A stretch of 31,427 nucleotides of DNA from a virus. Its lineage: Duplodnaviria; Heunggongvirae; Uroviricota; Caudoviricetes. How positions within the stretch are numbered: position 1 is the stretch's first letter; each line of letters starts with the position of its first letter. The notes beneath the pieces were generated by a model. The model saw only the letters and a list, made by a program, of their open reading frames with translations, had not been told where the DNA came from and made no database searches. Where the stretch lies: positions 1 through 31,427 of the IMG/VR virus record IMGVR_UViG_3300005805_000054; one strand, given 5' to 3'. A program made the position numbers and the translations under genes. This document shows positions 1 to 31,427 of the stretch, one piece after another.

Positions 1-2
1 GT

Positions 3-65
3 GATATACTACTGATATCGGATGAGCCGATGGAAGATGAAACAATGAGTGATAAGGTATATTAA
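3..65 (+). CDS. 3' end of a gene truncated by the window edge (...DILLISDEPMEDETMSDKVY*), possibly a GroES-like co-chaperonin
   Basis: Open frame from base 3 to TAA at 63-65, overlapping the next ATG (TAATG). The GroES guess rests only on the DILLISDE-like tail. Confidence 0.3.
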   Translation, partial: DILLISDEPMEDETMSDKVY

Positions 66-364
66 TGATAAACTGGTTACGAACAAAATTACATAACTTT
101 ATATTCCCACAAGATACTAATGAATTAGTTGAAACTAAAACTGATAGAGCCTCACGTGGTCTTATTAGCAGAGGATCACAACTTGATAGTAGAAATGGAA
201 TGAGTTTTACAATTCATCAAGCTAATGGTGGATATGTTATGGAGTATTCATCATATGATGAGAAAACTGACAGGAACAGTCACAATTTGCACATCATTAC
301 TAGTGAACAAGATTTAGGTCAAGGTATCGCACATATTATCACACTGGAACTTTTGCGTAAATGA
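65..364 (+). CDS. Hypothetical phage protein, 99 aa
   Basis: ORF track; start coupled to the upstream stop. Confidence 0.7.
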   Translation: MINWLRTKLHNFIFPQDTNELVETKTDRASRGLISRGSQLDSRNGMSFTIHQANGGYVMEYSSYDEKTDRNSHNLHIITSEQDLGQGIAHIITLELLRK

Positions 365-430
365 TAAATAAGAGTGTAGTTCACGGAACGGGAATTCCCA
401 ACTACTCTAATGCTATGGAGAGCAATCAGC
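363..430 (+). promoter_or_regulatory. GATAAATA motif plus conserved stem-loop leader, copy 1, upstream of the GIY-YIG-like gene
   Basis: gataaata-ag-agt-GTAGTT-cac-GGAA-cgggaa-TTCC-c-AACTAC-tct-aatgctatggagagcaatcagc-ATG; aligns with the copies at 9531-9600 and 10849-10915. Confidence 0.8.
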
Positions 431-1042
431 ATGATTATTTATTCAAAATTAAATCCACCGACGGGTTTCTATGTATACGCATATCTAAGAGAAAACGGCA
501 CGCCTTACTATATTGGAAAGGGGTCTAATCAACGTGCTTGGCGGAAAAGAAAATGCGAAATTCGTCCTCCAAAAAACAAAGATAGAATTATGATATTAGA
601 ATCAAACTTAACAGACATTGGTGCATTGGCGCTTGAGCGTAGAATGATACGATGGTGGGGACGGAAAGATTTAAGTACCGGAATATTGCACAATAGAACT
701 GATGGCGGAGACGGAGCATCAGGGCAGATTCAGTCAATTGAAACTAGGATTAAACGAAGTCAAACAATGTTGAATCGGGTGCGTACATTAGAACATAGCC
801 TAAACATAAGTTTAGGTAAAAAAGGAATCCCTCAATCAGTTGAATCTAATTTGAAACGCAGTATAACCCAAAAAGGTCAAAAAAGAGACCCGAAAGCTAC
901 TCTTAAAATGAGTATTAGTCAAACTGGTAAAAACAAATCACCACATATAAGACTAACATGCCCCTATTGTTTAAAAGAAGGTGGTGCATCAGGGATGAAA
1001 CATTATCATTTTGAAAAGTGTAAATTTAAGGAAAATAAATGA
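431..1042 (+). CDS. Free-standing GIY-YIG-like homing endonuclease with C-terminal CCHC finger
   Basis: FYVYAYLR...PYYIGKG...R motif, NUMOD3-like QSxE.(R/N).KRS repeats and CPYC-x12-H-x3-C tail. Start placed at 431 by alignment of the leader. Confidence 0.8.
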
Positions 1043-1968
1043 AGAATACATTATGGGTTGAGGCCTACAGACCACAAACAATAGCAGACTATGTGTTTGT
1101 AGACGAACATCAAAAACAACAAGTAGAGAACTGGGTCAAAGAAGGTTCTATCCCTCACTTGTTATTCAGTGGTGAACCAGGCACAGGTAAGACTACTCTT
1201 GCTAAAGTATTGATTCACGAACTGGGTGTAGAAGAATATGATGTAATGGAAATCAATGCGTCACGTGAACGTGGTATTGATATCATGCGTGACCGTGTTA
1301 ACAGTTTCGCACAGACGATGCCTTTCGGTAAGTTTAAAGTCGTATTACTAGATGAAGCGGATTACGCAACACCCGACTTTCAAGCGGCATTGCGTGGTGA
1401 TATGGAAACATACCATGAGACTGTACGTTTCATTTTAACTTGTAACTATCCGCATAAGATTATCCCTGCATTGCGTGAGAGTCGTTGTCACAAATTTCAT
1501 ATTGCTAAGCCAGATATGACAGAGTTCACCGCAAGAGCCGCTACAGTATTGGTGTCTGAAGGTGTAGAATTTGATTTAGATGTATTAGATAACTATGTAC
1601 GTGGGTGCTATCCTGACTTGCGTAAGATGTTGAATCAATTGCAAGTTAACAGTATTGATGGTAAACTACGGCAGGTTGATAAGAATGATACCACTGAAGA
1701 TGCATTACTAATTGAAGCAACACAGTTGTTTAAAGCAGGTAAAGTATTAGAAGCAAGACAGCAACTAATGCAGTATATTGCTCTATATCCTACACGCATT
1801 GAAGATTGTTATCGTTGGGCATATGATAATGTTGATCTTTGGGGAAAATCACATGCTCAGAAAGATGCTGCCATCATTGTAATTCGTAATGGTCTAGCAA
1901 ATCTGCCACTAGTTGGTATACAGGAGATATCTTTGGCAGCTACACTTGCAGAGTTGACGGCCTTATAA
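1039..1968 (+). CDS. Clamp loader AAA+ subunit (T4 gp44/RFC-small-like)
   Basis: W.E.YRP N-terminus, Walker [10 protein letters not shown], Walker B LLDEAD, SRC motif. Confidence 0.92.
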
Positions 1969-2007
1969 TAAGCCAGTTCTTAAATTTATCATTCAAGGAG
2001 ATATATT

Positions 2008-2280
2008 ATCCGTTATTTATTAATTACTTTTGTACGTAAGCCCGGTGGACAAATTGATGAGTTAGTTGCTGTAGGTAAAAGAATTAAGCCTGCAGATTTA
2101 CAAACATGCAATGTAATTATTGACTATGCCGCTAAAAAAGTTCAAAAATGTGTAATCGAGGGCAAAGTTGTTGACACTGACTTTGAACGCATGGATGCAT
2201 ACTATAAACAAGTATATCCTAATCTAATTGCACAATTAGAAAAAGAAGCAACTATCACACAAAACGAAAAAGGGGCTTAA
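2008..2280 (+). CDS. Probable 90-aa protein with a non-canonical (ATC) start, absent from the ORF track
   Basis: AAGGAG at 1995-2000, then ATC CGT TAT TTA..., open to TAA at 2278-2280 (IRYLLITFVRKPGGQIDE...EKGA*). Confidence 0.6.
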   Translation: MRYLLITFVRKPGGQIDELVAVGKRIKPADLQTCNVIIDYAAKKVQKCVIEGKVVDTDFERMDAYYKQVYPNLIAQLEKEATITQNEKGA

Positions 2281-2290
2281 GCCCCTTTTT
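2267..2290. terminator. Bidirectional intrinsic terminator
   Basis: Perfect palindrome AAAAAGGGGCTTAAGCCCCTTTTT between convergent genes. Confidence 0.85.
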
Positions 2291-2291
2291 C

Positions 2292-3077
2292 TTATGAATA
2301 CATCTTGAGGATGTGTTCGATAATTTTGTGACGTTGTATGTCACGCATATCAAACTTGCAAGACGCTAAACCTGGAATCACCCCCTTTCCACTATCTAGC
2401 TTACTTAGTAAGTCTAGGAGCCCATTCTCAGGCGTGCGTCTATCTGTCTGTTCTACATCACCAGTGATGACAATCTTGCTACCGATACCGATACGTGTCA
2501 TAATCATTTTTAACTGGCTTGGGGTGGCATTTTGAGCCTCATCAAGTACAACCCAACTGTTCTTAAAATTGCGACCTCTACAGAACGCTAGTGGAGCTAT
2601 CTCTACTATTTGTTCTTCTAGCATATCGGCAATTTCTTTAGTTGAGTAATACTCCCGTAATACATCTAACAATGGTCTAGTCCAGGGTTCCATCTTTTGA
2701 TTGATATCTCCTGGTAAAAACCCGTGCTTTTCGTCATCAACACCTACTGCGGGTCTGGATAGAATGATCCTATCACAGTCTCCGTTTCTCATTGCTTTGA
2801 TAGCGGCTTGCATAGCAAGATACGTTTTCCCTGTCCCTGCAGGTCCCGAAACCACGACTATATCTGTCTTATCATCAAGTAATGAAAGTATGTATTTTTC
2901 TTGATTAATGGATTTGGGGATGAGTTCTACGGGTTTGCGTACTCTTTGCTTCTGAGTTGCTTGTGTGAAGTCGATTGTTTTTGATTCTTTCGTATAGAAT
3001 GTATTACCATCTGTCTTTTTACTGTGTGAAAATCGTGTGTCTGTTGTACGTAATGCGCTAGTTTTTCGTTTGCTCAA
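2292..3077 (-). CDS. phoH: PhoH-family ATPase
   Basis: GPAGTGKT, RPAV, GFLPG, RGRNF, LDEAQN, TRIG and GDVEQTD motifs. Probable TTG start at 3077 behind AAAGGAG. Confidence 0.93.
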   Translation of the reverse strand: MSKRKTSALRTTDTRFSHSKKTDGNTFYTKESKTIDFTQATQKQRVRKPVELIPKSINQEKYILSLLDDKTDIVVVSGPAGTGKTYLAMQAAIKAMRNGDCDRIILSRPAVGVDDEKHGFLPGDINQKMEPWTRPLLDVLREYYSTKEIADMLEEQIVEIAPLAFCRGRNFKNSWVVLDEAQNATPSQLKMIMTRIGIGSKIVITGDVEQTDRRTPENGLLDLLSKLDSGKGVIPGLASCKFDMRDIQRHKIIEHILKMYS

Positions 3078-3253
3078 GTTAGTTCTCCTTTGTAGAGCGA
3101 AAGTTTTTGAGTTCTCATAACACTCATCTTTATTTAAGGTCAATTGTTGTACATATAGTAGCATACTTTTAACACAAATATAAATGATAAATATTAGGCT
3201 AACTCCTTGTTATTTCAAAAGTTGTATTCATTCAATAAAAGATAAATACTACT

Positions 3254-3865
3254 ATGATTAAAACCGCCGATAAATTCTTTGACGATGTTGATTACGTCAG
3301 CATTATTAGCACTGTAAAGGGCATCTTTACAAGTGATGGATCTATGGCCGTTCTATTAGATTACGAACGAGTCCTAGATGAGGCAGACCTGTATGCATTC
3401 CGTAATTGGGAATTGGGTGAGTTAGTTCAAGGGCCTGTTGTAAAACGCTATAGTGTAGGTTGCATGTTTATGTGGCCATACAAACTAATGCCTGACCCAA
3501 GAGCCGCAAAACGCTTAATACATTTAGGTTGCTCTATCAAGTGGAAAAAGACTAAGATTCGTGTTCCCGTTGAAGTAGATGATTATGATGACTTTGACCC
3601 CGGAACACGCTATCCAAAGATGAAAGAAAAACCTATTTGGCTAGTCTATATTGAGATGCCTAAAGAAATCATGGACGATATCCGTGAAGGTTCTATTGAC
3701 TTAGCAGGACAGAACATTGACTTGAACGACTTAGATGACGCATATGATGACGATATGGATTCAGAAGATAGCGATGGTACTGAAGATGGCGGTCAGAATG
3801 AACAACAAGAACCAGGCATGGCCGGCAATATCGGTGGCATGGATCAAACACAACCGGCAATATAA
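3254..3865 (+). CDS. Hypothetical protein with acidic C-terminal tail
   Basis: ORF track; GATAAATA at 3241-3248 immediately upstream. Confidence 0.75.
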   Translation: MIKTADKFFDDVDYVSIISTVKGIFTSDGSMAVLLDYERVLDEADLYAFRNWELGELVQGPVVKRYSVGCMFMWPYKLMPDPRAAKRLIHLGCSIKWKKTKIRVPVEVDDYDDFDPGTRYPKMKEKPIWLVYIEMPKEIMDDIREGSIDLAGQNIDLNDLDDAYDDDMDSEDSDGTEDGGQNEQQEPGMAGNIGGMDQTQPAI

Positions 3866-3867
3866 TT

Positions 3868-4419
3868 ATGAGTAAAATACTTAAGGAAGGCTTAGACTAT
3901 CACGACCTAGAAGGTATTGTTACTCCTAGAGTAACTATAGATGAGTATGCCGCACAGATGGGCAAAGATAGCGAAATCGTTACACTAGCTTTTATTGTTA
4001 AAAACAAACAAGCAGGTGAAGATTTAAGTGATTGGTTCGAACGTGGATATGATTTCGTATTAGATGCACAAGTCAGTGACGGTGAATTAACTTTAGGTAC
4101 ATACTTGGTGTTTGTTGAGATGAATCGTAGAACTACAGTACCTGAAAGAATTATTACACTATTAGATGACTTAGAAACATTAACTGATATTCCATTAAAA
4201 GACTGGACAGTTGTAGTTGATGATGAAGAATATGAACCGGCCGCTGAGGTGTTGGAACAAGTTATTACAATTTCACCTCATCAATACCGTGAGGAAGTTG
4301 AGCCTGATGAAGAAGAATTAAATGAAATGCGTGAACGTGCTGGATTAGACGTTAAGGTGCTTCATGCTGACAAACAAGATGCTGATATTAAAGCATTTAA
4401 AGCAATGGCAGGACTATAA
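3868..4419 (+). CDS. Hypothetical acidic protein
   Basis: ORF track; tightly packed in an operon. Confidence 0.75.
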   Translation: MSKILKEGLDYHDLEGIVTPRVTIDEYAAQMGKDSEIVTLAFIVKNKQAGEDLSDWFERGYDFVLDAQVSDGELTLGTYLVFVEMNRRTTVPERIITLLDDLETLTDIPLKDWTVVVDDEEYEPAAEVLEQVITISPHQYREEVEPDEEELNEMRERAGLDVKVLHADKQDADIKAFKAMAGL

Positions 4420-4422
4420 GAT

Positions 4423-5031
4423 ATGGCAACAATATTACCTAAGAAGGCTGGCTACGAACAGCCCATGGCACTAGATGACGAACATCATGACGCATTGGCA
4501 TCAGACCCAACAATACAACAATTCCCTCAAGGCAGCAGTTATGGTACAAACACATCATTTAGCGGGGCTCCAGCATTTGGCGCACCTTCGTCAGGAGGCT
4601 TCGGTTCATCCGGTTCGTTTGGTTCATCAGGATCGTTCTCAAGCCCAAGCTTCAATCAACAATCAAGTTCAGGGTTTGGAAGTACACAAAACATTAACCA
4701 ATCAACTGGAAGTCAACCAGTTCTCACAGGTGCCGCACCTACAAATGCTGCCAGTGGAGCAGATGTACTAGTAGCTAACGACAATACAGATTGGATCAAT
4801 AAAAAATGGCGTCCAGTTATGGGTTGGATCTATATGCTAACTTGTACTATGGACTTTGTTGTGTTTCCGATACTATGGTCATTGTTACAAGCAATGAGTA
4901 AAGGTAGTGTTACAATGCAATGGCAACCATTGACGTTACAAGGTGCTGGTCTTTATCACATCGCTATGGGTGCTGTTCTTGGTATTGCTGCATATGGTCG
5001 TACAAAAGAAAAGATTGAGGGTAAATCTTAA
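4423..5031 (+). CDS. Membrane protein with Gly/Ser-rich N-terminus; resembles 3TM holin-like proteins
   Basis: Hydrophobic segments WRPVMGWIYMLTCTMDFVVFPILW and GAGLYHIAMGAVLGIAAYGRT. Confidence 0.5.
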   Translation: MATILPKKAGYEQPMALDDEHHDALASDPTIQQFPQGSSYGTNTSFSGAPAFGAPSSGGFGSSGSFGSSGSFSSPSFNQQSSSGFGSTQNINQSTGSQPVLTGAAPTNAASGADVLVANDNTDWINKKWRPVMGWIYMLTCTMDFVVFPILWSLLQAMSKGSVTMQWQPLTLQGAGLYHIAMGAVLGIAAYGRTKEKIEGKS

Positions 5032-5032
5032 T

Positions 5033-5061
5033 TTGACTACTAACACATAAGGTGTTATACT
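5033..5061 (+). promoter_or_regulatory. Sigma70-type promoter for dnaJ
   Basis: TTGACT-17 bp-TATACT; ATG 6 nt after the -10 box, no Shine-Dalgarno. Confidence 0.7.
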
Positions 5062-5067
5062 ATTCAG

Positions 5068-5874
5068 ATGGATCATTATCAAACGTTGGGTGTAGCTAAA
5101 AATGCTACTCCTGACGAAATCAAAAAATCATATAGAAAACTAGCAAGTCAGCATCATCCTGATAAGGGCGGAGACACTGCTACGTTCCAAAAGCTTGAAG
5201 AAGCATATCGCATTCTTTCAGATCCAACTCAACGACAACAATATGATAGACCCGTGCCACAAGGTAATCCCTTTGCAGGATTTCAACAAGCACCGGGTGG
5301 GTTCAACTTTAACTTCAATGGTGATATAAATGATTTGTTTGGGCAGATGTTTAATCAACACAATCAACGCCAAGCAAATCAACCGCATGCCTTTAGAACA
5401 TCTATCAACATTACATTAGAACAAAGTTATACCGGTGGCTCACAGCCATTAAGATTGCAAACACCAAATGGTACACACGCAGTCAATATTGAAATACCCA
5501 AAAGCGTAACTGATGGTGGACAAATGCGTTATGAGAATCTTATACCCAACGCAAGTTTGATTGTAGAATTTAGAGTGGCACCTCACTTGAAGTTTGAGCG
5601 TAGAGGAATGGACTTATATTGTAACCAACAGATATCTGTGTTGGATTTGATTGTGGGTCAAGAATTTGAATTCACTACTATTTCGGGTAAAACATTAATG
5701 GTAAGAGTCCCTCCTAAAACACAACCATATATGCATCTTAAAATAGCAGGAGAAGGTATGCCCATTCCAAATTCTAGTATATTTGGAGACCAAATACTAT
5801 TGCTTAAACCATTCGTTCCTGCTACAATAGATGACGATATAACACAAAGTATTTTGCGTTCCAAATCAGAATAA
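5068..5874 (+). CDS. dnaJ: J-domain co-chaperone (DnaJ class B/CbpA-like)
   Basis: DHYQTLGV...HPDKGGD J-domain, G/F-rich linker, DnaJ C-terminal domain, no Cys-rich region. Confidence 0.9.
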   Translation: MDHYQTLGVAKNATPDEIKKSYRKLASQHHPDKGGDTATFQKLEEAYRILSDPTQRQQYDRPVPQGNPFAGFQQAPGGFNFNFNGDINDLFGQMFNQHNQRQANQPHAFRTSINITLEQSYTGGSQPLRLQTPNGTHAVNIEIPKSVTDGGQMRYENLIPNASLIVEFRVAPHLKFERRGMDLYCNQQISVLDLIVGQEFEFTTISGKTLMVRVPPKTQPYMHLKIAGEGMPIPNSSIFGDQILLLKPFVPATIDDDITQSILRSKSE

Positions 5875-5895
5875 ATATTTTTACAAAAGGAAACT

Positions 5896-8169
5896 ATGAC
5901 AAATTCACCAGAAATTGAAAGCATTATTGAACAAGCCATTGTTTATGCTAAAGAGCGCAAACACCAGTATTGCACAGTAGAACATCTATTACTTGCATTG
6001 GTTACGCATACTCCATTTAAGAAATGCTTAGACAGTTTTGGTGCCGATGCCGACTTGTTAATTCAAGAGGTAGGCGCATACTTAGATAGTCTACATGCTA
6101 TTGAAGCTAAAGGATTAACAGTAGAAGAAGTTCAACCTCGTAAAACAAACAGCCTTGAACGAACAATGAATCGTTCAGTAACACAAGTATTGTTTACTGG
6201 TCGTAGACAAGTTACAACTATTGACTTGTATCTTTCTATTGCAAGCGAAGGTAACAGTCACGCACATTACTTCCTGTTGAAGTACGGTGTCAATAAACAA
6301 GAGTTTGTCAATCACTGGCAAAAGACTTACAAGGGTGCTGAATTCACCACTAAGTTGAATGATGCACAAGCAGACGAAATCCTTGAAGAATACACAACCA
6401 ACTTAAGTGACTTGGCACGTCAAGGTAAACTAGAACCATTGATCGGTCGTACTAAAGAACTTGACGATATCATTAATGTTCTTGCTAAACGATTCAAAGC
6501 AAACGTATTGATGGTAGGTGATCCGGGTGTCGGTAAGACTGCAATTGCAGAGGGTCTTGCACAAATGATTGCTTTAGGTGATTGCCCTGAATTTATTCTT
6601 AACCATGATGTATATTCACTTGAAGTAGGTGCATTGCTTGCTGGTAGCAAGTATCGTGGTGACTTTGAAGAAAAGGTTAAACAAGTGTTAGAAGCACTAA
6701 ACACTAAGAAGAAAGCTGTTCTATTCATTGACGAAGCACACACTATGAGTGGTAGTGGTAACGGCAATGGTGGTAGTGTTGACTTTGCTAATATGATTAA
6801 GCCTGCGATTACTAAAGGTACATTGAAAGTTATCGCTAGTACTACTTGGGAAGAGTACTATGAGTCGTTTGAGAAGGATCGTGCTTTAATGCGTAGATTC
6901 TATCGTGTATCTATTGATGAACCAAATAAAGAAACAACTATTCGTATTCTGACTGGATTAAGTCAACGACTAAGCGACTTCCATAATGTAATGATTAACG
7001 AAGAAGCTATTACAGCCGCAGTAGAATCAGCCGATCGTTATATTCACGATAGAAAGAATCCAGACAAAAGTATTGACTTGCTTGATGCGGCTTGTGCTAA
7101 ACAACGAGTTGCAGACAACAAGGGAGCAGAAATTACTAAAGACTTGATCTTTGAACAAGTTGAAAGATTCACTGGAGTTCCTGCTGATAAACTCAACGGT
7201 GATAACATGGAACGCATTCAAACACTTGAAGTAAATGTCAAGAGTAAACTGTATGGTCAAGATGAAACAGTTGATAAGGTACTTGAACGCATCTATGTTA
7301 GTTTTGCGGGTATCGGTAGTGAGAGTAAACCTACAGCAAGTTTCTTGTTCTTAGGTCCAACAGGTACAGGTAAAACAGAATTGGCTAAGTTGTTGAGTAA
7401 GAACCTTGACATGCCATTGCTCAAGTATGATATGTCAGAATATAGCGAGAAGCATTCTGTATCAAGTTTGATTGGTCCTCCCCCCGGTTATGTTGGCTTT
7501 GGTGATAGTCAAGTCGGCGGTGGACGATTAGTTAATGACTTGAGCAAGAACCCACACAGTATCTTGTTGTTTGACGAAGTTGAGAAAGCACACCCTGATA
7601 TCTTTAACATCTTCTTGCAGATGTTAGATGAAGGTCGTATCACTGGTAGTAATGGTAAAGAAGTTAACTGTAAGAATTGTGTTATCATTCTAACTAGTAA
7701 CTTGGGCAGTGCTGATAGCGAACGAAACAATATCGGCTTTGGATCACAAGAGAAGATCGGCGAAGATGATAAGGCACTGAAGGAATTCTTTAAGCCAGAA
7801 TTTAGAAATCGTTTAGATTTAGTGTGTAAATTCAACAAACTTGATATGCTTGCAATTAAGAAGATTGTTGTTAAATTCTCCGATGAGTTGAAGAAACAAT
7901 TGATAGACAAGCACAATATTACATTGAACTTATCAGAACCTGTAGTTGAGTACTTAGCAGAACAGGGTTATGATAAGAAGATGGGTGCTAGACCGTTGGC
8001 CCGCAAGATTGACGAATTGATTCGTGTCCCTCTCAGTAAGAAAATCTTATTTGAGCGAATCAAAAACGCAACAGTGACCGCGGTAATGGGCGATGAGGGA
8101 ATTGACTATACAGTTGCTCAAAAAGCAACAGCAAAAGTTGGCGAAAATGGGATTATTGAAATTAGCTGA
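5896..8169 (+). CDS. clpA: ClpA-like Hsp100 AAA+ ATPase
   Basis: Clp N-domain (EHLLLAL), two Walker A motifs (GDPGVGKT, GPTGTGKT), FIDEAH and LFDEVEKAH, IGF ClpP-docking loop. Confidence 0.93.
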   Translation: MTNSPEIESIIEQAIVYAKERKHQYCTVEHLLLALVTHTPFKKCLDSFGADADLLIQEVGAYLDSLHAIEAKGLTVEEVQPRKTNSLERTMNRSVTQVLFTGRRQVTTIDLYLSIASEGNSHAHYFLLKYGVNKQEFVNHWQKTYKGAEFTTKLNDAQADEILEEYTTNLSDLARQGKLEPLIGRTKELDDIINVLAKRFKANVLMVGDPGVGKTAIAEGLAQMIALGDCPEFILNHDVYSLEVGALLAGSKYRGDFEEKVKQVLEALNTKKKAVLFIDEAHTMSGSGNGNGGSVDFANMIKPAITKGTLKVIASTTWEEYYESFEKDRALMRRFYRVSIDEPNKETTIRILTGLSQRLSDFHNVMINEEAITAAVESADRYIHDRKNPDKSIDLLDAACAKQRVADNKGAEITKDLIFEQVERFTGVPADKLNGDNMERIQTLEVNVKSKLYGQDETVDKVLERIYVSFAGIGSESKPTASFLFLGPTGTGKTELAKLLSKNLDMPLLKYDMSEYSEKHSVSSLIGPPPGYVGFGDSQVGGGRLVNDLSKNPHSILLFDEVEKAHPDIFNIFLQMLDEGRITGSNGKEVNCKNCVIILTSNLGSADSERNNIGFGSQEKIGEDDKALKEFFKPEFRNRLDLVCKFNKLDMLAIKKIVVKFSDELKKQLIDKHNITLNLSEPVVEYLAEQGYDKKMGARPLARKIDELIRVPLSKKILFERIKNATVTAVMGDEGIDYTVAQKATAKVGENGIIEIS

Positions 8170-8869
8170 TGACAATCCCGATATTGATTTTTATGATTAT
8201 CGGGACCAACATTACTATAACAAATACGAATACCGAGCTAGATTTGTTCTAGTGGGTGTTCGTTACACATGGTATATCAAAGATGATATCCAAGAACTAA
8301 TTGATAGATTAGATGCACCTGCAGTAGGATATAATCGTGTCGTAAATGACCGTGACAAAGTGCGTGGAAATTTACAGATATTAGCGTCATTTCTTAAGTG
8401 GCGCAATGAACTGAAAAAGAAGAAAAATTCTTCAATTAGAATTGAGCACAATACTGTAGGTGTATTCAGTAATGATTTGCAAGAGTTAAAAGACATTGTA
8501 AATTGTATTCCGGGTATTGAAGTAGACTACACTCAAGCACAAATTTCTAACTTTATCGGTATTAAACACTTTGTAAACAAACCTAAACATAAATTTAGAG
8601 TTTATTTAAAATCTAAGCGGGTTGAAAGTTCCTTTGCAGAAGAATTAGATTCATTATTTAAGAAGAACGAAAAATTATATCCATGTGACTCACTTAAAAT
8701 TTGGGTCAAAGGTAGCGTCGGCCAGCAAAATAGTTGGAGATTTCGATTCAGTAATGCCAATCACTTTATTGACTACGATGATGAAAGCACACTAAGCTAT
8801 CTAGCATTACTGTATGGAGATATGCTTGGAAAACGCTATAAATTAGAAAAACGCCCTGATCCTATCTAG
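8147..8869 (+). CDS. Hypothetical protein
   Basis: ORF track (8093); ATG at 8147 is the more likely start. Confidence 0.65.
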   Translation: MGLLKLADDNPDIDFYDYRDQHYYNKYEYRARFVLVGVRYTWYIKDDIQELIDRLDAPAVGYNRVVNDRDKVRGNLQILASFLKWRNELKKKKNSSIRIEHNTVGVFSNDLQELKDIVNCIPGIEVDYTQAQISNFIGIKHFVNKPKHKFRVYLKSKRVESSFAEELDSLFKKNEKLYPCDSLKIWVKGSVGQQNSWRFRFSNANHFIDYDDESTLSYLALLYGDMLGKRYKLEKRPDPI

Positions 8870-9530
8870 TCGGCTTCTTTTTACACTTATCACCATGTTC
8901 TCTACCAAACGTAGGTTTTCCTACTTCTTTTTTACAAAATACACAAGAAACTTTTATATTATGCGGGCTATTCGCACCCTTCAAATTATGAGTCCCATTT
9001 TTTGATCGTTCTATTGCCCTTTTTCTTGCGGCTTCTTTGTCTAAAAAATGATGAGTTCCTTTAGCTAATAATCTGTTAGCAGTTTCTCTTTGTATGCTTC
9101 CGCCAGTAAACGCATTTTTACCTTCTTTGGTTTGTTTGTACACTGGATTATTTTCACCAATAAAATGATGGGTACCATCAACTATTCTTTTTAAATTTTT
9201 TTCTCTTGCTAAGTCACTATTCTGCCAGTTATGTGTACCTTGCTCTGATCTTGCTAATGCACTTTTTCTGGCCAAATTAGAAAATTCTTCACCTGTCATG
9301 AATAATCTTTTTTGAGCAACCATAAGACCGCATGCTCCAAAGTCACCCCGTGAATAATGGATATCATAGTGTTCTTTAATGGTTACCGCCTTTAAATTCA
9401 ACGGATCATTATTACTATGATTACCGTCAATATGGTGAATTTCGTAACTACGGCCTTCGTCATCTTTAGGGATTGGACCATAATATTGTTCATAAATCTT
9501 ACGATGGTTGGGTTTATTATAAATAGTCAT
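8862..9530 (-). CDS. Free-standing HNH homing endonuclease with C-terminal CCHC finger
   Basis: YEIHHIDGNHSNNDPLNL...EHYDIH HNH motif; CVFC-x12-H-x3-C tail. Confidence 0.85.
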   Translation of the reverse strand: MTIYNKPNHRKIYEQYYGPIPKDDEGRSYEIHHIDGNHSNNDPLNLKAVTIKEHYDIHYSRGDFGACGLMVAQKRLFMTGEEFSNLARKSALARSEQGTHNWQNSDLAREKNLKRIVDGTHHFIGENNPVYKQTKEGKNAFTGGSIQRETANRLLAKGTHHFLDKEAARKRAIERSKNGTHNLKGANSPHNIKVSCVFCKKEVGKPTFGREHGDKCKKKPTR

Positions 9531-9600
9531 GCTGATTGCTCCTTGTTAGCATTAGAGAGGGTGGGTATTACTAGTACCGCGACTCTCACTTTTATTTATC
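9531..9600 (-). promoter_or_regulatory. GATAAATA motif plus conserved stem-loop leader, copy 2
   Basis: Reverse complement reads gataaata-aa-agt-GAGAGT-cgc-GGTA-ctagtaa-TACC-c-ACCCTC-tct-aatgctaacaaggagcaatcagc-ATG. Confidence 0.8.
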
Positions 9601-9634
9601 TAATTTGATAAATAGTATAATATAAGAGGTTAAT

Positions 9635-9802
9635 ATGGCTGCAATTAAAGAAACAACATTCATTATTAAATTAAGTGAATTAGTTAAAGAAAATTCTAAC
9701 ACGAGTAATAGCTCAGAATTTGATACTCTACCTAAAACAATAGAAGAAATAGTACAGGAGTTAGTTCCTAAACATGTAGTTGTTGAGGTTGTAAAAGCAT
9801 GA
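9635..9802 (+). CDS. Small hypothetical protein, 55 aa (below the ORF-track cutoff)
   Basis: AGAGGT Shine-Dalgarno, MAAIKETTFIIKLSELVK...VEVVKA*, stop overlaps the next start (ATGA), GATAAATA at 9607-9614. Confidence 0.7.
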   Translation: MAAIKETTFIIKLSELVKENSNTSNSSEFDTLPKTIEEIVQELVPKHVVVEVVKA

Positions 9803-10188
9803 GCCAAACAACAACATTAGTATTGTTGCCACAAACAACATGGAACGGTAATGTTTCCAACGTACAGATATATGATGTTGTTGGTTTAAAGAACCCAGCC
9901 GCTTCATACTATGTTGGTAGCAAAGACTTACAAACCATCAACGTTAATCAAGTTGGATTGACTGGCAACATAATCGTCCAAGCAACATTAGCAACACTTC
10001 CTGAAACCACTGATTGGTTTCAAGTTTATAAACTAGAAGCTAATGCAGGCGCGCCAGCAAACACTACACCTAATTTTAATTCTTCCATCAACGAAGCTGT
10101 TAATATTGAAGGAAACTTTGTATGGATGAGAGCTATAATACAAGACTTCAATGGTGGCATATTACAATACGTTAAGCTATCGTATTAA
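9799..10188 (+). CDS. Hypothetical beta-rich protein, possibly virion-associated
   Basis: ORF track; N/T/V/G-rich composition. Confidence 0.65.
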   Translation: MSQTTTLVLLPQTTWNGNVSNVQIYDVVGLKNPAASYYVGSKDLQTINVNQVGLTGNIIVQATLATLPETTDWFQVYKLEANAGAPANTTPNFNSSINEAVNIEGNFVWMRAIIQDFNGGILQYVKLSY

Positions 10189-10848
10189 TTTACAATTTTG
10201 TCCATGCCATCTAGCATAAGTTCCGGGATTTGCTAATTTACCGCAATGTTCGCACTTATGGTTGCTTGCATGGATTTTTCTATATTTGTCAGTTAACTCT
10301 GCTGATCTGTTAGAATGAAACTCACTTGCGGCTAATCGCTTTTCTACTGGTACAAATTGACCCTTATTTGCCTCTCGTATCTTATCAGTTGAGTTTGATG
10401 AATGTTTTTTGCCGGTCATTCCTGATGTTTTCCCACGTTTTACAATAGCATTATCATATATTTTTCTTACATTTGGATCATGCATAGGATTATTATTTTT
10501 CATCCTTATGGAATGTGTTTTTGAAAATTGTTCTCTTAATGAAGAATATTGTCTAGCATTTAATTTTTTTCTTGTTTGGTTATTATTTTCTAAGTTAGCC
10601 ATAGACCAAGCGGCACTAATCATTTTTGATTTGAATTTGCCCTCTGTCATTCTAACTAATAAAAGATGACAAATTAAATGCTCCCTACCAGTTAACCACA
10701 CTAAATTGTCAACAGAATTGGTTCCACCTAAACTTTTGGGTATAATATGATGTCGTTCTTTATATACTTCTTTGGGTAAAATTCTATTTCTAGAGTTATC
10801 TATTATACGATAATAGATGGAAGTATACTTGTTGTTGATAAATATCAT
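10177..10848 (-). CDS. Free-standing HNH homing endonuclease with NUMOD3-like motif and C-terminal CCHC finger
   Basis: ERHHIIPKSLGGTNSVDNLVWLTGREHLICH; GMTGKKHSSNSTDKIREAN; CEHC-x12-H-x3-C tail. Confidence 0.85.
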   Translation of the reverse strand: MIFINNKYTSIYYRIIDNSRNRILPKEVYKERHHIIPKSLGGTNSVDNLVWLTGREHLICHLLLVRMTEGKFKSKMISAAWSMANLENNNQTRKKLNARQYSSLREQFSKTHSIRMKNNNPMHDPNVRKIYDNAIVKRGKTSGMTGKKHSSNSTDKIREANKGQFVPVEKRLAASEFHSNRSAELTDKYRKIHASNHKCEHCGKLANPGTYARWHGQNCKLIR

Positions 10849-10915
10849 TGCTGATGCTCCTATACAGTGTTAGAGTGAGTGGGGATTGCAGTCCCGCGAC
10901 TCACACTTATTTATC
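10849..10915 (-). promoter_or_regulatory. GATAAATA motif plus conserved stem-loop leader, copy 3
   Basis: Reverse complement reads gataaata-agt-GTGAGT-cgc-GGGA-ctgcaa-TCCC-c-ACTCAC-tct-aacactgtataggagcatcagca-ATG. Confidence 0.8.
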
Positions 10916-10934
10916 AAATTTTACTAAATACTAT

Positions 10935-12452
10935 ATGAGTAAACAAATTGTAATTATTCCGGGGGGCTTCCATCCCTACCACGCAGGCCATTATGCTTTA
11001 TATCAGTCAGCCCGCAAAGCATTCCCTGATGCTGATTTATATGTTGCGGCAACAAACAGTCAAGAGACACGACCTTTTCCTTTTGCAGTAAAAGAAAAAC
11101 TAGCAAAAGTTGCTGGCGTTGCTCCTGGTCATTTTGTTCAAGTTAAGAGTCCTTTCCAAGCTAAAGAGATTACACAAAACTATGATCCAGAACAAGATAT
11201 ATTGATTTTTGTTCGTAGTGAGAAGGATCGCAATGAAAGTCCTAAGCCAGGTGGCATGAAGAAAGATGGTACACCTGCTTACTTCCAACCATATACTGGT
11301 AAAGACATGCAACCTTTTGCTAAACATGCATACTTTGCTTATCTACCAACAGTTGAGTTTGGTCCTGGTATTACAAGTGCGACAGAGATTCGCAATGCAT
11401 GGCCTAAGTTAGATGACCGTCGCAAGACAGCAATGGTTATGAGTTTGTATCCAGCGACACAAAAGAATCCTAAACTTGCCGCTAATGTTGTTAAGATGTT
11501 AGATATTGGTATGGGTGGACAAGAAAATGTGGCGAAGGACAATTTGGCAGAAGAACAAGTTACCGAATTGGATGTTAGCAAAACATTGAAATTTGCCACT
11601 AAGGCGCACAAAGGACAACAATACGGGGAGAAGCCATATATTACTCATCCAAGATCAGTTGCTGCCACAGGTAAGAAATTTTTTGGCGCAGCATTTACAC
11701 CAGATGCTATTAAAGTGGCATTACTACATGATGTCGTAGAAGATACTCCTTATAAGTTAAATCAGTTATCCAAGATGGGGTACACTCCGGAAGTTGTAGA
11801 AGCTGTACAATTGTTAACGAAGAATAAAGCATTGAGTTATGCAGACAACATCAAGGCAATTATTGCTAGTGATAATAAACTAGCAATGATGGTCAAGTAT
11901 GCCGACAACTATCAAAACTTTACAGGTGATAAGTCGTCTTGGGATCCTGAAAGAGTAGCACATAGTCAAAAGAAATATCTAGCAAGTTTAGATATGCTAG
12001 GAGACAAGTTAGGTATTAAACAACATCTAAGCCAACCTAAACAGCAAGGTGTGGCGGAAGGCAAACAAATTTGGGACGGTACAGATTGGGGACCACAAGG
12101 TAACTTTGCAGGTGACACTCCAGTTAATCTCGGTGGGCAACCAGTTAATAAACTTCAAGTCGGTGACATTGTAACTTACTTTGGACAAAAAGCAAGAATA
12201 GAGGCTATGTCTAAAACTGGTAATACTTCTCGCATCACTATTGCAAACAAAATGGGCGGCATTACCCAAGATGTACTCACACGTGATTTAAAACGTACAG
12301 GTATGTCAGAAGAAATTGGCAGAGCAGGTGGTGGTTTTGGCACAAACTATCCAGGCACTTACGAAGAAGAAAACGGCCCGTTTACCCATAAGGGCGGATT
12401 AAAACTTACATCTCTTACTACAGAGAGCGTAGATTACTTAGACGAAAAATAA
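10935..12452 (+). CDS. Multi-module protein: HIGH-type cytidylyltransferase-like domain, RelA/SpoT-type HD hydrolase domain and small C-terminal modules
   Basis: PGGFHPYHAGH; AHKGQQYGEKPYITHP..VA...ALLHDVVEDT...KYADN; QGVAEG repeat at 12045. Likely start 10935 after CTAAATA. Confidence 0.8.
   Translation: MSKQIVIIPGGFHPYHAGHYALYQSARKAFPDADLYVAATNSQETRPFPFAVKEKLAKVAGVAPGHFVQVKSPFQAKEITQNYDPEQDILIFVRSEKDRNESPKPGGMKKDGTPAYFQPYTGKDMQPFAKHAYFAYLPTVEFGPGITSATEIRNAWPKLDDRRKTAMVMSLYPATQKNPKLAANVVKMLDIGMGGQENVAKDNLAEEQVTELDVSKTLKFATKAHKGQQYGEKPYITHPRSVAATGKKFFGAAFTPDAIKVALLHDVVEDTPYKLNQLSKMGYTPEVVEAVQLLTKNKALSYADNIKAIIASDNKLAMMVKYADNYQNFTGDKSSWDPERVAHSQKKYLASLDMLGDKLGIKQHLSQPKQQGVAEGKQIWDGTDWGPQGNFAGDTPVNLGGQPVNKLQVGDIVTYFGQKARIEAMSKTGNTSRITIANKMGGITQDVLTRDLKRTGMSEEIGRAGGGFGTNYPGTYEEENGPFTHKGGLKLTSLTTESVDYLDEK
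12045..12062 (+). repeat. Outlying copy of the QGVAEG repeat
   Basis: CAAGGTGTGGCGGAAGGC, identical to the array consensus. Confidence 0.9.
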
Positions 12453-12508
12453 AAATATTTTGACCCCTCTTATCTAGTGTAAATATTTACATCATTTAAG
12501 AGGACCAA

Positions 12509-13417
12509 ATGGCAACTAAAAAAACCAAAGCAACTACTGAAGCAAAAACTGTACCTGTAGAGAAGGTACAAGAAATAGCCGCACAAGCGGCAGCAAATCC
12601 ACCAGAAGCCCCGGCAGCAGGACAAGTACAAGTTAACGTAGATTTTCTACGCACAACACGGGTACACATTGCAATGCCATGTTATGGTGGTATGTTGACT
12701 GAATCAACATTTATGTCATTCATCAAGTGGGCTAATACTGCTCGTCAACTCGGTATTGATTGGACATTAGAAACAATGGTTAATGAATCACTCATTAGCC
12801 GAGCACGTAATACACTAACTGCAAAGTTCTTGGACATGCCAGATGCAACACACTTGTTCTTTGTTGACGCTGACATTGGTTGGGAGCCATGGCACTTGTT
12901 AGTATTACTAAACCGTGACGTTGATGTTATTGGTGGACTATACCCAATGAAGACTATGCCTATCAAGTGGGTAGTTAATGGATTTGAAGGTGCTGAAGAA
13001 GGACCAGATGGATTACAAGAAGTATCTAAAGCTGGTACAGGTTTCTTATTAATGAAGAAGCATGTATTTGAAAAGCTTAAGTCTCATCCAGCAGTTAAGC
13101 AGTACAAGAATGACATTGGATTAGATCCAAAGTTTGACCAACACTTGAAGACCTACTTTGATACAGCAGTTCGTCAGAATCGTTACTACAGTGAAGACTG
13201 GACATTCTGTGAAAACTGGCGTGACATGGGCGGTAAGATTTGGATGGACAAGCGTGTATTATTACGTCACTCCGGATCATATGTATTCTGCATGGAAAAT
13301 CAACAACACTTGATGAACACAATCGGACCTATGTATGTTGAAGAACAGAAACAAAAGTCAGCACAGCAACCTGTTGTACCGGATGCTACTGGAAATGTTA
13401 CATTGAGTATTACTTAA
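12509..13417 (+). CDS. GT-A-fold glycosyltransferase-like protein
   Basis: IAMPCYGG, ESLISRARN, FFVDAD (DxD), GTGFLL, YSEDWTFC motifs. Confidence 0.7.
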   Translation: MATKKTKATTEAKTVPVEKVQEIAAQAAANPPEAPAAGQVQVNVDFLRTTRVHIAMPCYGGMLTESTFMSFIKWANTARQLGIDWTLETMVNESLISRARNTLTAKFLDMPDATHLFFVDADIGWEPWHLLVLLNRDVDVIGGLYPMKTMPIKWVVNGFEGAEEGPDGLQEVSKAGTGFLLMKKHVFEKLKSHPAVKQYKNDIGLDPKFDQHLKTYFDTAVRQNRYYSEDWTFCENWRDMGGKIWMDKRVLLRHSGSYVFCMENQQHLMNTIGPMYVEEQKQKSAQQPVVPDATGNVTLSIT

Positions 13418-13422
13418 AAACT

Positions 13423-13442
13423 AGCCCCGAAAGGGGCTTTTT
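13423..13442 (+). terminator. Intrinsic terminator
   Basis: AGCCCC-GAAA-GGGGCT followed by a T run, just after the stop at 13417. Confidence 0.85.
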
Positions 13443-13478
13443 AACGGTTATAATAAATACAATAAAGGAGACAACACT

Positions 13479-13571
13479 ATGTCTTGGTTCAGACACAAAC
13501 CACCAAAGTACCCACCGCACCGAGAGCCCGTTAAAGAACCCGTTCCTGAAAACAATAAGCCTACTAAGTAA
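13479..13571 (+). CDS. 30-aa Pro/Lys-rich peptide
   Basis: ATAAATA at 13453-13459, AAAGGAG Shine-Dalgarno, MSWFRHKPPKYPPHREPVKEPVPENNKPTK*. Confidence 0.55.
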   Translation: MSWFRHKPPKYPPHREPVKEPVPENNKPTK

Positions 13572-13588
13572 GTATTGATAAATACTTA

Positions 13589-14560
13589 ATGAACTTAAAA
13601 GAGCTTTATTCTTTCAAAATATCCGACGCCGTCACTTTCCATGACAAGCTAAATCCTGCATTGTGGGCAGGTACTAAATTGCGTCCTGAAGTTAAAAATC
13701 AACTAGAAGAAATAGCAAAAGACTTCTTGGAAGAAATGGGAATTCACGACTTAGATGTAAGAGATATTACTATATCCGGGTCTAATGCCGCATACAGTTA
13801 TACAAAACACAGTGACTTAGATTTACATCTCTTAGTCAATATCGCAGATTTACCCAACAATGAAATTTACCGTGAATTCTTTGACGCCAAGAAGTCATTA
13901 TATAACGATTCACATGATATAACTATTCACGGAGTTCCTGTAGAATTATATGTACAAGATGCCGCACAACCATCTGTTACATTAGGTGAGTATAGTTTGA
14001 AAGATGATAAGTGGTTACGAGTTCCTACAAAGCGCAGAGCTAACTTTGACCAATCAGCTACAAGATTGAAGTATGAAAAATTACTTGACATTGTAGAAAG
14101 AGCATTAGATTCAAAGAACTTAACCAAAATTCAAAAAGTATTAAAGAAGATTAAGCAATATCGTCAAGCTGGATTAGATAAAGGTGGCGAGTTTGGTCCT
14201 GAGAATCTAGCATTCAAAGCATTGCGTAGTCGGGGATATATTACTAAACTATATGATTTGCGTGATAAGTTACATAGTGAACATTTAACTATTGAAACTA
14301 TGTATCAAGATCCTGCTAAGATAATTGAAGATAATTTAGTAGATGATTTAGCAAATGAGTTTAGCCAATACCAAACAACCAGTGTAGGTGAATCTAGTGG
14401 CTATATTCCTAGCAATGCACAGAAAAATGACCCACGTTTTAAGACAGCATTGACAGTGGATGTTCACCCGGACAGTATCAAAAAGAACGCAAAAGCGTTT
14501 AGCTGGCTCATTAGTAGAGCCGGAATCCCACCAATAGCAAAGCCCTCAGGCAAAATCTGA
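13589..14560 (+). CDS. Pol-beta-superfamily nucleotidyltransferase with an appended C-terminal module
   Basis: ISGSNAAYSYTKHSDLDLH (GS...DxD) and VELYVQD. Confidence 0.8.
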   Translation: MNLKELYSFKISDAVTFHDKLNPALWAGTKLRPEVKNQLEEIAKDFLEEMGIHDLDVRDITISGSNAAYSYTKHSDLDLHLLVNIADLPNNEIYREFFDAKKSLYNDSHDITIHGVPVELYVQDAAQPSVTLGEYSLKDDKWLRVPTKRRANFDQSATRLKYEKLLDIVERALDSKNLTKIQKVLKKIKQYRQAGLDKGGEFGPENLAFKALRSRGYITKLYDLRDKLHSEHLTIETMYQDPAKIIEDNLVDDLANEFSQYQTTSVGESSGYIPSNAQKNDPRFKTALTVDVHPDSIKKNAKAFSWLISRAGIPPIAKPSGKI

Positions 14561-14604
14561 TAATGTAGTATTTTGATAAATACTAGATAACTTTGGAATT
14601 CGCT

Positions 14605-15567
14605 ATGAAAATTAATCAAATCGTACAAGAAACTACTACTTCAGGGTCAGTTGCCCCAGTAGAACATGGTTTCGTCAAAATGCAGTCTCGCAGTCCTAGT
14701 GTTTATGGAAACACAAAAGCAGGATCATTATTCAAGGGTAAGAAAACTAATAAGCCATACGGTAACAGTCTCAACGAAGGTGCAATGAAGCAACTATCAA
14801 TGGACTTAAAAGGTGGTGCAGATGGACTATCCGATCAAGAATTTCAAAAGAAATACAAGATGAGTAAGCAAGCTGCCCGTCAAGAGTTAGCTTCCAACAG
14901 AAAACAATCTAAACCAGAACCAGTACAAGAGGCTAGATTAGAAGAAGATGATATAATTCAAATGCCCGGTAGAGGTTCTAAACGCAAAACTGGATTTGTA
15001 CCAAAAGGTCAAAGTCGGGTAGACCATGAAGTTGAAATGGCTCGTAGTGATGTATTGGCAACAATGAAAAACGCAAAAGCAATTTATCAATTACTACAAA
15101 ACCGCGGTGAAGATGAGGGTCTTGAAGGATGGGTACAAGAAAAATTAATCAAAGCAAATGACTATCTAAATGCTGTCAAAGAATACTATGACGAAAAAAT
15201 GATGGAACAGGGCGCCGGTGTTATTGCTGCAGGCGGCGTAGGTGAAGGTAGAGCCACATACGGCCCAGTCACCGATGCACACAAAGCCTCTTCAAAGAAA
15301 GTGTTTTCAGCTGGGGTAAAAGATGGCAAAGCTGGTGCAGAGAAAAACAAACAACACATGGCCAATGCATTGATGAAAACAACTTATCTCAATGGGTACA
15401 AACAGGGTGAGAAAAGTGTGGCGGAAGGAGCTAAAGTAGATAGAATGGTTAAGCACATTGCCAAATCAGAACGTAAGCTAGGCAAAAGCAAAGACGAAGC
15501 CGAAAACATCGCCTGGGCAACTGCTAACAAGCGTGGCATGTTAGACAACAAGAACAAGAAAGCGTGA
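14605..15567 (+). CDS. Modular hypothetical protein (hydrophobic-x-E delimited segments), possibly virion-internal
   Basis: Starts MKINQIVQE; segments end in LNE, VQE, MME, VGE and SVAE; repeat variant AGTGTGGCGGAAGGA at 15415-15429. Confidence 0.7.
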   Translation: MKINQIVQETTTSGSVAPVEHGFVKMQSRSPSVYGNTKAGSLFKGKKTNKPYGNSLNEGAMKQLSMDLKGGADGLSDQEFQKKYKMSKQAARQELASNRKQSKPEPVQEARLEEDDIIQMPGRGSKRKTGFVPKGQSRVDHEVEMARSDVLATMKNAKAIYQLLQNRGEDEGLEGWVQEKLIKANDYLNAVKEYYDEKMMEQGAGVIAAGGVGEGRATYGPVTDAHKASSKKVFSAGVKDGKAGAEKNKQHMANALMKTTYLNGYKQGEKSVAEGAKVDRMVKHIAKSERKLGKSKDEAENIAWATANKRGMLDNKNKKA

Positions 15568-15568
15568 T

Positions 15569-18500
15569 ATGAGCAATATTCTAAAAGGTTTACAACTAAA
15601 CGAATTATCTAATAAGAAGTTAGGTGACTATAAAACAGCCGCAGGTGCTGATGCTACTGCCGCTGACAAGGCAGGTGACTATAAGCGCGGTGATAAGCGT
15701 ATGAGCGGTATCATCAAAGCAACTAAAAAAGAATTTGCTAATGATGAGAAGAAAAAAGATGTGACAGAGAGTGTTGCAGAAACTTTACCAATGGATGATG
15801 CTATGAAAGTATTGCGTCAATATGGGGCAGATCACTTCAAAACAACCAGCAACGAATTGCATTTTTATAAAAACGGCAGACCACTAAGTGTTGACCTAAT
15901 TTGGGGCAACGAGGGCGAAAGAAGTGTGAATTTGAGCCAGTTAAATTCAGCTACTCGTCAACTAAAAGGGCAAGGTGTGGCGGAAGCAGGCATGCCATTT
16001 CGTGGAGTAGGTGGAGCATTTAACCGCGGTGATGACGAGCGTCACGATCTAGATCCATCTGAGTGGTACATTGTTAAAGATGGTAAGATGTACAAAACAT
16101 CTGTATACCCTAATCAAGTACAACAAGCAATAGCACAAGGTTATAGTCGTAGTAGAGAAGAAGCTAAAGCTAAAGCAGATCGTCAAGGTGTAGCGGAAGG
16201 CTCTGACAATCAAGAAATTGGCCAACAAATGGCCAATGATGGAGTCACTTATAGCCCAGCAAAAGAAAATGAAATTATTAACTTAATGGCTCAATATATG
16301 CAAAAGGCAGGTATGAGTTCAAAACAAATTCGTTATCTATTGAGCTACGATGAGGATTATGTTGGCGATCAATTAAGTTTCTTGCCTAGGCAAAAGGTGA
16401 CAGAGGATCAACTAGATGAATTGAAATGCTGGTCAGGGTATCATAGAGTTGCCGGTACAAAAGCAGGCTTTCCGGGTAGTTGTGCAAAAAATAAAACAAA
16501 TGAAGAAGGTGTGGCGGAAGGCTCCGAAGAAGATATGAGTAAAGAAGTCAAGGCAATGGCCACAGGTACCTGCCCACATTGCCATGGTCCTGTAAAGAAA
16601 AAAGAACACCCAACGCTAACACAATATCATTGTGCTAAATGCGGTATACGGGGAAGTATTGACAAGCAAGGTGTGGCGGAAGGCTCCAGTGATACTGTCT
16701 ATCCCAACGCAGAAGTAATCAAGTCAAAAAATGGCAAGCCAGTAGGCGAAATTTATCAAGACGGTAATAGTTGGGGTGCTTTTCACTATCGTGCAGACCG
16801 TGGATATGATTTAATCGACAGTAGAGAAGATGCCATAGAAGCACTCCGAGACCTACATCAAGAAACAGGTCGTAGTCGTCCAGACTATACTATCAAAGGT
16901 GTGGCGGAAGCAACAGGCGATGAAAAATTTGATAAAATGATTAAGGGTATCACCGGTAAAAAAGCAGTAGCTAAACAACAAAAAATAGATACAAAGCAAC
17001 AGGCACGTGATGCGTTTGGTGGTATGTTTGGTGGAGGTAATCCTGCTGATAAACTTGGCATTAGAAAGAAAGGTGTGGCGGAAATGGACAAATCACAAAC
17101 TCCTCCAGGCCGTGATGGCAGCAACGATCCCGACGCCGGCAAAAAAGAATACACTGCAAAAGTAACTACACCTGAAAAAATAGCCAAACATGGCAAAGAG
17201 ATTCTAAACAAAGTGTTAAACAAAAAGCAAGGTGTGGCGGAGGCTACAGGCGATGCAAAATTTGATACTATGATGGGCAATATAGCAAAACCGTCAGCCG
17301 TAAAAGCACTCGGTAGAGAAGAAAAGGTTTATGAACTAATAAGGAAATACTTCTGGCACAAGCGCAGAGCAGACCTGGGTTCAGCAGTAACAAGTGAACA
17401 CGGACATGATCGCATGGTACAGAAAGTATTGATGGCCCTAAAGAAAATGAATGTAGATTTATCTACCATGGACCCATCAAAACTAAAAGCGATCAAAGGC
17501 GAAGTATACGAGCAAGGTGTAGCGGAAGGCTCCAAAGAAGATATGAGTAAAGAAGTCAAGGCAATGGCCACAGGCACTTGCCCACATTGCCATGGTCCTG
17601 TAAAGAAAAAAGAACACCCAACGCTGACACAATATCACTGCCCTAAATGCGGTATAAGAGCAAGTCAAGACAAGCAAGGTGTGGCGGAAGGCTCCACCTT
17701 TCCCGGTCCACTTAGTGGTCGTGAATGGTCAAAAGTTGGTAGACAAATAAAGTCATCTCAGGGTCGTGATAGCAGTGTTACAAGTCCACATCAACGAAAA
17801 GATTGGTACAATCCAAAAGATCCAAGAAGTAGCAAACAGCAAAAATTGGACTATTTAAAATCTATGAAGGCAAAACAAGGTGTGGCGGAAGAACAACATA
17901 GTTGCCCACATTGCGGCGGCGAGATGGTTAGTGAAGAACTAATGAACGAAAAGAAAGATGCTTGCTACTATAAAGTTAAGAGCCGTTATAAAGTATGGCC
18001 AAGTGCTTATGCCAGTGGTGCATTAGTTAAGTGCCGTAAGAGTGGAGCAGATAGTTGGGGCGATGGCGGCAAGAAGAATGAAAGTTCTATACTAGAAGGC
18101 ATTGAACAAGTAGACGAGAACTTACACAAGTGGTTCAAAGAGAAGTGGGTTCGTTTTGGTCCTGATGGTAAGATTCGCGGCGACTGTGCTAGAGGTGATG
18201 ACAGTGAAGGTAAACCAAAGTGTTTGCCACAAAGTAAAGCACAGAACTTAGGTAAAGAAGGTCGTGCAAGTGCAGCCGCAAGAAAGCGTAGAGAAGATCC
18301 TAATCCAGAACGTAGTGGTAAGGCTATCAATGTTAACACTAAAAAGAAATCTAACGAAGGTGTGGCGGAAGGCTTGGATAAACCCAGAGAAGCAGGTAAA
18401 GCAATACAGAGTTTGAAAAATCTTGCAATTATGAAGTCTGCTCTTACGATGCAACAGTTATCTCAGGCAGGAAGAGAATCTATTGTTACCAATGCAATCA

Positions 18501-18814
18501 ATGCAGCCAAAACACTAGAACAGTCTTACATGGCAAACAAGCAACAAGGTAATGCCATATTTGTAAGAGCATTAAGGGACGAAATTGATAATTTCAGAAG
18601 AGGTGCTCCAATCAATGCATCTTTCCCTGAATCTGACAATGCGTCCGAGTTGGGTGATTTATTGCAAGGAAAATTAAGTAAGATTAATTTTCAGCAAGAT
18701 ATGGCGGAAGCACAGTTAGACGAAAAGTGGTCAACAAAATACAAAGACAGTATCAACTGTAGTAATCCTAAAGGCTTTAGTCAAAAAGCACATTGTCAAG
18801 GAAAAAACAAATGA
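15569..18814 (+). CDS. 1081-aa GVAE-repeat modular polyprotein-like protein
   Basis: 11 GVAE plus 1 DMAE junctions separating unrelated modules, including Zn-ribbon and Cys-containing modules. Confidence 0.85.
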   Translation: MSNILKGLQLNELSNKKLGDYKTAAGADATAADKAGDYKRGDKRMSGIIKATKKEFANDEKKKDVTESVAETLPMDDAMKVLRQYGADHFKTTSNELHFYKNGRPLSVDLIWGNEGERSVNLSQLNSATRQLKGQGVAEAGMPFRGVGGAFNRGDDERHDLDPSEWYIVKDGKMYKTSVYPNQVQQAIAQGYSRSREEAKAKADRQGVAEGSDNQEIGQQMANDGVTYSPAKENEIINLMAQYMQKAGMSSKQIRYLLSYDEDYVGDQLSFLPRQKVTEDQLDELKCWSGYHRVAGTKAGFPGSCAKNKTNEEGVAEGSEEDMSKEVKAMATGTCPHCHGPVKKKEHPTLTQYHCAKCGIRGSIDKQGVAEGSSDTVYPNAEVIKSKNGKPVGEIYQDGNSWGAFHYRADRGYDLIDSREDAIEALRDLHQETGRSRPDYTIKGVAEATGDEKFDKMIKGITGKKAVAKQQKIDTKQQARDAFGGMFGGGNPADKLGIRKKGVAEMDKSQTPPGRDGSNDPDAGKKEYTAKVTTPEKIAKHGKEILNKVLNKKQGVAEATGDAKFDTMMGNIAKPSAVKALGREEKVYELIRKYFWHKRRADLGSAVTSEHGHDRMVQKVLMALKKMNVDLSTMDPSKLKAIKGEVYEQGVAEGSKEDMSKEVKAMATGTCPHCHGPVKKKEHPTLTQYHCPKCGIRASQDKQGVAEGSTFPGPLSGREWSKVGRQIKSSQGRDSSVTSPHQRKDWYNPKDPRSSKQQKLDYLKSMKAKQGVAEEQHSCPHCGGEMVSEELMNEKKDACYYKVKSRYKVWPSAYASGALVKCRKSGADSWGDGGKKNESSILEGIEQVDENLHKWFKEKWVRFGPDGKIRGDCARGDDSEGKPKCLPQSKAQNLGKEGRASAAARKRREDPNPERSGKAINVNTKKKSNEGVAEGLDKPREAGKAIQSLKNLAIMKSALTMQQLSQAGRESIVTNAINAAKTLEQSYMANKQQGNAIFVRALRDEIDNFRRGAPINASFPESDNASELGDLLQGKLSKINFQQDMAEAQLDEKWSTKYKDSINCSNPKGFSQKAHCQGKNK
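15971..18712 (+). repeat. Interspersed in-frame 18-bp direct repeat array (consensus CAAGGTGTGGCGGAAGGC)
   Basis: Copies begin at 15971, 16184, 16505, 16667, 16895, 17069, 17228, 17513, 17675, 17876, 18356 and 18695; unit lengths 213, 321, 162, 228, 174, 159, 285, 162, 201, 480 and 339 bp. Confidence 0.92.
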
Positions 18815-18857
18815 CAGATTTTGAATTTTATTGGAATAGAAAAGGATACCCTAGATA

Positions 18858-19298
18858 ATGTTATCAGATAACTTAAAAGTATTATTAGCAAGCACACAAG
18901 CGTTTGCTATTAAAACACAAAACTTTCATTGGTGTGTAGAGGGAAGTAACTTCCCGCAGTATCACGAATTCTTTGACACACTATATGGCGATGTAAGTGC
19001 AACTATCGATCCTATTGCTGAATATATCAGAATACTTGGATCTTATACGCCTGGCAGTTTATCACGCTATGCTGAATTAAGTATTATTCAAGATCAAATA
19101 AAGATTCCCCGTGCTGAGTTAATGTTTCAAGAATCTCTACAAGACTGTGAAACAATGATCCAATTAGTTGTTGCTATGTTTGAAGAAGCGGCAAACGAAA
19201 AGCAACACGGTATCGAAAACTATATGGCTGAACTACAAGACTTGTATGGTAAGAAAGCCTGGTTCATTCGTTCTACACTAAAGAGAGAGCGTGAGTAA
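18858..19298 (+). CDS. dps: Dps/ferritin-like protein
   Basis: KTQNFHWCVEGSNFPQYHEFFDTLY...DPIAEYIRILG...KAWFIRS. Confidence 0.85.
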   Translation: MLSDNLKVLLASTQAFAIKTQNFHWCVEGSNFPQYHEFFDTLYGDVSATIDPIAEYIRILGSYTPGSLSRYAELSIIQDQIKIPRAELMFQESLQDCETMIQLVVAMFEEAANEKQHGIENYMAELQDLYGKKAWFIRSTLKRERE

Positions 19299-19489
19299 TG
19301 AAAGCGAAGGAAGTATATAAGGGTTTCAAAACTTATTCTGCTAAGATATTAGTAAAGAACCCTAATTATTCCGTTCATATGGATGCCATCGTAAACGCTA
19401 AAGATATAACGCAAGCAAGATACCTTATCAAACTACAATACAATGTAGACGATGGCAGAATAGGTACAATCAAAGAAATCAAACAATGA
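19298..19489 (+). CDS. Hypothetical protein, 63 aa
   Basis: ORF track; overlaps neighbours at start and stop. Confidence 0.65.
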   Translation: MKAKEVYKGFKTYSAKILVKNPNYSVHMDAIVNAKDITQARYLIKLQYNVDDGRIGTIKEIKQ

Positions 19490-19923
19490 AAAAAATATTA
19501 ATAACAATATTACTAGCAATTTCCACAGTAGCAATAGCACAAAAAACACCAAAAGGTGTCACATATGATGCAAATATAGTGCGTGTAAGTGATGGAGATA
19601 CAATTGTAATTGCGGCTCCGTTTCTGCCACAGCCATTAAAGCCAGAGTTAGCTGTTCGTATATACGGGGTAGATACTCCTGAAAAAGGATTTAGAGCAAA
19701 ATGCCCAGCCGAAGAGGCTAAAGGACAAGCCGCAAGCAAGTTTACTAAAGATGCAGTAGCAGCCGCACAAAAGCGTCAAGTAACACTGTATGCTTGGGAC
19801 AAGTTTGGTGGCAGAGTTTTAGGTGATATATTATTGAATGGACAAAGCCTTCGTGCTATGTTGATTCAAAATGGATTTGCAAGAGAATACTACGGAGAAG
19901 CTAAAACTTCTTGGTGTAACTAA
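19486..19923 (+). CDS. Thermonuclease/SNase-family nuclease with signal peptide
   Basis: RVSDGDT, VRIYGVDTPE, DKFGGRVLG; N-terminal MKKILITILLAISTVAIA. Confidence 0.85.
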   Translation: MKKILITILLAISTVAIAQKTPKGVTYDANIVRVSDGDTIVIAAPFLPQPLKPELAVRIYGVDTPEKGFRAKCPAEEAKGQAASKFTKDAVAAAQKRQVTLYAWDKFGGRVLGDILLNGQSLRAMLIQNGFAREYYGEAKTSWCN

Positions 19924-19999
19924 CCCACCTTAGGGCACGTTGTCGTCAACGGTTAATGGCGTCAAATAGGCGGCTGCTGCCTAAAACTATACTACGCCA
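19924..19999 (+). ncRNA. Candidate structured RNA (unassigned)
   Basis: GC-rich intergenic island with stems CCC/GGG, CGTTG/CAACG, TGGCGT/ACGCCA and nested TAGGC/GCCTA. Confidence 0.4.
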
Positions 20000-20030
20000 G
20001 GTATTGATTAAAGTGAGCATAAATACTAAT

Positions 20031-20603
20031 ATGAGATCAACAGAACTATACGAATCAGCCGTAAAACAACTAGCAAAAAAATTGCCTAGTTTAGAAAAAC
20101 ACGACTATTCTACCATTGATAGACTAATGAGAACAGTGGCTAAACAGCATAGTATTACTGGTAAAGCATTACATGATTTATTTGTTCGTAAATTTCATCT
20201 AACTCCCGACGACTGGATTAAAAACAAATTAGACGAGAGTGATGTTGATACAGAATTACAACAGGAAGTTGACAAATTCTGTGAATGGGCATGTAACAAA
20301 CTATCTATTAAAGACAAACCTCATATTGAGTTGAGTATGGATACTGAAGAAGCACAAACTAATCATCATACCGGCGGCCACATAATGGGTGATGATAAGA
20401 TTTGGGTGTATGCTAAGAACCGTAACTTAGTTGACATATTACGCACTGTATTCCATGAATTGGTTCATGTCCGTCAAGGAGAACTAGATATGATTAACCC
20501 AGGTGATAGCTATCCGGGTAGCCCAATTGAAGCAATGGCTGACCTATTGGCTGGAAAGTATATTAAGATATACGGCGAAAAGAACCATCATATCTTTCAA
20601 TAA
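20031..20603 (+). CDS. Two-module protein with C-terminal HEXXH putative metallopeptidase
   Basis: VFHELVHVRQ...EAMAD; likely start 20031 (MRSTELYE) after CATAAATA. Confidence 0.7.
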   Translation: MRSTELYESAVKQLAKKLPSLEKHDYSTIDRLMRTVAKQHSITGKALHDLFVRKFHLTPDDWIKNKLDESDVDTELQQEVDKFCEWACNKLSIKDKPHIELSMDTEEAQTNHHTGGHIMGDDKIWVYAKNRNLVDILRTVFHELVHVRQGELDMINPGDSYPGSPIEAMADLLAGKYIKIYGEKNHHIFQ

Positions 20604-20623
20604 TAATCAATCTATGCTATAAT
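20595..20623 (+). promoter_or_regulatory. Sigma70-type promoter (extended -10) for tilS
   Basis: TTTCAA-17 bp-TATAAT with TG upstream of the -10 box; ATG 6 nt later. Confidence 0.6.
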
Positions 20624-20629
20624 GCATAG

Positions 20630-21226
20630 ATGATTAAGCTTACCGTTCCCTTACCCAAACAAGTCACAGTCGCATGTAGCGGTGGCGTAGATAGTATGGC
20701 TATCGTTGACTTTCTCAAACGAAAACACGATGTAACGATTGCCCATTTTAATCATAGAACACAAAACGGTGAAAAAGCCAGTGAGTTTGTTTCCAGATAT
20801 TGCGGTGATAATAATATTGTTATGTTATACGGGTCACCTCGAAGTATGCGTGGATCAAAAGAATCAATGGAAGAATACTGGCGTAGAGAACGCTATACTT
20901 TCCTTGAAGAATTGGGGCCAGTCATCACATGTCATCATTTAGATGATTGTGTTGAAACATATATTTGGTCAAGTTTACACGGCACACCCAAAGTTATTCC
21001 ATTAACTCGCAATAATGTATTGCGCCCATTCTTAACTACTCGCAAAAGTGAATTTATTCGTTGGTGTGAGCAACACAATGTTCCCTGGATTGAAGATGAT
21101 TCAAACAAGGACACCAAATACACAAGAAATTATATTCGCAATAAAATGATGCCGCATGTACTGAAGGTAAATCCGGGTATTCATACTTTGGTAAAGAAGA
21201 TTGTAGAAAATAAGCAAAATACTTGA
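20630..21226 (+). CDS. tilS: tRNA(Ile)-lysidine synthetase, catalytic domain only
   Basis: PP-loop ACSGGVDSM, AHFNH, HHLDDCVET, RPFL, RNYIR. Confidence 0.85.
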   Translation: MIKLTVPLPKQVTVACSGGVDSMAIVDFLKRKHDVTIAHFNHRTQNGEKASEFVSRYCGDNNIVMLYGSPRSMRGSKESMEEYWRRERYTFLEELGPVITCHHLDDCVETYIWSSLHGTPKVIPLTRNNVLRPFLTTRKSEFIRWCEQHNVPWIEDDSNKDTKYTRNYIRNKMMPHVLKVNPGIHTLVKKIVENKQNT

Positions 21227-21251
21227 CTTCTTTACTGAGTCCAAGTACACT
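21223..21251 (+). promoter_or_regulatory. Sigma70-type promoter for the DNA polymerase operon
   Basis: TTGACT-17 bp-TACACT. Confidence 0.65.
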
Positions 21252-21274
21252 AACTAATTATTTAAGGAGAACCT

Positions 21275-21541
21275 ATGTCAGACTATAACCGCACTTTTAA
21301 TGGTGACGCAAAGATTAAACTAACACAACTTATCAACGAGGGCATGAGTGTCATGCATGAGATTGATACATTGCAAGGTGGATTGAACGACACTATCAAA
21401 GCAGTAGCAGAAGAACTTGAAATCAAGGCTTCCACATTGAAGAAAGCAGTTCGTATTGCCCATAAAGCAAGTCTCGGTCAAACTAACAAGGATCACGATG
21501 AACTCAACACTATCTTGGAAACAGTGGGCAAAACTCTATGA
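21275..21541 (+). CDS. Small helical protein resembling T4 DsbA-type dsDNA-binding proteins
   Basis: Size and the ELEIKASTLKKAVRIAHK segment; recognition by eye only. Confidence 0.5.
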   Translation: MSDYNRTFNGDAKIKLTQLINEGMSVMHEIDTLQGGLNDTIKAVAEELEIKASTLKKAVRIAHKASLGQTNKDHDELNTILETVGKTL

Positions 21542-24255
21542 GTTATGTGGATGCAATACATTCACGTGATGAAGATAGAATATATGTGGTTGAGAGGGAT
21601 AAAGACGGCAAGCGTCAATATAAAGAATATCCTACAAACTATGTATTGTATTACCCTGACCCTAAGGGTAAACAACGTAGTATCTATGGCAATCCGGTCA
21701 GTCGTTTCAGTACACGCAAACGCACAGAGTTTGAAAAAGAAAAACGTATTCATTCAGGTAAGAAATTATTTGAAAGTGATGTGCCTGTAGTCTTTCGCTG
21801 CCTAAGTGAAAACTATCTAGGTGTTGATGCTCCTAAGCTTCACACATGCTTTTTCGACATTGAAGTAGACTTTGATCCTGTTAAAGGATTCAGTCCCACA
21901 AGTGATCCATTCAATCCTGTAACTGCTATCAGTTGTTACTTAGATTGGCTTGACCAATGTATTACTCTTGTCATTGCTCCTAAGCATATGACAAGTGAGA
22001 CAGCAAATGAGATTGTAAATGAATTTGAAAACACAATGCTTTTCAAAACTGAGAAGGAAATGTTTGATGTTTTCTTTCAACTCATTGAAGACGCAGATGT
22101 GTTAACTGGCTGGAACAGTGAAGGCTATGATATTCCCTACATGGTCAATCGTGTTACTAGAGTAATGAGTAAAGATGACACACGCAAGTTTTGCTTGATG
22201 GGTCAACTGCCTAAGCCACGAGAATACGAACGATTCGGTAAGAGTGAAACAACTTATGACTTAGTAGGTCGTATTCACTTGGACTATCTACAGTTGTACA
22301 AAAAGTATAACTATGAATCACGACACAGTTACAAACTTGACTCTATCGGTGAGATGGAAGTCGGTGAAAACAAAACACAATATGAAGGTACTCTTGACCA
22401 ATTGTATAACAAAGACTTTAAAAAGTTCATTGAATACAACAGGCAAGATACAATGTTGTTGGTGAAGATTCACAATAAACTTAAGTTTTTAGAATTAGCT
22501 AATCAACTTGCACATGAGAATACAGTACTGCTTCCAACAGTTATGGGTTCAGTGGCAATGATTGAGATGGCAATTTTTAATGAGGCTCACGCTCGTGGGC
22601 TTGTTGTTCCAGATAAAAAACGAAAGGTTGAAAATGCAGAAGAAGTCCAGCAGGCAGCAGGTGCCTTCGTTGCTACTCCAAAAAGAGGGATGCACGAATA
22701 TGTCGGCGCAGTTGACATCAACTCGCTCTATCCCTCGGTTATTCGCGCCCTCAACATGGGCGGAGAAACAATCGTTGCACAAGTCAGACAAACACTCACA
22801 GACCAGTACATGAAAGAGAAAGGCTTACGCCTTGCTATGGAAAAGAAACGCTACAAAGATGGCGATGATGATGTAACTGGTGCTATCTTGTGGGAAGGGT
22901 TATTCAGTTGTTTAGAATACACTGCAATCATGTCACAAGAACGCGGTACTATGCTTACAGTAGACTACGAAGATGGTCGAAGTGAAGAAATGAGTGCAGC
23001 GGAGATATGGAAGATGATCTTTGATAGTCATAAGCCTTGGATGCTAAGTGCTAATGGTACTATCTTTACTTATGAAAAAGAAGGTGTTGTTCCTGGTCTG
23101 TTAACCCGCTGGTACTCAGAGCGTAAGGAAACACAGAAACTTGCTAAAGAAGCATATGGTACTGATAAGTTTGAATACTATGATAAACGACAACTTGTTC
23201 GTAAGATTTTATTGAACTCGGCATATGGTGCATTGTTGAATGAACATTGTCGCTTCTATGATAAGCGTATCGGTCAGAGTGTTACATTGAGTGGTCGTCA
23301 GATTGTTAAACATATGATGAGTCAAATCAATCAGACTGTTGCAGGTGAATATACACATGAAGGTGAAGCGATTGTGTATGGTGATACTGACTCATGCTAT
23401 TTTTCAGCATATTCTACATTGAAGCCTCAGATTGACAAAGGTGAATTGCATTGGGATAAAGATTTGTGTATTGGTCTATACGATAGTATAGCTGACGAGG
23501 CAAACAATAGTTTCCCTCAGTTTATGGAAAAAGCATTTCATGCTCCTCGCAAGAATGGTGAAATCATTAAAGCTGGTCGTGAACTTATCGGTGATCGTGC
23601 TATCTTTATGGTCAAGAAGCGTTATGCTATTAACATCTTTGATAAAGAAGGTAAGCGTAAAGACAAAGACGGACAATTAGGCGATATCAAAGCTATGGGT
23701 CTTGACTTGAAACGTGCCGACACACCTAAGTATGTACAAGAATTCTTAATGAATGTACTACAGATGGTTCTTCAACAAGGTAAAGGTCGTGAAGAAGTAA
23801 TTGAGACTATCAAAGACTTCAAACGAATACTAACTGCACAAGATAGTTGGACAAAAGGTTCACCTAAAGGTGTAAACAAACTTACATACTATGGTGACTT
23901 GGAATCAAAGGCTGCAACAGGTCGTGCTAATATGCCCGGTCACGTAAGAGCCGCACTTAATTACAATTACTTGCGTAGAGTAAACAGTGACCAATATAGT
24001 CAAAAGATTGTTGACGGTATGAAAGTTATTGTTTGTAAACTCAAATCAAATGCTTTGGGCTTTACGAGTATTGCTTATCCAGTTGATGAATTACGACTAC
24101 CCAAATGGTTTATAGAGTTACCATTCGATGATGCGGCAATGGAACAAACATTGGTCGATGAAAAGATTGATAACTTATTGGGCGTACTAGATTGGGATAT
24201 TCGTAGCAATACAGATACTAATAGCACATTCAATGATTTATTTACATTCGGGTGA
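21538..24255 (+). CDS. Family B DNA polymerase (T4 gp43-like) with 3'-5' exonuclease
   Basis: FDIE, GWNSEGYD, YNRQD exonuclease motifs; DINSLYPS, KILLNSAYG, YGDTDS polymerase motifs. Confidence 0.97.
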   Translation: MSYVDAIHSRDEDRIYVVERDKDGKRQYKEYPTNYVLYYPDPKGKQRSIYGNPVSRFSTRKRTEFEKEKRIHSGKKLFESDVPVVFRCLSENYLGVDAPKLHTCFFDIEVDFDPVKGFSPTSDPFNPVTAISCYLDWLDQCITLVIAPKHMTSETANEIVNEFENTMLFKTEKEMFDVFFQLIEDADVLTGWNSEGYDIPYMVNRVTRVMSKDDTRKFCLMGQLPKPREYERFGKSETTYDLVGRIHLDYLQLYKKYNYESRHSYKLDSIGEMEVGENKTQYEGTLDQLYNKDFKKFIEYNRQDTMLLVKIHNKLKFLELANQLAHENTVLLPTVMGSVAMIEMAIFNEAHARGLVVPDKKRKVENAEEVQQAAGAFVATPKRGMHEYVGAVDINSLYPSVIRALNMGGETIVAQVRQTLTDQYMKEKGLRLAMEKKRYKDGDDDVTGAILWEGLFSCLEYTAIMSQERGTMLTVDYEDGRSEEMSAAEIWKMIFDSHKPWMLSANGTIFTYEKEGVVPGLLTRWYSERKETQKLAKEAYGTDKFEYYDKRQLVRKILLNSAYGALLNEHCRFYDKRIGQSVTLSGRQIVKHMMSQINQTVAGEYTHEGEAIVYGDTDSCYFSAYSTLKPQIDKGELHWDKDLCIGLYDSIADEANNSFPQFMEKAFHAPRKNGEIIKAGRELIGDRAIFMVKKRYAINIFDKEGKRKDKDGQLGDIKAMGLDLKRADTPKYVQEFLMNVLQMVLQQGKGREEVIETIKDFKRILTAQDSWTKGSPKGVNKLTYYGDLESKAATGRANMPGHVRAALNYNYLRRVNSDQYSQKIVDGMKVIVCKLKSNALGFTSIAYPVDELRLPKWFIELPFDDAAMEQTLVDEKIDNLLGVLDWDIRSNTDTNSTFNDLFTFG

Positions 24256-24262
24256 ATTGCTA

Positions 24263-24291
24263 TTGCAATACGCAAAGAAATCTACTATAAT
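24263..24291 (+). promoter_or_regulatory. Sigma70-type promoter
   Basis: TTGCAA-17 bp-TATAAT; CTAAATA also at 24308-24314. Confidence 0.65.
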
Positions 24292-24332
24292 AGATAACAT
24301 AAACTGCCTAAATAGGTATACAAAGGAAAAAC

Positions 24333-25064
24333 ATGAAAGATAATTTACAAGATTTAATTCAACACACACATGGTCTCGGTAACGTAGACCTTATCAAAGT
24401 ATCCGGTACTGATACAGAGACACAAATTAACGCAGTAGCAGAAGACAAAACTGTTATCGTATCTGGAACATTAAACAGTCCAGTAGCAGACTTTATCGGA
24501 GTGTTTGGTATGCCTAACTTAGGTAAACTTAAAACAATTCTAGGCTTTGATGACTATGATACTGATGCTAAGATTAGTGTAACAACTTCTAATCGTGATG
24601 GTGTTGATATACCAACAACAATTCACTTTGAAACAAAAGATGGTTCATTTGTTAATGACTATCGTTTGATGAGCAAAGCAATTGTTGAAGAAAAAGTTAA
24701 GAGTGTTACATTCAAAGGTACTACTTGGAATGTTGAGTTTCATCCTAGCATTGCAGGTATTCAGCGATTAAAGAAACAAGCAAGTGCTAATAGCGAACAA
24801 GAACATTTTACTATGACTACTGTTAATGGTGACTTGAAAATCAACTTTGGCGATCCATCGACTCACAGCGGTAACTTTGTGTTTCAACCTACAGTTGGTG
24901 GAACATTGAGCAAGACATGGCACTGGCCCGTAAAAGTGTTTCAAGCTATCTTAGACTTACCCGGTGACAAGACAATTAGAATTGCAGATGCTGGTGCGAC
25001 TGAGATTACAGTTGACAGTGGTCTAGCAACATATCGTTACTTACTCCCAGCTAACGCAAAATGA
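24333..25064 (+). CDS. Probable sliding clamp (gp45/PCNA-like processivity factor)
   Basis: 243 aa, alpha/beta pattern, directly after the polymerase, clamp loader present in the window. Confidence 0.6.
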   Translation: MKDNLQDLIQHTHGLGNVDLIKVSGTDTETQINAVAEDKTVIVSGTLNSPVADFIGVFGMPNLGKLKTILGFDDYDTDAKISVTTSNRDGVDIPTTIHFETKDGSFVNDYRLMSKAIVEEKVKSVTFKGTTWNVEFHPSIAGIQRLKKQASANSEQEHFTMTTVNGDLKINFGDPSTHSGNFVFQPTVGGTLSKTWHWPVKVFQAILDLPGDKTIRIADAGATEITVDSGLATYRYLLPANAK

Positions 25065-25438
25065 TTGACTATATAGTTGGTGGTGAGTTCATGAATGTGA
25101 CTAGTAGTAAGGGAGCAGTCCCTTACTTGAATTCTAATCCTAATCCTATGACAGGTTCGTTAGCATTTGATTCATCTACACAAAGCATGAAAGTATTTGA
25201 TGGTAATAATTGGCAAACTGTTGGTGGCGGCAGTGCAGTGGTAAATCTAACACCTAACGCTATCAGCATACTCAAGTGGGCAGAAAAGAAGATGTTTGAA
25301 GAACAAGAGCTACAAGCATTGTGTGACAAACATCCTGCTATCAAAGACATTGTTGGTGAAATGAGAATAAGCATGGACAACTATATCAATAAGATTGAAA
25401 TGGTTAAAGCTCTAATACAAGAAGAAGTAAAAGTTTAA
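25061..25438 (+). CDS. Hypothetical protein
   Basis: ORF track; coupled start and stop overlaps. Confidence 0.7.
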   Translation: MIDYIVGGEFMNVTSSKGAVPYLNSNPNPMTGSLAFDSSTQSMKVFDGNNWQTVGGGSAVVNLTPNAISILKWAEKKMFEEQELQALCDKHPAIKDIVGEMRISMDNYINKIEMVKALIQEEVKV

Positions 25439-26991
25439 TGGAACAAGTAAATCTATCAGCAAGTCATAACCCTGAATGGGCATTGTTCTTACCTGCCGTC
25501 AGTAGTTTTTATATATCTGGCTTGGGTAAACAGCGCAAAGGTGAACAATACTTTGACGCCGCACGTATACCTGCACAATTCAACGGTGATGTAGAGAAAT
25601 TAAACTTTCTTAACAGTAAAGAAGGTTTGTACTACTACAAGTGGGGATTGTACTCTGCTGGTCATGCTAACTTAGATACTACCGTAAACGATCCTAGTGA
25701 ATCTATTATCAGAGAGCGTGAAGAAGGTACTTTCATGTTGGGTGACAGTGGTGGCTTTCAAATTTTGAAATGTCAGTGGCCTGCTGATTGGAAAGATCCT
25801 AACTGCCCACGTGCTATGGTAAAGCGTAAAGCCGTGTTGAACTGGATGGATACATACATGGACTACGGTATGTGTTTGGATATTCCATCACAGTCATTGT
25901 CAACTTTTCATATCAAGGACCCTAAGACAGGTAAATCTGCTCACGGTATCAGTACGATTGAAGAAGCTATTACTGCGACTCATATTAACAACGAATACTT
26001 CATTCAAAATCGTAACGGCAATTGCAAGTTCTTAAACGTATTGCAAGGTCGTAATCATACACAATCAGATGATTGGTATGAAGAAATGAAGAAGTATTGT
26101 GATCCAAATATCTATCCAGACAATCACTTCAACGGCTGGGCATTCGGTGGTCAAAACAAGATTGATGTACACTTGATGTTGCGTAGACTTGTCAACATTA
26201 TCTACGACGGATTGTTAGTTGAAGGTAAGCATGATTTGATTCACTGTTTGGGTGTGTCTATCTTAGAGTATGCTGTATTGTTCACTGACATTCAGAAAGC
26301 TATTCGCAAGTATCATAATCCAAAATTAACTATTACATTTGACTGTGCAAGTCCATTCTTTAGTGCGGCTAAAGGTCTAGCTTATTTCAATACAGCGATT
26401 GAGCATAATAAAAAATGGTCATATCAAATGGAAAAGACTGCTGAAAAGAAATCTTATTCTACCGATAATCGTAAATTTAGAGATGCATGTCTAGCTGAGG
26501 GAATACATAAACAATTTACAGACAGTCCGATTACTGATATGTTAACCATGAAGGACCTTTGCTATCGAGGTCAAGGATTCTTGGGACAGCATGGTAAAGA
26601 AACTAAAACAAGTTGGGATACATTAAGTTATACATTGTTACAAAGTCATAATGTCTATACCCATATGTCAGCGGTACAAGAAGCTAATCGCCAATATGAG
26701 AAGGGTATAATGCCCAAAATGGTTATGAATCAATTCGATGAAGAACACTTTGGTGAAATAGTTGATAGTATCTTTGCACAAAAAGATAGAGAAAAGAGTC
26801 TAGCTATGATAGAATCACATAGCAGCTTCTGGATGCAAATGAAATCAGGTAGTCAAGGGTTCAGTGGTAAAAAAGCAATGAATGCCATGACAATGTTTGA
26901 TCAGTTATTTGAAATAAATAATGATGAATCAGAAGTTGATGAAGTCATTGAAGACAGTGATGATGAAATTTTCAAAGTATTAGGAGAATAA
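25438..26991 (+). CDS. tRNA-guanine transglycosylase (TGT)/DpdA-like base-exchange enzyme
   Basis: TGT motifs in order: DSGGFQ, CLDIP, VLQG, GWAFGG, HCLG, TFDCAS. Confidence 0.75.
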   Translation: MEQVNLSASHNPEWALFLPAVSSFYISGLGKQRKGEQYFDAARIPAQFNGDVEKLNFLNSKEGLYYYKWGLYSAGHANLDTTVNDPSESIIREREEGTFMLGDSGGFQILKCQWPADWKDPNCPRAMVKRKAVLNWMDTYMDYGMCLDIPSQSLSTFHIKDPKTGKSAHGISTIEEAITATHINNEYFIQNRNGNCKFLNVLQGRNHTQSDDWYEEMKKYCDPNIYPDNHFNGWAFGGQNKIDVHLMLRRLVNIIYDGLLVEGKHDLIHCLGVSILEYAVLFTDIQKAIRKYHNPKLTITFDCASPFFSAAKGLAYFNTAIEHNKKWSYQMEKTAEKKSYSTDNRKFRDACLAEGIHKQFTDSPITDMLTMKDLCYRGQGFLGQHGKETKTSWDTLSYTLLQSHNVYTHMSAVQEANRQYEKGIMPKMVMNQFDEEHFGEIVDSIFAQKDREKSLAMIESHSSFWMQMKSGSQGFSGKKAMNAMTMFDQLFEINNDESEVDEVIEDSDDEIFKVLGE

Positions 26992-26992
26992 T

Positions 26993-27205
26993 ATGCCATA
27001 TAGAAGTCGTATAAAGACATTAGAAGAATCATATCGTTTAGTAGAAAACCAGTTGTTTCAGTTAGAAAAAGCAGGTAATGCTGATCCTAAAAAAATTGCT
27101 AGCTTGCGTGAAGCTAGTTCAAAATACATGACAGAACTTAGACAAATGAATCGTGCTCAATGGGATCATGACCATGAAACAGTAGATTTAGATGATGACC
27201 GATAA
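26993..27205 (+). CDS. Hypothetical protein, 70 aa
   Basis: ORF track; TAGGAG Shine-Dalgarno. Confidence 0.7.
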   Translation: MPYRSRIKTLEESYRLVENQLFQLEKAGNADPKKIASLREASSKYMTELRQMNRAQWDHDHETVDLDDDR

Positions 27206-27764
27206 TCTATTACCCAATCTGGCGAAGCCTGAAATAGAATGGGATATTAATAAGCGAGTTATTGTTATTGATAACGCAATTAGCCCGGATATTTGTGATA
27301 GTATTATTAATTTTGCAACTGACAAGTTGGCTAAAGGTATTAATAAATATCCACAGGTTTTTAGTATTAGTTTTCATTCGTGTATGCTTCAGTTAGAGCA
27401 TGAAGTTCATCAAATGTTGCAACCAATATGGCAACAATCTATTGACAGATTGGGATTTGATATTGATTTCGTTGAACCATATGAAGTTAAAAGATACACT
27501 TCTAGAGATTTCTTTGGTAAACACGTAGATAATTACTACAGTTTAACCAAAGACATAGACAGAAAGATAACAATGAGTGTACAATTGACTGACAGGTCAG
27601 AATATACCGGTGGCGAGTTGTTAGTGTTAGGTAGAGACATATGTGCCAAGTCTAAAGGTAGTGTCACTATATTTCCTAGCATTTTTTCACATGAAGTAAA
27701 ACCCATTACTTCTGGTACACGATGGTCATTAATAAGTTGGGCGTGGGGCCCTTATTGGAGATAA
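27192..27764 (+). CDS. 2OG-Fe(II) oxygenase (prolyl-4-hydroxylase-like)
   Basis: KHVD (HxD), GGEL, HEVKPITSGTRWSL. Confidence 0.88.
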   Translation: MMTDNLLPNLAKPEIEWDINKRVIVIDNAISPDICDSIINFATDKLAKGINKYPQVFSISFHSCMLQLEHEVHQMLQPIWQQSIDRLGFDIDFVEPYEVKRYTSRDFFGKHVDNYYSLTKDIDRKITMSVQLTDRSEYTGGELLVLGRDICAKSKGSVTIFPSIFSHEVKPITSGTRWSLISWAWGPYWR

Positions 27765-27766
27765 TT

Positions 27767-28195
27767 ATGGAACAACATACAGTAGCATTGACTGAACAAC
27801 GTCAGCGCATTAAAGATAAAGCAGTACGTACAATTTTTGTTCGCTTTCAAAAAGAAGGCATTCATAAGTACCCAGCGGCAGCAACAGACCCTGCTCTCGC
27901 TACCGGCGATGAGTATGATGTTAGTTTTCTAGGAACTCCACATCGTCATATCTTTCATTTTGAAGTGTCTATTGAAGTAGAACACTCAGACCGAGCCATT
28001 GAATTCATTCAATTCAAAAGATGGCTAGAAAATCTGTACAAAGGTGGGACATTAGCACTTGACTATAAAAGTTGCGAAATGATTGCTGAGGACCTTTATG
28101 AAGTAATTGCTACACGCTATCCTGATAGAACAATTCATATTGAGGTTAGTGAAGACAACGAAAACGGAGCAAGATTAACATTCACTGCTTCATAA
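27767..28195 (+). CDS. QueD/PTPS-like T-fold protein
   Basis: HRHIFHFEV (HxH), SCEMIA and VSEDNENG segments, next to the TGT-like gene; start 27767 behind GGAG. Confidence 0.55.
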   Translation: MEQHTVALTEQRQRIKDKAVRTIFVRFQKEGIHKYPAAATDPALATGDEYDVSFLGTPHRHIFHFEVSIEVEHSDRAIEFIQFKRWLENLYKGGTLALDYKSCEMIAEDLYEVIATRYPDRTIHIEVSEDNENGARLTFTAS

Positions 28196-28905
28196 AGTTT
28201 ATGTATTGAAATAGAACATTTAGTTCGTTTAGTTCTGTTTGCTTGCTTCGGTAACAATTCTAAATTAGCATAATGTCCTATTACTTCAGGAGGAATCCCT
28301 TGGATAAATCCTTCAGTTTTACTAAACTTATGATCTAGTTCATACAAGTCTCCTCGTATGAGATTGTTTGGATTGATTAGATTATGATGATGCTTCTAGC
28401 TTAAATTAGTATAGTTAGTGACTTGTTCCTGATATAATTCCCATTGAGACTTTGATTCTTTTGGGATTGCTAATCCTAGCTTAATTTTAGTGTCAGATGC
28501 TTGTTTATATGACTCTGGATTTCTTTTTCTGGCCTTTTCTGTTTGCAACTTTTTAGCTAAATCAGTATGAGATTTATTGAACATTGGATTGTTATTACCG
28601 TAATGTCCGCCGCGCTCTTTTACTTTTTTAGATATCTTTTCCCCTTTAGCTCTAACCCACTCAGAATCAGCATGTAGTTCCTTCAATTTTTTATTACCAG
28701 ACTCACTCATTTTTTTCATATGTTTTATACGGTCTTCCGCAGTGGTGCGTTGTTTTCTACTATTTTCTGCTTTTTCAATAAAACCGGAACATTGAGTAAT
28801 TTTCTCAGTACAACGGGTAATCTTAGTATTAACACTTATCCAATTAGCTTGCTTACCGCAATAAAAACATATATCATTACGTGTGGGGTTGAATATTTTA
28901 GGCAT
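28135..28905 (-). pseudogene. HNH endonuclease gene (N-terminal Cys motif, NUMOD3-like motif, C-terminal HNH) interrupted by one in-frame TAG
   Basis: ORFs 28396-28905 and 28135-28347 share a frame: ...YTNLS*KHHHNLINPNNLIRGDLYELDHKFS...NLELLPKQANRTK. Confidence 0.75.
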
Positions 28906-28987
28906 AGTTCAATCTCTCTTTCATCATGTATTTATGCCGAAACAACAAAACCTTATCAATCACTCGCTATTTAAAGGAATTAATAAA

Positions 28988-29194
28988 ATGGCAAAACAAC
29001 AATATCAATCTAACCCACGTGTTGCTCAAATCTTTGAGGACCTAGAAAACTACTTGACATTCTGTCAAGACTATGGGTACAAGTTTGACGAATCAACACT
29101 ATACGATATGCGTAGTTTCGCATTTCGTCAGCATCAAAAACAATTAGCCGGTAAATGGGCTAAGGATCAATGGGCAGAGGATATGCGTCCATGA
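28988..29194 (+). CDS. Hypothetical protein (~68 aa)
   Basis: ORF track (28883); ATG at 28988 behind AAAGGA is the more likely start. Confidence 0.65.
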   Translation: MAKQQYQSNPRVAQIFEDLENYLTFCQDYGYKFDESTLYDMRSFAFRQHQKQLAGKWAKDQWAEDMRP

Positions 29195-29314
29195 ATAAAT
29201 CTGCGACTTATCAACGGTATCGACAATAGAAGGAAGTCCAATAAGAGTGACATGACAGTGGAAATGCTGTATAATAAGTTTAAAGAATTTAAGGAGCAAC
29301 TATGCGAAAATTGA
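29195..29314 (+). pseudogene. Possible 3' remnant of an HNH endonuclease gene
   Basis: Startless frame INLRLINGIDNRRKSNKSDMTVEMLYNKF resembles NLELLPKQANRTKRTKCSISIHKLYEAV of the neighbouring HNH. Confidence 0.45.
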
Positions 29315-30501
29315 TATATATGGGTCTCGAAAAATACAAGAGCAGATACACTTTTCAACTACAAGACTGGAATGAAACAGTGTTTAAGCGAAGAGGCATT
29401 GACTATGTTATTGTCCCGGGTGAAACACTAGATAATGACCAAGCTATTGTTACTGGACAAGTATTAGATGCTCATGGACGTACATACTTTGGTATGAGTC
29501 AATTAATGAATCTAGTAAAGATGATGAAACAAGGTGAGTGTAGTTATGAAGATATTGTCTACTTTGAAGATATGTTTCAGCCGGGCATTGAAAGTCTTCC
29601 TTATATACTTAAGCAAGTTCCTATTAATCTCCGTCCTCGTATATTTGTCCGTTGTCTAGCACAAAGTATTGACCCTGATGACTTTGTTCATGTCTGGGGC
29701 ATGAGTGAATTCATGGGTCACTATGAGAAGATGGTTGACTCATTCGTTGATGGTGTGCTTGCTTCAAATGAAGAAATGGTAATGCATATGAAGATTGCAG
29801 GTTGGAAGGCTCCGATCTACAATATCTCAGGCTTAGCATTTGGTAAAGAAGAAGTGCGTGGTCGTATCAATAATAACATCAAGCCTTTTACTGAGCGTAA
29901 GATGCGTATTGCATTTTCAGCACGGTGGGATCAAGAAAAGCAACCTGACTTCTATATGGATGTGATTGAAGAATTTTACAACCGTTATGGTATGAAAGAT
30001 CGTCATGGTGTATATCGTGGTGTAGAGTTCTGTGTGTTCAGTGGCAGTAAACTAAAAAGCAACAACGACAGTTATATGAAGCGTACAGAAGATATGCAAA
30101 AACGTGGGTTGTTAAAGATTCACGAAGACCTAGATAAGAATCAATATTATGAATTATTGAACGATACTAGAGTATTGTTTAACTGTGCTTTACAAGACTG
30201 GGTAAGTAATACAGTAAGTGAAGCAGATAGTTTAGGTTGTAATGTATTGTATCCAGCATATCGCAGTTTCCCAGAAACATTTGCGAATGATTATACAAGA
30301 ATGTATGCACCCTGGAGTGTTGAAGATGCGGCAATAAAGTTGTATAATATGTTACATCAGCCTCATGCAAATCAAGGTAAGATCAGTGACTGGACTAATG
30401 GTACAGTTGATAGAATTTGTGATATCTTAGAAGGTAACGGACAACAATGGTTGCGTATGGATACAGACTATCGCAAACATACCAGAGAGAGTAAATACTA
30501 A
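29302..30501 (+). CDS. GT-B-fold (GT4-like) glycosyltransferase
   Basis: FSARWDQEKQPDF and NCALQDWVSNTVSEADSLGCNVLYPAYRSFPE (Ex7E-like region). Confidence 0.75.
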   Translation: MRKLIYMGLEKYKSRYTFQLQDWNETVFKRRGIDYVIVPGETLDNDQAIVTGQVLDAHGRTYFGMSQLMNLVKMMKQGECSYEDIVYFEDMFQPGIESLPYILKQVPINLRPRIFVRCLAQSIDPDDFVHVWGMSEFMGHYEKMVDSFVDGVLASNEEMVMHMKIAGWKAPIYNISGLAFGKEEVRGRINNNIKPFTERKMRIAFSARWDQEKQPDFYMDVIEEFYNRYGMKDRHGVYRGVEFCVFSGSKLKSNNDSYMKRTEDMQKRGLLKIHEDLDKNQYYELLNDTRVLFNCALQDWVSNTVSEADSLGCNVLYPAYRSFPETFANDYTRMYAPWSVEDAAIKLYNMLHQPHANQGKISDWTNGTVDRICDILEGNGQQWLRMDTDYRKHTRESKY

Positions 30502-30513
30502 AAGGAGAATATT

Positions 30514-31203
30514 ATGTTTGAAACAACTTATGAAAATGAAATGTCGTATCGTTCAGCAAGCGAAGTCAACTCAGCAATGGGTCGTGTCTACGGACATATG
30601 AGTCTTGCTGTTATTGTATCAATGATTGTTAGTTACTTTGTGGGCACAAGTCCAGAGTTGTTGGCATTCTTTTTTACAGGTGTAATGAAATGGATTGTAA
30701 TCTTTTCACCATTAGTAGCAATCTTTGGTGTTGCTATGATTCTGGGCAATAATCCTAGTAAGGGAGTAGCACAACTTTGCTTACATGGCTTTGCGGCATT
30801 GATGGGATTGAGTTTTGCTACAATCTTTGCAATATTCACTATGGGTAGCATTGTATCAGCATTTATGGGCGCGGCAATATTATTTGCTGTAATGAGTGCG
30901 TATGGTTACTTTACTAAGCAGAGTCTAGATAGTGTTGGCAAGTTTATGTTTGTTGGGTTAATTGCTATCATCATTGCCAGCATTGTCAATATTTTTATTG
31001 GTAGTACTGTGATGCAGATGGTTATCAGTGCATTAGCTATTATCATCTTCCTAGGCTTGACTGCGTATGACACACAGAAGATTCGTGAAGAACTAAGTGT
31101 ACAAGCCAGTGATGTTGCGGAAGTACGTGGTGCATTAACTCTATATATGGACTTTATCAACTTGTTCTTAAACTTGCTACAACTGTTTGGTGACAGGAAA
31201 TAA
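30514..31203 (+). CDS. Bax inhibitor-1/YccA-family membrane protein
   Basis: About seven hydrophobic helices; AYDTQKI and ALTLYMDFINLF motifs. Confidence 0.9.
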   Translation: MFETTYENEMSYRSASEVNSAMGRVYGHMSLAVIVSMIVSYFVGTSPELLAFFFTGVMKWIVIFSPLVAIFGVAMILGNNPSKGVAQLCLHGFAALMGLSFATIFAIFTMGSIVSAFMGAAILFAVMSAYGYFTKQSLDSVGKFMFVGLIAIIIASIVNIFIGSTVMQMVISALAIIIFLGLTAYDTQKIREELSVQASDVAEVRGALTLYMDFINLFLNLLQLFGDRK

Positions 31204-31205
31204 TC

Positions 31206-31400
31206 ATGGCAACACGCAAGAAAAAAGAAATTACAGAACCAACAGTAGTTAAGGGAAATCATTTGACCGTAACTACTTTCCCTGACGGCAAAACTATGTT
31301 AGAATGGGATGATGAAGCATTATTAAAAGAAGTGCGAGAAGCACTCAACTCAGTAGAAGTACCAAAAACAAAACGCAAATTAAAAAAGGAAAAACAATGA
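31206..31400 (+). CDS. Hypothetical protein, 64 aa
   Basis: ORF track. Confidence 0.65.
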   Translation: MATRKKKEITEPTVVKGNHLTVTTFPDGKTMLEWDDEALLKEVREALNSVEVPKTKRKLKKEKQ

Positions 31401-31427
31401 GCGCACAAAATGATATCGAAACAAGTT
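31397..31427 (+). CDS. 5' end of a gene cut by the window edge (MSAQNDIETS...)
   Basis: ATGA overlap with the previous stop and AAGGA upstream. Confidence 0.4.
   Translation, partial: MSAQNDIETS

Follow-up and report, generated by a model that had tools for sequence, protein, structure and literature searches.

A portable promoter-and-hairpin module in front of homing endonuclease genes of lake jumbo phages, a candidate source of cis-antisense RNA

Free-standing homing endonucleases take up a large share of big phage genomes. To our knowledge, the ways in which phages put up with them have been worked out only for a few T4 genes, which each have a sense-strand hairpin of their own. In the phage DNA analysed here (the window, meaning the whole stretch of 31,427 nucleotides), three nuclease genes with different catalytic domains are preceded by one and the same leader. 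This raises the question of what such a leader does, and on which strand it does it. The three genes are as follows.

431..1042, plus strand: GIY-YIG-like homing endonuclease gene, 203 aa, assigned by family profile
8862..9530, minus strand: HNH_3 homing endonuclease gene, 222 aa
10177..10848, minus strand: HNH (phrog_655) homing endonuclease gene, 223 aa

A Pfam search with the product of the first gene gave no match. A 20-member profile of its family matches PDB GIY-YIG chains over residues 11-40 (E 0.002), and Y14/Y16, Y27-I28-G29, R35, E69 and N88 are invariant in the family.

The leader carries the box GATAAATA, which is found in the window at 363-370 (+), 9600-9593 (-) and 10915-10908 (-), that is, 68, 70 and 67 nt 5' of the ATGs at 431, 9530 and 10848, respectively. 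As a pattern, GATAAATA-N0-4-AGTG occurs three times against 0.07 expected. The box is followed in 5' to 3' order by a two-tier hairpin with a CRC bulge, the linker CTCTAA, the SD sequence and CAGCA(A)TG, and beyond the ATG the box's reverse complement, TATTTAT, is conserved as well. The outer stems are GTAGTT/AACTAC in copy 1, GAGAGT/ACCCTC in copy 2 (with one A.C mismatch) and GTGAGT/ACTCAC in copy 3; the corresponding inner stems are GGAA/TTCC, GGTA/TACC and GGGA/TCCC, with loops of 6-7 nt. The initial annotation had reported three copies 67-70 nt upstream of these genes, with the same stems, bulge, loops, linker, SD and start and a single mismatch in copy 2, and the positions and anatomy found here agree with it. 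It had seen the two-tier hairpin and had missed the helix around the SD, the conservation of TATTTAT and three further copies elsewhere in the contig. The parts of the three copies in the window are these.

363..370, plus strand: copy 1 sense box GATAAATA, late-promoter-like; its complement would form the distal part of the U-rich tail with which the predicted antisense RNA ends
376..405: copy 1 two-tier hairpin, supported by covariation; outer stem 376-381/400-405, CAC bulge, inner stem 385-388/395-398, loop 389-394
405..433, plus strand: copy 1 invariant linker CTCTAA, SD hairpin, CAGC and ATG (431-433)
412..423, plus strand: copy 1 SD hairpin, GCT 412-414 / AGC 421-423, with GGAG at 417-420
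436..442, minus strand: copy 1 inverted box ATAAATA in nuclease codons 2-4, predicted antisense promoter
~430 down to 363, minus strand: copy 1 predicted antisense RNA
9516..9608, minus strand: copy 2, whole module; box 9600-9593, hairpin 9587-9557, SD hairpin 9550-9538, ATG 9530-9528, TATTTAT 9525-9519
9519-9525, plus strand: copy 2 antisense box, with a predicted antisense RNA at ~9531-9600
10835..10923, minus strand: copy 3, whole module; box 10915-10908, hairpin 10904-10875, ATG 10848-10846, TATTTAT 10844-10838, here read in a different frame (M-I-F-I)
10838-10844, plus strand: copy 3 antisense box

The module is a real and widespread element of about 90 bases in lake jumbo phages. A covariance model finds the three further copies in the same 95-kb phage contig (minus strand in each case: 46327-46419, 82720-82820 and 94336-94426), and 146 distinct copies were collected from uncultured lake-phage contigs. 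Nearly all of them have a NATAAATA or CTAAATA box at the 5' side, and there is a natural copy in which both boxes read TATAAATA. A fourth endonuclease-like gene in the window (28396-28905, minus strand) has no covariance-model match, in agreement with the earlier remark that it lacks the leader. The leader had also been thought not to belong to a named family, and Rfam 15 bears this out: the whole window gave zero matches at the gathering threshold, and at E<=1 the five copy-bearing loci gave only an unrelated Histone3 match located elsewhere. The tRNA scan gave nothing. In GenBank phages the element was not found, as megablast with 12 kb and blastn with two leaders returned nothing useful. 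The bacterial genome collection contained only three true matches, each on a MAG contig of 1.8-3 kb; these are probably mis-binned phage and do not identify the host.

What travels with the module are nucleases. Among 131 unique downstream ORFs, where Pfam and PHROG results were tallied by family and not per ORF, those recognised are homing endonucleases (GIY-YIG-like and two HNH types). All Pfam families found are nuclease, homing-endonuclease-associated or DUF families, except for one HTH, and the PHROG families displayed are, among annotated ones, homing or HNH endonucleases. The genome comparisons point the same way. A cassette from 8869 to ~9603 is missing in a relative whose neighbouring proteins are 97-99% identical, the gene at 10177..10848 is missing together with its module in all 11 of 11 syntenic relatives, and a lake contig without this third cassette joins 10148 to 11010. 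Judging by these empty sites, the module is the terminal part of a mobile nuclease cassette. Both the tally and the cassette comparison support the earlier proposal of a portable regulatory module that accompanies endonucleases of any catalytic domain.

Three helices of the module, the outer stem, the inner stem and the helix around the SD, covary strongly, with many compensatory changes. In 106 non-redundant copies, 92% of the helix cells are paired (72.6% in shuffles), and 297 cells show double changes where shuffles give 71. The covariation score is 0.516, compared with 0.168 in shuffles, of which none of 500 reaches 0.516, and with 0.02-0.11 in slid controls. The covariation of inner and outer stems that had been read from three copies thus holds on a much larger set. 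The CRC bulge, CTCTAA and CAGC are invariant; simple antisense pairing leaves them unexplained, and they hint at a protein partner.

The hairpin had been taken for a leader structure of the nuclease mRNA, and here the larger set points to the other strand. Read on the sense strand, the helix cells comprise 1804 Watson-Crick pairs, 8 G.U and 46 A.C. The 12 firm pairs alone give 42 A.C against 1 G.U, and among distinct helix variants 22 carry A.C against 1 with G.U. An A.C mismatch on the sense strand is a G.U wobble on the antisense strand. Folding energies show the same bias, with a minimum free energy of -18.0 kcal/mol for antisense versus -13.5 kcal/mol for sense, a better antisense fold in 125 of 140 copies, and shuffle z-scores of -2.0 versus -1.0. 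In copy 2, the antisense fold has -21.0 kcal/mol (z -2.4) and the sense fold -11.5 kcal/mol (z -0.3). From this asymmetry of wobbles and mismatches, and from the energies, the conserved hairpins are probably selected on the strand opposite the nuclease mRNA, and the earlier choice of strand was probably wrong. The A.C cases are partly concentrated in two lineages of stems, one of the GAGAG and one of the GAGGA type.

One alternative is an element of the sense 5' UTR, as the initial annotation had it. Here, the late transcript would begin with the first base of the big hairpin, acting as a 5' stabiliser or protein site, and the SD hairpin would tune translation. If the T4 spacing rule applies, +1 would be the G with which the outer stem begins, the SD does lie inside a covarying hairpin, and about 95% of the cells still form standard pairs on the sense strand, so that the sense RNA may be functional too. 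Even so, this explanation is rather unlikely, as it has to accept a sense strand with 46 A.C and next to no G.U, folds in the window copies that are about as stable as shuffles (z -0.3 to -1.2) and weaker than antisense in 125 of 140 copies, and it leaves the frame-independent TATTTAT unexplained.

This TATTTAT is the second feature that needs an explanation. On the opposite strand it is an ATAAATA box, invariably present in codons 2-5 in any reading frame and facing back across the ribosome site toward the big hairpin. It is fixed 4-5 nt past CAGCA independently of the ATG phase and of codon 2, giving protein starts such as MTIY, MCIY, MNIY, MIFI and MYLD. ATT TAT is kept in 20 of the 23 starts that were not imposed by the search pattern, while elsewhere in these nuclease genes ATT makes up only 40% of the Ile codons and TAT 70% of the Tyr codons. 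The variants of the inverted box (ATAAATA, CTAAATA, TTAAATA) are the same set as those of the sense box, and its context, box-N3-ATG, resembles other late genes of this phage. Outside the modules, approximately 22 of 26 ATAAATA sites have a gene of the same orientation starting no more than 130 nt downstream, although the genome is 90% coding, and a gp55-like late sigma factor is among the genes of module-bearing relatives. A sigma-70 scan found no site in the module intervals 355-445, 9516-9608 and 10835-10923; the nearest sigma-70-like site (10838-10810, minus strand) begins inside the nuclease ORF. Past the antisense hairpin, at least 5 T within 8 nt are present in 121 of 127 copies, a U-rich tail that is not independent evidence because the sense box partly forces it. 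A simple terminator scan did not call the module hairpins. The big hairpin contains an internal loop.

The SD and 5' UTR fall between the inverted box and the hairpin, and the antisense fold has covariation, the asymmetry of wobbles and the folding energy in its favour. Since 102 of 139 cassettes point away from the gene upstream of them, the device has to work in any orientation. Hairpins built for an RNA of the opposite strand would therefore probably belong to a small antisense RNA by which the nuclease is held in check. Our preferred reading, to which we give a probability of roughly one half, is that the module encodes a cis-antisense RNA acting in the manner of IS10 RNA-OUT. The ~90-bp module would be the control end of free-standing homing-endonuclease cassettes in lake jumbo phages that encode gp55 and use T4-type late transcription, with a pair of late-promoter boxes that face each other at a distance of about 80 bp. 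One of them, the sense box, would drive the nuclease mRNA. The inverted box in codons 2-5 would drive an antisense RNA of ~70-80 nt, with the complement of the start codon at its 5' end, followed by the anti-SD within the small hairpin, and with the large two-tier hairpin and a U-rich tail, the complement of the sense promoter, at its predicted 3' end. Such an RNA would pair without a mismatch with the nuclease mRNA over its 5' UTR and SD, and would therefore block translation, lead to cleavage, or both, keeping a potentially toxic nuclease low as RNA-OUT does with the IS10 transposase; convergent transcription may add further interference. Because such a module would work autonomously, recombination could have joined it to nuclease genes that are not related to one another.

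A single conserved module with covarying helices stands before more than 140 nuclease genes, whose catalytic families are unrelated, and antisense-strand selection of its structure would point to a general RNA-based brake that travels with the selfish gene. More tentatively, it may be a self-contained portable unit of promoter, sRNA and terminator laid over the promoter and start of a homing endonuclease, an abundant new class of phage cis-antisense RNA and the first general brake that is independent of nuclease family, with the invariant bulge and linkers docking an RNA-binding protein of phage or host. The module adds a family to those of Rfam and can serve to locate homing cassettes and late promoters in jumbo phages that have not been cultured. 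It also offers a small system in which antisense control by convergent promoters can be tested.

The surroundings of the cassettes suggest another role, that of an insulator or anti-polarity device with no regulatory RNA, in which the hairpin and U tract would end backward transcription and the inverted box would restart the next phage gene. The upstream neighbour is divergent in 102 of 139 cassettes (73%), and 52% are antisense to both neighbours. The strand on which the structure is selected runs in the direction of those neighbours, the U-rich tail is present, and the need of invading endonuclease genes to fit host transcription has been discussed by Edgell et al. 2010 (PMC2988022). This role is nonetheless unlikely. 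A promoter immediately before a terminator defeats itself if the short RNA has no role, boxes of their own precede the next genes (9607 and ~10930), the same module stands in the 20-27% of cassettes that are co-oriented, and the anti-SD hairpin covaries, which a mere terminator would not need.

The initial annotation had drawn on T4 homing endonuclease genes such as I-TevI. In control of the T4 type, I-TevI, I-TevII, I-TevIII, segB and Aeh1 mobE have a nested late promoter and an RBS-sequestering hairpin (PMC2988022, PMC3014915). Shared features are a late-promoter box directly 5' of a free-standing endonuclease gene, RNA structure at the start, and the purpose of restricting expression. In T4, however, each gene has its own sense hairpin whose 5' arm is removed by the late promoter, whereas here one 90-bp module stands in front of more than 140 genes, with antisense-selected helices and a second, inverted box. 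Applied to the module, masking would mean that AUAAAUA in an early read-through transcript pairs with UAUUUAU past the AUG, hiding the start in a three-way junction from which late transcripts escape. The two 7-mers are exact complements in nearly all copies, and such masking is documented for T4 e, I-TevI, segB and mobE (PMC3014915, PMC2988022). It fits poorly and is quite improbable, since the box flanks pair at chance (65/119 vs 65.3 expected; 35 vs 34.8), CTAAATA boxes are uncompensated, seven A-U pairs across a 70-nt multiloop are weak, and the divergent upstream neighbour makes sense read-through impossible for those 102 of 139 cassettes. The absence of covariation in the flanks rules out a long-range helix between box and TATTTAT.

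Very improbable is an element that acts as DNA, with a hairpin or cruciform serving recombination, replication or the mobility of the cassette: the near-lack of wobble pairs resembles a two-strand constraint and at contig breaks the copies act like dispersed repeats (copies 2 and 3 are joined in one lake contig), but cruciform selection predicts no strand asymmetry, as both strands are extruded, and 22 mismatch variants stand against 1, the element is internal and tightly tied to promoter-like boxes, SD and ATG, and homing depends on flanking homology rather than on an internal hairpin. Nothing was found in favour of the earlier suggestion of a DNA hairpin end; a hairpin in one DNA strand only stays within what the data allow.

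For the antisense RNA, the closest known systems are IS10/Tn10, where RNA-OUT acts on RNA-IN, and IS200, where art200 acts and the 5' UTR has a hairpin. RNAs of the RNA-OUT type are short, stably folded and cis-encoded, start from an outward promoter that lies just within the ORF at its 5' end, and cover the ribosome binding site. As in IS10 and IS200, the predicted RNA would restrain the DNA-cutting enzyme of the mobile element that carries it. The differences from RNA-OUT are that the setting is a lytic jumbo phage with a homing endonuclease and T4-type, late-looking promoters, that the terminator tail overlaps the sense promoter, that one module serves several nuclease families, that there is no sequence or Rfam relationship, and that the RNA is here predicted from DNA. 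Composite promoter-terminator cassettes called PeSLs are known from T4-like phages (Arbiol 2010; Comeau 2014, PMC4122927), and are likewise short repeated promoter and stem-loop motifs at indel boundaries, able to mediate modular shuffling. PeSLs have sigma-70 early promoters, simple stem-loops and varied accessory genes (PMC4122927), whereas the module has late-type boxes, three covarying helices, the SD and first codons, and precedes homing endonucleases wherever the ORF is recognisable. In cyanophage S-PM2, the antisense RNA CfrI (Millard et al. 2010, cited in PMC5931967) also overlaps a free-standing homing endonuclease gene of a T4-like phage; as described there, it is a single-locus RNA that links psbA and F-CphI and is not portable, and this description sets it apart from the module.

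Two further ideas about the module were rejected. A small peptide on the antisense strand would use an ATG from the palindromic CATG, which opens frames of variable length broken by indels. A loop of the big hairpin that repeats or complements the ribosome site of its own gene was dropped as well, since cognate and non-cognate sites score alike (3.38 vs 3.41; 3.20 vs 3.35). Finally, the only RNA-library contigs on the region are two of 101 nt from one cDNA run, at 9513-9613 and 9584-9654 (copy 2), which are unstranded, have a depth of 3-4 and extend beyond the ends of the predicted antisense RNA.

The module, a ~90-bp element made up of box, two-tier hairpin, SD hairpin, ATG and TATTTAT, stands before three homing endonuclease genes in the window, with the box-to-ATG positions exactly as claimed in the initial annotation:

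363, + strand: box of copy 1, GATAAATA, 68 nt before the ATG at 431
431-1042, + strand: GIY-YIG-like gene; its family profile matches PDB GIY-YIG chains
9600, - strand: box of copy 2, GATAAATA, 70 nt before the ATG at 9530
8862-9530, - strand: gene for an HNH_3 protein, behind copy 2
10915, - strand: box of copy 3, GATAAATA, 67 nt before the ATG at 10848
10177-10848, - strand: gene for a second, different HNH protein, behind copy 3

The anatomy described there (stems, bulge, loops, CTCTAA and CAGCA(A)TG) was also matched, including the single A.C mismatch of copy 2, and the anchor pattern occurs three times against 0.07 expected. The gene at 431 has no Pfam matches, and its GIY-YIG-like family has invariant Tyr, Tyr, Arg, Glu and Asn. 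The window forms the first part of a 95,427-bp IMG/VR virus record with an estimated completeness of 28%, which is present in lake-water runs and whose clamp loader shares 50% identity with its counterparts in PA5oct-like jumbo Pseudomonas phages. This phage also encodes a full-length ClpB/ClpA-like double AAA+ protein of 757 aa (window 5896-8169), PhoH (window 2292-3164, - strand) and a protein that combines cytidylyltransferase-like and HD phosphohydrolase domains (window about 10954-12452).

The three copies are members of a large family. Within the contig, a covariance model trained on module copies, as had been proposed at the outset, gave six full-length matches at E 1e-17 to 1e-22, with no others up to E = 1. 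An exact-pattern scan of IMG/VR found at least 118 loci, unbiased covariance-model scans of five whole records, 180-349 kb long, found 4, 13, 1, 8 and 1 copies, and at least 146 distinct module sequences were collected in all. The initial view that this is not a named family holds for Rfam 15, where the module has no matches even at E<=1; blastn against GenBank phages gave none either, and among 185,579 species genomes the module is found on only three short MAG contigs. Three helices covary: an outer stem of 6 bp, an inner stem of 4 bp beyond an invariant CRC/C internal loop, and a 3-bp helix enclosing the SD. In 106 sequences, 92% of helix cells are paired (72.6% in shuffles) and 297 show double changes (71 in shuffles). 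The covariation score of 0.516, compared with 0.168 for shuffled alignments, was reached by 0 of 500 shuffles, while slid controls gave 0.02-0.11, so that the covariation first seen in the outer and inner stems is borne out. The CTCTAA, CAGC, ATG region and TATTTAT are single-stranded and invariant.

The genes behind the module, where Pfam or PHROGs recognise them, are nuclease genes. There are 131 unique downstream ORFs, mostly of 150-300 aa, with Pfam matches to NUMOD3 (22), HNH_3 (18), HNH (7) and GIY-YIG (5) as well as to I-TevI or I-HmuI DNA-binding domains, and with PHROGs matches to homing-endonuclease families 314 (66), 655 (26) and 12324 (20) and various HNH families. They cluster into a large Seg-like GIY-YIG group, one group in which two types of HNH occur together, and several small variants of GIY-YIG; short ORFs behind intact modules are nuclease genes decayed by frameshifts or internal deletions. 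The module is portable across catalytic domains, as had been proposed: copies 2 and 4 are ~93% identical, yet the former stands before an HNH_3 gene and the latter before a GIY-YIG gene. The nucleases at 431-1042, 8862-9530 and 10177-10848 carry a similar CxxC...H..C zinc-finger-like motif at the C-terminus despite their different catalytic domains. Together with NUMOD3 repeats common to several nucleases, this indicates that the nucleases exchange DNA-binding tails in addition to leaders. In L039 (1828-2300), a 21-codon MTIY mini-ORF stands behind an intact module; a second SD, an ATG and an HNH gene come next, which looks like capture of the module upstream of a pre-existing gene.

The module is part of a mobile nuclease cassette. 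Both nuclease genes are missing from all 11 relatives with the same gene order (ClpB-like gene, g8093, g9799 and next gene), and the model finds no copy in any of them. One relative without the cassette, L149, is identical to the window up to 8868 and continues directly with the next gene's own GATAAATA box, so the cassette extends from 8869 to about 9603 and consists of ORF and module, nothing else. The copy 3 cassette is absent in lake contigs that join 10148 to 11010, and the 83-nt module alone is common to lake contigs that are otherwise unrelated. Beside the empty or occupied site, the small gene at 9635 diverges strongly between the window (9600-9700) and L149 (4090-4200), in contrast to the 97-99% identity of ClpB and g8093. 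The pattern resembles a tract of co-conversion at a homing site, or divergence of the target site there. In a contig from lake run X6 the copy 2 hairpin (9564) is joined to the copy 3 hairpin (10881), skipping 1316 nt. Either module copies have recombined and the sequence between them has truly been deleted, or the repeat has misled the assembly.

Mismatches indicate which strand probably carries the selected structure. On the sense (nuclease-coding) strand, 146 copies with 13 pairs each give 1804 Watson-Crick, 8 G.U and 46 A.C cells, 7 of the 8 G.U cells lying at the loosely aligned innermost pair; 22 distinct helix variants carry A.C and one carries G.U. Since a sense A.C is an antisense G.U, only the antisense strand shows what is expected of a folded RNA, which tolerates wobble pairs but avoids A.C. 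Folding energies agree (antisense -18.0, sense -13.5 kcal/mol; antisense better in 125 of 140 copies; shuffle z-scores -2.0 and -1.0). TATTTAT, which read antisense is an ATAAATA box, is kept 4-5 nt past CAGCA whether the protein starts MTIY, MCIY, MNIY, MIFI or MYLD, and shows the variants CTAAATA and TTAAATA as in the sense box. Counting only starts not forced by the search pattern, ATT TAT is kept in 20 of 23, while elsewhere in these genes ATT makes up 40% of Ile and TAT 70% of Tyr codons. The inverted box is followed by N3-ATG/G, as in many other genes of the phage. Beyond the big hairpin the antisense strand has a ACUUUUAUUUAU-type tail, with at least 5 T in 8 nt in 121 of 127 copies, although this is partly the mere complement of the sense box.

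The ATAAATA box behaves like the T4 late promoter TATAAATA. Coding sequence makes up 90% of the genome, and of the 26 sites outside modules about 22 are at most 130 nt upstream of a gene in the same orientation. Each of three large module-bearing relatives encodes a gp55-like late sigma factor. The best reading is of two convergent late promoters, facing each other about 80 bp apart, with RNA-OUT-like antisense repression of a selfish nuclease. The inverted promoter would produce a structured RNA of ~70-80 nt complementary to the 5' UTR and SD of the nuclease mRNA, presumably ending in the hairpin and U tract that overlap the sense promoter. Such repression would be independent of orientation and portable between nuclease families. 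Cassettes are antisense to both neighbours in 75 of 143 cases, the upstream neighbour is divergent in 102 of 139, and 5 of 6 contig copies lie on the minority strand. In the small cDNA run X22, only two 101-nt contigs (9513-9613 and 9584-9654, depth 3-4, one a fold-back chimera at 9584-9613) fall in 3.1 kb. They cover copy 2 and the adjoining divergent intergenic region and are suggestive of RNA abundance, though they overrun the predicted RNA ends and carry no strand information. The invariant CRC bulge, CTCTAA and CAGC are left unexplained by antisense repression and suggest a protein partner.

It is possible that the module is instead a pure insulator. A sense-leader element, as in the initial annotation, is also possible, but mismatch asymmetry and folding favour the antisense strand. 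In the T4 scheme, transcripts from a nested late promoter lack the 5' arm of the hairpin that masks the RBS (PMC3014915; PMC2988022); this analogy, also drawn initially, fits poorly, as 7-mer flanks pair at chance level (65, with 65.3 expected), box variants lack compensation and sense read-through is impossible for most copies. A cruciform-type element, one version of the DNA hairpin end first suggested, is disfavoured by the strand asymmetry of mismatches. A hairpin loop matching the gene's own ribosome site was tested and fails in this family. Among known systems, IS10 RNA-OUT and IS200 art200 are closest in mechanism. The T4 hairpin and late-promoter controls are closest in biology and PeSL cassettes (PMC4122927) in genome dynamics. 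CfrI of S-PM2 is an antisense RNA of a single locus that overlaps a homing endonuclease gene (Millard et al. 2010, cited in PMC5931967). The module is not identical to any of these.

Many ATAAATA boxes lie only 3-5 nt before an ATG, for example GATAAATACTTAATG, at window 3241, 13577 and 28929 (- strand) and, in coordinates of the whole record, at 54833 (- strand), 62046, 70341, 72314 and 74629. If transcripts begin as T4 late ones do, these mRNAs would be leaderless or nearly so. At 31599-31650 a late box runs straight into a hairpin with a perfect 12-bp stem, GTAAGCTAC...GTAGCTTAC, upstream of a gene that does not encode a nuclease, and such hairpins near the 5' end, downstream of late boxes, may be a wider feature of this phage.

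What the first reader, a model, noticed from the sequence alone, without database searches (positions are those of the whole stretch)
11526..12062. An alarmone-hydrolase-type HD domain carried as a repeat-bounded cassette inside a cytidylyltransferase-like gene
Seen: after the HIGH-type domain comes a degenerate repeat (AATGTGGCG-AAGG, 11526-11538), then LAEEQVTE, then a ~150-aa domain with AH.GQ.Y...PYITHP..VA and LHDVVEDT, closed by a perfect QGVAEG copy at 12045. Established: these motifs mark the RelA/SpoT HD family, including small alarmone hydrolases (Mesh1/SAH), and alarmone-synthesising toxSAS modules act in anti-phage defence. Inference: the cassette system has captured an enzyme that could be released by proteolysis and degrade (p)ppGpp/(p)ppApp or a related nucleotide early in infection.
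Basis: partly seen in the sequence, partly recalled or inferred. Interest (0 to 1): 0.7.

Follow-up and report, generated by a model that had tools for sequence, protein, structure and literature searches.

The report
Swappable alarmone-hydrolase module in phage gene
A gene of an uncultured giant lake phage carries a complete alarmone-hydrolase-type enzyme domain as a plug-in module that related phages lack, replace or keep in other genes; it is bounded by short linkers that look like capsid-protease cutting sites, so it may be delivered into the host as a counter-defence enzyme, but cutting and activity are untested.

Summary
The gene at 10935-12452 encodes a constant N-terminal HIGH-type nucleotidyltransferase, an HD domain, and a constant C-terminal beta-barrel plus tail. 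Two linkers bound the HD domain: a decayed copy (11526-11538) and a perfect copy (12045-12062) of the GVAEG joint.

Related phages lack exactly this segment, hold an unrelated module there, or carry the same HD cassette in other genes. It is 88.7% identical in DNA in one gene and 96% identical in protein in another. Homology breaks at the joints.

The HD domain has all RelA/SpoT-type catalytic residues. Its nearest solved structure is Aph1, a (p)ppApp hydrolase. Aph1's specificity signature is mostly absent, so the substrate base is open.

The linkers are predicted disordered and keep a [V/L/M]-x-Glu pattern even where the DNA differs. The closest complete relatives encode a T4-type prohead protease. 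Proteolytic release is therefore plausible but unproven. The canonical upstream site is mutated (VAK), and some relatives have stand-alone HD genes.

This scan has reported the same joint system on other genes of this genome, and an HD cassette of this kind in another genome. I class this as a new variant of known kinds: phage alarmone hydrolases, T4 internal proteins and polyvalent proteins.

The parts
10935..12452 (+). Modular gene of 505 aa: nucleotidyltransferase, linker, HD cassette, joint, beta-barrel, tail.
   Evidence: ORF. The ATG at 10935 matches the start of the homologues. There are 3540 homologues with E<=1e-3 among 8000 scored candidates.
10924..10931 (+). CTAAATAC box, 3 nt before the ATG. 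It resembles a T4 late-promoter-type element.
   Evidence: ATAAATAC followed by 3-4 nt and an ATG also precedes ORFs 3254 (PHROG 'virion structural protein'), 13589 and 20031, and three more ORFs elsewhere in the record. A promoter function is inferred only.
10935..11519 (+). Constant N-terminal HIGH-superfamily nucleotidyltransferase, aa 1-195. Motif FHPYHAGH lies at 10968-10991 and ITSATEIR at 11370-11393.
   Evidence: Pfam CTP_transf_like scores 22.5 bits, above the cut-off of 21. It is 53-97% identical across relatives whatever follows it. The nearest folds are NaMN adenylyltransferases, weakly, with target-normalised TM 0.43-0.50. The substrate is unknown.
11520..11567 (+). Left linker, aa 196-211, holding three joint-like elements: the decayed joint AATGTGGCGAAGG (11526-11538, NVAKD), NLAEE (11541-11555) and QVTE (11556-11567).
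   Evidence: pLDDT is below 50 for aa 195-212. Nucleotide homology to L068 and L069 ends at 11537/11538. V209 and E211 are invariant in alignment A1. P0121 has the same GVAKDNLAEEQVDEL leader in another gene.
11565..12061 (+). Mobile DNA unit: the HD cassette together with its 3' joint.
   Evidence: It is 88.7% identical over 497 nt to L078:5955-6451, which lies inside an otherwise unrelated carrier gene.
11568..12029 (+). RelA/SpoT-type HD pyrophosphohydrolase domain, aa 212-365. Catalytic residues are H225, H238, H265-D266 (11727-11732), E269-D270, D324 and N328.
   Evidence: PHROG 990 'metal-dependent phosphohydrolase' at 6.7e-36. Aph1 (7SMG) is the best match by sequence (1.6e-8) and by fold (target-normalised TM 0.77-0.84). 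The family profile gives 3.6e-19. pLDDT is 73-93.
12045..12062 (+). Right joint CAAGGTGTGGCGGAAGGC, encoding QGVAEG (aa 371-376).
   Evidence: It is a member of the 14-copy repeat family. Sequence after it differs between P0121, P0122, P0123 and the query. A contig of run X2 switches to another 310-nt module exactly after 12062. pLDDT is below 50 for aa 366-375.
12144..12302 (+). Constant small beta-barrel, aa about 404-456.
   Evidence: Four strands with pLDDT around 80. It is highly conserved in alignment A2. It is present in 56 of the 120 best homologues, the query's own entry included.
12303..12449 (+). An M-S-E-E site (VAEE or MAEE in relatives), followed by a conserved but disordered tail that ends TESVDYLDEK.
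   Evidence: Alignment A2. pLDDT is below 50. A DY[LIMVA][DEA]E end is present in 36 of 59 IMG/VR relatives of any architecture.

Best explanation
The interval is a mobile protein-coding cassette. It encodes a catalytically intact RelA/SpoT-type HD pyrophosphohydrolase of the Aph1/small-alarmone-hydrolase kind. It is plugged between the constant N-terminal nucleotidyltransferase and the constant C-terminal beta-barrel and tail of a modular gene of a freshwater jumbo phage.

The bounding linkers have the peptide form [V/L/M]-x-E-(G) and the canonical DNA form GGTGTGGCGGAAGG. They do two things:
- Shown: they are the places where related phages exchange modules within and between genes.
- Inferred: they are cutting sites for the T4-type prohead protease that the closest complete relatives encode.

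On this reading the precursor is cut into separate modules, the HD among them. The modules are probably cut inside the capsid and delivered with the DNA.

Also inferred: the free HD enzyme removes the 3'-pyrophosphate from (p)ppApp, (p)ppGpp or pyrophosphorylated tRNA. This would blunt the stringent response or toxSAS-type abortive infection.

Step confidences: cassette mobility about 0.95; alarmone-type hydrolase activity about 0.65; proteolytic release about 0.45.
For: Cassette mobility:
- L068 is 95.1% identical in DNA up to 11537 and 89.1% identical from 12087 on, but holds an unrelated 608-nt module in between.
- L069 has the N and C parts separated by 13 nt where the window has 547 nt.
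- L078 shares only 11565-12061, at 88.7% identity, inside another gene.
- P0121 carries the cassette at 96% protein identity in an 892-aa protein with no N domain. That gene lies two genes downstream of its own phage's 633-aa nucleotidyltransferase gene.
- A contig from an independent study changes module exactly after 12062.
- Of the 120 best homologues, 71 have no HD and only the query combines N, HD-A and C.

Enzyme identity:
- All metal and catalytic motifs are present and conserved across the cassette family.
- The best sequence and fold matches are Aph1, Mesh1, PaSAH and the Rel hydrolase domains.

Protease sites:
- Both linkers are predicted disordered.
- A [V/L/M]-x-E motif follows the N domain in 50 of the 58 complete IMG/VR relatives when P1' is limited to G, A, S, D, E, N, L or Y. 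It is present in 7 of the other 8 with other P1' residues or spacing, whatever the DNA or the next module.
- The same pattern precedes the HD in every carrier examined: VNE, VDE, INE, LNE, VTE.
- The relatives with 91% and 85% DNA-polymerase identity encode an S77 prohead protease, a gp22-like scaffold, and a gp23 capsid protein with LLAE-S near its N-terminus.
- T4 gp21 trims head proteins, including Alt at both ends (PMC5694885).
Against: - There are no virion proteomics and no enzyme assay.
- The 95-kb record itself holds no protease gene, though it is only 28% complete.
- One complete relative at 63% DNA-polymerase identity, G004, gave no S77 or gp23 match.
- The protein starts directly with the Rossmann strand, so there is no T4-style N-terminal capsid-targeting sequence.
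- The canonical upstream joint reads VAK, not VAE.
- Relatives G002 and G004 carry stand-alone HD_4 genes, so the function does not need packaging.
- The HD_4 Pfam score of 20.3 is below the gathering score of 27.2.
- Only K133 and Y134 of Aph1's six signature residues are kept.
- HD domains of two types sit next to the N domain in 34 of the 120 homologues, the query included, which could mean functional coupling rather than free cargo.
Confidence: 0.55

Rival explanations
1. The protein is never cut. It works in the infected cell as one multidomain enzyme. The linkers are only flexible spacers whose conserved DNA serves recombination.
For: - The joint is conserved at silent positions. GTG-GCG is used in nearly all copies, although these codons make up 14% and 9% of their families. 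Selection on a peptide alone does not explain that.
- There is no N-terminal targeting sequence.
- No protease gene is found in the own fragment.
- Stand-alone HD genes in relatives show that a cytoplasmic role is sufficient.
Against: - The [V/L/M]-x-E pattern persists after the N domain and before the HD in relatives whose linker DNA is quite different: VDEN, LDEG, VSEG, LNEM, VNE, INE. This points to selection on the peptide.
- The pattern matches the specificity of the T4-type protease encoded by the closest complete relatives.
- The model shows no packing between the N and HD domains (pTM 0.46, disordered linker).
Confidence: 0.3
2. The nucleotidyltransferase and the HD domain form a functional pair acting on one nucleotide metabolite, with one making and the other trimming it. 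The HD would then be a partner domain, not exchangeable cargo.
For: - Two different HD types (Aph1-like and SpoT/Mesh1-like) occupy the slot directly after the N domain in 9 and 25 of the 120 best homologues.
- A distant N-domain relative, P0128, also carries the HD.
Against: - That sample was drawn with a query that contains the HD. In the sample drawn with the N domain alone, only 4 of 59 loci have an HD.
- A near-identical phage, L068, replaces the HD with an unrelated module.
- The same cassette also sits behind a dCMP-deaminase domain and in proteins without any N domain.
- N-only proteins of about 180-250 aa are common.
Confidence: 0.1
3. The HD is a self-immunity enzyme against a (p)ppApp-synthetase toxin carried by the same phage. 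This would parallel Aph1, which protects against Apk2 in Bacteroides prophages.
For: Aph1, the closest solved relative, has exactly this role (PMC10083569).
Against: No RelA_SpoT synthetase domain (PF04607) was found in the own record or in four complete relatives. The own record is only 28% complete, so this is not conclusive.
Confidence: 0.04

Closest known systems
Aph1, adenosine 3'-pyrophosphohydrolase 1 of Bacteroides caccae (PDB 7SMG; PMC10083569)
   Same: - It is the best match by sequence (1.6e-8), by family profile (3.6e-19) and by fold (target-normalised TM 0.77-0.84, 30% identity).
- It has the same compact size of about 150 aa.
- It shares the H, HD, ED and D/N catalytic motifs and the C-terminal K-Y pair.
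   Different: - Four of the six Aph1 specificity residues differ in identity: D24 to Q, R96 to A, D116 to T, and R119 to K, which is a conservative change.
- The family profile scores the S. aureus Rel hydrolase domain equally, at 72.2 bits.
- Aph1 is a stand-alone immunity protein, whereas this domain is a module inside a larger precursor.
T4 internal proteins IPI-III and Alt, loaded into the prohead and trimmed by gp21 (own knowledge; PMC5694885)
   Same: - Short hydrophobic-x-Glu sites lie in exposed segments.
- A gp21-type protease, a gp22-like scaffold and a gp23 capsid protein are encoded by the closest complete relatives.
- The idea of enzymes delivered with the DNA is shared.
   Different: - There is no N-terminal capsid-targeting sequence.
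- Several modules share one chain.
- The site is also a conserved DNA joint where modules are swapped.
- Packaging and cutting are not shown.
Polyvalent proteins of phages and conjugative elements (Iyer et al. 2017, PMC5512222)
   Same: - It is a multidomain chain of conflict-related modules with mosaic architectures.
- It is predicted to be processed into units and delivered at invasion.
   Different: - Polyvalent proteins are held to be processed by their own MPTase domain, and no peptidase domain is detected here.
- The RelA/SpoT domain reported in them is the synthetase, not the HD hydrolase.
[quoted passage not shown] 2021, PMC7824862)
   Same: - It has the same HD type.
- Only this region of the protein matches cultured phages, at 30-39% identity.
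- The proposed counter-alarmone role is the same.
   Different: Those are separate small genes. Here the domain is a joint-bounded cassette inside a nucleotidyltransferase gene and inside other carrier genes.

Membership tests
RelA/SpoT-homologue (RSH) HD hydrolase domain (Pfam HD_4, small alarmone hydrolases) | Metal-binding H...HD...D residues plus the ED pair of HDxxED. | tested here: met
   H238, H265-D266, E269-D270, D324 and N328 are present and invariant or nearly invariant in the cassette family. They align to the same motifs of Aph1 and Rel.
RelA/SpoT-homologue (RSH) HD hydrolase domain (Pfam HD_4, small alarmone hydrolases) | Score above the curated Pfam HD_4 threshold. | tested here: not met
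   The score is 20.3 bits against a cut-off of 27.2. The family profile nevertheless finds 23 RSH or SAH structures at E values from 3.6e-19 to 1.2e-7, and no other kind of protein.
RelA/SpoT-homologue (RSH) HD hydrolase domain (Pfam HD_4, small alarmone hydrolases) | The fold of the RSH hydrolase domain. | tested here: met
   The top 24 Foldseek matches are all Aph1, Mesh1, SAH, Rel or SpoT. Target-normalised TM reaches 0.84. The model's pLDDT is 73-93 over the domain.
RelA/SpoT-homologue (RSH) HD hydrolase domain (Pfam HD_4, small alarmone hydrolases) | Hydrolysis of a 3'-pyrophosphate from (p)ppGpp or (p)ppApp. | not testable with these tools
   This needs an enzyme assay.
Aph1-type (p)ppApp-specific hydrolases | Signature residues D24, R96, D116, R119, K133 and Y134 (PMC10083569). 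| tested here: not met
   In the HMMER alignment, K133 and Y134 are kept and R119 becomes K. D24 becomes Q, R96 becomes A, and D116 becomes T.
T4-type prohead-protease substrates (internal head proteins) | A hydrophobic-x-Glu site in an exposed segment. | tested here: met
   LAE, VTE, VAE and MSE lie in segments with pLDDT below 50. The pattern is conserved across relatives.
T4-type prohead-protease substrates (internal head proteins) | A cognate S77 (gp21-type) protease in the same genome. | tested here: inconclusive
   It is absent from the 95-kb record, which is 28% complete. It is present in relatives G001 and G002, with 91% and 85% DNA-polymerase identity, and in G003.
T4-type prohead-protease substrates (internal head proteins) | An N-terminal capsid-targeting sequence. 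| tested here: not met
   The protein starts directly with the first Rossmann strand and the HxGH motif, at aa 4-19.
T4-type prohead-protease substrates (internal head proteins) | Presence of processed fragments in virions. | not testable with these tools
   The phage is uncultured and no proteome exists.
Polyvalent proteins (Iyer et al. 2017) | An MPTase or other own peptidase domain for processing. | tested here: not met
   No peptidase family appears in the Pfam, PHROG or NCBIfam scans of the protein.
HIGH-superfamily nucleotidyltransferases (Pfam CTP_transf_like) | HxGH and ISxTxxR-type motifs, and a score above the Pfam cut-off. | tested here: met
   FHPYHAGH and ITSATEIR are present, and the score is 22.5 bits against a cut-off of 21.

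The most novel reading that the evidence does not exclude
The joints, together with a removable C-terminal tag, form a general cargo-loading system. The tag is a [V/L/I/M]-x-E-S site followed by x-DYL(D/E)EK, or the longer EKWS..KYK.SINC..GRKK end, which is shared with the window's 1081-aa polyprotein.

On this reading, any domain recombined between two joints is carried into the prohead and cut free by the prohead protease. It is then injected with the DNA.

The HD module would therefore be a pre-made anti-alarmone or anti-toxSAS enzyme. It would act before any phage gene is expressed, and the phage population would shuffle such modules as a counter-defence toolkit.
Probability: 0.3. Interest if true: 0.8.

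Novelty: new variant of a known kind. Interest (0 to 1): 0.58.

Why it matters
Alarmone-based systems are established anti-phage defences. Examples are the stringent response, toxSAS and CapRel toxins, and (p)ppApp toxins. Phage alarmone hydrolases are annotated but have been little studied.

This locus shows such an enzyme being moved as a unit between carrier genes at a short joint that also looks like a capsid-protease site. If the modules are indeed packaged and cut, this would be a natural plug-in system for delivering counter-defence enzymes with the genome. It would extend the T4 internal-protein paradigm, and it would give a sequence rule (joint, module, joint, tag) for finding more such cargo in metagenomes.

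It is directly testable with synthetic genes in laboratory strains.

Tried and rejected
- Megablast of the gene against cultured phages gave no match. tblastn matched only the HD part, so no cultured phage with this architecture was found.
- The searches for an S77 protease and gp23 in the own 95-kb record found nothing, but the record is a 28% fragment, so this says nothing.
- RNA evidence is uninformative. One metatranscriptome contig covers 248 nt of the N domain only, and DNA carry-over cannot be excluded.
- Pfam on ten alternative middle modules named only one, a ParB_N domain. The other cassettes remain anonymous.
- The C-terminal part folded with low confidence, apart from a small beta-barrel, so I ran no fold search on it.
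- NCBIfam added only weak spoT_relA and adenylyltransferase hits.
- I considered that the N domain is the phage's NMN adenylyltransferase. I set this aside because another PF01467 ORF lies about 2 kb upstream of the NAMPT gene elsewhere in the record, and because the N-domain gene occurs in relatives without NAMPT.
- A pure chance repeat was rejected.
- No complex prediction was run for the C-terminal tag, because that binding claim is only speculative.
Full report
**Observation.** The gene runs from the ATG at 10935 to the stop at 12452 and encodes 505 aa.
- AATGTGGCGAAGG lies at 11526-11538 and reads N-V-A-K-D in frame.
- LAEEQVTE follows, then a domain with AHKGQQY, PYITHP, LLHDVVEDT and KYADNYQN.
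- CAAGGTGTGGCGGAAGGC (QGVAEG) lies at 12045-12062.

The 14-nt core GGTGTGGCGGAAGG has 16 matches at up to 3 mismatches in the window, against 0.83 expected. Fourteen of them form an in-frame repeat family on the + strand: one in this gene, one in ORF 14593-15567 and twelve in the 1081-aa ORF 15569-18814. Six more lie in a minus-strand gene elsewhere in the same 95-kb virus record.

The upstream copy is not a chance look-alike.
- It keeps the rare codon pair GTG-GCG. These codons make up 14% of Val and 9% of Ala codons in this genome.
- Close homologues read Q(E/Q)NVAEG at exactly this position.

**Anatomy.**
- Residues 1-195 are a HIGH-superfamily nucleotidyltransferase. It has the motifs FHPYHAGH and ITSATEIR and scores 22.5 bits on Pfam CTP_transf_like, above the cut-off.
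- Residues 212-365 are the HD domain.
- Residues about 404-456 form a small beta-barrel.
- The last roughly 45 residues are strongly conserved yet predicted disordered, and end TESVDYLDEK.

In the AlphaFold model, the two segments that carry the joints (195-212 and 366-375) are the only internal stretches with pLDDT below 50. No packing between the N and HD domains is predicted (pTM 0.46).

**The HD segment is a cassette.** Protein searches found thousands of homologues in which the N domain is constant, at 50-97% identity, and what follows varies. Among the 120 best homologues the tallies are as follows.
- 71 have no HD.
- 16 have this HD type ("A"): 9 next to the N domain and 7 further downstream.
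- 33 have a different, SpoT/Mesh1-like HD ("B").
- Only the query itself combines N, HD-A and the C-terminal domain.

That sample is biased, because the query contained the HD. In an independent sample of 59 IMG/VR loci found with the N domain alone, four loci carry an HD, all of type B, and gene length ranges from 231 to 1102 aa.

The DNA evidence is sharper.
- A near-identical phage (L068) is 95.1% identical up to 11537 and 89.1% identical from 12087 on. It holds an unrelated 608-nt module in between.
- L069 has the N and C parts joined by a single QQNVAEG, with 13 nt where the window has 547 nt.
- L078, an otherwise unrelated 742-aa carrier gene, shares only 11565-12061, at 88.7% identity over 497 nt.
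- P0121 holds the cassette at 96% protein identity, including the same GVAKDNLAEEQVDEL leader. It is an 892-aa protein with no N domain, and lies two genes after that phage's own 633-aa nucleotidyltransferase gene.
- A contig from a different study (run X2) matches 11897-12062 without a difference. It then continues with 310 other letters and rejoins at 12451. Other runs diverge after 11516 and after 12062.

Other carriers of the cassette include a dCMP-deaminase fusion and a distant N-domain relative.

**The joints.** Two layers of conservation are visible.
- At the DNA level, nearly all canonical copies use GTG-GCG, which codon usage would give about 1.3% of the time. The exact 14-mer recurs in four complete related genomes, with no matches to the reversed control. 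This fits recombination or gene conversion between joints.
- At the peptide level, a [V/L/M]-x-E motif follows the N domain in almost every one of the 59 loci, even where the DNA is quite different: VAEN, VDEN, VDES, LDEG, VSEG, LNEM.
- The same pattern precedes the HD in every carrier: VNE, VDE, INE, LNE, and VTE here.
- It also precedes the C-terminal domain: VAEG, LEEG, VDEG, VSEG, VTEG.

The left linker of this gene looks like three stacked joint scars: NVAK-D, NLAE-E and QVTE-L.

**Protease context.** The own record is a 28% fragment and holds no head genes. The complete relatives with 91% and 85% DNA-polymerase identity (G001, G002), and a third relative, encode three T4-type head genes.
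- An S77, T4 gp21-type prohead protease (E 1e-23 to 1e-28).
- A Glu-rich gp22-like scaffold.
- A gp23 capsid protein whose N-terminal region reads ...KKQLLAE-SSAG... .

To my knowledge, T4 gp21 cuts after Glu in (L/I)-x-E. It trims internal proteins and trims Alt at both ends (PMC5694885). Proteolytic release at the linkers is therefore a coherent inference, but nothing here shows it.

**Enzyme identity.**
- Only the HD part matches cultured phages, at 30-39% identity, to genes annotated as metal-dependent phosphohydrolase or small alarmone hydrolase.
- Among solved structures, the best match by sequence is Aph1, the (p)ppApp hydrolase of a Bacteroides prophage (7SMG, 1.6e-8). SpoT, Rel, Mesh1 and SAH follow.
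- A profile of the cassette family scores Aph1 and the S. aureus Rel hydrolase domain equally, at 72.2 bits.
- By fold, Aph1 is first (target-normalised TM 0.77-0.84), followed by Mesh1, PaSAH and Rel.
- All catalytic residues are present.
- Of Aph1's six specificity residues (PMC10083569), only K133 and Y134 are kept and R119 becomes K. D24, R96 and D116 are replaced. The Arg pair that stacks on guanine in Rel is also absent.

I therefore call it an alarmone-type 3'-pyrophosphohydrolase of unresolved base specificity, not a member of the Aph1 family.

**Mechanism and rivals.**

*Most likely reading.* The gene is a modular precursor. Its HD module is exchangeable cargo (shown), is released at hydrophobic-x-Glu linkers by the prohead protease (inferred, about 0.45), and degrades pyrophosphorylated nucleotides or tRNA ends to blunt alarmone-based host responses (inferred, about 0.65).

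*Main rival.* The chain stays whole and the joints serve only as spacers and recombination sites.
- For it: the silent-site conservation, the missing N-terminal targeting sequence, and the stand-alone HD_4 genes in relatives G002 and G004.
- Against it: the peptide pattern persists where the DNA differs.

*Second rival.* The nucleotidyltransferase and the HD are a functional pair. The frequent adjacency of two HD types hints at this. The replacement in L068 and the many other carriers argue against it.

*Third rival.* The HD gives self-immunity against a phage-borne (p)ppApp synthetase. This finds no support, because no RelA_SpoT synthetase domain was found in five records.

**Comparison and novelty.**
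- Phage alarmone-type HD enzymes are already annotated, including in jumbo phages (PMC7824862).
- Head proteins trimmed by gp21 and polyvalent injected proteins are also known (PMC5694885; PMC5512222).
- What is new here is the combination: an enzyme module of this kind moving between carrier genes at a joint conserved in both DNA and peptide, inside a gene whose two ends are constant.
- This scan has already described the joint system on two other genes of this genome, and an HD cassette of the same kind in another genome. Those notes were leads, and I re-tested the points used here.

**An added observation.**
- 36 of the 59 relatives end in DY[LIMVA][DEA]E, whatever precedes. In many of them a [V/L/I/M]-x-E-[S/N] motif comes just before it.
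- 10 of the 59 end in EKWS..KYK.SINC..GRKK, which is also the end of the window's 1081-aa polyprotein.
- A conserved, disordered, possibly removable C-terminal tag is a candidate targeting signal.
- That is the basis of the novel case.

Noticed in passing
window 12420-12449; window 18700-18811; loci L009-L067: Carrier genes share C-terminal tags whatever module precedes. 36 of 59 nucleotidyltransferase-gene relatives end in DY[LIMVA][DEA]E, many with a [V/L/I/M]-x-E-[S/N] motif just before it. 10 of 59 end in EKWS..KYK.SINC..P.GFSQ.AHC.GRKK, which is also the C-terminus of the window's 1081-aa polyprotein. This may be a targeting signal.
   Followed up: partly
window 3242, 10924, 13578, 20019; G000:C1 62047, 72315, 54839(-): An (A/C)TAAATAC box lies 3-4 nt before the ATG of several genes, including this one and a PHROG 'virion structural protein' gene. 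It resembles the T4 late promoter TATAAATA, and its placement would give nearly leaderless mRNAs.
   Followed up: partly
window 10177-10848 (-): The HNH-type endonuclease gene directly upstream is absent from L069. There, the flanking ORF (window 9958-10189) is followed after 3 nt by the nucleotidyltransferase gene. The endonuclease gene is present in L068. This looks like a mobile homing-endonuclease insertion.
   Followed up: partly
P0044, P0085-P0120 (homologues); loci L011-L014: A second, SpoT/Mesh1-like HD type (AHAGQTRxGGxPYxxHP...LLHDTVEDT...KLADRLDN) occupies the same slot after the N domain in many relatives. It is preceded by G-G-Q-V-D/E-E-G/S.
   Followed up: partly
L078:5001-5950 (protein P0122; also P0123): Another carrier of the HD cassette begins with a region holding a HIGH-like GWGRGMGHKGHMFLA motif that Pfam does not recognise. 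It may be a second nucleotidyltransferase-type head domain.
   Followed up: no
G000:C1:86921-88318 and about 84.8 kb (outside the window): A NAMPT-like gene (PF04095, 5.5e-58) lies about 2 kb downstream of a 345-aa open frame matching PF01467. This suggests an NAD salvage pair that is separate from the gene studied here.
   Followed up: partly
G002:C1:34029-34202; G004:C1:84492-84875: Complete relatives carry stand-alone HD_4 genes of 161 and 172 aa. The same enzyme type therefore exists both as a free gene and as a cassette in this phage group.
   Followed up: no
window 12062-12451 (run X2, record 5): A contig from another study has the identical 3' end of the HD and the joint. It then has 310 other letters in place of the 388-nt C-terminal domain, and rejoins at the stop-codon region.
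   Followed up: partly

Follow-up and report, generated by a model that had tools for sequence, protein, structure and literature searches.

In the window, by which we mean the whole 31,427-nt stretch of DNA from a giant freshwater phage that was analyzed, unrelated small protein modules are joined into long precursors by a six-residue linker that recurs almost letter for letter as DNA. Because module swaps, losses, and duplications among related phages fall within this junction, we consider it probable that the sequence is dual coded, serving both as a cleavage site of the T4 gp21 type and as a microhomology handle for general recombination. The core would supply a short in-frame homology that lets the general recombination or replication machinery swap modules, remove them, duplicate them, or change their order, likely by UvsX/RecA-type recombination, single-strand annealing, or template switching; an exchange would in every case leave the frame intact and the linker cleavable. 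Canonical copies would go on recombining with and converting each other and so enter new module combinations, and drifted copies (DVTE, SVAE with other codons, NVAK) would leave the exchange pool.

If this dual-coded reading is right, the junction would amount to a natural plug-and-play protein system in which one short sequence sets the frame, the cut, and the homology for swapping, and it would give very large phages a concrete route to diversify small proteins that are probably injected against host defenses. The phage may benefit from diversifying its injected cargo; such an “evolvability” benefit is a second-order argument that lies beyond what sequence can establish. In uncultured lake phages, the junction delimits small autonomous proteins by the hundreds, most of them unknown, and the modules that it bounds form a catalog of candidate antidefense proteins.

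Junction Copies and Modules in the Window

We recovered 14 in-frame junction copies in the window, all on the plus strand, and every Ala codon among them is GCG (14/14). These are the 14 GVAE-type copies of the preliminary description, and its division into nine exact copies, two with GTA, one with GAG, one with AGT, and one other was reproduced exactly. The exact 12-mer GGTGTGGCGGAA occurs at 12048 (inside the canonical junction CAAGGTGTGGCGGAAGGC, QGVAEG, 12045 through 12062), 15974 through 15985, 16508 through 16519, 16670 through 16681, 16898 through 16909, 17072 through 17083 (GVAE then Met), 17678 through 17689, 17879 through 17890, and 18359 through 18370. The variant junctions carry GTA (16187 through 16198 and 17516 through 17527), a GAG end (17231 through 17242), or an AGT start (AGTGTGGCGGAA, SVAE, 15415 through 15426), or read GATATGGCGGAA (DMAE, 18698 through 18709). 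Allowing up to two mismatches yields 18 matches in the window compared with 1.0 in window shuffles; four of the 18 are chance-like two-mismatch hits outside the 14 junctions. Six more junction copies lie outside the window in a second polyprotein, on the minus strand (contig positions 42943 through 44136). The conserved unit is 18 nt long, CAA GGT GTG GCG GAA GGC, and encodes QGVAEG (Q-G-V-A-E|G); every occurrence of the extended motif is in the junction frame, and it is found nowhere else.

Across the 104 ORFs of the 95-kb contig, GCG accounts for 8.6% of Ala codons (7.6% without the junctions) and GTG for 13.6% of Val codons, and they are the rarest codons for their amino acids; Ala is mostly GCA (45%) or GCT (32%), as had been judged by eye. 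Gly is encoded by GGT in 55% and by GGC in 20% of cases, and the unit has a different fixed codon at each of its two Gly positions, P4 being GGT in 74 of 75 and P1′ GGC in 50 of 62. The block is rich in G+C, with 11 of the 15 bases of GGTGTGGCGGAAGGC being G or C in a genome of 38% G+C. Ile at P3 is rare rather than absent, ATA-GCG being found once or twice. The naive probability of 14/14 GCG, which assumes that the copies are independent, is ∼2e-16, and that of 20/20 with the six extra copies included is ∼5e-23; because the junction copies are not in fact independent, the cross-phage tests described below outweigh these values.

The gene at 10935 through 12452 on the plus strand (ORF open from 10848, likely ATG at 10935) encodes cytidylyltransferase-like and HD domains followed by a tail module, the Pfam matches to CTP_transf_like (E = 1.6e-4) and HD_4 (E = 5.5e-4) both being weak. 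It carries two junctions, the canonical one at 12045 and a decayed one between the two enzyme domains (AAT GTG GCG AAG GAC, NVAKD; 11526 through 11540), which was recovered as the sequence after a homologous module end. Glu is replaced by Lys in this decayed copy, so that cutting there has probably been lost. Translation of the gene at 14593 through 15567, which lies on the same strand upstream of the polyprotein, gives a product whose last 47-residue module is attached via the SVAE junction at 15415; the junction allele that precedes this module differs between L009 and L010.

The polyprotein itself (15569 through 18814, plus strand) comprises 1,081 residues, and its translation and module table give 13 modules of 34 to 160 residues with 12 junctions between them; most of the modules have homologs in other contexts. 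Two decayed junctions stand in tandem at 15758 through 15781, GAT GTG ACA GAG (DVTE) followed by AGT GTT GCA GAA (SVAE). The latter, at 15770 through 15781, is the nonrepeat SVAE that had been singled out for its GTT GCA GAA codons, and DVTE is the orthologous state of GVAE (L022 and L049 vs. L037). The junctions at 16508 and 16670 are the left and right boundaries of a first copy of a Zn-ribbon module, and those at 17516 and 17678 bound its second copy; this 162-nt module is a core-to-core duplication within the window. The DMAE junction at 18698 precedes a C-terminal tail module of 34 residues. Weak Pfam matches in the window proteins are to Zn ribbons, DUF5872, DUF7351, HD, and cytidylyltransferase-like domains. 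Megablast of 10800 through 18900 returned no near-identical GenBank phage, and our literature search found no publication on the junction or its polyprotein.

Conservation of the Junction as DNA across Phages

The 18-nt unit is unchanged in related T4-like lake phages of ∼250 to 350 kb, between which the silent sites of PolB are close to saturation, and at least 120 viral contig stretches contain the exact 18-mer. When junctions were defined by peptide, blind to codons, the exact 12-mer was found in 59 of 87 unique junctions and GCG in 76 of 87; junction codons do not vary freely across phages. GVAE has 2.1 effective encodings over 91 unique contexts, and ELDE, QLDE, ELSE, KLDE, and similar recurrent hydrophobic-x-Glu tetrapeptides have 6 to 14. 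Since these other linkers are freely encoded, the fixed codons of the junction are not due to the protease site, which bears out the earlier argument that such a site alone would not fix synonymous positions.

Among junctions with unrelated flanks, codon identity is 0.85, compared with 0.51 to 0.71 for synonymous PolB codons in the same phages and with the ∼0.44 that, by our own estimate, contig codon usage alone would give. In the phages compared, shared ancestry of the flanking sequence does not account for the conservation of junction DNA. Nor is the motif simply young, because phages with near-saturated PolB silent sites share it.

Evidence for Module Exchange within the Core

The preliminary description had suggested that the core is a handle for module gain, loss, and exchange, and comparisons between phages support this, with homology stopping a few bases from the core. 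Both flanks are shared in 9 of the 242 junction pairs that share a flank (4 of 53 in a smaller set), and on the side where the modules are unrelated, sequence identity continues beyond the core for at most 7 nt, with one case of 11. The junction at 16898 has the same upstream module and an unrelated downstream module in L024, and L009, L011, and L012 have just one flank in common with the junction at 17879. Ends of blastn high-scoring segment pairs (HSPs) lying 10 nt or less from a core are enriched 8.4-fold. The corresponding enrichment of P0001 tblastn HSP ends at junctions is only ∼2-fold because many matches lie inside the 160-residue module or end C-terminally; the blastn-end and anchored-pair tests are more informative.

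Variants at position −3 are common to 26 of 40 upstream-homologous pairs vs. 4 of 65 downstream-homologous pairs, and variants at position +13 to 1 of 49 vs. 31 of 39, respectively. Left-edge variants go with the upstream module and right-edge variants with the downstream module, which in these pairs places the exchange zone inside the core. Rearrangements also map to the repeat in independent lake metagenomes, where Logan contigs, which are drawn from mixed populations, diverge at cores; by our own count, a core is no more than 9 nt away from 18 of the 24 loose ends listed. In a contig of 705 nt from lake run X4, position 15769 is followed directly by 15986, so that exactly the 216-nt module 15770 through 15985 is missing; the left edge of this indel falls between DVTE and SVAE, after 15769, and its right edge is the exact junction at 15974. 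Most of the Logan joints match over only 20 to 22 letters on one side, and these were left out as deletion evidence because the match is the junction itself and fits several places, and stretches without cover in the Logan runs were likewise left out.

These comparisons make it unlikely that the DNA identity is a passive by-product, in which the linker was recently copied with the modules, selection for intact, cleavable chimeras alone set the break points, and the identity itself had no role in recombination. Junctions with both flanks unrelated have only 12 to 18 nt in common, so module copying did not bring them along, and in upward of 200 pairs the switch of linkage falls within the core. 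Viable chimeras must break between modules and keep a cleavage site, so some enrichment of break points in the linker is expected without any homology; illegitimate joins would, however, vary in linker length and sequence, whereas the register here is exact. A passive origin does find a point in its favor in the uneven copy number of the motif (20 in the 95-kb contig vs. 0 to 5 in complete relatives), which suggests lineage-specific bursts.

Evolution of Orthologous Junctions

Orthologous junctions differ at 13 of 162 core positions and at 94 of 1,296 flank positions (nine pairs, not all independent). This drift at the flank rate indicates that the letter-for-letter conservation of the sequence arises by concerted evolution, rather than by copy-by-copy maintenance through selection on each junction. 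The near-identical contigs L009 and L010 show five differences in 2,500 nt, three of which fall together in a single junction, in its left half, and the GTA junction at 16187 has GTG in its L010 ortholog, though the flanks are 98% identical. Homogenization by gene conversion, which had been offered as an alternative to the handle, is supported by the three-change patch and by the drift of orthologous copies at the flank rate.

Predicted Cleavage and Phage Machinery

Proteases of the T4 gp21 type cut after Glu at the consensus L/I-x-E. The junction reads V/M/L-A-E, the alternative linkers at homologous module ends also read [VLMI]-x-E, and the processing sites of T4 Alt include ITE and LTE (PMC5694885). 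The junction has the hydrophobic-x-Glu pattern of a gp21-type (Peptidase_S77) substrate; because Q-G-V-A-E|G is such a site, we infer that cleavage would release many small proteins from the polyproteins, probably within the capsid.

The protease and recombinase of this phage are predicted from relatives with 77 to 95% PolB identity. Each of G001 through G004 has one Peptidase_S77 gene (E = 7e-29 to 2.5e-27), which is absent from the phage’s own contig (28% complete), and one RecA/UvsX-like gene was found in each of G001 through G003, those searched among G001 through G004. A homology of 12 to 18 bp is short for efficient strand exchange of the RecA/UvsX type. Neither a match to the tyrosine recombinase family PF00589 nor a serine recombinase was found in the phage’s own contig or in G001, G002, G003, and G005, four relatives that are 92 to 100% complete.

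The array had been called integron-like, and this holds for its logic, in that cassettes are gained, lost, and re-ordered at a repeat; it does not hold for the machinery, as neither a tyrosine or serine recombinase nor an attC-like structure was found. We think it improbable that the array is a “protein integron” in the full sense, with an enzyme that would cut cassettes out as small circles or fragments, to be inserted again, in frame, at whichever other junction. Were this the case, modules would move within and between co-infecting phages, injected effectors would be re-assorted on ecological time scales, and the same 18 letters would secure frame and proteolytic release.

An enzymatic in-frame integron could also be imagined with the core as the site of a dedicated phage enzyme, either a homing-type endonuclease (HNH or GIY-YIG) or an unrecognized recombinase, that would actively excise, insert, or convert cassettes. 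Such an enzyme would agree with an exchange zone limited to ∼15 nt and with the three-change patch in one junction, which fits break repair from another allele, but the integrase and resolvase families are missing from the four near-complete relatives and the distribution of the RecA-like gene does not match that of the repeat, the gene being present in G003 and G005, neither of which has an exact copy. Moreover, 20 endonuclease sites per genome would demand self-protection, and a nonexhaustive search found no gene that follows the presence of the motif. We regard a dedicated enzyme as very unlikely and favor the dual-coded junction acted on by general recombination.

Possible Selection on Individual Copies

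It is likewise highly doubtful that each copy is directly selected as nucleic acid, whether as an mRNA signal or as a protein-bound DNA or RNA site. The mRNA signals considered were a pause at the rare GTG-GCG codons that would allow module folding, pausing at the Shine–Dalgarno (SD)-like AAGGTG/GGCGGAAGG, and an RNase site. The rarity of GTG and GCG in the contig and the sense orientation of every copy are consistent with such signals, as is the frequent retention of TGGCGGAA in amino-acid-changing variants (AGT, GAT, CGT, and GCT at P4; ATG, CTG, and TTG at P3). A rare-codon pause is at odds with a unit that also fixes the commonest codons GGT, GAA, and CAA, however, and selection on each copy is at odds with the drift of orthologous copies at the flank rate and with the persistence of the synonymous variants GTA, GCA, and GAG. 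ELDE, DVTE, and SVEE linkers occur in the same proteins without the sequence; because these linkers lack it, expression and processing of the polyprotein do not need the junction DNA. Local RNA structure was not found: folds of ±40 nt around the 14 copies match control positions, with core pairing of 0.61 vs. 0.49 ± 0.17 and a minimum free energy (MFE) like that of controls. There is no Rfam family in 10800 through 19400, the 95-kb contig has no tRNA genes, for GCG or GTG codons or otherwise, and the suggestion of a protein-binding site gained no evidence in its favor.

A Chi-like hotspot was rejected because the extended motif is confined to the junction frame; out-of-frame TGGCGGA matches look random, and a literature search returned nothing relevant on a Chi site containing GTGGCGG. 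The sole match to the T4 late promoter TATAAATA is at 9518, away from the polyprotein, and GTA variants and unsuitable spacing speak against internal translation starts at the P3 NTG.

Comparison with Known Systems

The phage array resembles an integron (IntI/attC) in being a series of unrelated cassettes with a repeated site for gain, loss, and re-ordering. It differs in the absence of an integrase and of a structured attC; its repeat is a nonpalindromic 18 nt, its cassettes are not expressed merely through a common promoter, the site being translated, and exchange most likely proceeds via general homology. Polyvalent proteins, which occur in phages and conjugative elements and were reportedly described by Iyer, Burroughs, Anand, de Souza, and Aravind in 2017, share with the polyprotein the assembly in large phage proteins of many unrelated, probably antihost modules that would be delivered together. 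The 13-module polyprotein has the many unrelated domains of this class, with weak Pfam matches. An embedded zincin-like or other processing peptidase is frequent but not universal in polyvalent proteins, and no such domain is among the Pfam matches of the window proteins P0001, P0002, and P0003. To our knowledge, a junction conserved at the DNA level is not a described feature of polyvalent proteins.

T4 internal proteins IPI through IPIII and Alt carry a capsid-targeting sequence and undergo gp21 processing, and the T-even IP set is highly diverse except for the conserved targeting sequence (PMC3012670, PMC5694885). T4 IPs and junction modules are both diverse small proteins with a short common element ending in hydrophobic-x-Glu, the S77 cut being predicted in the present case. 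The IPs are encoded by separate genes with their own N-terminal leaders, whereas here up to 13 modules stand in one ORF with internal sites.

In T-even tail fibers, according to the account of Tetart 1998 contained in PMC3157838, conserved in-frame motifs swap adhesin segments. On that account, the His boxes and glycine-rich motifs of gp37/gp38 are, like the junction, in-frame recombination points between variable segments; these motifs belong to the structure of a single folded adhesin, and what is exchanged is homologous variable loops. At the junction, in contrast, exchange involves unrelated, autonomous modules, and the motif takes the form of a protease-site-like linker.

PeSLs are mobile regulatory cassettes of T4-type phages (Arbiol et al. 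2010, PMC2839356; Comeau et al. 2014, PMC4122927), and recombination between these short conserved elements shuffles genes and gives mini-circles (PMC2839356). PeSLs and junctions are both short conserved repeats in T4-type genomes around small, variable, mostly unknown units, and in both systems the repeats are the end points of the insertions, deletions, and replacements that distinguish related phages. Recombination between neighboring PeSLs has been proposed and partly demonstrated, with crossovers in short stretches of identity. A PeSL is an intergenic unit of early promoter and stem-loop terminator around whole genes, whereas the junction is 18 nt, in frame, and without a stem-loop. Because it lies within an ORF and encodes a linker, the junction would shuffle protein modules within one translation unit, and the repeat-mediated shuffling known in T4-type phages from PeSLs and tail-fiber motifs would thereby extend to whole modules in a single ORF.

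Results

The window, 31.4 kb long, forms the start of a 95.4-kb IMG/VR viral contig whose completeness is put at 28%, and it is found across many lake-water metagenomes. Related contigs reach 250-352 kb, and genes for a prohead protease of the T4 gp21 type (Peptidase_S77), a RecA/UvsX-like protein and a family-B DNA polymerase (PolB) 77-95% identical to that of the window are present in near-complete relatives; on these grounds the source is a giant freshwater phage, T4-like and uncultured. Three neighboring genes carry the GVAE junction: one with a cytidylyltransferase-like domain, an HD domain and a tail module (10935-12452), a second at 14593-15567, and a third whose 1081-residue product strings together 13 modules, each 34-160 residues long (15569-18814; herein the polyprotein). 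The polyprotein ATG (15569) lies one base after the TGA of the preceding junction-bearing gene (15565-15571); the two genes are probably cotranscribed and perhaps translationally coupled. The region is flanked by genes for a full-length ClpB/Hsp104-type double AAA+ protein (5896-8169; AAA_2 E=2.6e-53, Clp_N, ClpB_D2-small) and a ferritin-like protein (18858-19298; E=2.3e-16).

The 14 junction copies in the window match the preliminary description exactly in position and variants. Six more occur beyond the window on the minus strand of the contig, in a second polyprotein (G000:C1:42943-44136; open frame about 840 aa): four are exact, one has GAG and one is GCTGTGGCGGAA (AVAE). The junction Ala is GCG in all 20 copies (14 and 6, respectively); across 104 ORFs of the contig GCG makes up 8.6% of Ala codons (7.6% when the junctions are excluded) and GTG 13.6% of Val codons. 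Taken naively, 14/14 GCG has a probability of ∼2e-16; because the copies were not drawn independently, the comparative tests below weigh more. The conserved unit spans 18 nt, CAA GGT GTG GCG GAA GGC. Its two glycines, P4 and P1' around the predicted cut after Glu, are GGT in 74/75 and GGC in 50/62 cases (contig-wide, 55% GGT and 20% GGC), and general codon bias cannot yield two glycines fixed on different codons. Exact copies of the 12-mer encoding GVAE number 13 in this 95-kb fragment versus 5, 2, 0, and 0 in the complete relatives G001 (352 kb), G002 (335 kb), G003 (333 kb), and G005 (297 kb); such uneven copy number suggests lineage-specific expansion of cassette arrays.

We searched by degenerate peptide patterns, which makes retrieval blind to codons, and obtained 76 related loci. 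With the junction defined by peptide only ([QEK]G[VML]AE[GAEDSM]), 59 of 87 unique junctions contain the exact 12-mer and 76 contain GCG; junction codons thus do not vary freely in related phages, and free variation would have told against the preliminary interpretation. GVAE is the commonest hydrophobic-x-Glu tetrapeptide in these loci (91 contexts), with an effective 2.1 encodings; ELDE, QLDE, ELSE, KLDE and others have 6-14. In other phages, the ends of homologous modules are followed by the canonical unit, a stop codon, or an unrelated [VLMI]-x-E linker of free codon choice (SVEE, GVTE, DVTE, HVDE, ELDE and others), and the mismatch histogram at these ends has two peaks, one at 0-2 and the other near 9. 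Because such linkers occur there with free codons, a cleavage site of this type is degenerate, bearing out the earlier argument that a protease site alone does not fix synonymous positions. PolB synonymous codon identity between this phage and the related genomes G004, G001, G002, and G003 is 0.71, 0.63, 0.55, and 0.51, approaching the ∼0.44 that we estimate for chance alone from contig codon usage. Junction codon identity is 0.85 even for pairs with unrelated flanks on both sides, and at least 120 viral contig stretches carry the exact 18-mer. On these comparisons, recent common descent does not explain junction identity.

Rearrangements, whose absence would have spoken against a recombination handle, do map to the repeat. 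Both flanks are shared in only 4 of 53 junction pairs with a homologous flank and, in an enlarged set of 408 junction contexts, in only 9 of 242 flank-sharing pairs; on the unrelated side, aligned sequences lose identity 0-7 nt from the core. In blastn comparisons among all loci, HSP ends are enriched 8.4-fold within 10 nt of cores. A 162-nt Zn-ribbon module occurs twice in the window, core to core (16520-16669 and 17528-17677). Contigs from four independent lake runs turn into unlike sequence no more than 9 nt from a core at 18 of 24 listed points, and a 705-nt lake contig links 15769 to 15986, the missing module being exactly the one bounded by the decayed DVTE/SVAE junction and by the GVAE that follows.

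Two further segments of the polyprotein were observed. In the 160-aa module, the N-terminal ∼30 residues (EQHSCPHCGGEMVSEELMNE; 17891-17990) behave as a separate mini-module; contigs of two lake runs diverge just past LMNE, at 17981 and 17990, and LMNE is itself a hydrophobic-x-Glu site, in ordinary codons. The C-terminal tail of 34 residues (AQLDEKWSTKYKDSINCSNPKGFSQKAHCQGKNK; 18710-18811) has homologs in 53 of the 76 related loci, with 53 HSPs stopping at its last residue, the C terminus of the query; a freely encoded (E/Q)LDE stands before it in most cases, and as a shared module the tail may serve targeting or anchoring.

Sequence variants around the junction served as linkage markers. Upstream-homologous pairs share a variant at −3, where the P5 codon begins, in 26/40 cases and downstream-homologous pairs in only 4/65; for a variant at +13 the figures are 1/49 versus 31/39; variants within the 12-mer are mostly private. 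With −3 tied to the upstream flank and +13 to the downstream flank, the linkage switch lies inside the ∼15-nt core, as expected if the core provides homology for crossovers or template switches.

A functional nucleic-acid site maintained in every copy, such as the protein-binding site proposed earlier, fares less well than homogenization. In the few orthologous junctions (both flanks homologous), 13/162 core positions differ versus 94/1296 flank positions, even though only near-canonical cores were included, and the GVAE of one related locus (L037) is DVTE in two others (L022 and L049). Loci L009 (6354) and L010 (1284) differ at 5 of 2500 aligned bases; three of these changes cluster at one junction, in its left half, where GAAGGTGTG stands against GACAGTGTA (GAA GGT GTG versus GAC AGT GTA), and look like a short templated (conversion) patch. 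Vertical drift with horizontal uniformity is the signature of homogenization by recombination rather than of function in each copy, favoring the gene conversion offered as an alternative in the preliminary description. Pointing the same way, we found no local RNA structure around the junction, no Rfam family at the junction region, no out-of-frame or antisense copies of the extended motif, and no tRNA genes in the contig.

Discussion

Synonymous conservation across phages and rearrangements at the repeat both support the main interpretation put forward earlier, the junction as a recombination handle. The consensus for T4-type prohead protease sites is L/I-x-E. As a peptide, the unit is a V/M/L-A-E site that fits the S77 prohead protease; examples of T4 gp21-type sites are ITE and LTE (PMC5694885). 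As DNA, it is a 15-18-mer rich in G+C, which its composition makes rare in a genome of 38% G+C, and it could act as in-frame microhomology for the general recombination system of the phage. Canonical copies would go on exchanging and converting, and drifted copies (DVTE at 15758, SVAE at 15770, NVAK at 11526) would leave the exchange pool. The likeness to integrons holds in logic only, because integrase and resolvase families are absent from the near-complete relatives searched. Polyprotein cleavage, packaging and injection, the enzymes involved, and any adaptive value of shuffling are inferences.

A literature search found no publication describing this junction. Nearest in mechanism are the PeSL cassettes, mobile regulatory elements of T4-type phages (PMC2839356, PMC4122927), and the conserved in-frame motifs that swap tail-fiber adhesin segments (Tetart 1998, as cited in PMC3157838). 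Nearest in biology are the T-even internal proteins, which are diverse except for a short targeting sequence that gp21 cuts (PMC3012670). The novelty lies in three roles coming together for unrelated modules of one ORF: a single translated 18-mer would keep the frame, mark the site of release and offer the handle for recombination.

Follow-up and report, generated by a model that had tools for sequence, protein, structure and literature searches.

A nucleotide-conserved GVAE repeat joins exchangeable protein modules in a probable head-cargo polyprotein of a T4-related jumbo phage

The internal proteins of bacteriophage T4 are the textbook example of anti-restriction cargo that a phage injects. 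They are encoded by single genes, known from a few coliphages, which in T4 are located outside the head gene cluster. Each gene carries one module and its product is cut once. The T4 capsid-targeting sequence is the 10-residue MKTYQEFIAE, and the T4 protease gp21 cleaves after L/I-x-E (PMC9026906). Polyvalent proteins of phages and conjugative elements combine many distinct, unrelated domains linked to conflict in one polypeptide, show extensive mosaicism and have an embedded peptidase (MPTase-type) with which they would process themselves; in the proposed scheme they are packaged, reach the host at invasion and are there split into units (Iyer et al., 2017; PMC5512222). The PeSLs of T4-type phages are intergenic promoter-terminator units by which whole genes are shuffled (Arbiol et al., 2010; PMC2839356). 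They resemble integrons, which use an attC site and an integrase, in placing a conserved DNA repeat at the cassette borders where exchanges occur. [quoted passage not shown] The locus described here has likenesses to all of these, and a literature search (capsid targeting, polyprotein, jumbo phages, GVAE with phage) found no description of such an arrangement. In our assessment it is a variant form of the T4 internal-protein system that is, as far as we found, new in the published record.

The window (31,427 nucleotides, positions 1–31,427 of IMG/VR record IMGVR_UViG_3300005805_000054) contains a plus-strand gene, P0001 (15569–18814), which translates as a single frame of 1081 amino acids and consists of a leader and about 14 modules of 34–160 aa. 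Exact GVAE occurs 11 times, at residues 136, 207, 314, 368, 444, 502, 555, 650, 704, 771, and 931. Junction 1 (15974–15985) has the sequence GGTGTGGCGGAA; junctions 2 (16187–16198) and 8 (17516–17527) are GTA variants, and junction 7 (17231–17242) is a GAG variant. The remainder are junctions 3 (16508–16519), 4 (16670–16681), 5 (16898–16909), 6 (17072–17083), 9 (17678–17689), 10 (17879–17890), and 11 (18359–18370). The 19-nt DNA repeat family has a twelfth member at 18694–18712 that encodes a degenerate Q-D-M-A-E, whose DMAE (residues 1044–1047, 18698–18709) precedes a conserved 34-aa Cys/Trp tail module. The 12 GVAE-type junctions of the initial annotation are present as 11 exact copies and DMAE; a thirteenth related site, SVAE (residues 68–71, 15770–15781), was found besides. 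All of these sites are on the plus strand. The repeats had also been described as spaced by 159–480 bp and always in frame, and the eleven spacings (213, 321, 162, 228, 174, 159, 285, 162, 201, 480, and 339 nt) are indeed all multiples of three. With typical residue frequencies, the estimated chance count of GVAE in a protein of this size is ∼0.03, which excludes a chance origin for 11 exact copies.

The same junction occurs in two further plus-strand genes of the window, as had been reported. P0123 (320 aa, 14605–15567) adjoins P0001 upstream and belongs to the same system; it has the leader MKINQIVQE, a 46-aa tail module and a junction, K-SVAE|G (15415–15426), that is one DNA mismatch from the core. 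QQGVAEG (12048–12059) lies within a cytidylyltransferase-like + HD gene (10854–12452), where it attaches a C-terminal module that is also found in polyproteins. Outside the window, the genome has a second such array on the minus strand (G000:41752–44265).

The repeat was found, in frame, on more than 115 other IMG/VR contigs. One module is present in 3679 distinct 50%-identity protein clusters, and a single query recovers more than 1800 family proteins. Lake-metagenome contigs from other samples carry near-identical modules in rearranged order, with the crossover inside the repeat. One such contig joins 16505 to 17877 (junction 3 to junction 10, in frame, with 15 shared letters), one joins 16669 to 17072 (junction 4 to junction 6, in frame), and one joins 15769 to 15986, an in-frame deletion of 15770–15985. 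Module 2 stands behind three different junctions in lake-metagenome contigs. The genome's second polyprotein, P0121, has in common with an ORF of a relative (L093) a leader module of 47–48 aa (87.5% identity) and a C-terminal domain of ∼400 aa (84% identity). Between these shared ends, P0121 has six segments (∼390 aa), whereas the L093 ORF has one unrelated 68-aa module; DNA homology breaks off at the repeat and the difference is confined between two junctions. Of the points where similarity ends, 19% are no more than 5 aa from GVAE, compared with 4.8% for random positions. Within P0001 itself, a junction-module-junction unit has been duplicated: the two plus-strand Zn-ribbon cassettes (16506–16688 and 17514–17696; family D2, AF2 pLDDT of copy 1 ∼70) are 92% identical, junctions included. 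Two relatives (G001 and G005) encode these modules as separate genes, and every such gene has a leader of 8–9 aa that ends in hydrophobic-x-E directly before the module.

These observations bear out the initial description of a cassette array. Its modules are independent units, and relatives differ in which modules they have and in what order, with the breaks falling at the repeat. The repeat is an in-frame recombination joint at which modules are duplicated, deleted, and exchanged within the gene, between genes, and between phages, and the set of candidate cargo modules is therefore highly variable across the population. Unlike PeSLs, the repeat is coding and in frame, and it shuffles protein modules inside genes. 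In cultured phages, no near-identical DNA was found; in a protein search of the same group, module 12 alone gave matches, nearly all in cyanophages.

We propose that P0001 is a head-cargo polyprotein of an uncultured, T4-related lake jumbo phage, a polyprotein form of the T4 internal-protein system, and we consider this reading reasonably probable. The plus-strand N-terminal leader MSNILKGLQLNE (12 aa, 15569–15604) ends in L-N-E and resembles the T4 capsid-targeting sequence; it would bring the chain into the prohead core, as its T4 counterpart does. A prohead protease of the T4 gp21 type would then cut after the Glu of every hydrophobic-x-Glu junction, mostly at V-A-E|G but also at I-L-E|G, M-A-E|A, and L-N-E|L, freeing about 14 small proteins of 4–18 kDa that would remain with the DNA and be carried into the host alongside it. 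Because the linker that resembles a cutting site is also the point of module exchange, P0001 probably supplies a variable set of proteins inside the virus head. The likeness to T4 internal proteins extends to the short N-terminal leader (about 10 residues) that ends in hydrophobic-x-Glu, to the product size (5–18 kDa) with many basic products, and to the great diversity of cargo among relatives behind a conserved leader. Here, however, one chain can hold up to about 14 modules, every one preceded by a site, and the internal site is one stereotyped peptide that is fixed as DNA and doubles as a recombination joint. For the P0001 product, cleavage at V-A-E|G, packaging, and ejection are inferred. 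No match named internal protein was obtained in Pfam or PHROGs that would indicate homology to IPI, IPII, or IPIII. In contrast to the RNA-virus polyproteins, cutting would be done in trans by a protease within a capsid, the junction doubles as a recombination joint, and the setting is a DNA phage.

The initial annotation held that V-A-E fits the specificity of T4-type prohead proteases. The hydrophobic-x-E pattern does agree with L/I-x-E (PMC9026906), but V at P3 is not L/I. This difference from the published preference of gp21 counts against the cargo reading. The aligned site in relatives reads GVAE, SVAE, DVAE, GMAE, SVVE, DVTE, SISE, or SIEE, so that hydrophobic-x-E is retained although the DNA differs. 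A hydrophobic-x-E is no more than 4 aa away from 50% of the recurrent similarity boundaries, compared with 18% for random positions, and 177 of 214 copies have Gly, Ala, or Ser at P1'. The P0001 type of leader stands at the start of 91 of 120 family proteins (that of P0121 is MKIRHLME), and in 114 of the 120 the first hydrophobic-x-E ends at residue 8–12. In a leader-unbiased set, picked by module 12 alone, the motif occupies that place in 79 of 115 proteins, compared with 21% of random windows.

Another possibility is that P0001 is an uncleaved, beads-on-a-string multidomain protein, polyvalent in a loose sense, that acts whole in the cell or virion, with GVAEG as an innocuous flexible linker that in-frame recombination left behind and for which it is retained. 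Recombination is the sole function actually shown for the repeat, and the nucleotide-level conservation described below is more than a peptide signal needs. GVAE also fuses modules to the cytidylyltransferase + HD gene, whose lack of a leader like the capsid-targeting sequence counts against the cargo reading, and phage polyvalent proteins of 2–15 domains are known (PMC5512222). There would, however, be no reason for a neutral linker to keep its Glu invariant with a small residue after it. Nor does it account for the retention of hydrophobic-x-Glu where the junction DNA differs, for its enrichment at boundaries that lack GVAE, or for stand-alone modules that bear a short leader with the same end motif directly before the module. 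We consider an uncleaved chain unlikely.

The head-cargo reading calls for a prohead protease encoded by the phage itself. No protease, capsid, or portal gene is present on the 95-kb contig to which the window belongs (28% complete by CheckV), and this counts against the reading. Two array-bearing relatives (G002 and G004) encode Peptidase_S77 (T4 gp21-type), a gp22-like scaffold, and gp23, which places a gp21-type protease in the lineage, on related contigs. PolB of G002 is 63% identical to that of the window, and in both the array lies ∼4 kb upstream of PolB. The G002 protease is nearest to those of the jumbo phages Phosso, PA5oct, and RaK2-like phages, which belong to the same jumbo T4-related group as the PolB neighbors of the window. 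Searches for protease and capsid in G001, G003, and G005 gave no match; because the capsid gene is missing too, the missing protease reflects incomplete contigs and not absence.

Indirect virion evidence comes from the cyanophage homolog T4-GC119 (S-SM1 SSM1_115, Syn19_101). The S-SM1 protein SSM1_115 was detected by mass spectrometry in purified virions with 13 peptide counts (PMC3037559, Supplementary Table 8), and it shares both sub-modules of module 12 (53% and 40% identity). T4-GC119 also contains further small Cys/Trp basic units, and its units are joined at the hydrophobic-x-Glu sites V-V-A-E|K, A-V-L-E|G, and V-T-N-E|G. It differs from P0001 in the order of the sub-modules, in having few modules, no MSNILKGL-type leader, no stereotyped GVAE repeat, and no nucleotide-conserved junction, and in that its genes adjoin gp16 in the structural region.

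P0001 sits among replication genes, which counts against the cargo reading. This location among early/replication-type genes would suit a true polyprotein cut in the cytoplasm by another phage or host protease, in the style of RNA viruses, with products that act during infection and are not packaged. The T4 late-promoter consensus TATAAATA shows no enrichment in the window (1 match compared with 3.3 expected), which also counts against the cargo reading, and the junction is used by an enzyme gene as well. However, the arrays have no linked candidate for a site-specific protease, the leaders fit the T4 capsid-targeting pattern in both length and end motif, and a homologous module-bearing protein is a virion component in S-SM1. 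A position away from head genes is moreover shared with the T4 internal-protein genes. We give cytoplasmic processing little credence.

The junction is conserved as DNA as well as peptide. Nucleotide conservation spans about 15–17 nt around the core GGTGTGGCGGAA. Among the [G/S]VAE copies of this genome, GCG is used in 18 of 19 and GTG in 16 of 19, although these codons make up 8% of Ala and 14% of Val codons in the genome background. When one index copy per locus was removed from 65 other contigs, 141 copies were left; the identical 12-mer is present in 69% of them, and GCG in 86% (background 7%). The residue before the junction varies among Q, E, and K, yet its codon retains AA as the last two bases. 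Such nucleotide constancy, a point that the initial annotation lacked, goes well past anything codon bias would give, and it is what qualifies the junction as a recombination joint. By itself, this conservation would also fit a purely DNA-level role, and to that extent it counts against the cargo reading. Three other candidate roles were set aside: an internal Shine-Dalgarno function of AAGGTG (no consistent start codon follows), a Chi-like site (no match among the Chi sites known to us), and 2A-like ribosome skipping or self-cleaving motifs (nothing similar in the sequence).

That the repeat is primarily a nucleic-acid signal (recognized by a dedicated nuclease or recombinase, or directing RNA processing or pausing) and its translation incidental is very unlikely: the rare codons GTG-GCG kept across more than 65 contigs, the constant AA before the junction, and an endonuclease-family gene ∼700 nt downstream of P0001 (19486–19923) would favor it, but all 19 genome copies share one reading frame on the coding strand with none intergenic, 171 of 175 16-mer matches on other contigs are read as GVAE in the longest open frame, variant junctions preserve the peptide pattern rather than the DNA, Rfam gave no match over 14500–19500, and the repeat, by direct inspection, has no dyad symmetry. 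The frame and the lack of symmetry likewise set the repeat apart from integron sites.

We raise more tentatively, as a possibility that we would not yet favor, that the junction is selected at both levels: the peptide as a cutting site within the head, and the fixed 15–17 nt as a dedicated in-frame joint that would work by plain short-homology recombination or through recognition by a phage nuclease. If so, cargo modules could form a shared pool available to thousands of lake phages, and the array would be a protein-level counterpart of the integron for injected proteins. The logic of the T4 internal proteins would here take polyprotein form, with as many as about 14 units, and the built-in, nucleotide-conserved joint visibly reshuffles these units in natural lake populations. 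Should the P0001 product be cleaved and delivered as proposed, such arrays would give jumbo phages a general means to diversify injected proteins, and would offer both a rich supply of small proteins for screening against defense systems and a natural scheme by which T4-type capsids could be loaded with several proteins. What calls most for explanation is that a linker of four codons is constant even at its synonymous positions in many phages.

The modules had been called unrelated. Not all of them are: the Zn-ribbon pair are the duplicates described above, and modules 7 and 9 have their first 10 residues in common. The units delimited by GVAE spacing also proved too coarse. Module 12 (residues 775–934, 17891–18370, plus strand), a DUF5872-type Cys/Trp basic unit and the most widespread module, consists of two sub-modules joined by I-L-E|G (18089–18097), each of which also occurs separately elsewhere. 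Pfam DUF5872 matches the stretch 708–934 containing module 12 with 28.0 bits (cut-off 27.5, E = 3.7e-6), whereas the whole of P0001 scores 24.6 bits, under the cut-off; 14 of 43 family members scanned have the match. Searches of single modules against Pfam and PHROGs returned only families of unknown function and sub-threshold matches to Zn-ribbon, Lar, and DUF2188, leaving DUF5872 and a weak Zn-ribbon as the domain matches of P0001. An ESM Atlas look-up of module 12 gave viral hypothetical clusters only (scores ≤0.84). AF2 without an alignment gave pLDDT 43.5 and pTM 0.27 for whole P0001, in which only the two Zn ribbons and the helical module reach 60–77, values that speak neither for nor against a single fold; module 12 with a 39-sequence alignment gave pLDDT 49, too low to support a fold search. 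Anti-defense or DNA-associated roles for the modules are a guess by analogy with T4 IPI; the initial annotation had put forward anti-defense or host-takeover effectors as a possibility. No peptidase domain was detected in P0001, P0121, or the 43 members, which distinguishes the family from polyvalent proteins, as do its mostly tiny, unannotated modules and a punctuating, DNA-conserved junction motif that is outside their description. Other family members have sporadic domains, of which ParB_N (2 of 43), GNAT, and methyltransferase (one each) are a likeness to that class; LysM and sigma-70 region 4 were matched in one each as well.

The ORF at 15569–18814 (+) translates as a single frame of 1081 amino acids, P0001, punctuated by 11 exact GVAE copies, an SVAE junction (residues 68–71) and a degenerate twelfth junction, Q-D-M-A-E (18694–18712, plus strand). 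Every junction spacing is a multiple of three, bearing out the junction array proposed in the initial annotation. The accompanying description of the modules as dissimilar holds only in part: two Zn-ribbon modules are duplicates (92% identical), each carrying its two flanking junctions. The division into units by GVAE spacing was also partly incorrect, as several "modules" are compound. The pieces span 34–160 aa (4–18 kDa) with pI values from 4.8 to 10.2, and P0001 taken as a whole has a basic pI (9.1). Domain searches of P0001 gave only DUF5872 and sub-threshold Zn-ribbon hits, and structure prediction yielded no confident models. Among 43 family members, ParB_N, GNAT, methyltransferase, LysM, TonB_C, sigma-70 region 4 and GP88 domains occur sporadically.

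P0001 is, almost certainly, a shuffled cassette array. As anticipated, module order and content vary among relatives with breakpoints at the repeat, according to four independent lines of evidence. A second polyprotein of the same genome, P0121 (837 aa; minus strand, 41752–44265 of the full contig G000, L133:1253–3766; outside the window), opens with the leader MKIRHLME, contains five GVAE and two AVAE junctions, and carries at its C-terminus a domain of 397 aa that matches Pfam GP88 (E 1.7e-23). It resembles an ORF of the related contig L093 in its leader module (47–48 aa, 87.5% identical) and C-terminal domain (~400 aa, 84%); in the middle, where L093 has a single 68-aa Zn-ribbon module, P0121 has six segments (~390 aa) unrelated to it. 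At the DNA level, homology between the two ends and restarts at the repeat. Module 6 of P0001 has a relative among the P0121 modules.

Contigs of other lake samples were compared over 15000–19400. In-frame joints at the repeat were seen at 16505→17877 (1371 nt skipped, 15 shared letters; two contigs) and, in lake contigs, at 16669→17072 (402 nt skipped) and 15769→15986 (216 nt skipped, exactly module 2). Module 2 itself is found in lake contigs behind three junctions, ending at 17530, 17692 and 18373. X4 and X5, contigs from two lake samples, differ over 18334–18855: module 12 (residues 775–934) is followed by 23 other letters that include a stop and then by the next gene, so that both the helical module and the Cys/Trp tail module are missing. 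Assembly chimeras at the repeat are unlikely, because these contigs were built from 31-letter words, which exceed the shared core in length. Among 190 family proteins, 19% of the ends of high-identity similarity lie within 5 aa of GVAE, compared with 4.8% of random positions. A single query recovered at least 1823 proteins (chains of 594–1760 aa), typically with one or two modules in common at 75–98% identity. Module 12 alone turns up in 3679 cluster representatives (50% identity), with E below 1e-30 for 547 of them, and lies anywhere within the proteins that carry it (201–1270 aa).

The junction, with the consensus peptide K-K-Q-G-V-A-E-G-S, is also conserved as DNA. In the [G/S]VAE copies of the phage's own genome, Ala is encoded by GCG in 18 of 19 and Val by GTG in 16 of 19; the genomic background is 8% of Ala and 14% of Val codons, respectively. 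Scanning IMG/VR with a 16-mer of the repeat located at least 120 loci. Ascertainment bias was removed by dropping one index copy per locus, leaving 141 copies in 65 contigs among the matches listed; 69% of these have an identical 12-mer, and GCG (86% versus 7% background) and GTG (87% versus 20%) are so overrepresented that codon bias is ruled out as the explanation. A dedicated nuclease or an RNA-level role may fix the repeat. A purely nucleic-acid function is disfavored, however, since for 171 of the 175 16-mer copies among the matches listed, the longest open frame is the one that reads GVAE (69 open frames have two to seven copies each), and since the peptide is retained in variant junctions. 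Our preferred reading is that short-homology recombination in mixed infections would keep the DNA fixed: cassettes with consensus-matching flanks could enter any junction of any array in frame, and the consensus would thus be copied continually.

Several observations indicate that the junction acts as a peptide signal too. In 39 aligned copies of module 12 from differing contexts, the residues past its end are GVAE, SVAE, DVAE, GMAE, SVVE, DVTE, SISE, SIEE or NIGE; hydrophobic-x-Glu is retained although the DNA changes. Where similarity breaks off recurrently, a hydrophobic-x-Glu is no more than 4 aa away in 50% of cases, against 18% for random positions, and in 47% when GVAE-proximal boundaries are removed. 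Within module 12, I-L-E↓G (residues 841–844; the arrow marks the proposed cut) is replaced by GVAE↓G or SVAE↓N in relatives and aligns with A-V-L-E↓G of a cyanophage homologue. Gly, Ala or Ser directly follows the junction Glu in 177 of 214 copies. The T4 prohead protease gp21 cleaves after Glu in L/I-x-E, as first observed at a Glu-Ala bond, and giant-phage prohead proteases cleave after S/A-x-E or A-x-E (PMC9026906; PMC5694885). The junction V-A-E departs from the gp21 rule in that Val at P3 is outside the published L/I.

We infer that the P0001 chain is cut, packaged and ejected, and lean toward the prediction that a prohead protease makes the cuts and that the protein is carried in the head. 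No head genes were found on the window's own contig, which CheckV rates 28% complete, implying a genome of ~340 kb. In two large array-bearing contigs, G002 and G004, Peptidase_S77 lies beside gp22-like and gp23 genes. G002 (300 kb; PolB 63% identical) has GVAE genes ~4 kb upstream of PolB, and its protease has its nearest relatives in Phosso, PA5oct, SCTP-2, 2.275.O and RaK2-like phages; the scaffold protein of G004 contains L-V-A-E-G and F-V-A-E-S. Among cultured phages, relatives of the modules are confined to the T4-GC119 protein cluster of T4-like cyanophages (Syn19_101, L134:1306–2469; S-SM1 SSM1_115, L140:1137–2624). SSM1_115 has both module 12 sub-modules in reverse order (53% and 40% identity). 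Sullivan et al. (2010, Suppl. Table 8, PMC3037559) list T4-GC119 among the structural proteins that they detected when analyzing purified virions of S-SM1 (13 peptide counts); no other experimental result ties the system to the capsid, and this one was obtained for a homologue rather than for P0001. The same authors describe T4-GC119 as belonging to a mobile cassette together with petE, PTOX and an endonuclease. In T4-GC119 proteins, small Cys/Trp basic units of the same kind are strung together through the joints V-T-N-E↓G/A, L-N-E↓G and A-V-L-E↓G, and the genes adjoin gp16 and the gene of an abundant virion protein, T4-GC403.

The T4 capsid-targeting sequence (CTS), MKTYQEFIAE, has 10 residues, of which residues 8 and 10 are needed for processing. 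The leaders of 120 family proteins are mostly of the MSNILKGL type (91), with MNLFDIFE and MKPAEFLNE in nine each, and in 114 the first hydrophobic-x-Glu ends at residue 8–12. In a set selected by module 12 only, and hence unbiased for the N-terminus, 79 of 115 proteins share this feature, compared with 21% of random 12-residue windows. The module LSN-x-KL-x-x-YK-x-AA-x-DA (P0001 residues 10–70, 15596–15780) occurs 69 times in the set of 120 proteins. Q-L-(N/D)-E stands in front of it in every instance, and two hydrophobic-x-Glu sites are therefore often 2–3 residues apart. At N-termini the module follows various leaders, and within chains it stands behind junctions that include GVAE↓G, SVAE↓S and I-P-E↓S. 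In the related contigs G001 and G005, array genes adjoin DNA-binding-protein and PolB genes (PolB 63% identical) in a window-like arrangement, and P0001 modules are encoded as separate small genes (101–371 aa). Three of these four have their own 8–9-residue leader, with hydrophobic-x-Glu directly before the module, and the fourth has a longer leader (22 residues), which points to a continuum from single-module genes resembling those of T4 internal proteins to the polyprotein.

The junction occurs in two other ORFs, as first noted. The cytidylyltransferase-like and HD gene at 10854–12452 (+) has a perfect QQGVAEG, through which a cargo-type C-terminal module of ~130 aa is attached; the end of this module (..ITQDVLTRDLKRTGMSE) recurs within another polyprotein of the family, P0030. 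The gene product starts without a CTS-like leader. Sullivan et al. (PMC3037559) also found a putative cytidylyltransferase, T4-GC190, in virions of S-SM1. The other ORF, P0123 (14605–15567, +), is a further member of the family: it opens with a CTS-like leader, MKINQIVQE, and has an SVAE↓G junction with one DNA mismatch to the core and a 46-aa tail module. It has one module in common with the family protein P0062, and its stop lies one base ahead of the P0001 ATG. In a lake contig, its last ~107 codons (15247–15568) are exchanged for 25 other letters.

We propose that P0001 may work like the T4 internal-protein/CTS system, and its arrangement resembles the idea of polyvalent proteins (Iyer et al., PMC5512222). 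Three things set it apart: its units are joined in a polyprotein, each with a punctuating site ahead of it; it has no embedded peptidase; and its junction, with fixed synonymous positions, doubles as a recombination joint. PeSL-mediated shuffling in T4-type phages (PMC2839356) is a similar exchange, but the P0001 repeat lies inside the coding frame. A literature search found no published description of such a junction-punctuated phage polyprotein.

The window covers the first 31.4 kb of an IMG/VR virus contig that is 95.4 kb long. The contig's family-B DNA polymerase has its closest matches (43–49% identity) in Sinorhizobium phage Phosso, Agrobacterium phage Atu_ph07, Vibrio phage 2.275.O and RaK2-like phages, which make up the jumbo branch within the T4-related phages. 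The T4 late-promoter consensus TATAAATA is not enriched across the window (one match, at 9518, against 3.3 expected by chance), so the lineage's late transcription signals may differ from those of T4. CheckV rates G001 (342,865 nt, reached through the related contig L061) as 99% complete. This figure is probably too high for the lineage, since neither capsid nor prohead protease was matched there with Pfam models and the proteins of G002 as queries, and since cultured relatives reach 470–490 kb. Near-identical DNA is present in lake-water and freshwater metagenomes.

What the first reader, a model, noticed from the sequence alone, without database searches (positions are those of the whole stretch)
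25438..30501. TGT/DpdA-like, 2OG oxygenase, QueD-like and GT-B glycosyltransferase genes downstream of the replisome: possible new guanine hypermodification
Seen: these four genes lie in one co-oriented run after the polymerase and clamp. Established: phage DpdA enzymes insert 7-deazaguanine bases (preQ0, preQ1, G+, ADG and others) into DNA using FolE/QueD/QueE/QueC-derived precursors, and 2OG oxygenase plus glycosyltransferase pairs build hydroxylated, glycosylated bases in other phages. No folE, queE or queC is visible in this window. Inference: a base-exchange step followed by hydroxylation and/or glycosylation could give an undescribed glycosylated deazapurine. The target could instead be tRNA.
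Basis: partly seen in the sequence, partly recalled or inferred. Interest (0 to 1): 0.7.

Follow-up and report, generated by a model that had tools for sequence, protein, structure and literature searches.

The report
Phage deazaguanine DNA genes with sugar transferase
An uncultured giant lake phage carries the gene set that replaces guanine in DNA with a 7-deazaguanine, and a sugar-transferring enzyme is always built into that set, so its DNA may hold a sugar-bearing purine; the neighbouring oxygenase is only an optional passenger.

Summary
The four genes are real and co-oriented after the DNA polymerase. The 517-aa protein has no Pfam hit. Its model (pLDDT 90.5) matches tRNA-guanine transglycosylases (Z 19.4), it keeps the DSGGFQ, LD, QG and GWAFGG motifs, and it is a remote relative of the phage DpdA of ACP17.

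The 157-aa "QueD-like" protein is DpdL, the proposed 7-carboxy-7-deazaguanine decarboxylase. It has the LxxxHRHxF motif and is homologous to phiST CGPG_00067. FolE, a true QueD and QueE lie 0.2 to 7 kb past the window end. QueC is absent, also from a complete 352-kb relative.

The 399-aa protein is a GT4-type GT-B glycosyltransferase (Z 24.8). It follows DpdL in 95 of 95 distinct related contigs. Homologues sit beside DpdL in five other phage groups: PA5oct, ACP17, BUCT-ZZ01, X1/BUDD and Phosso.

The 2OG oxygenase is genuine, but only 11 of 95 relatives have it and the complete relative has none.

Best reading: a QueC-less, DpdL-type 7-deazaguanine DNA modification with an added, uncharacterised sugar step. 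An obligate hydroxylate-then-glycosylate scheme is not supported. DNA is a likelier target than tRNA, because PA5oct DNA resists G-site restriction enzymes.

This scan has noted the same theme on other DNA many times (319 notes).

The parts
21538..24255 (+). Family-B DNA polymerase; conserved left neighbour of the module
   Evidence: phrog_262, E 1.5e-195. Present upstream in nearly all related loci.
24333..25064 (+). 243-aa clamp-like protein
   Evidence: phrog_12062, E 1.3e-31. 32% identical (E 2.5e-39) to the Phosso gene annotated 'sliding clamp beta' and 31% identical to PA5oct EST35_0314, annotated 'structural protein'. Clamp function was not tested here.
25061..25438 (+). 125-aa unknown protein, present in some relatives only
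   Evidence: Found in 19 of 27 long related loci. Only a weak PHROG hit.
25438..26991 (+). DpdA-like TGT-fold transglycosylase (517 aa); proposed to swap guanine in DNA for a 7-deazaguanine base
   Evidence: No Pfam, PHROG or PDB sequence hit. AF2 model pLDDT 90.5. Foldseek top 50 are all TGT. VIA Z 19.4 over 306 residues to 2ash_B. Invariant D103, S104, G106, D148, H269, G272 and D302. Motifs align to human QTRT1. hhalign 96.7% to the ACP17 protein ASD50403.
26993..27205 (+). 70-aa unknown ORF, present in some relatives only
   Evidence: Found in 17 of 27 long related loci. No family hit.
27192..27764 (+). 2OG-Fe(II) oxygenase (190 aa); an accessory passenger gene
   Evidence: PF13640, E 2e-13, above the cut-off. 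H111-x-D113 and H167 present. Found in only 11 of 95 distinct relatives, at two positions, with median identity 56%. No PF13640 gene in the complete 352-kb relative.
27722..28195 (+). DpdL, a QueD paralogue proposed as CDG decarboxylase; likely start at 27767
   Evidence: The LGTPHRHIF motif matches LxxxHRHxF of Cui et al. 2023 (PMC10516641). blastp E 3e-14 to phiST CGPG_00067 and E 3e-47 to ACP17 ASD50405. No PTPS Pfam hit even at E 10. Lies upstream of the glycosyltransferase in 95 of 95 relatives.
28135..28905 (-). HNH/NUMOD3-type homing endonuclease interrupted by one in-frame TAG; a mobile insertion
   Evidence: Translation shows a single stop between the NUMOD3-like part and an HNH-like tail. 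Weak NUMOD3 hit. Found in only 2 other related loci.
28883..29194 (+). Small conserved ORF between DpdL and the glycosyltransferase (longest ORF 103 aa; likely 68 aa from the ATG at 28988)
   Evidence: Present in 54 of 54 loci of the first set. No family hit. Absent from BUCT-ZZ01, where DpdL abuts the glycosyltransferase.
29302..30501 (+). GT4-type GT-B glycosyltransferase (399 aa); conserved partner of DpdL and DpdA
   Evidence: AF2 pLDDT 83.7. VIA Z 24.8 to 6kih_A; other top hits include MshA, BshA, PimA, SenB and BH4 glucosyltransferase. Invariant R208, K213 and E307. 63% identical to BUCT-ZZ01 UTS52032, which lies next to DpdL. Homologues lie beside DpdL in ACP17, PA5oct, Phosso and X1.
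30514..31203 (+). Bax1-I/YccA-type membrane protein; accessory, with a variable position in relatives
   Evidence: PF01027, E 9.5e-52. Found in 12 of 27 long loci, at different positions.

Best explanation
The window's right end is the start of a QueC-less, DpdL-type 7-deazaguanine DNA-modification module of a PA5oct-like jumbo phage.

Inferred pathway:
- FolE, QueD and QueE, encoded just downstream, turn GTP into 7-carboxy-7-deazaguanine. This step follows established enzymology.
- DpdL converts that to 7-deazaguanine or a close derivative. This role is proposed in the literature and remains unproven.
- The 517-aa TGT-fold DpdA-like enzyme exchanges guanine in phage DNA for that base. This is inferred from the fold, the conserved catalytic aspartates and the PA5oct phenotype.
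- The GT4 glycosyltransferase is an integral part of the module. A second glycosyltransferase, a GalE-like epimerase and a nucleotidyltransferase further downstream often accompany it. It most likely adds a hexose to the deazaguanine, either before or after insertion. The acceptor atom is unknown.

The 2OG oxygenase and the broken HNH endonuclease are optional insertions, not pathway steps.
For: DpdA-like protein:
- The fold matches TGT at Z 19.4, rmsd 4.3, 306 residues aligned, and all top rows are TGT or arcTGT.
- BFVD neighbours include phage DpdA/TGT proteins and phiST M4SLA5.
- D103, D148 and D302 are invariant. The DSGGFQ, LD, QG and GWAFGG motifs align to QTRT1.
- hhalign gives 96.7% to ACP17 ASD50403, 94.5% to BUCT-ZZ01 UTS52034 and 70% to phiST DpdA3.

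DpdL: motif and homology.

Precursor genes on the same contig:
- FolE, E 6e-62.
- QueD, E 5e-15.
- QueE, phrog_2076, E 4e-51.
- No QueC or Pfam TGT in the contig, in a complete 352-kb relative, or in PA5oct, ACP17 and BUCT-ZZ01.

Linkage:
- DpdA and DpdL lie upstream of the glycosyltransferase in 95 of 95 distinct relatives.
- Homologous glycosyltransferases lie beside DpdL in PA5oct, ACP17, BUCT-ZZ01, X1/BUDD and Phosso, even where the DpdA belongs to a different sequence clade.
- The second glycosyltransferase is 38% identical to BUCT-ZZ01 UTS52035, which lies between FolE and DpdA.
- A GalE-like gene directly follows the glycosyltransferase in 19 of 48 relatives.

Against: - There is no chemistry for this phage or for any phage that carries the glycosyltransferase.
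- DpdL activity and DpdA3-type activity have never been reconstituted. Cui et al. failed with the phiST and ACP17 genes.
- 7-deazaguanine has no hydroxyl group, so the sugar acceptor is unclear.
- phiST makes plain dDG without any glycosyltransferase, and RHph_I1_18 has DpdL with no adjacent glycosyltransferase.
- The structural neighbours of the glycosyltransferase act on small molecules, including a pterin, so it need not act on DNA.
- The 95 of 95 figure comes from one phage lineage (72-97% identity) and partly reflects shared ancestry.
Confidence: 0.7

Rival explanations
1. The module makes plain 2'-deoxy-7-deazaguanosine DNA, as in phiST. The glycosyltransferases and sugar-nucleotide genes serve something else, such as a glycosylated pterin or other small metabolite, virion protein or host envelope glycosylation. 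Their adjacency would then reflect a shared early or metabolic gene block.
For: phiST reaches full dDG replacement without a glycosyltransferase. dDG offers no obvious acceptor hydroxyl. Structural neighbours include UDP-glucose:tetrahydrobiopterin glucosyltransferase (5zes, Z 22.1) and other small-molecule GT4 enzymes. FolE plus a PTPS-family enzyme are also the first steps of pterin synthesis (established knowledge).
Against: Homologous glycosyltransferases sit directly beside DpdL in six phage groups with otherwise different genomes and with two different DpdA clades. In BUCT-ZZ01 two glycosyltransferases flank DpdA and DpdL inside a nine-gene block. No sepiapterin-reductase-type gene was seen in the cluster.
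Confidence: 0.25
2. One reading: base exchange, then hydroxylation by the 2OG oxygenase, then glycosylation of the new hydroxyl. This would parallel base J or glucosyl-hmC.
For: The oxygenase is a genuine PF13640 member with an intact HxD...H triad, and in this phage it lies between DpdA and DpdL. An oxygenase would solve the missing-acceptor problem.
Against: The oxygenase is present in only 11 of 95 distinct relatives, at two alternative positions, at about 56% identity. A complete 352-kb relative that keeps DpdA, DpdL and the glycosyltransferase has none. It is not annotated in the clusters of PA5oct, ACP17, BUCT-ZZ01, X1 or Phosso.
Confidence: 0.05
3. The TGT-fold enzyme acts on tRNA (host or phage), or on free nucleotides, rather than on DNA. 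In the nucleotide case the deazaguanine enters DNA before replication through the nucleotide pool.
For: The fold is that of tRNA-guanine transglycosylases. A xanthine-guanine phosphoribosyltransferase gene sits inside the BUCT-ZZ01 cluster and in 8 related lake-phage loci, which could make a deaza-GMP. phiST has a MazG-like pyrophosphatase in its cluster.
Against: There is no Pfam TGT hit, and the CxCxxC...H zinc motif is not conserved. The 95-kb contig has no tRNA genes. Relatives are phage DpdA-type proteins. PA5oct virion DNA itself is restriction-resistant at G sites. The gene sits among replication genes.
Confidence: 0.1

Closest known systems
DpdL-type dDG system of Cellulophaga phage phiST (FolE, QueD, QueE, DpdL, DpdA3; Cui, Hutinet et al., NAR 2023, PMC10516641)
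   Same: The gene logic is the same: FolE, QueD and QueE without QueC, a DpdL with the LxxxHRHxF motif, and a divergent TGT-fold transglycosylase next to replication genes.
   Different: The transglycosylase here is 517 aa against 259 aa and matches phiST DpdA3 only weakly (hhalign 70%). A GT4 glycosyltransferase, a second glycosyltransferase, a GalE-like epimerase and a nucleotidyltransferase are built in. phiST has none of these in its cluster.
Pseudomonas jumbo phage PA5oct (Wroclawvirus) locus EST35_0316-0322
   Same: The order is the same: polymerase, clamp-like gene, DpdA-like (33% identical), GT4 homologue, DpdL (60% identical), QueE. Its DNA is reported to carry a modified G (PMC12191111).
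   Different: In the record, all genes but QueE are annotated as hypothetical. The preprint names QueE and PTPS but no transglycosylase or glycosyltransferase. The glycosyltransferase is only 19% identical to this one.
Bacterial and phage DpdA1/DpdA2 and tRNA-guanine transglycosylases (PF01702)
   Same: TIM-barrel TGT fold, the DSGGFQ general-base aspartate, the LD substrate aspartate, and the QG and GG motifs.
   Different: There is no PF01702 match, the zinc-site motif is not conserved, and the protein has about 90 extra C-terminal helical residues.
Glycosylated DNA bases: T4 glucosyl-hmC (alpha/beta-GT) and base J (JBP 2OG oxygenase plus JGT); own knowledge
   Same: A GT-B enzyme encoded beside base-modification genes.
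   Different: Those systems glycosylate a hydroxymethyl pyrimidine. Here the base is a purine analogue without a hydroxyl group, and the oxygenase is dispensable.
Queuosine glycosylation in tRNA (QTMAN/QTGAL; own knowledge, plus a feature-based lead)
   Same: A GT4-type enzyme decorates a 7-deazaguanine derivative. A QTMAN cluster appears among the language-model neighbours (rank 56, score 0.97).
   Different: QTMAN acts on the cyclopentenediol of queuosine in RNA, and no such side chain can be made here because QueC and later enzymes are absent. The resemblance is a lead only and was not tested by alignment.

Membership tests
TGT/DpdA superfamily | TGT-type TIM-barrel fold | tested here: met
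   AF2 pLDDT 90.5. VIA Z 19.4, rmsd 4.3, 306 residues aligned to 2ash_B. All top 50 rows are TGT or arcTGT.
TGT/DpdA superfamily | Catalytic and substrate motifs: Asp of DSGGFQ, substrate-binding Asp (LD), and the QG and GG motifs | tested here: met
   D103, S104, G106 and D148 are invariant, and Q203 (81%) and G238 (79%) are conserved, across 68 diverse relatives. They align co-linearly with the same motifs of human QTRT1, although the hit itself is weak (E 1.4).
TGT/DpdA superfamily | Nucleophile aspartate (Z. mobilis D280 in MFDCV; numbering from my own knowledge) | tested here: inconclusive
   D302, in TFDCAS, is invariant, and the structural alignment spans it. No residue-level alignment to a TGT covering this position was obtained.
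Canonical tRNA-guanine transglycosylase (PF01702) | Pfam model above the gathering score, and the CxCxxC...H zinc site | tested here: not met
   No PF01702 hit even at E 10. Only C375 (53%) and H404 (85%) are partly conserved, and there is no CxCxxC motif.
Phage DpdA3 (Cui et al. 2023) | Homology to phiST CGPG_00065 and to the ACP17 candidate DpdA, and co-occurrence with FolE, QueD and QueE without QueC | tested here: inconclusive
   hhalign gives 70% (E 4e-5) to phiST DpdA3 and 96.7% (E 3e-10) to the ACP17 424-aa neighbour of DpdL. I could not confirm from the paper which ACP17 gene the authors call dpdA. The context criterion is met. By blastp the family forms a separate clade with PA5oct and Phosso.
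DpdL (proposed CDG decarboxylase) | LxxxHRHxF in place of the QueD motif CxxxHGH | tested here: met
   LGTPHRHIF here. The same motif is present in the phiST, ACP17, BUCT-ZZ01, Phosso, X1 and RHph_I1_18 homologues.
DpdL (proposed CDG decarboxylase) | Sequence homology to phiST CGPG_00067, and a genome with FolE, QueD and QueE but no QueC | tested here: met
   blastp E 3e-14 to phiST and E 3e-47 to ACP17. Context shown.
DpdL (proposed CDG decarboxylase) | Decarboxylase activity on CDG | not testable with these tools
   The activity has never been shown, even for phiST DpdL.
QueD / PTPS (PF01242) | Pfam model, and the catalytic Cys of CxxxHGH | tested here: not met
   The 157-aa protein gives no PF01242 hit at E 10, and Leu replaces the Cys. 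The true QueD is a different gene at contig 34631-35113.
GT4 / GT-B retaining glycosyltransferases | Two-Rossmann GT-B fold | tested here: met
   pLDDT 83.7. Z 24.8 over 339 residues to 6kih_A, and Z 22-24 to MshA, BshA and PimA. Atlas neighbours carry PF00534.
GT4 / GT-B retaining glycosyltransferases | Nucleotide-sugar binding residues (R...K motif and EX7E) | tested here: met
   R208, K213 and E307 are invariant in 51 sequences. The first Glu of EX7E is Asp299 in this clade and Glu in the ACP17, PA5oct and X1 homologues. Assignment of these residues to the GT4 motifs rests on my own knowledge.
GT4 / GT-B retaining glycosyltransferases | Pfam Glycos_transf_1 above the gathering score | tested here: not met
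   This protein gives only PF13524 at E 0.016, below the cut-off. Nearly all X1-type relatives carry PF00534.
2OG-Fe(II) oxygenase (PF13640) | Pfam model above the cut-off, and the HxD...H iron triad | tested here: met
   51.5 bits against a cut-off of 27. H111, D113 and H167 are present.
2OG oxygenase as a member of the deazaguanine module | Conserved linkage with DpdA, DpdL and the glycosyltransferase | tested here: not met
   Present in 11 of 95 distinct relatives. Absent from the complete relative G001 and from the cultured-phage clusters.

The most novel reading that the evidence does not exclude
These phages carry a glycosylated purine in DNA: a 7-deazaguanine bearing one or two hexoses. 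The donor is probably a UDP-hexose, given the GalE-like gene. The conserved GT4 enzyme would attach the sugar, possibly with the second glycosyltransferase, to a base without a hydroxyl, by C- or N-glycosylation or through the carboxylate of CDG. The 517-aa protein family would be a new DpdA subfamily and the missing transglycosylase of PA5oct.
Probability: 0.35. Interest if true: 0.85.

Novelty: new variant of a known kind. Interest (0 to 1): 0.65.

Why it matters
All DNA glycosylations I know of are on hydroxymethyl pyrimidines, and the eight 7-deazaguanine derivatives catalogued in phage DNA by Cui et al. carry no sugar. If the embedded glycosyltransferase acts on the deazaguanine, this would be a new class of DNA base.

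The protein family has thousands of members in metagenomes. It also occurs in cultured phages, among them the therapy candidate PA5oct, so the base would bear on restriction, CRISPR and END-nuclease evasion and on sequencing and cloning of such DNA.

Independently of the sugar question, the work gives three results:
- It names a candidate transglycosylase for the unexplained modified G of PA5oct.
- It suggests why DpdL plus DpdA alone failed in E. coli: a conserved partner was left out.
- It removes the oxygenase from the model.

Tried and rejected
- Sequence searches of the 517-aa protein gave nothing usable. Pfam, PHROGs, NCBIfam and PDB phmmer were tried. A profile of 68 relatives against PDB gave only a sub-threshold, co-linear QTRT1 match at E 1.4.
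- Scanning the 68 relatives against Pfam gave PF01702 in 2 members at E 0.011 only.
- The known or candidate DpdA3-type proteins of phiST, ACP17, BUCT-ZZ01 and X1 also give no Pfam TGT hit. Membership therefore had to rest on folds and profile comparison.
- The search for related loci with the diverse alignment A1 failed because no stretch was conserved enough. The single protein was used instead.
- A search for public Nanopore runs holding this DNA, meant to look for systematic miscalls at G, listed none.
- The supplementary tables of Cui et al. are not held. I could not check whether PA5oct-type proteins are already listed as DpdA3, or which ACP17 gene the authors call dpdA.
- The idea that the 157-aa gene is QueD was rejected.
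- The idea that the oxygenase is a pathway step was rejected.
- No robust TGT/DpdA phylogeny was attempted. At 12-18% identity an alignment-based tree would not be trustworthy.

Full report
**Setting.** The window is the first 31.4 kb of a 95.4-kb IMG/VR virus contig that CheckV rates 28% complete, so it is a fragment of a jumbo phage. The closest cultured relatives of its genes are the Pseudomonas jumbo phage PA5oct group, Sinorhizobium phage Phosso and a Vibrio jumbo phage. Earlier notes of this scan call it a lake phage.

After a family-B DNA polymerase (21538-24255; phrog_262, E 1.5e-195) comes a 243-aa protein. It is homologous to a Phosso gene annotated as a sliding clamp and to a PA5oct 'structural protein'. 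Between them lie a 70-aa ORF, a minus-strand HNH/NUMOD3 endonuclease broken by one in-frame TAG and a small conserved ORF.

**The 517-aa protein (25438-26991).**
- It has no hit in Pfam, PHROGs, NCBIfam or PDB sequences.
- It belongs to a very large family. More than 5,997 metagenomic proteins passed the threshold in the word-indexed search, and an exhaustive search found 833 cluster representatives at 50% identity.
- An alignment of 68 diverse members leaves S73, D103, S104, G106, D148, P150, H269, G272 and D302 invariant.
- The AlphaFold model is confident (pLDDT 90.5). Its 50 best Foldseek matches in the PDB are all tRNA-guanine transglycosylases. VIA-align gives Z 19.4, rmsd 4.3 Å and 306 aligned residues to T. 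maritima TGT, with arcTGT and human QTRT1 tied.
- The family profile aligns to human QTRT1. The match is weak (E 1.4) but co-linear: DSGGFQ on DSGGFQ, LD on LD, LQG on IQG and GWAF-G on GFAIGG.
- D302 sits in TFDCAS. From my own knowledge this resembles the MFDCV motif that holds the TGT nucleophile. That equivalence is inferred, not shown.
- The CxCxxC...H zinc motif of TGTs is not conserved.
- Among viral models, neighbours include proteins annotated as phage TGT or queuine tRNA-ribosyltransferase, a Vibrio phage nt-1 protein and the 259-aa phiST protein.
- Profile comparison links the family to the 424-aa ACP17 protein next to DpdL (96.7%, E 3e-10), to the 416-aa BUCT-ZZ01 protein (94.5%) and, weakly, to phiST DpdA3 (70%, E 4e-5).
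- By blastp there are two clades: this phage, PA5oct and Phosso (520-550 aa), and ACP17, BUCT-ZZ01 and X1 (416-437 aa).
- No other TGT-type gene exists in the contig or in a complete relative.

**The 157-aa protein is DpdL, not QueD.**
- It gives no PTPS hit even at E 10.
- It carries LGTPHRHIF, exactly the LxxxHRHxF motif by which Cui, Hutinet et al. define DpdL. That paper proposes DpdL as the decarboxylase that turns 7-carboxy-7-deazaguanine (CDG) into 7-deazaguanine (PMC10516641).
- It is homologous to phiST CGPG_00067 (E 3e-14) and to ACP17 ASD50405 (56% identical, E 3e-47), the two DpdL genes used in that paper.

**The precursor genes are just outside the window.**
- FolE is at contig 31672-32346 (E 6e-62).
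- A true QueD is at 34631-35113 (PF01242, E 5e-15).
- QueE is at 37598-38452 (phrog_2076, E 4e-51; the best NCBIfam hits are all QueE models).
- QueC is absent from the 95 kb. It is also absent above cut-off from a CheckV-complete 352-kb relative whose DpdA is 87% identical, and from PA5oct, ACP17 and BUCT-ZZ01.
- This FolE, QueD, QueE, DpdL, no-QueC pattern is the one that in phiST goes with complete replacement of dG by 2'-deoxy-7-deazaguanosine.

**The 399-aa protein is a real GT4-type GT-B glycosyltransferase.**
- Pfam alone gives only a sub-threshold hit.
- The model (pLDDT 83.7) matches sucrose-phosphate synthase at Z 24.8 over 339 residues. MshA, BshA, PimA, SenB and a tetrahydrobiopterin glucosyltransferase follow at Z 22-24.
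- R208, K213 and E307 are invariant in 51 sequences.
- Distant relatives of the X1 type carry PF00534.

**Linkage is the main new evidence.**
- Within the lineage I fetched 157 related loci, which hold 106 distinct orthologues of the glycosyltransferase. All 95 with enough upstream DNA have DpdL and the DpdA-like gene upstream.
- The tightest arrangement leaves only about 730 bases between DpdA and the glycosyltransferase. DpdL and the small ORF (found in all 54 loci of that set) fill this gap.
- Of the 48 with more than 7.5 kb downstream, 40 have FolE, 39 QueE, 34 QueD, 33 a GalE-like epimerase (19 of these directly after the glycosyltransferase), 25 a RfaE-domain-II-like nucleotidyltransferase and 20 a second glycosyltransferase.
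- These loci are 72-97% identical to the query at the protein level, so shared ancestry explains part of the pattern.
- The cross-lineage cases weigh more. Mutually homologous glycosyltransferases (E 1e-5 to 1e-82) lie directly beside DpdL in PA5oct, ACP17, BUCT-ZZ01 and Phosso, and one gene away from DpdL, next to DpdA, in Xanthomonas X1/BUDD.
- BUCT-ZZ01 has a glycosyltransferase 63% identical to this one but a DpdA of the other clade. The glycosyltransferase and DpdL therefore travel together independently of the DpdA type.
- The second glycosyltransferase (contig 38845-40170) is 38% identical to the BUCT-ZZ01 gene that lies between FolE and DpdA.
- phiST has DpdL without a glycosyltransferase in its cluster, and RHph_I1_18 has none adjacent to DpdL. 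The enzyme is therefore an addition, not a universal part.

**The 2OG oxygenase is genuine but is a passenger.**
- It scores 51.5 bits on PF13640 and has the HxD...H triad.
- It occurs in 11 of 95 distinct relatives (13 of 54 in the first set), at two different positions. Its median identity is 56%, against about 80% for the core genes.
- The complete 352-kb relative has no PF13640 gene at all.
- It is not annotated in any of the cultured-phage clusters.

**DNA or tRNA.** No direct data exist for this phage. [quoted passage not shown] It also reports that nucleases sensing modified G restrict the phage. The authors name QueE and a PTPS but no transglycosylase (PMC12191111). The PA5oct orthologue of the 517-aa protein (EST35_0316) sits two genes from DpdL and six from QueE, which makes it the obvious candidate. 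The contig has no tRNA genes.

**Mechanism.**
- Established enzymology: GTP to H2NTP (FolE), to CPH4 (QueD), to CDG (QueE).
- Proposed in the literature but unproven: CDG to 7-deazaguanine (DpdL).
- Inferred here: exchange of G in DNA by the 517-aa enzyme.
- Open: what the glycosyltransferase does. 7-deazaguanine has no hydroxyl group, so a sugar would need C- or N-linkage, or attachment to the CDG carboxylate, or the enzyme may act on a precursor. The GalE-like gene points to a UDP-hexose donor.
- Cui et al. could not obtain dDG from DpdL plus DpdA of phiST or ACP17 in E. coli and suggested that other enzymes may be needed. In ACP17 the conserved glycosyltransferase is such a candidate.
- I put about 0.8 on a deazaguanine DNA modification and about 0.35 on a sugar-bearing deazaguanine.

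**Literature and earlier notes.** I found no paper that describes a glycosylated deazaguanine in DNA or this glycosyltransferase association. The library is incomplete and the key supplementary tables are not held. The scan itself has noted the same theme on other DNA 319 times, in at least 217 genomes. My reading was formed before I saw those notes and agrees with them, but they are not independent evidence.

Noticed in passing
window 28135-28905 (- strand): An HNH homing endonuclease with a NUMOD3-like N-terminal part is interrupted by a single in-frame TAG. Its 3' end overlaps the 3' end of DpdL by about 60 bases. A copy is present at this spot in only two other related loci (L018, L164).
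   Followed up: partly
L009:3447-3908 (BUCT-ZZ01) and loci L115, L128, L137, L152, L153, L155, L160, L163: A xanthine-guanine phosphoribosyltransferase gene sits inside the deazaguanine cluster between FolE and QueD or QueE in BUCT-ZZ01 and in eight lake-phage relatives. This hints that the free deazaguanine base may also be converted to a nucleotide.
   Followed up: no
L093:8215-9366 (Vibrio phage Bakedbeans gp176): The DpdL-like sequence is the C-terminal third of a 383-aa protein. This may be a fusion of DpdL with an unknown N-terminal domain that matches neither DpdA clade by blastp.
   Followed up: no
window 30514-31203: A Bax1-I/YccA-type membrane protein (PF01027, E 9.5e-52) is encoded in the phage. 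It moves between positions within the deazaguanine cluster in relatives and is absent from many.
   Followed up: partly
contig 33007-33477 and 33761-34555 (L006:2007-2477, L006:2761-3555): A RfaE-domain-II-like nucleotidyltransferase was present in 27 of 27 long loci of the first set. A P-loop kinase fused to an NMNAT-like domain also lies between FolE and QueD. These may activate a sugar or another group for the glycosyltransferases, or they may belong to NAD salvage.
   Followed up: partly
contig 36819-37601 (L006:5819-6601): A second homing endonuclease (phrog_655, E 1e-29) is inserted just upstream of QueE. No related locus matched it in the tblastn surveys.
   Followed up: no
L009 (BUCT-ZZ01) compared with the window: The glycosyltransferase of the cyanophage BUCT-ZZ01 (Kyanoviridae) is 63% identical to this jumbo phage's, and the DNA is 65.5% identical over 1 kb. 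The two DpdA proteins belong to different sequence clades, which suggests module exchange between unrelated phages.
   Followed up: partly
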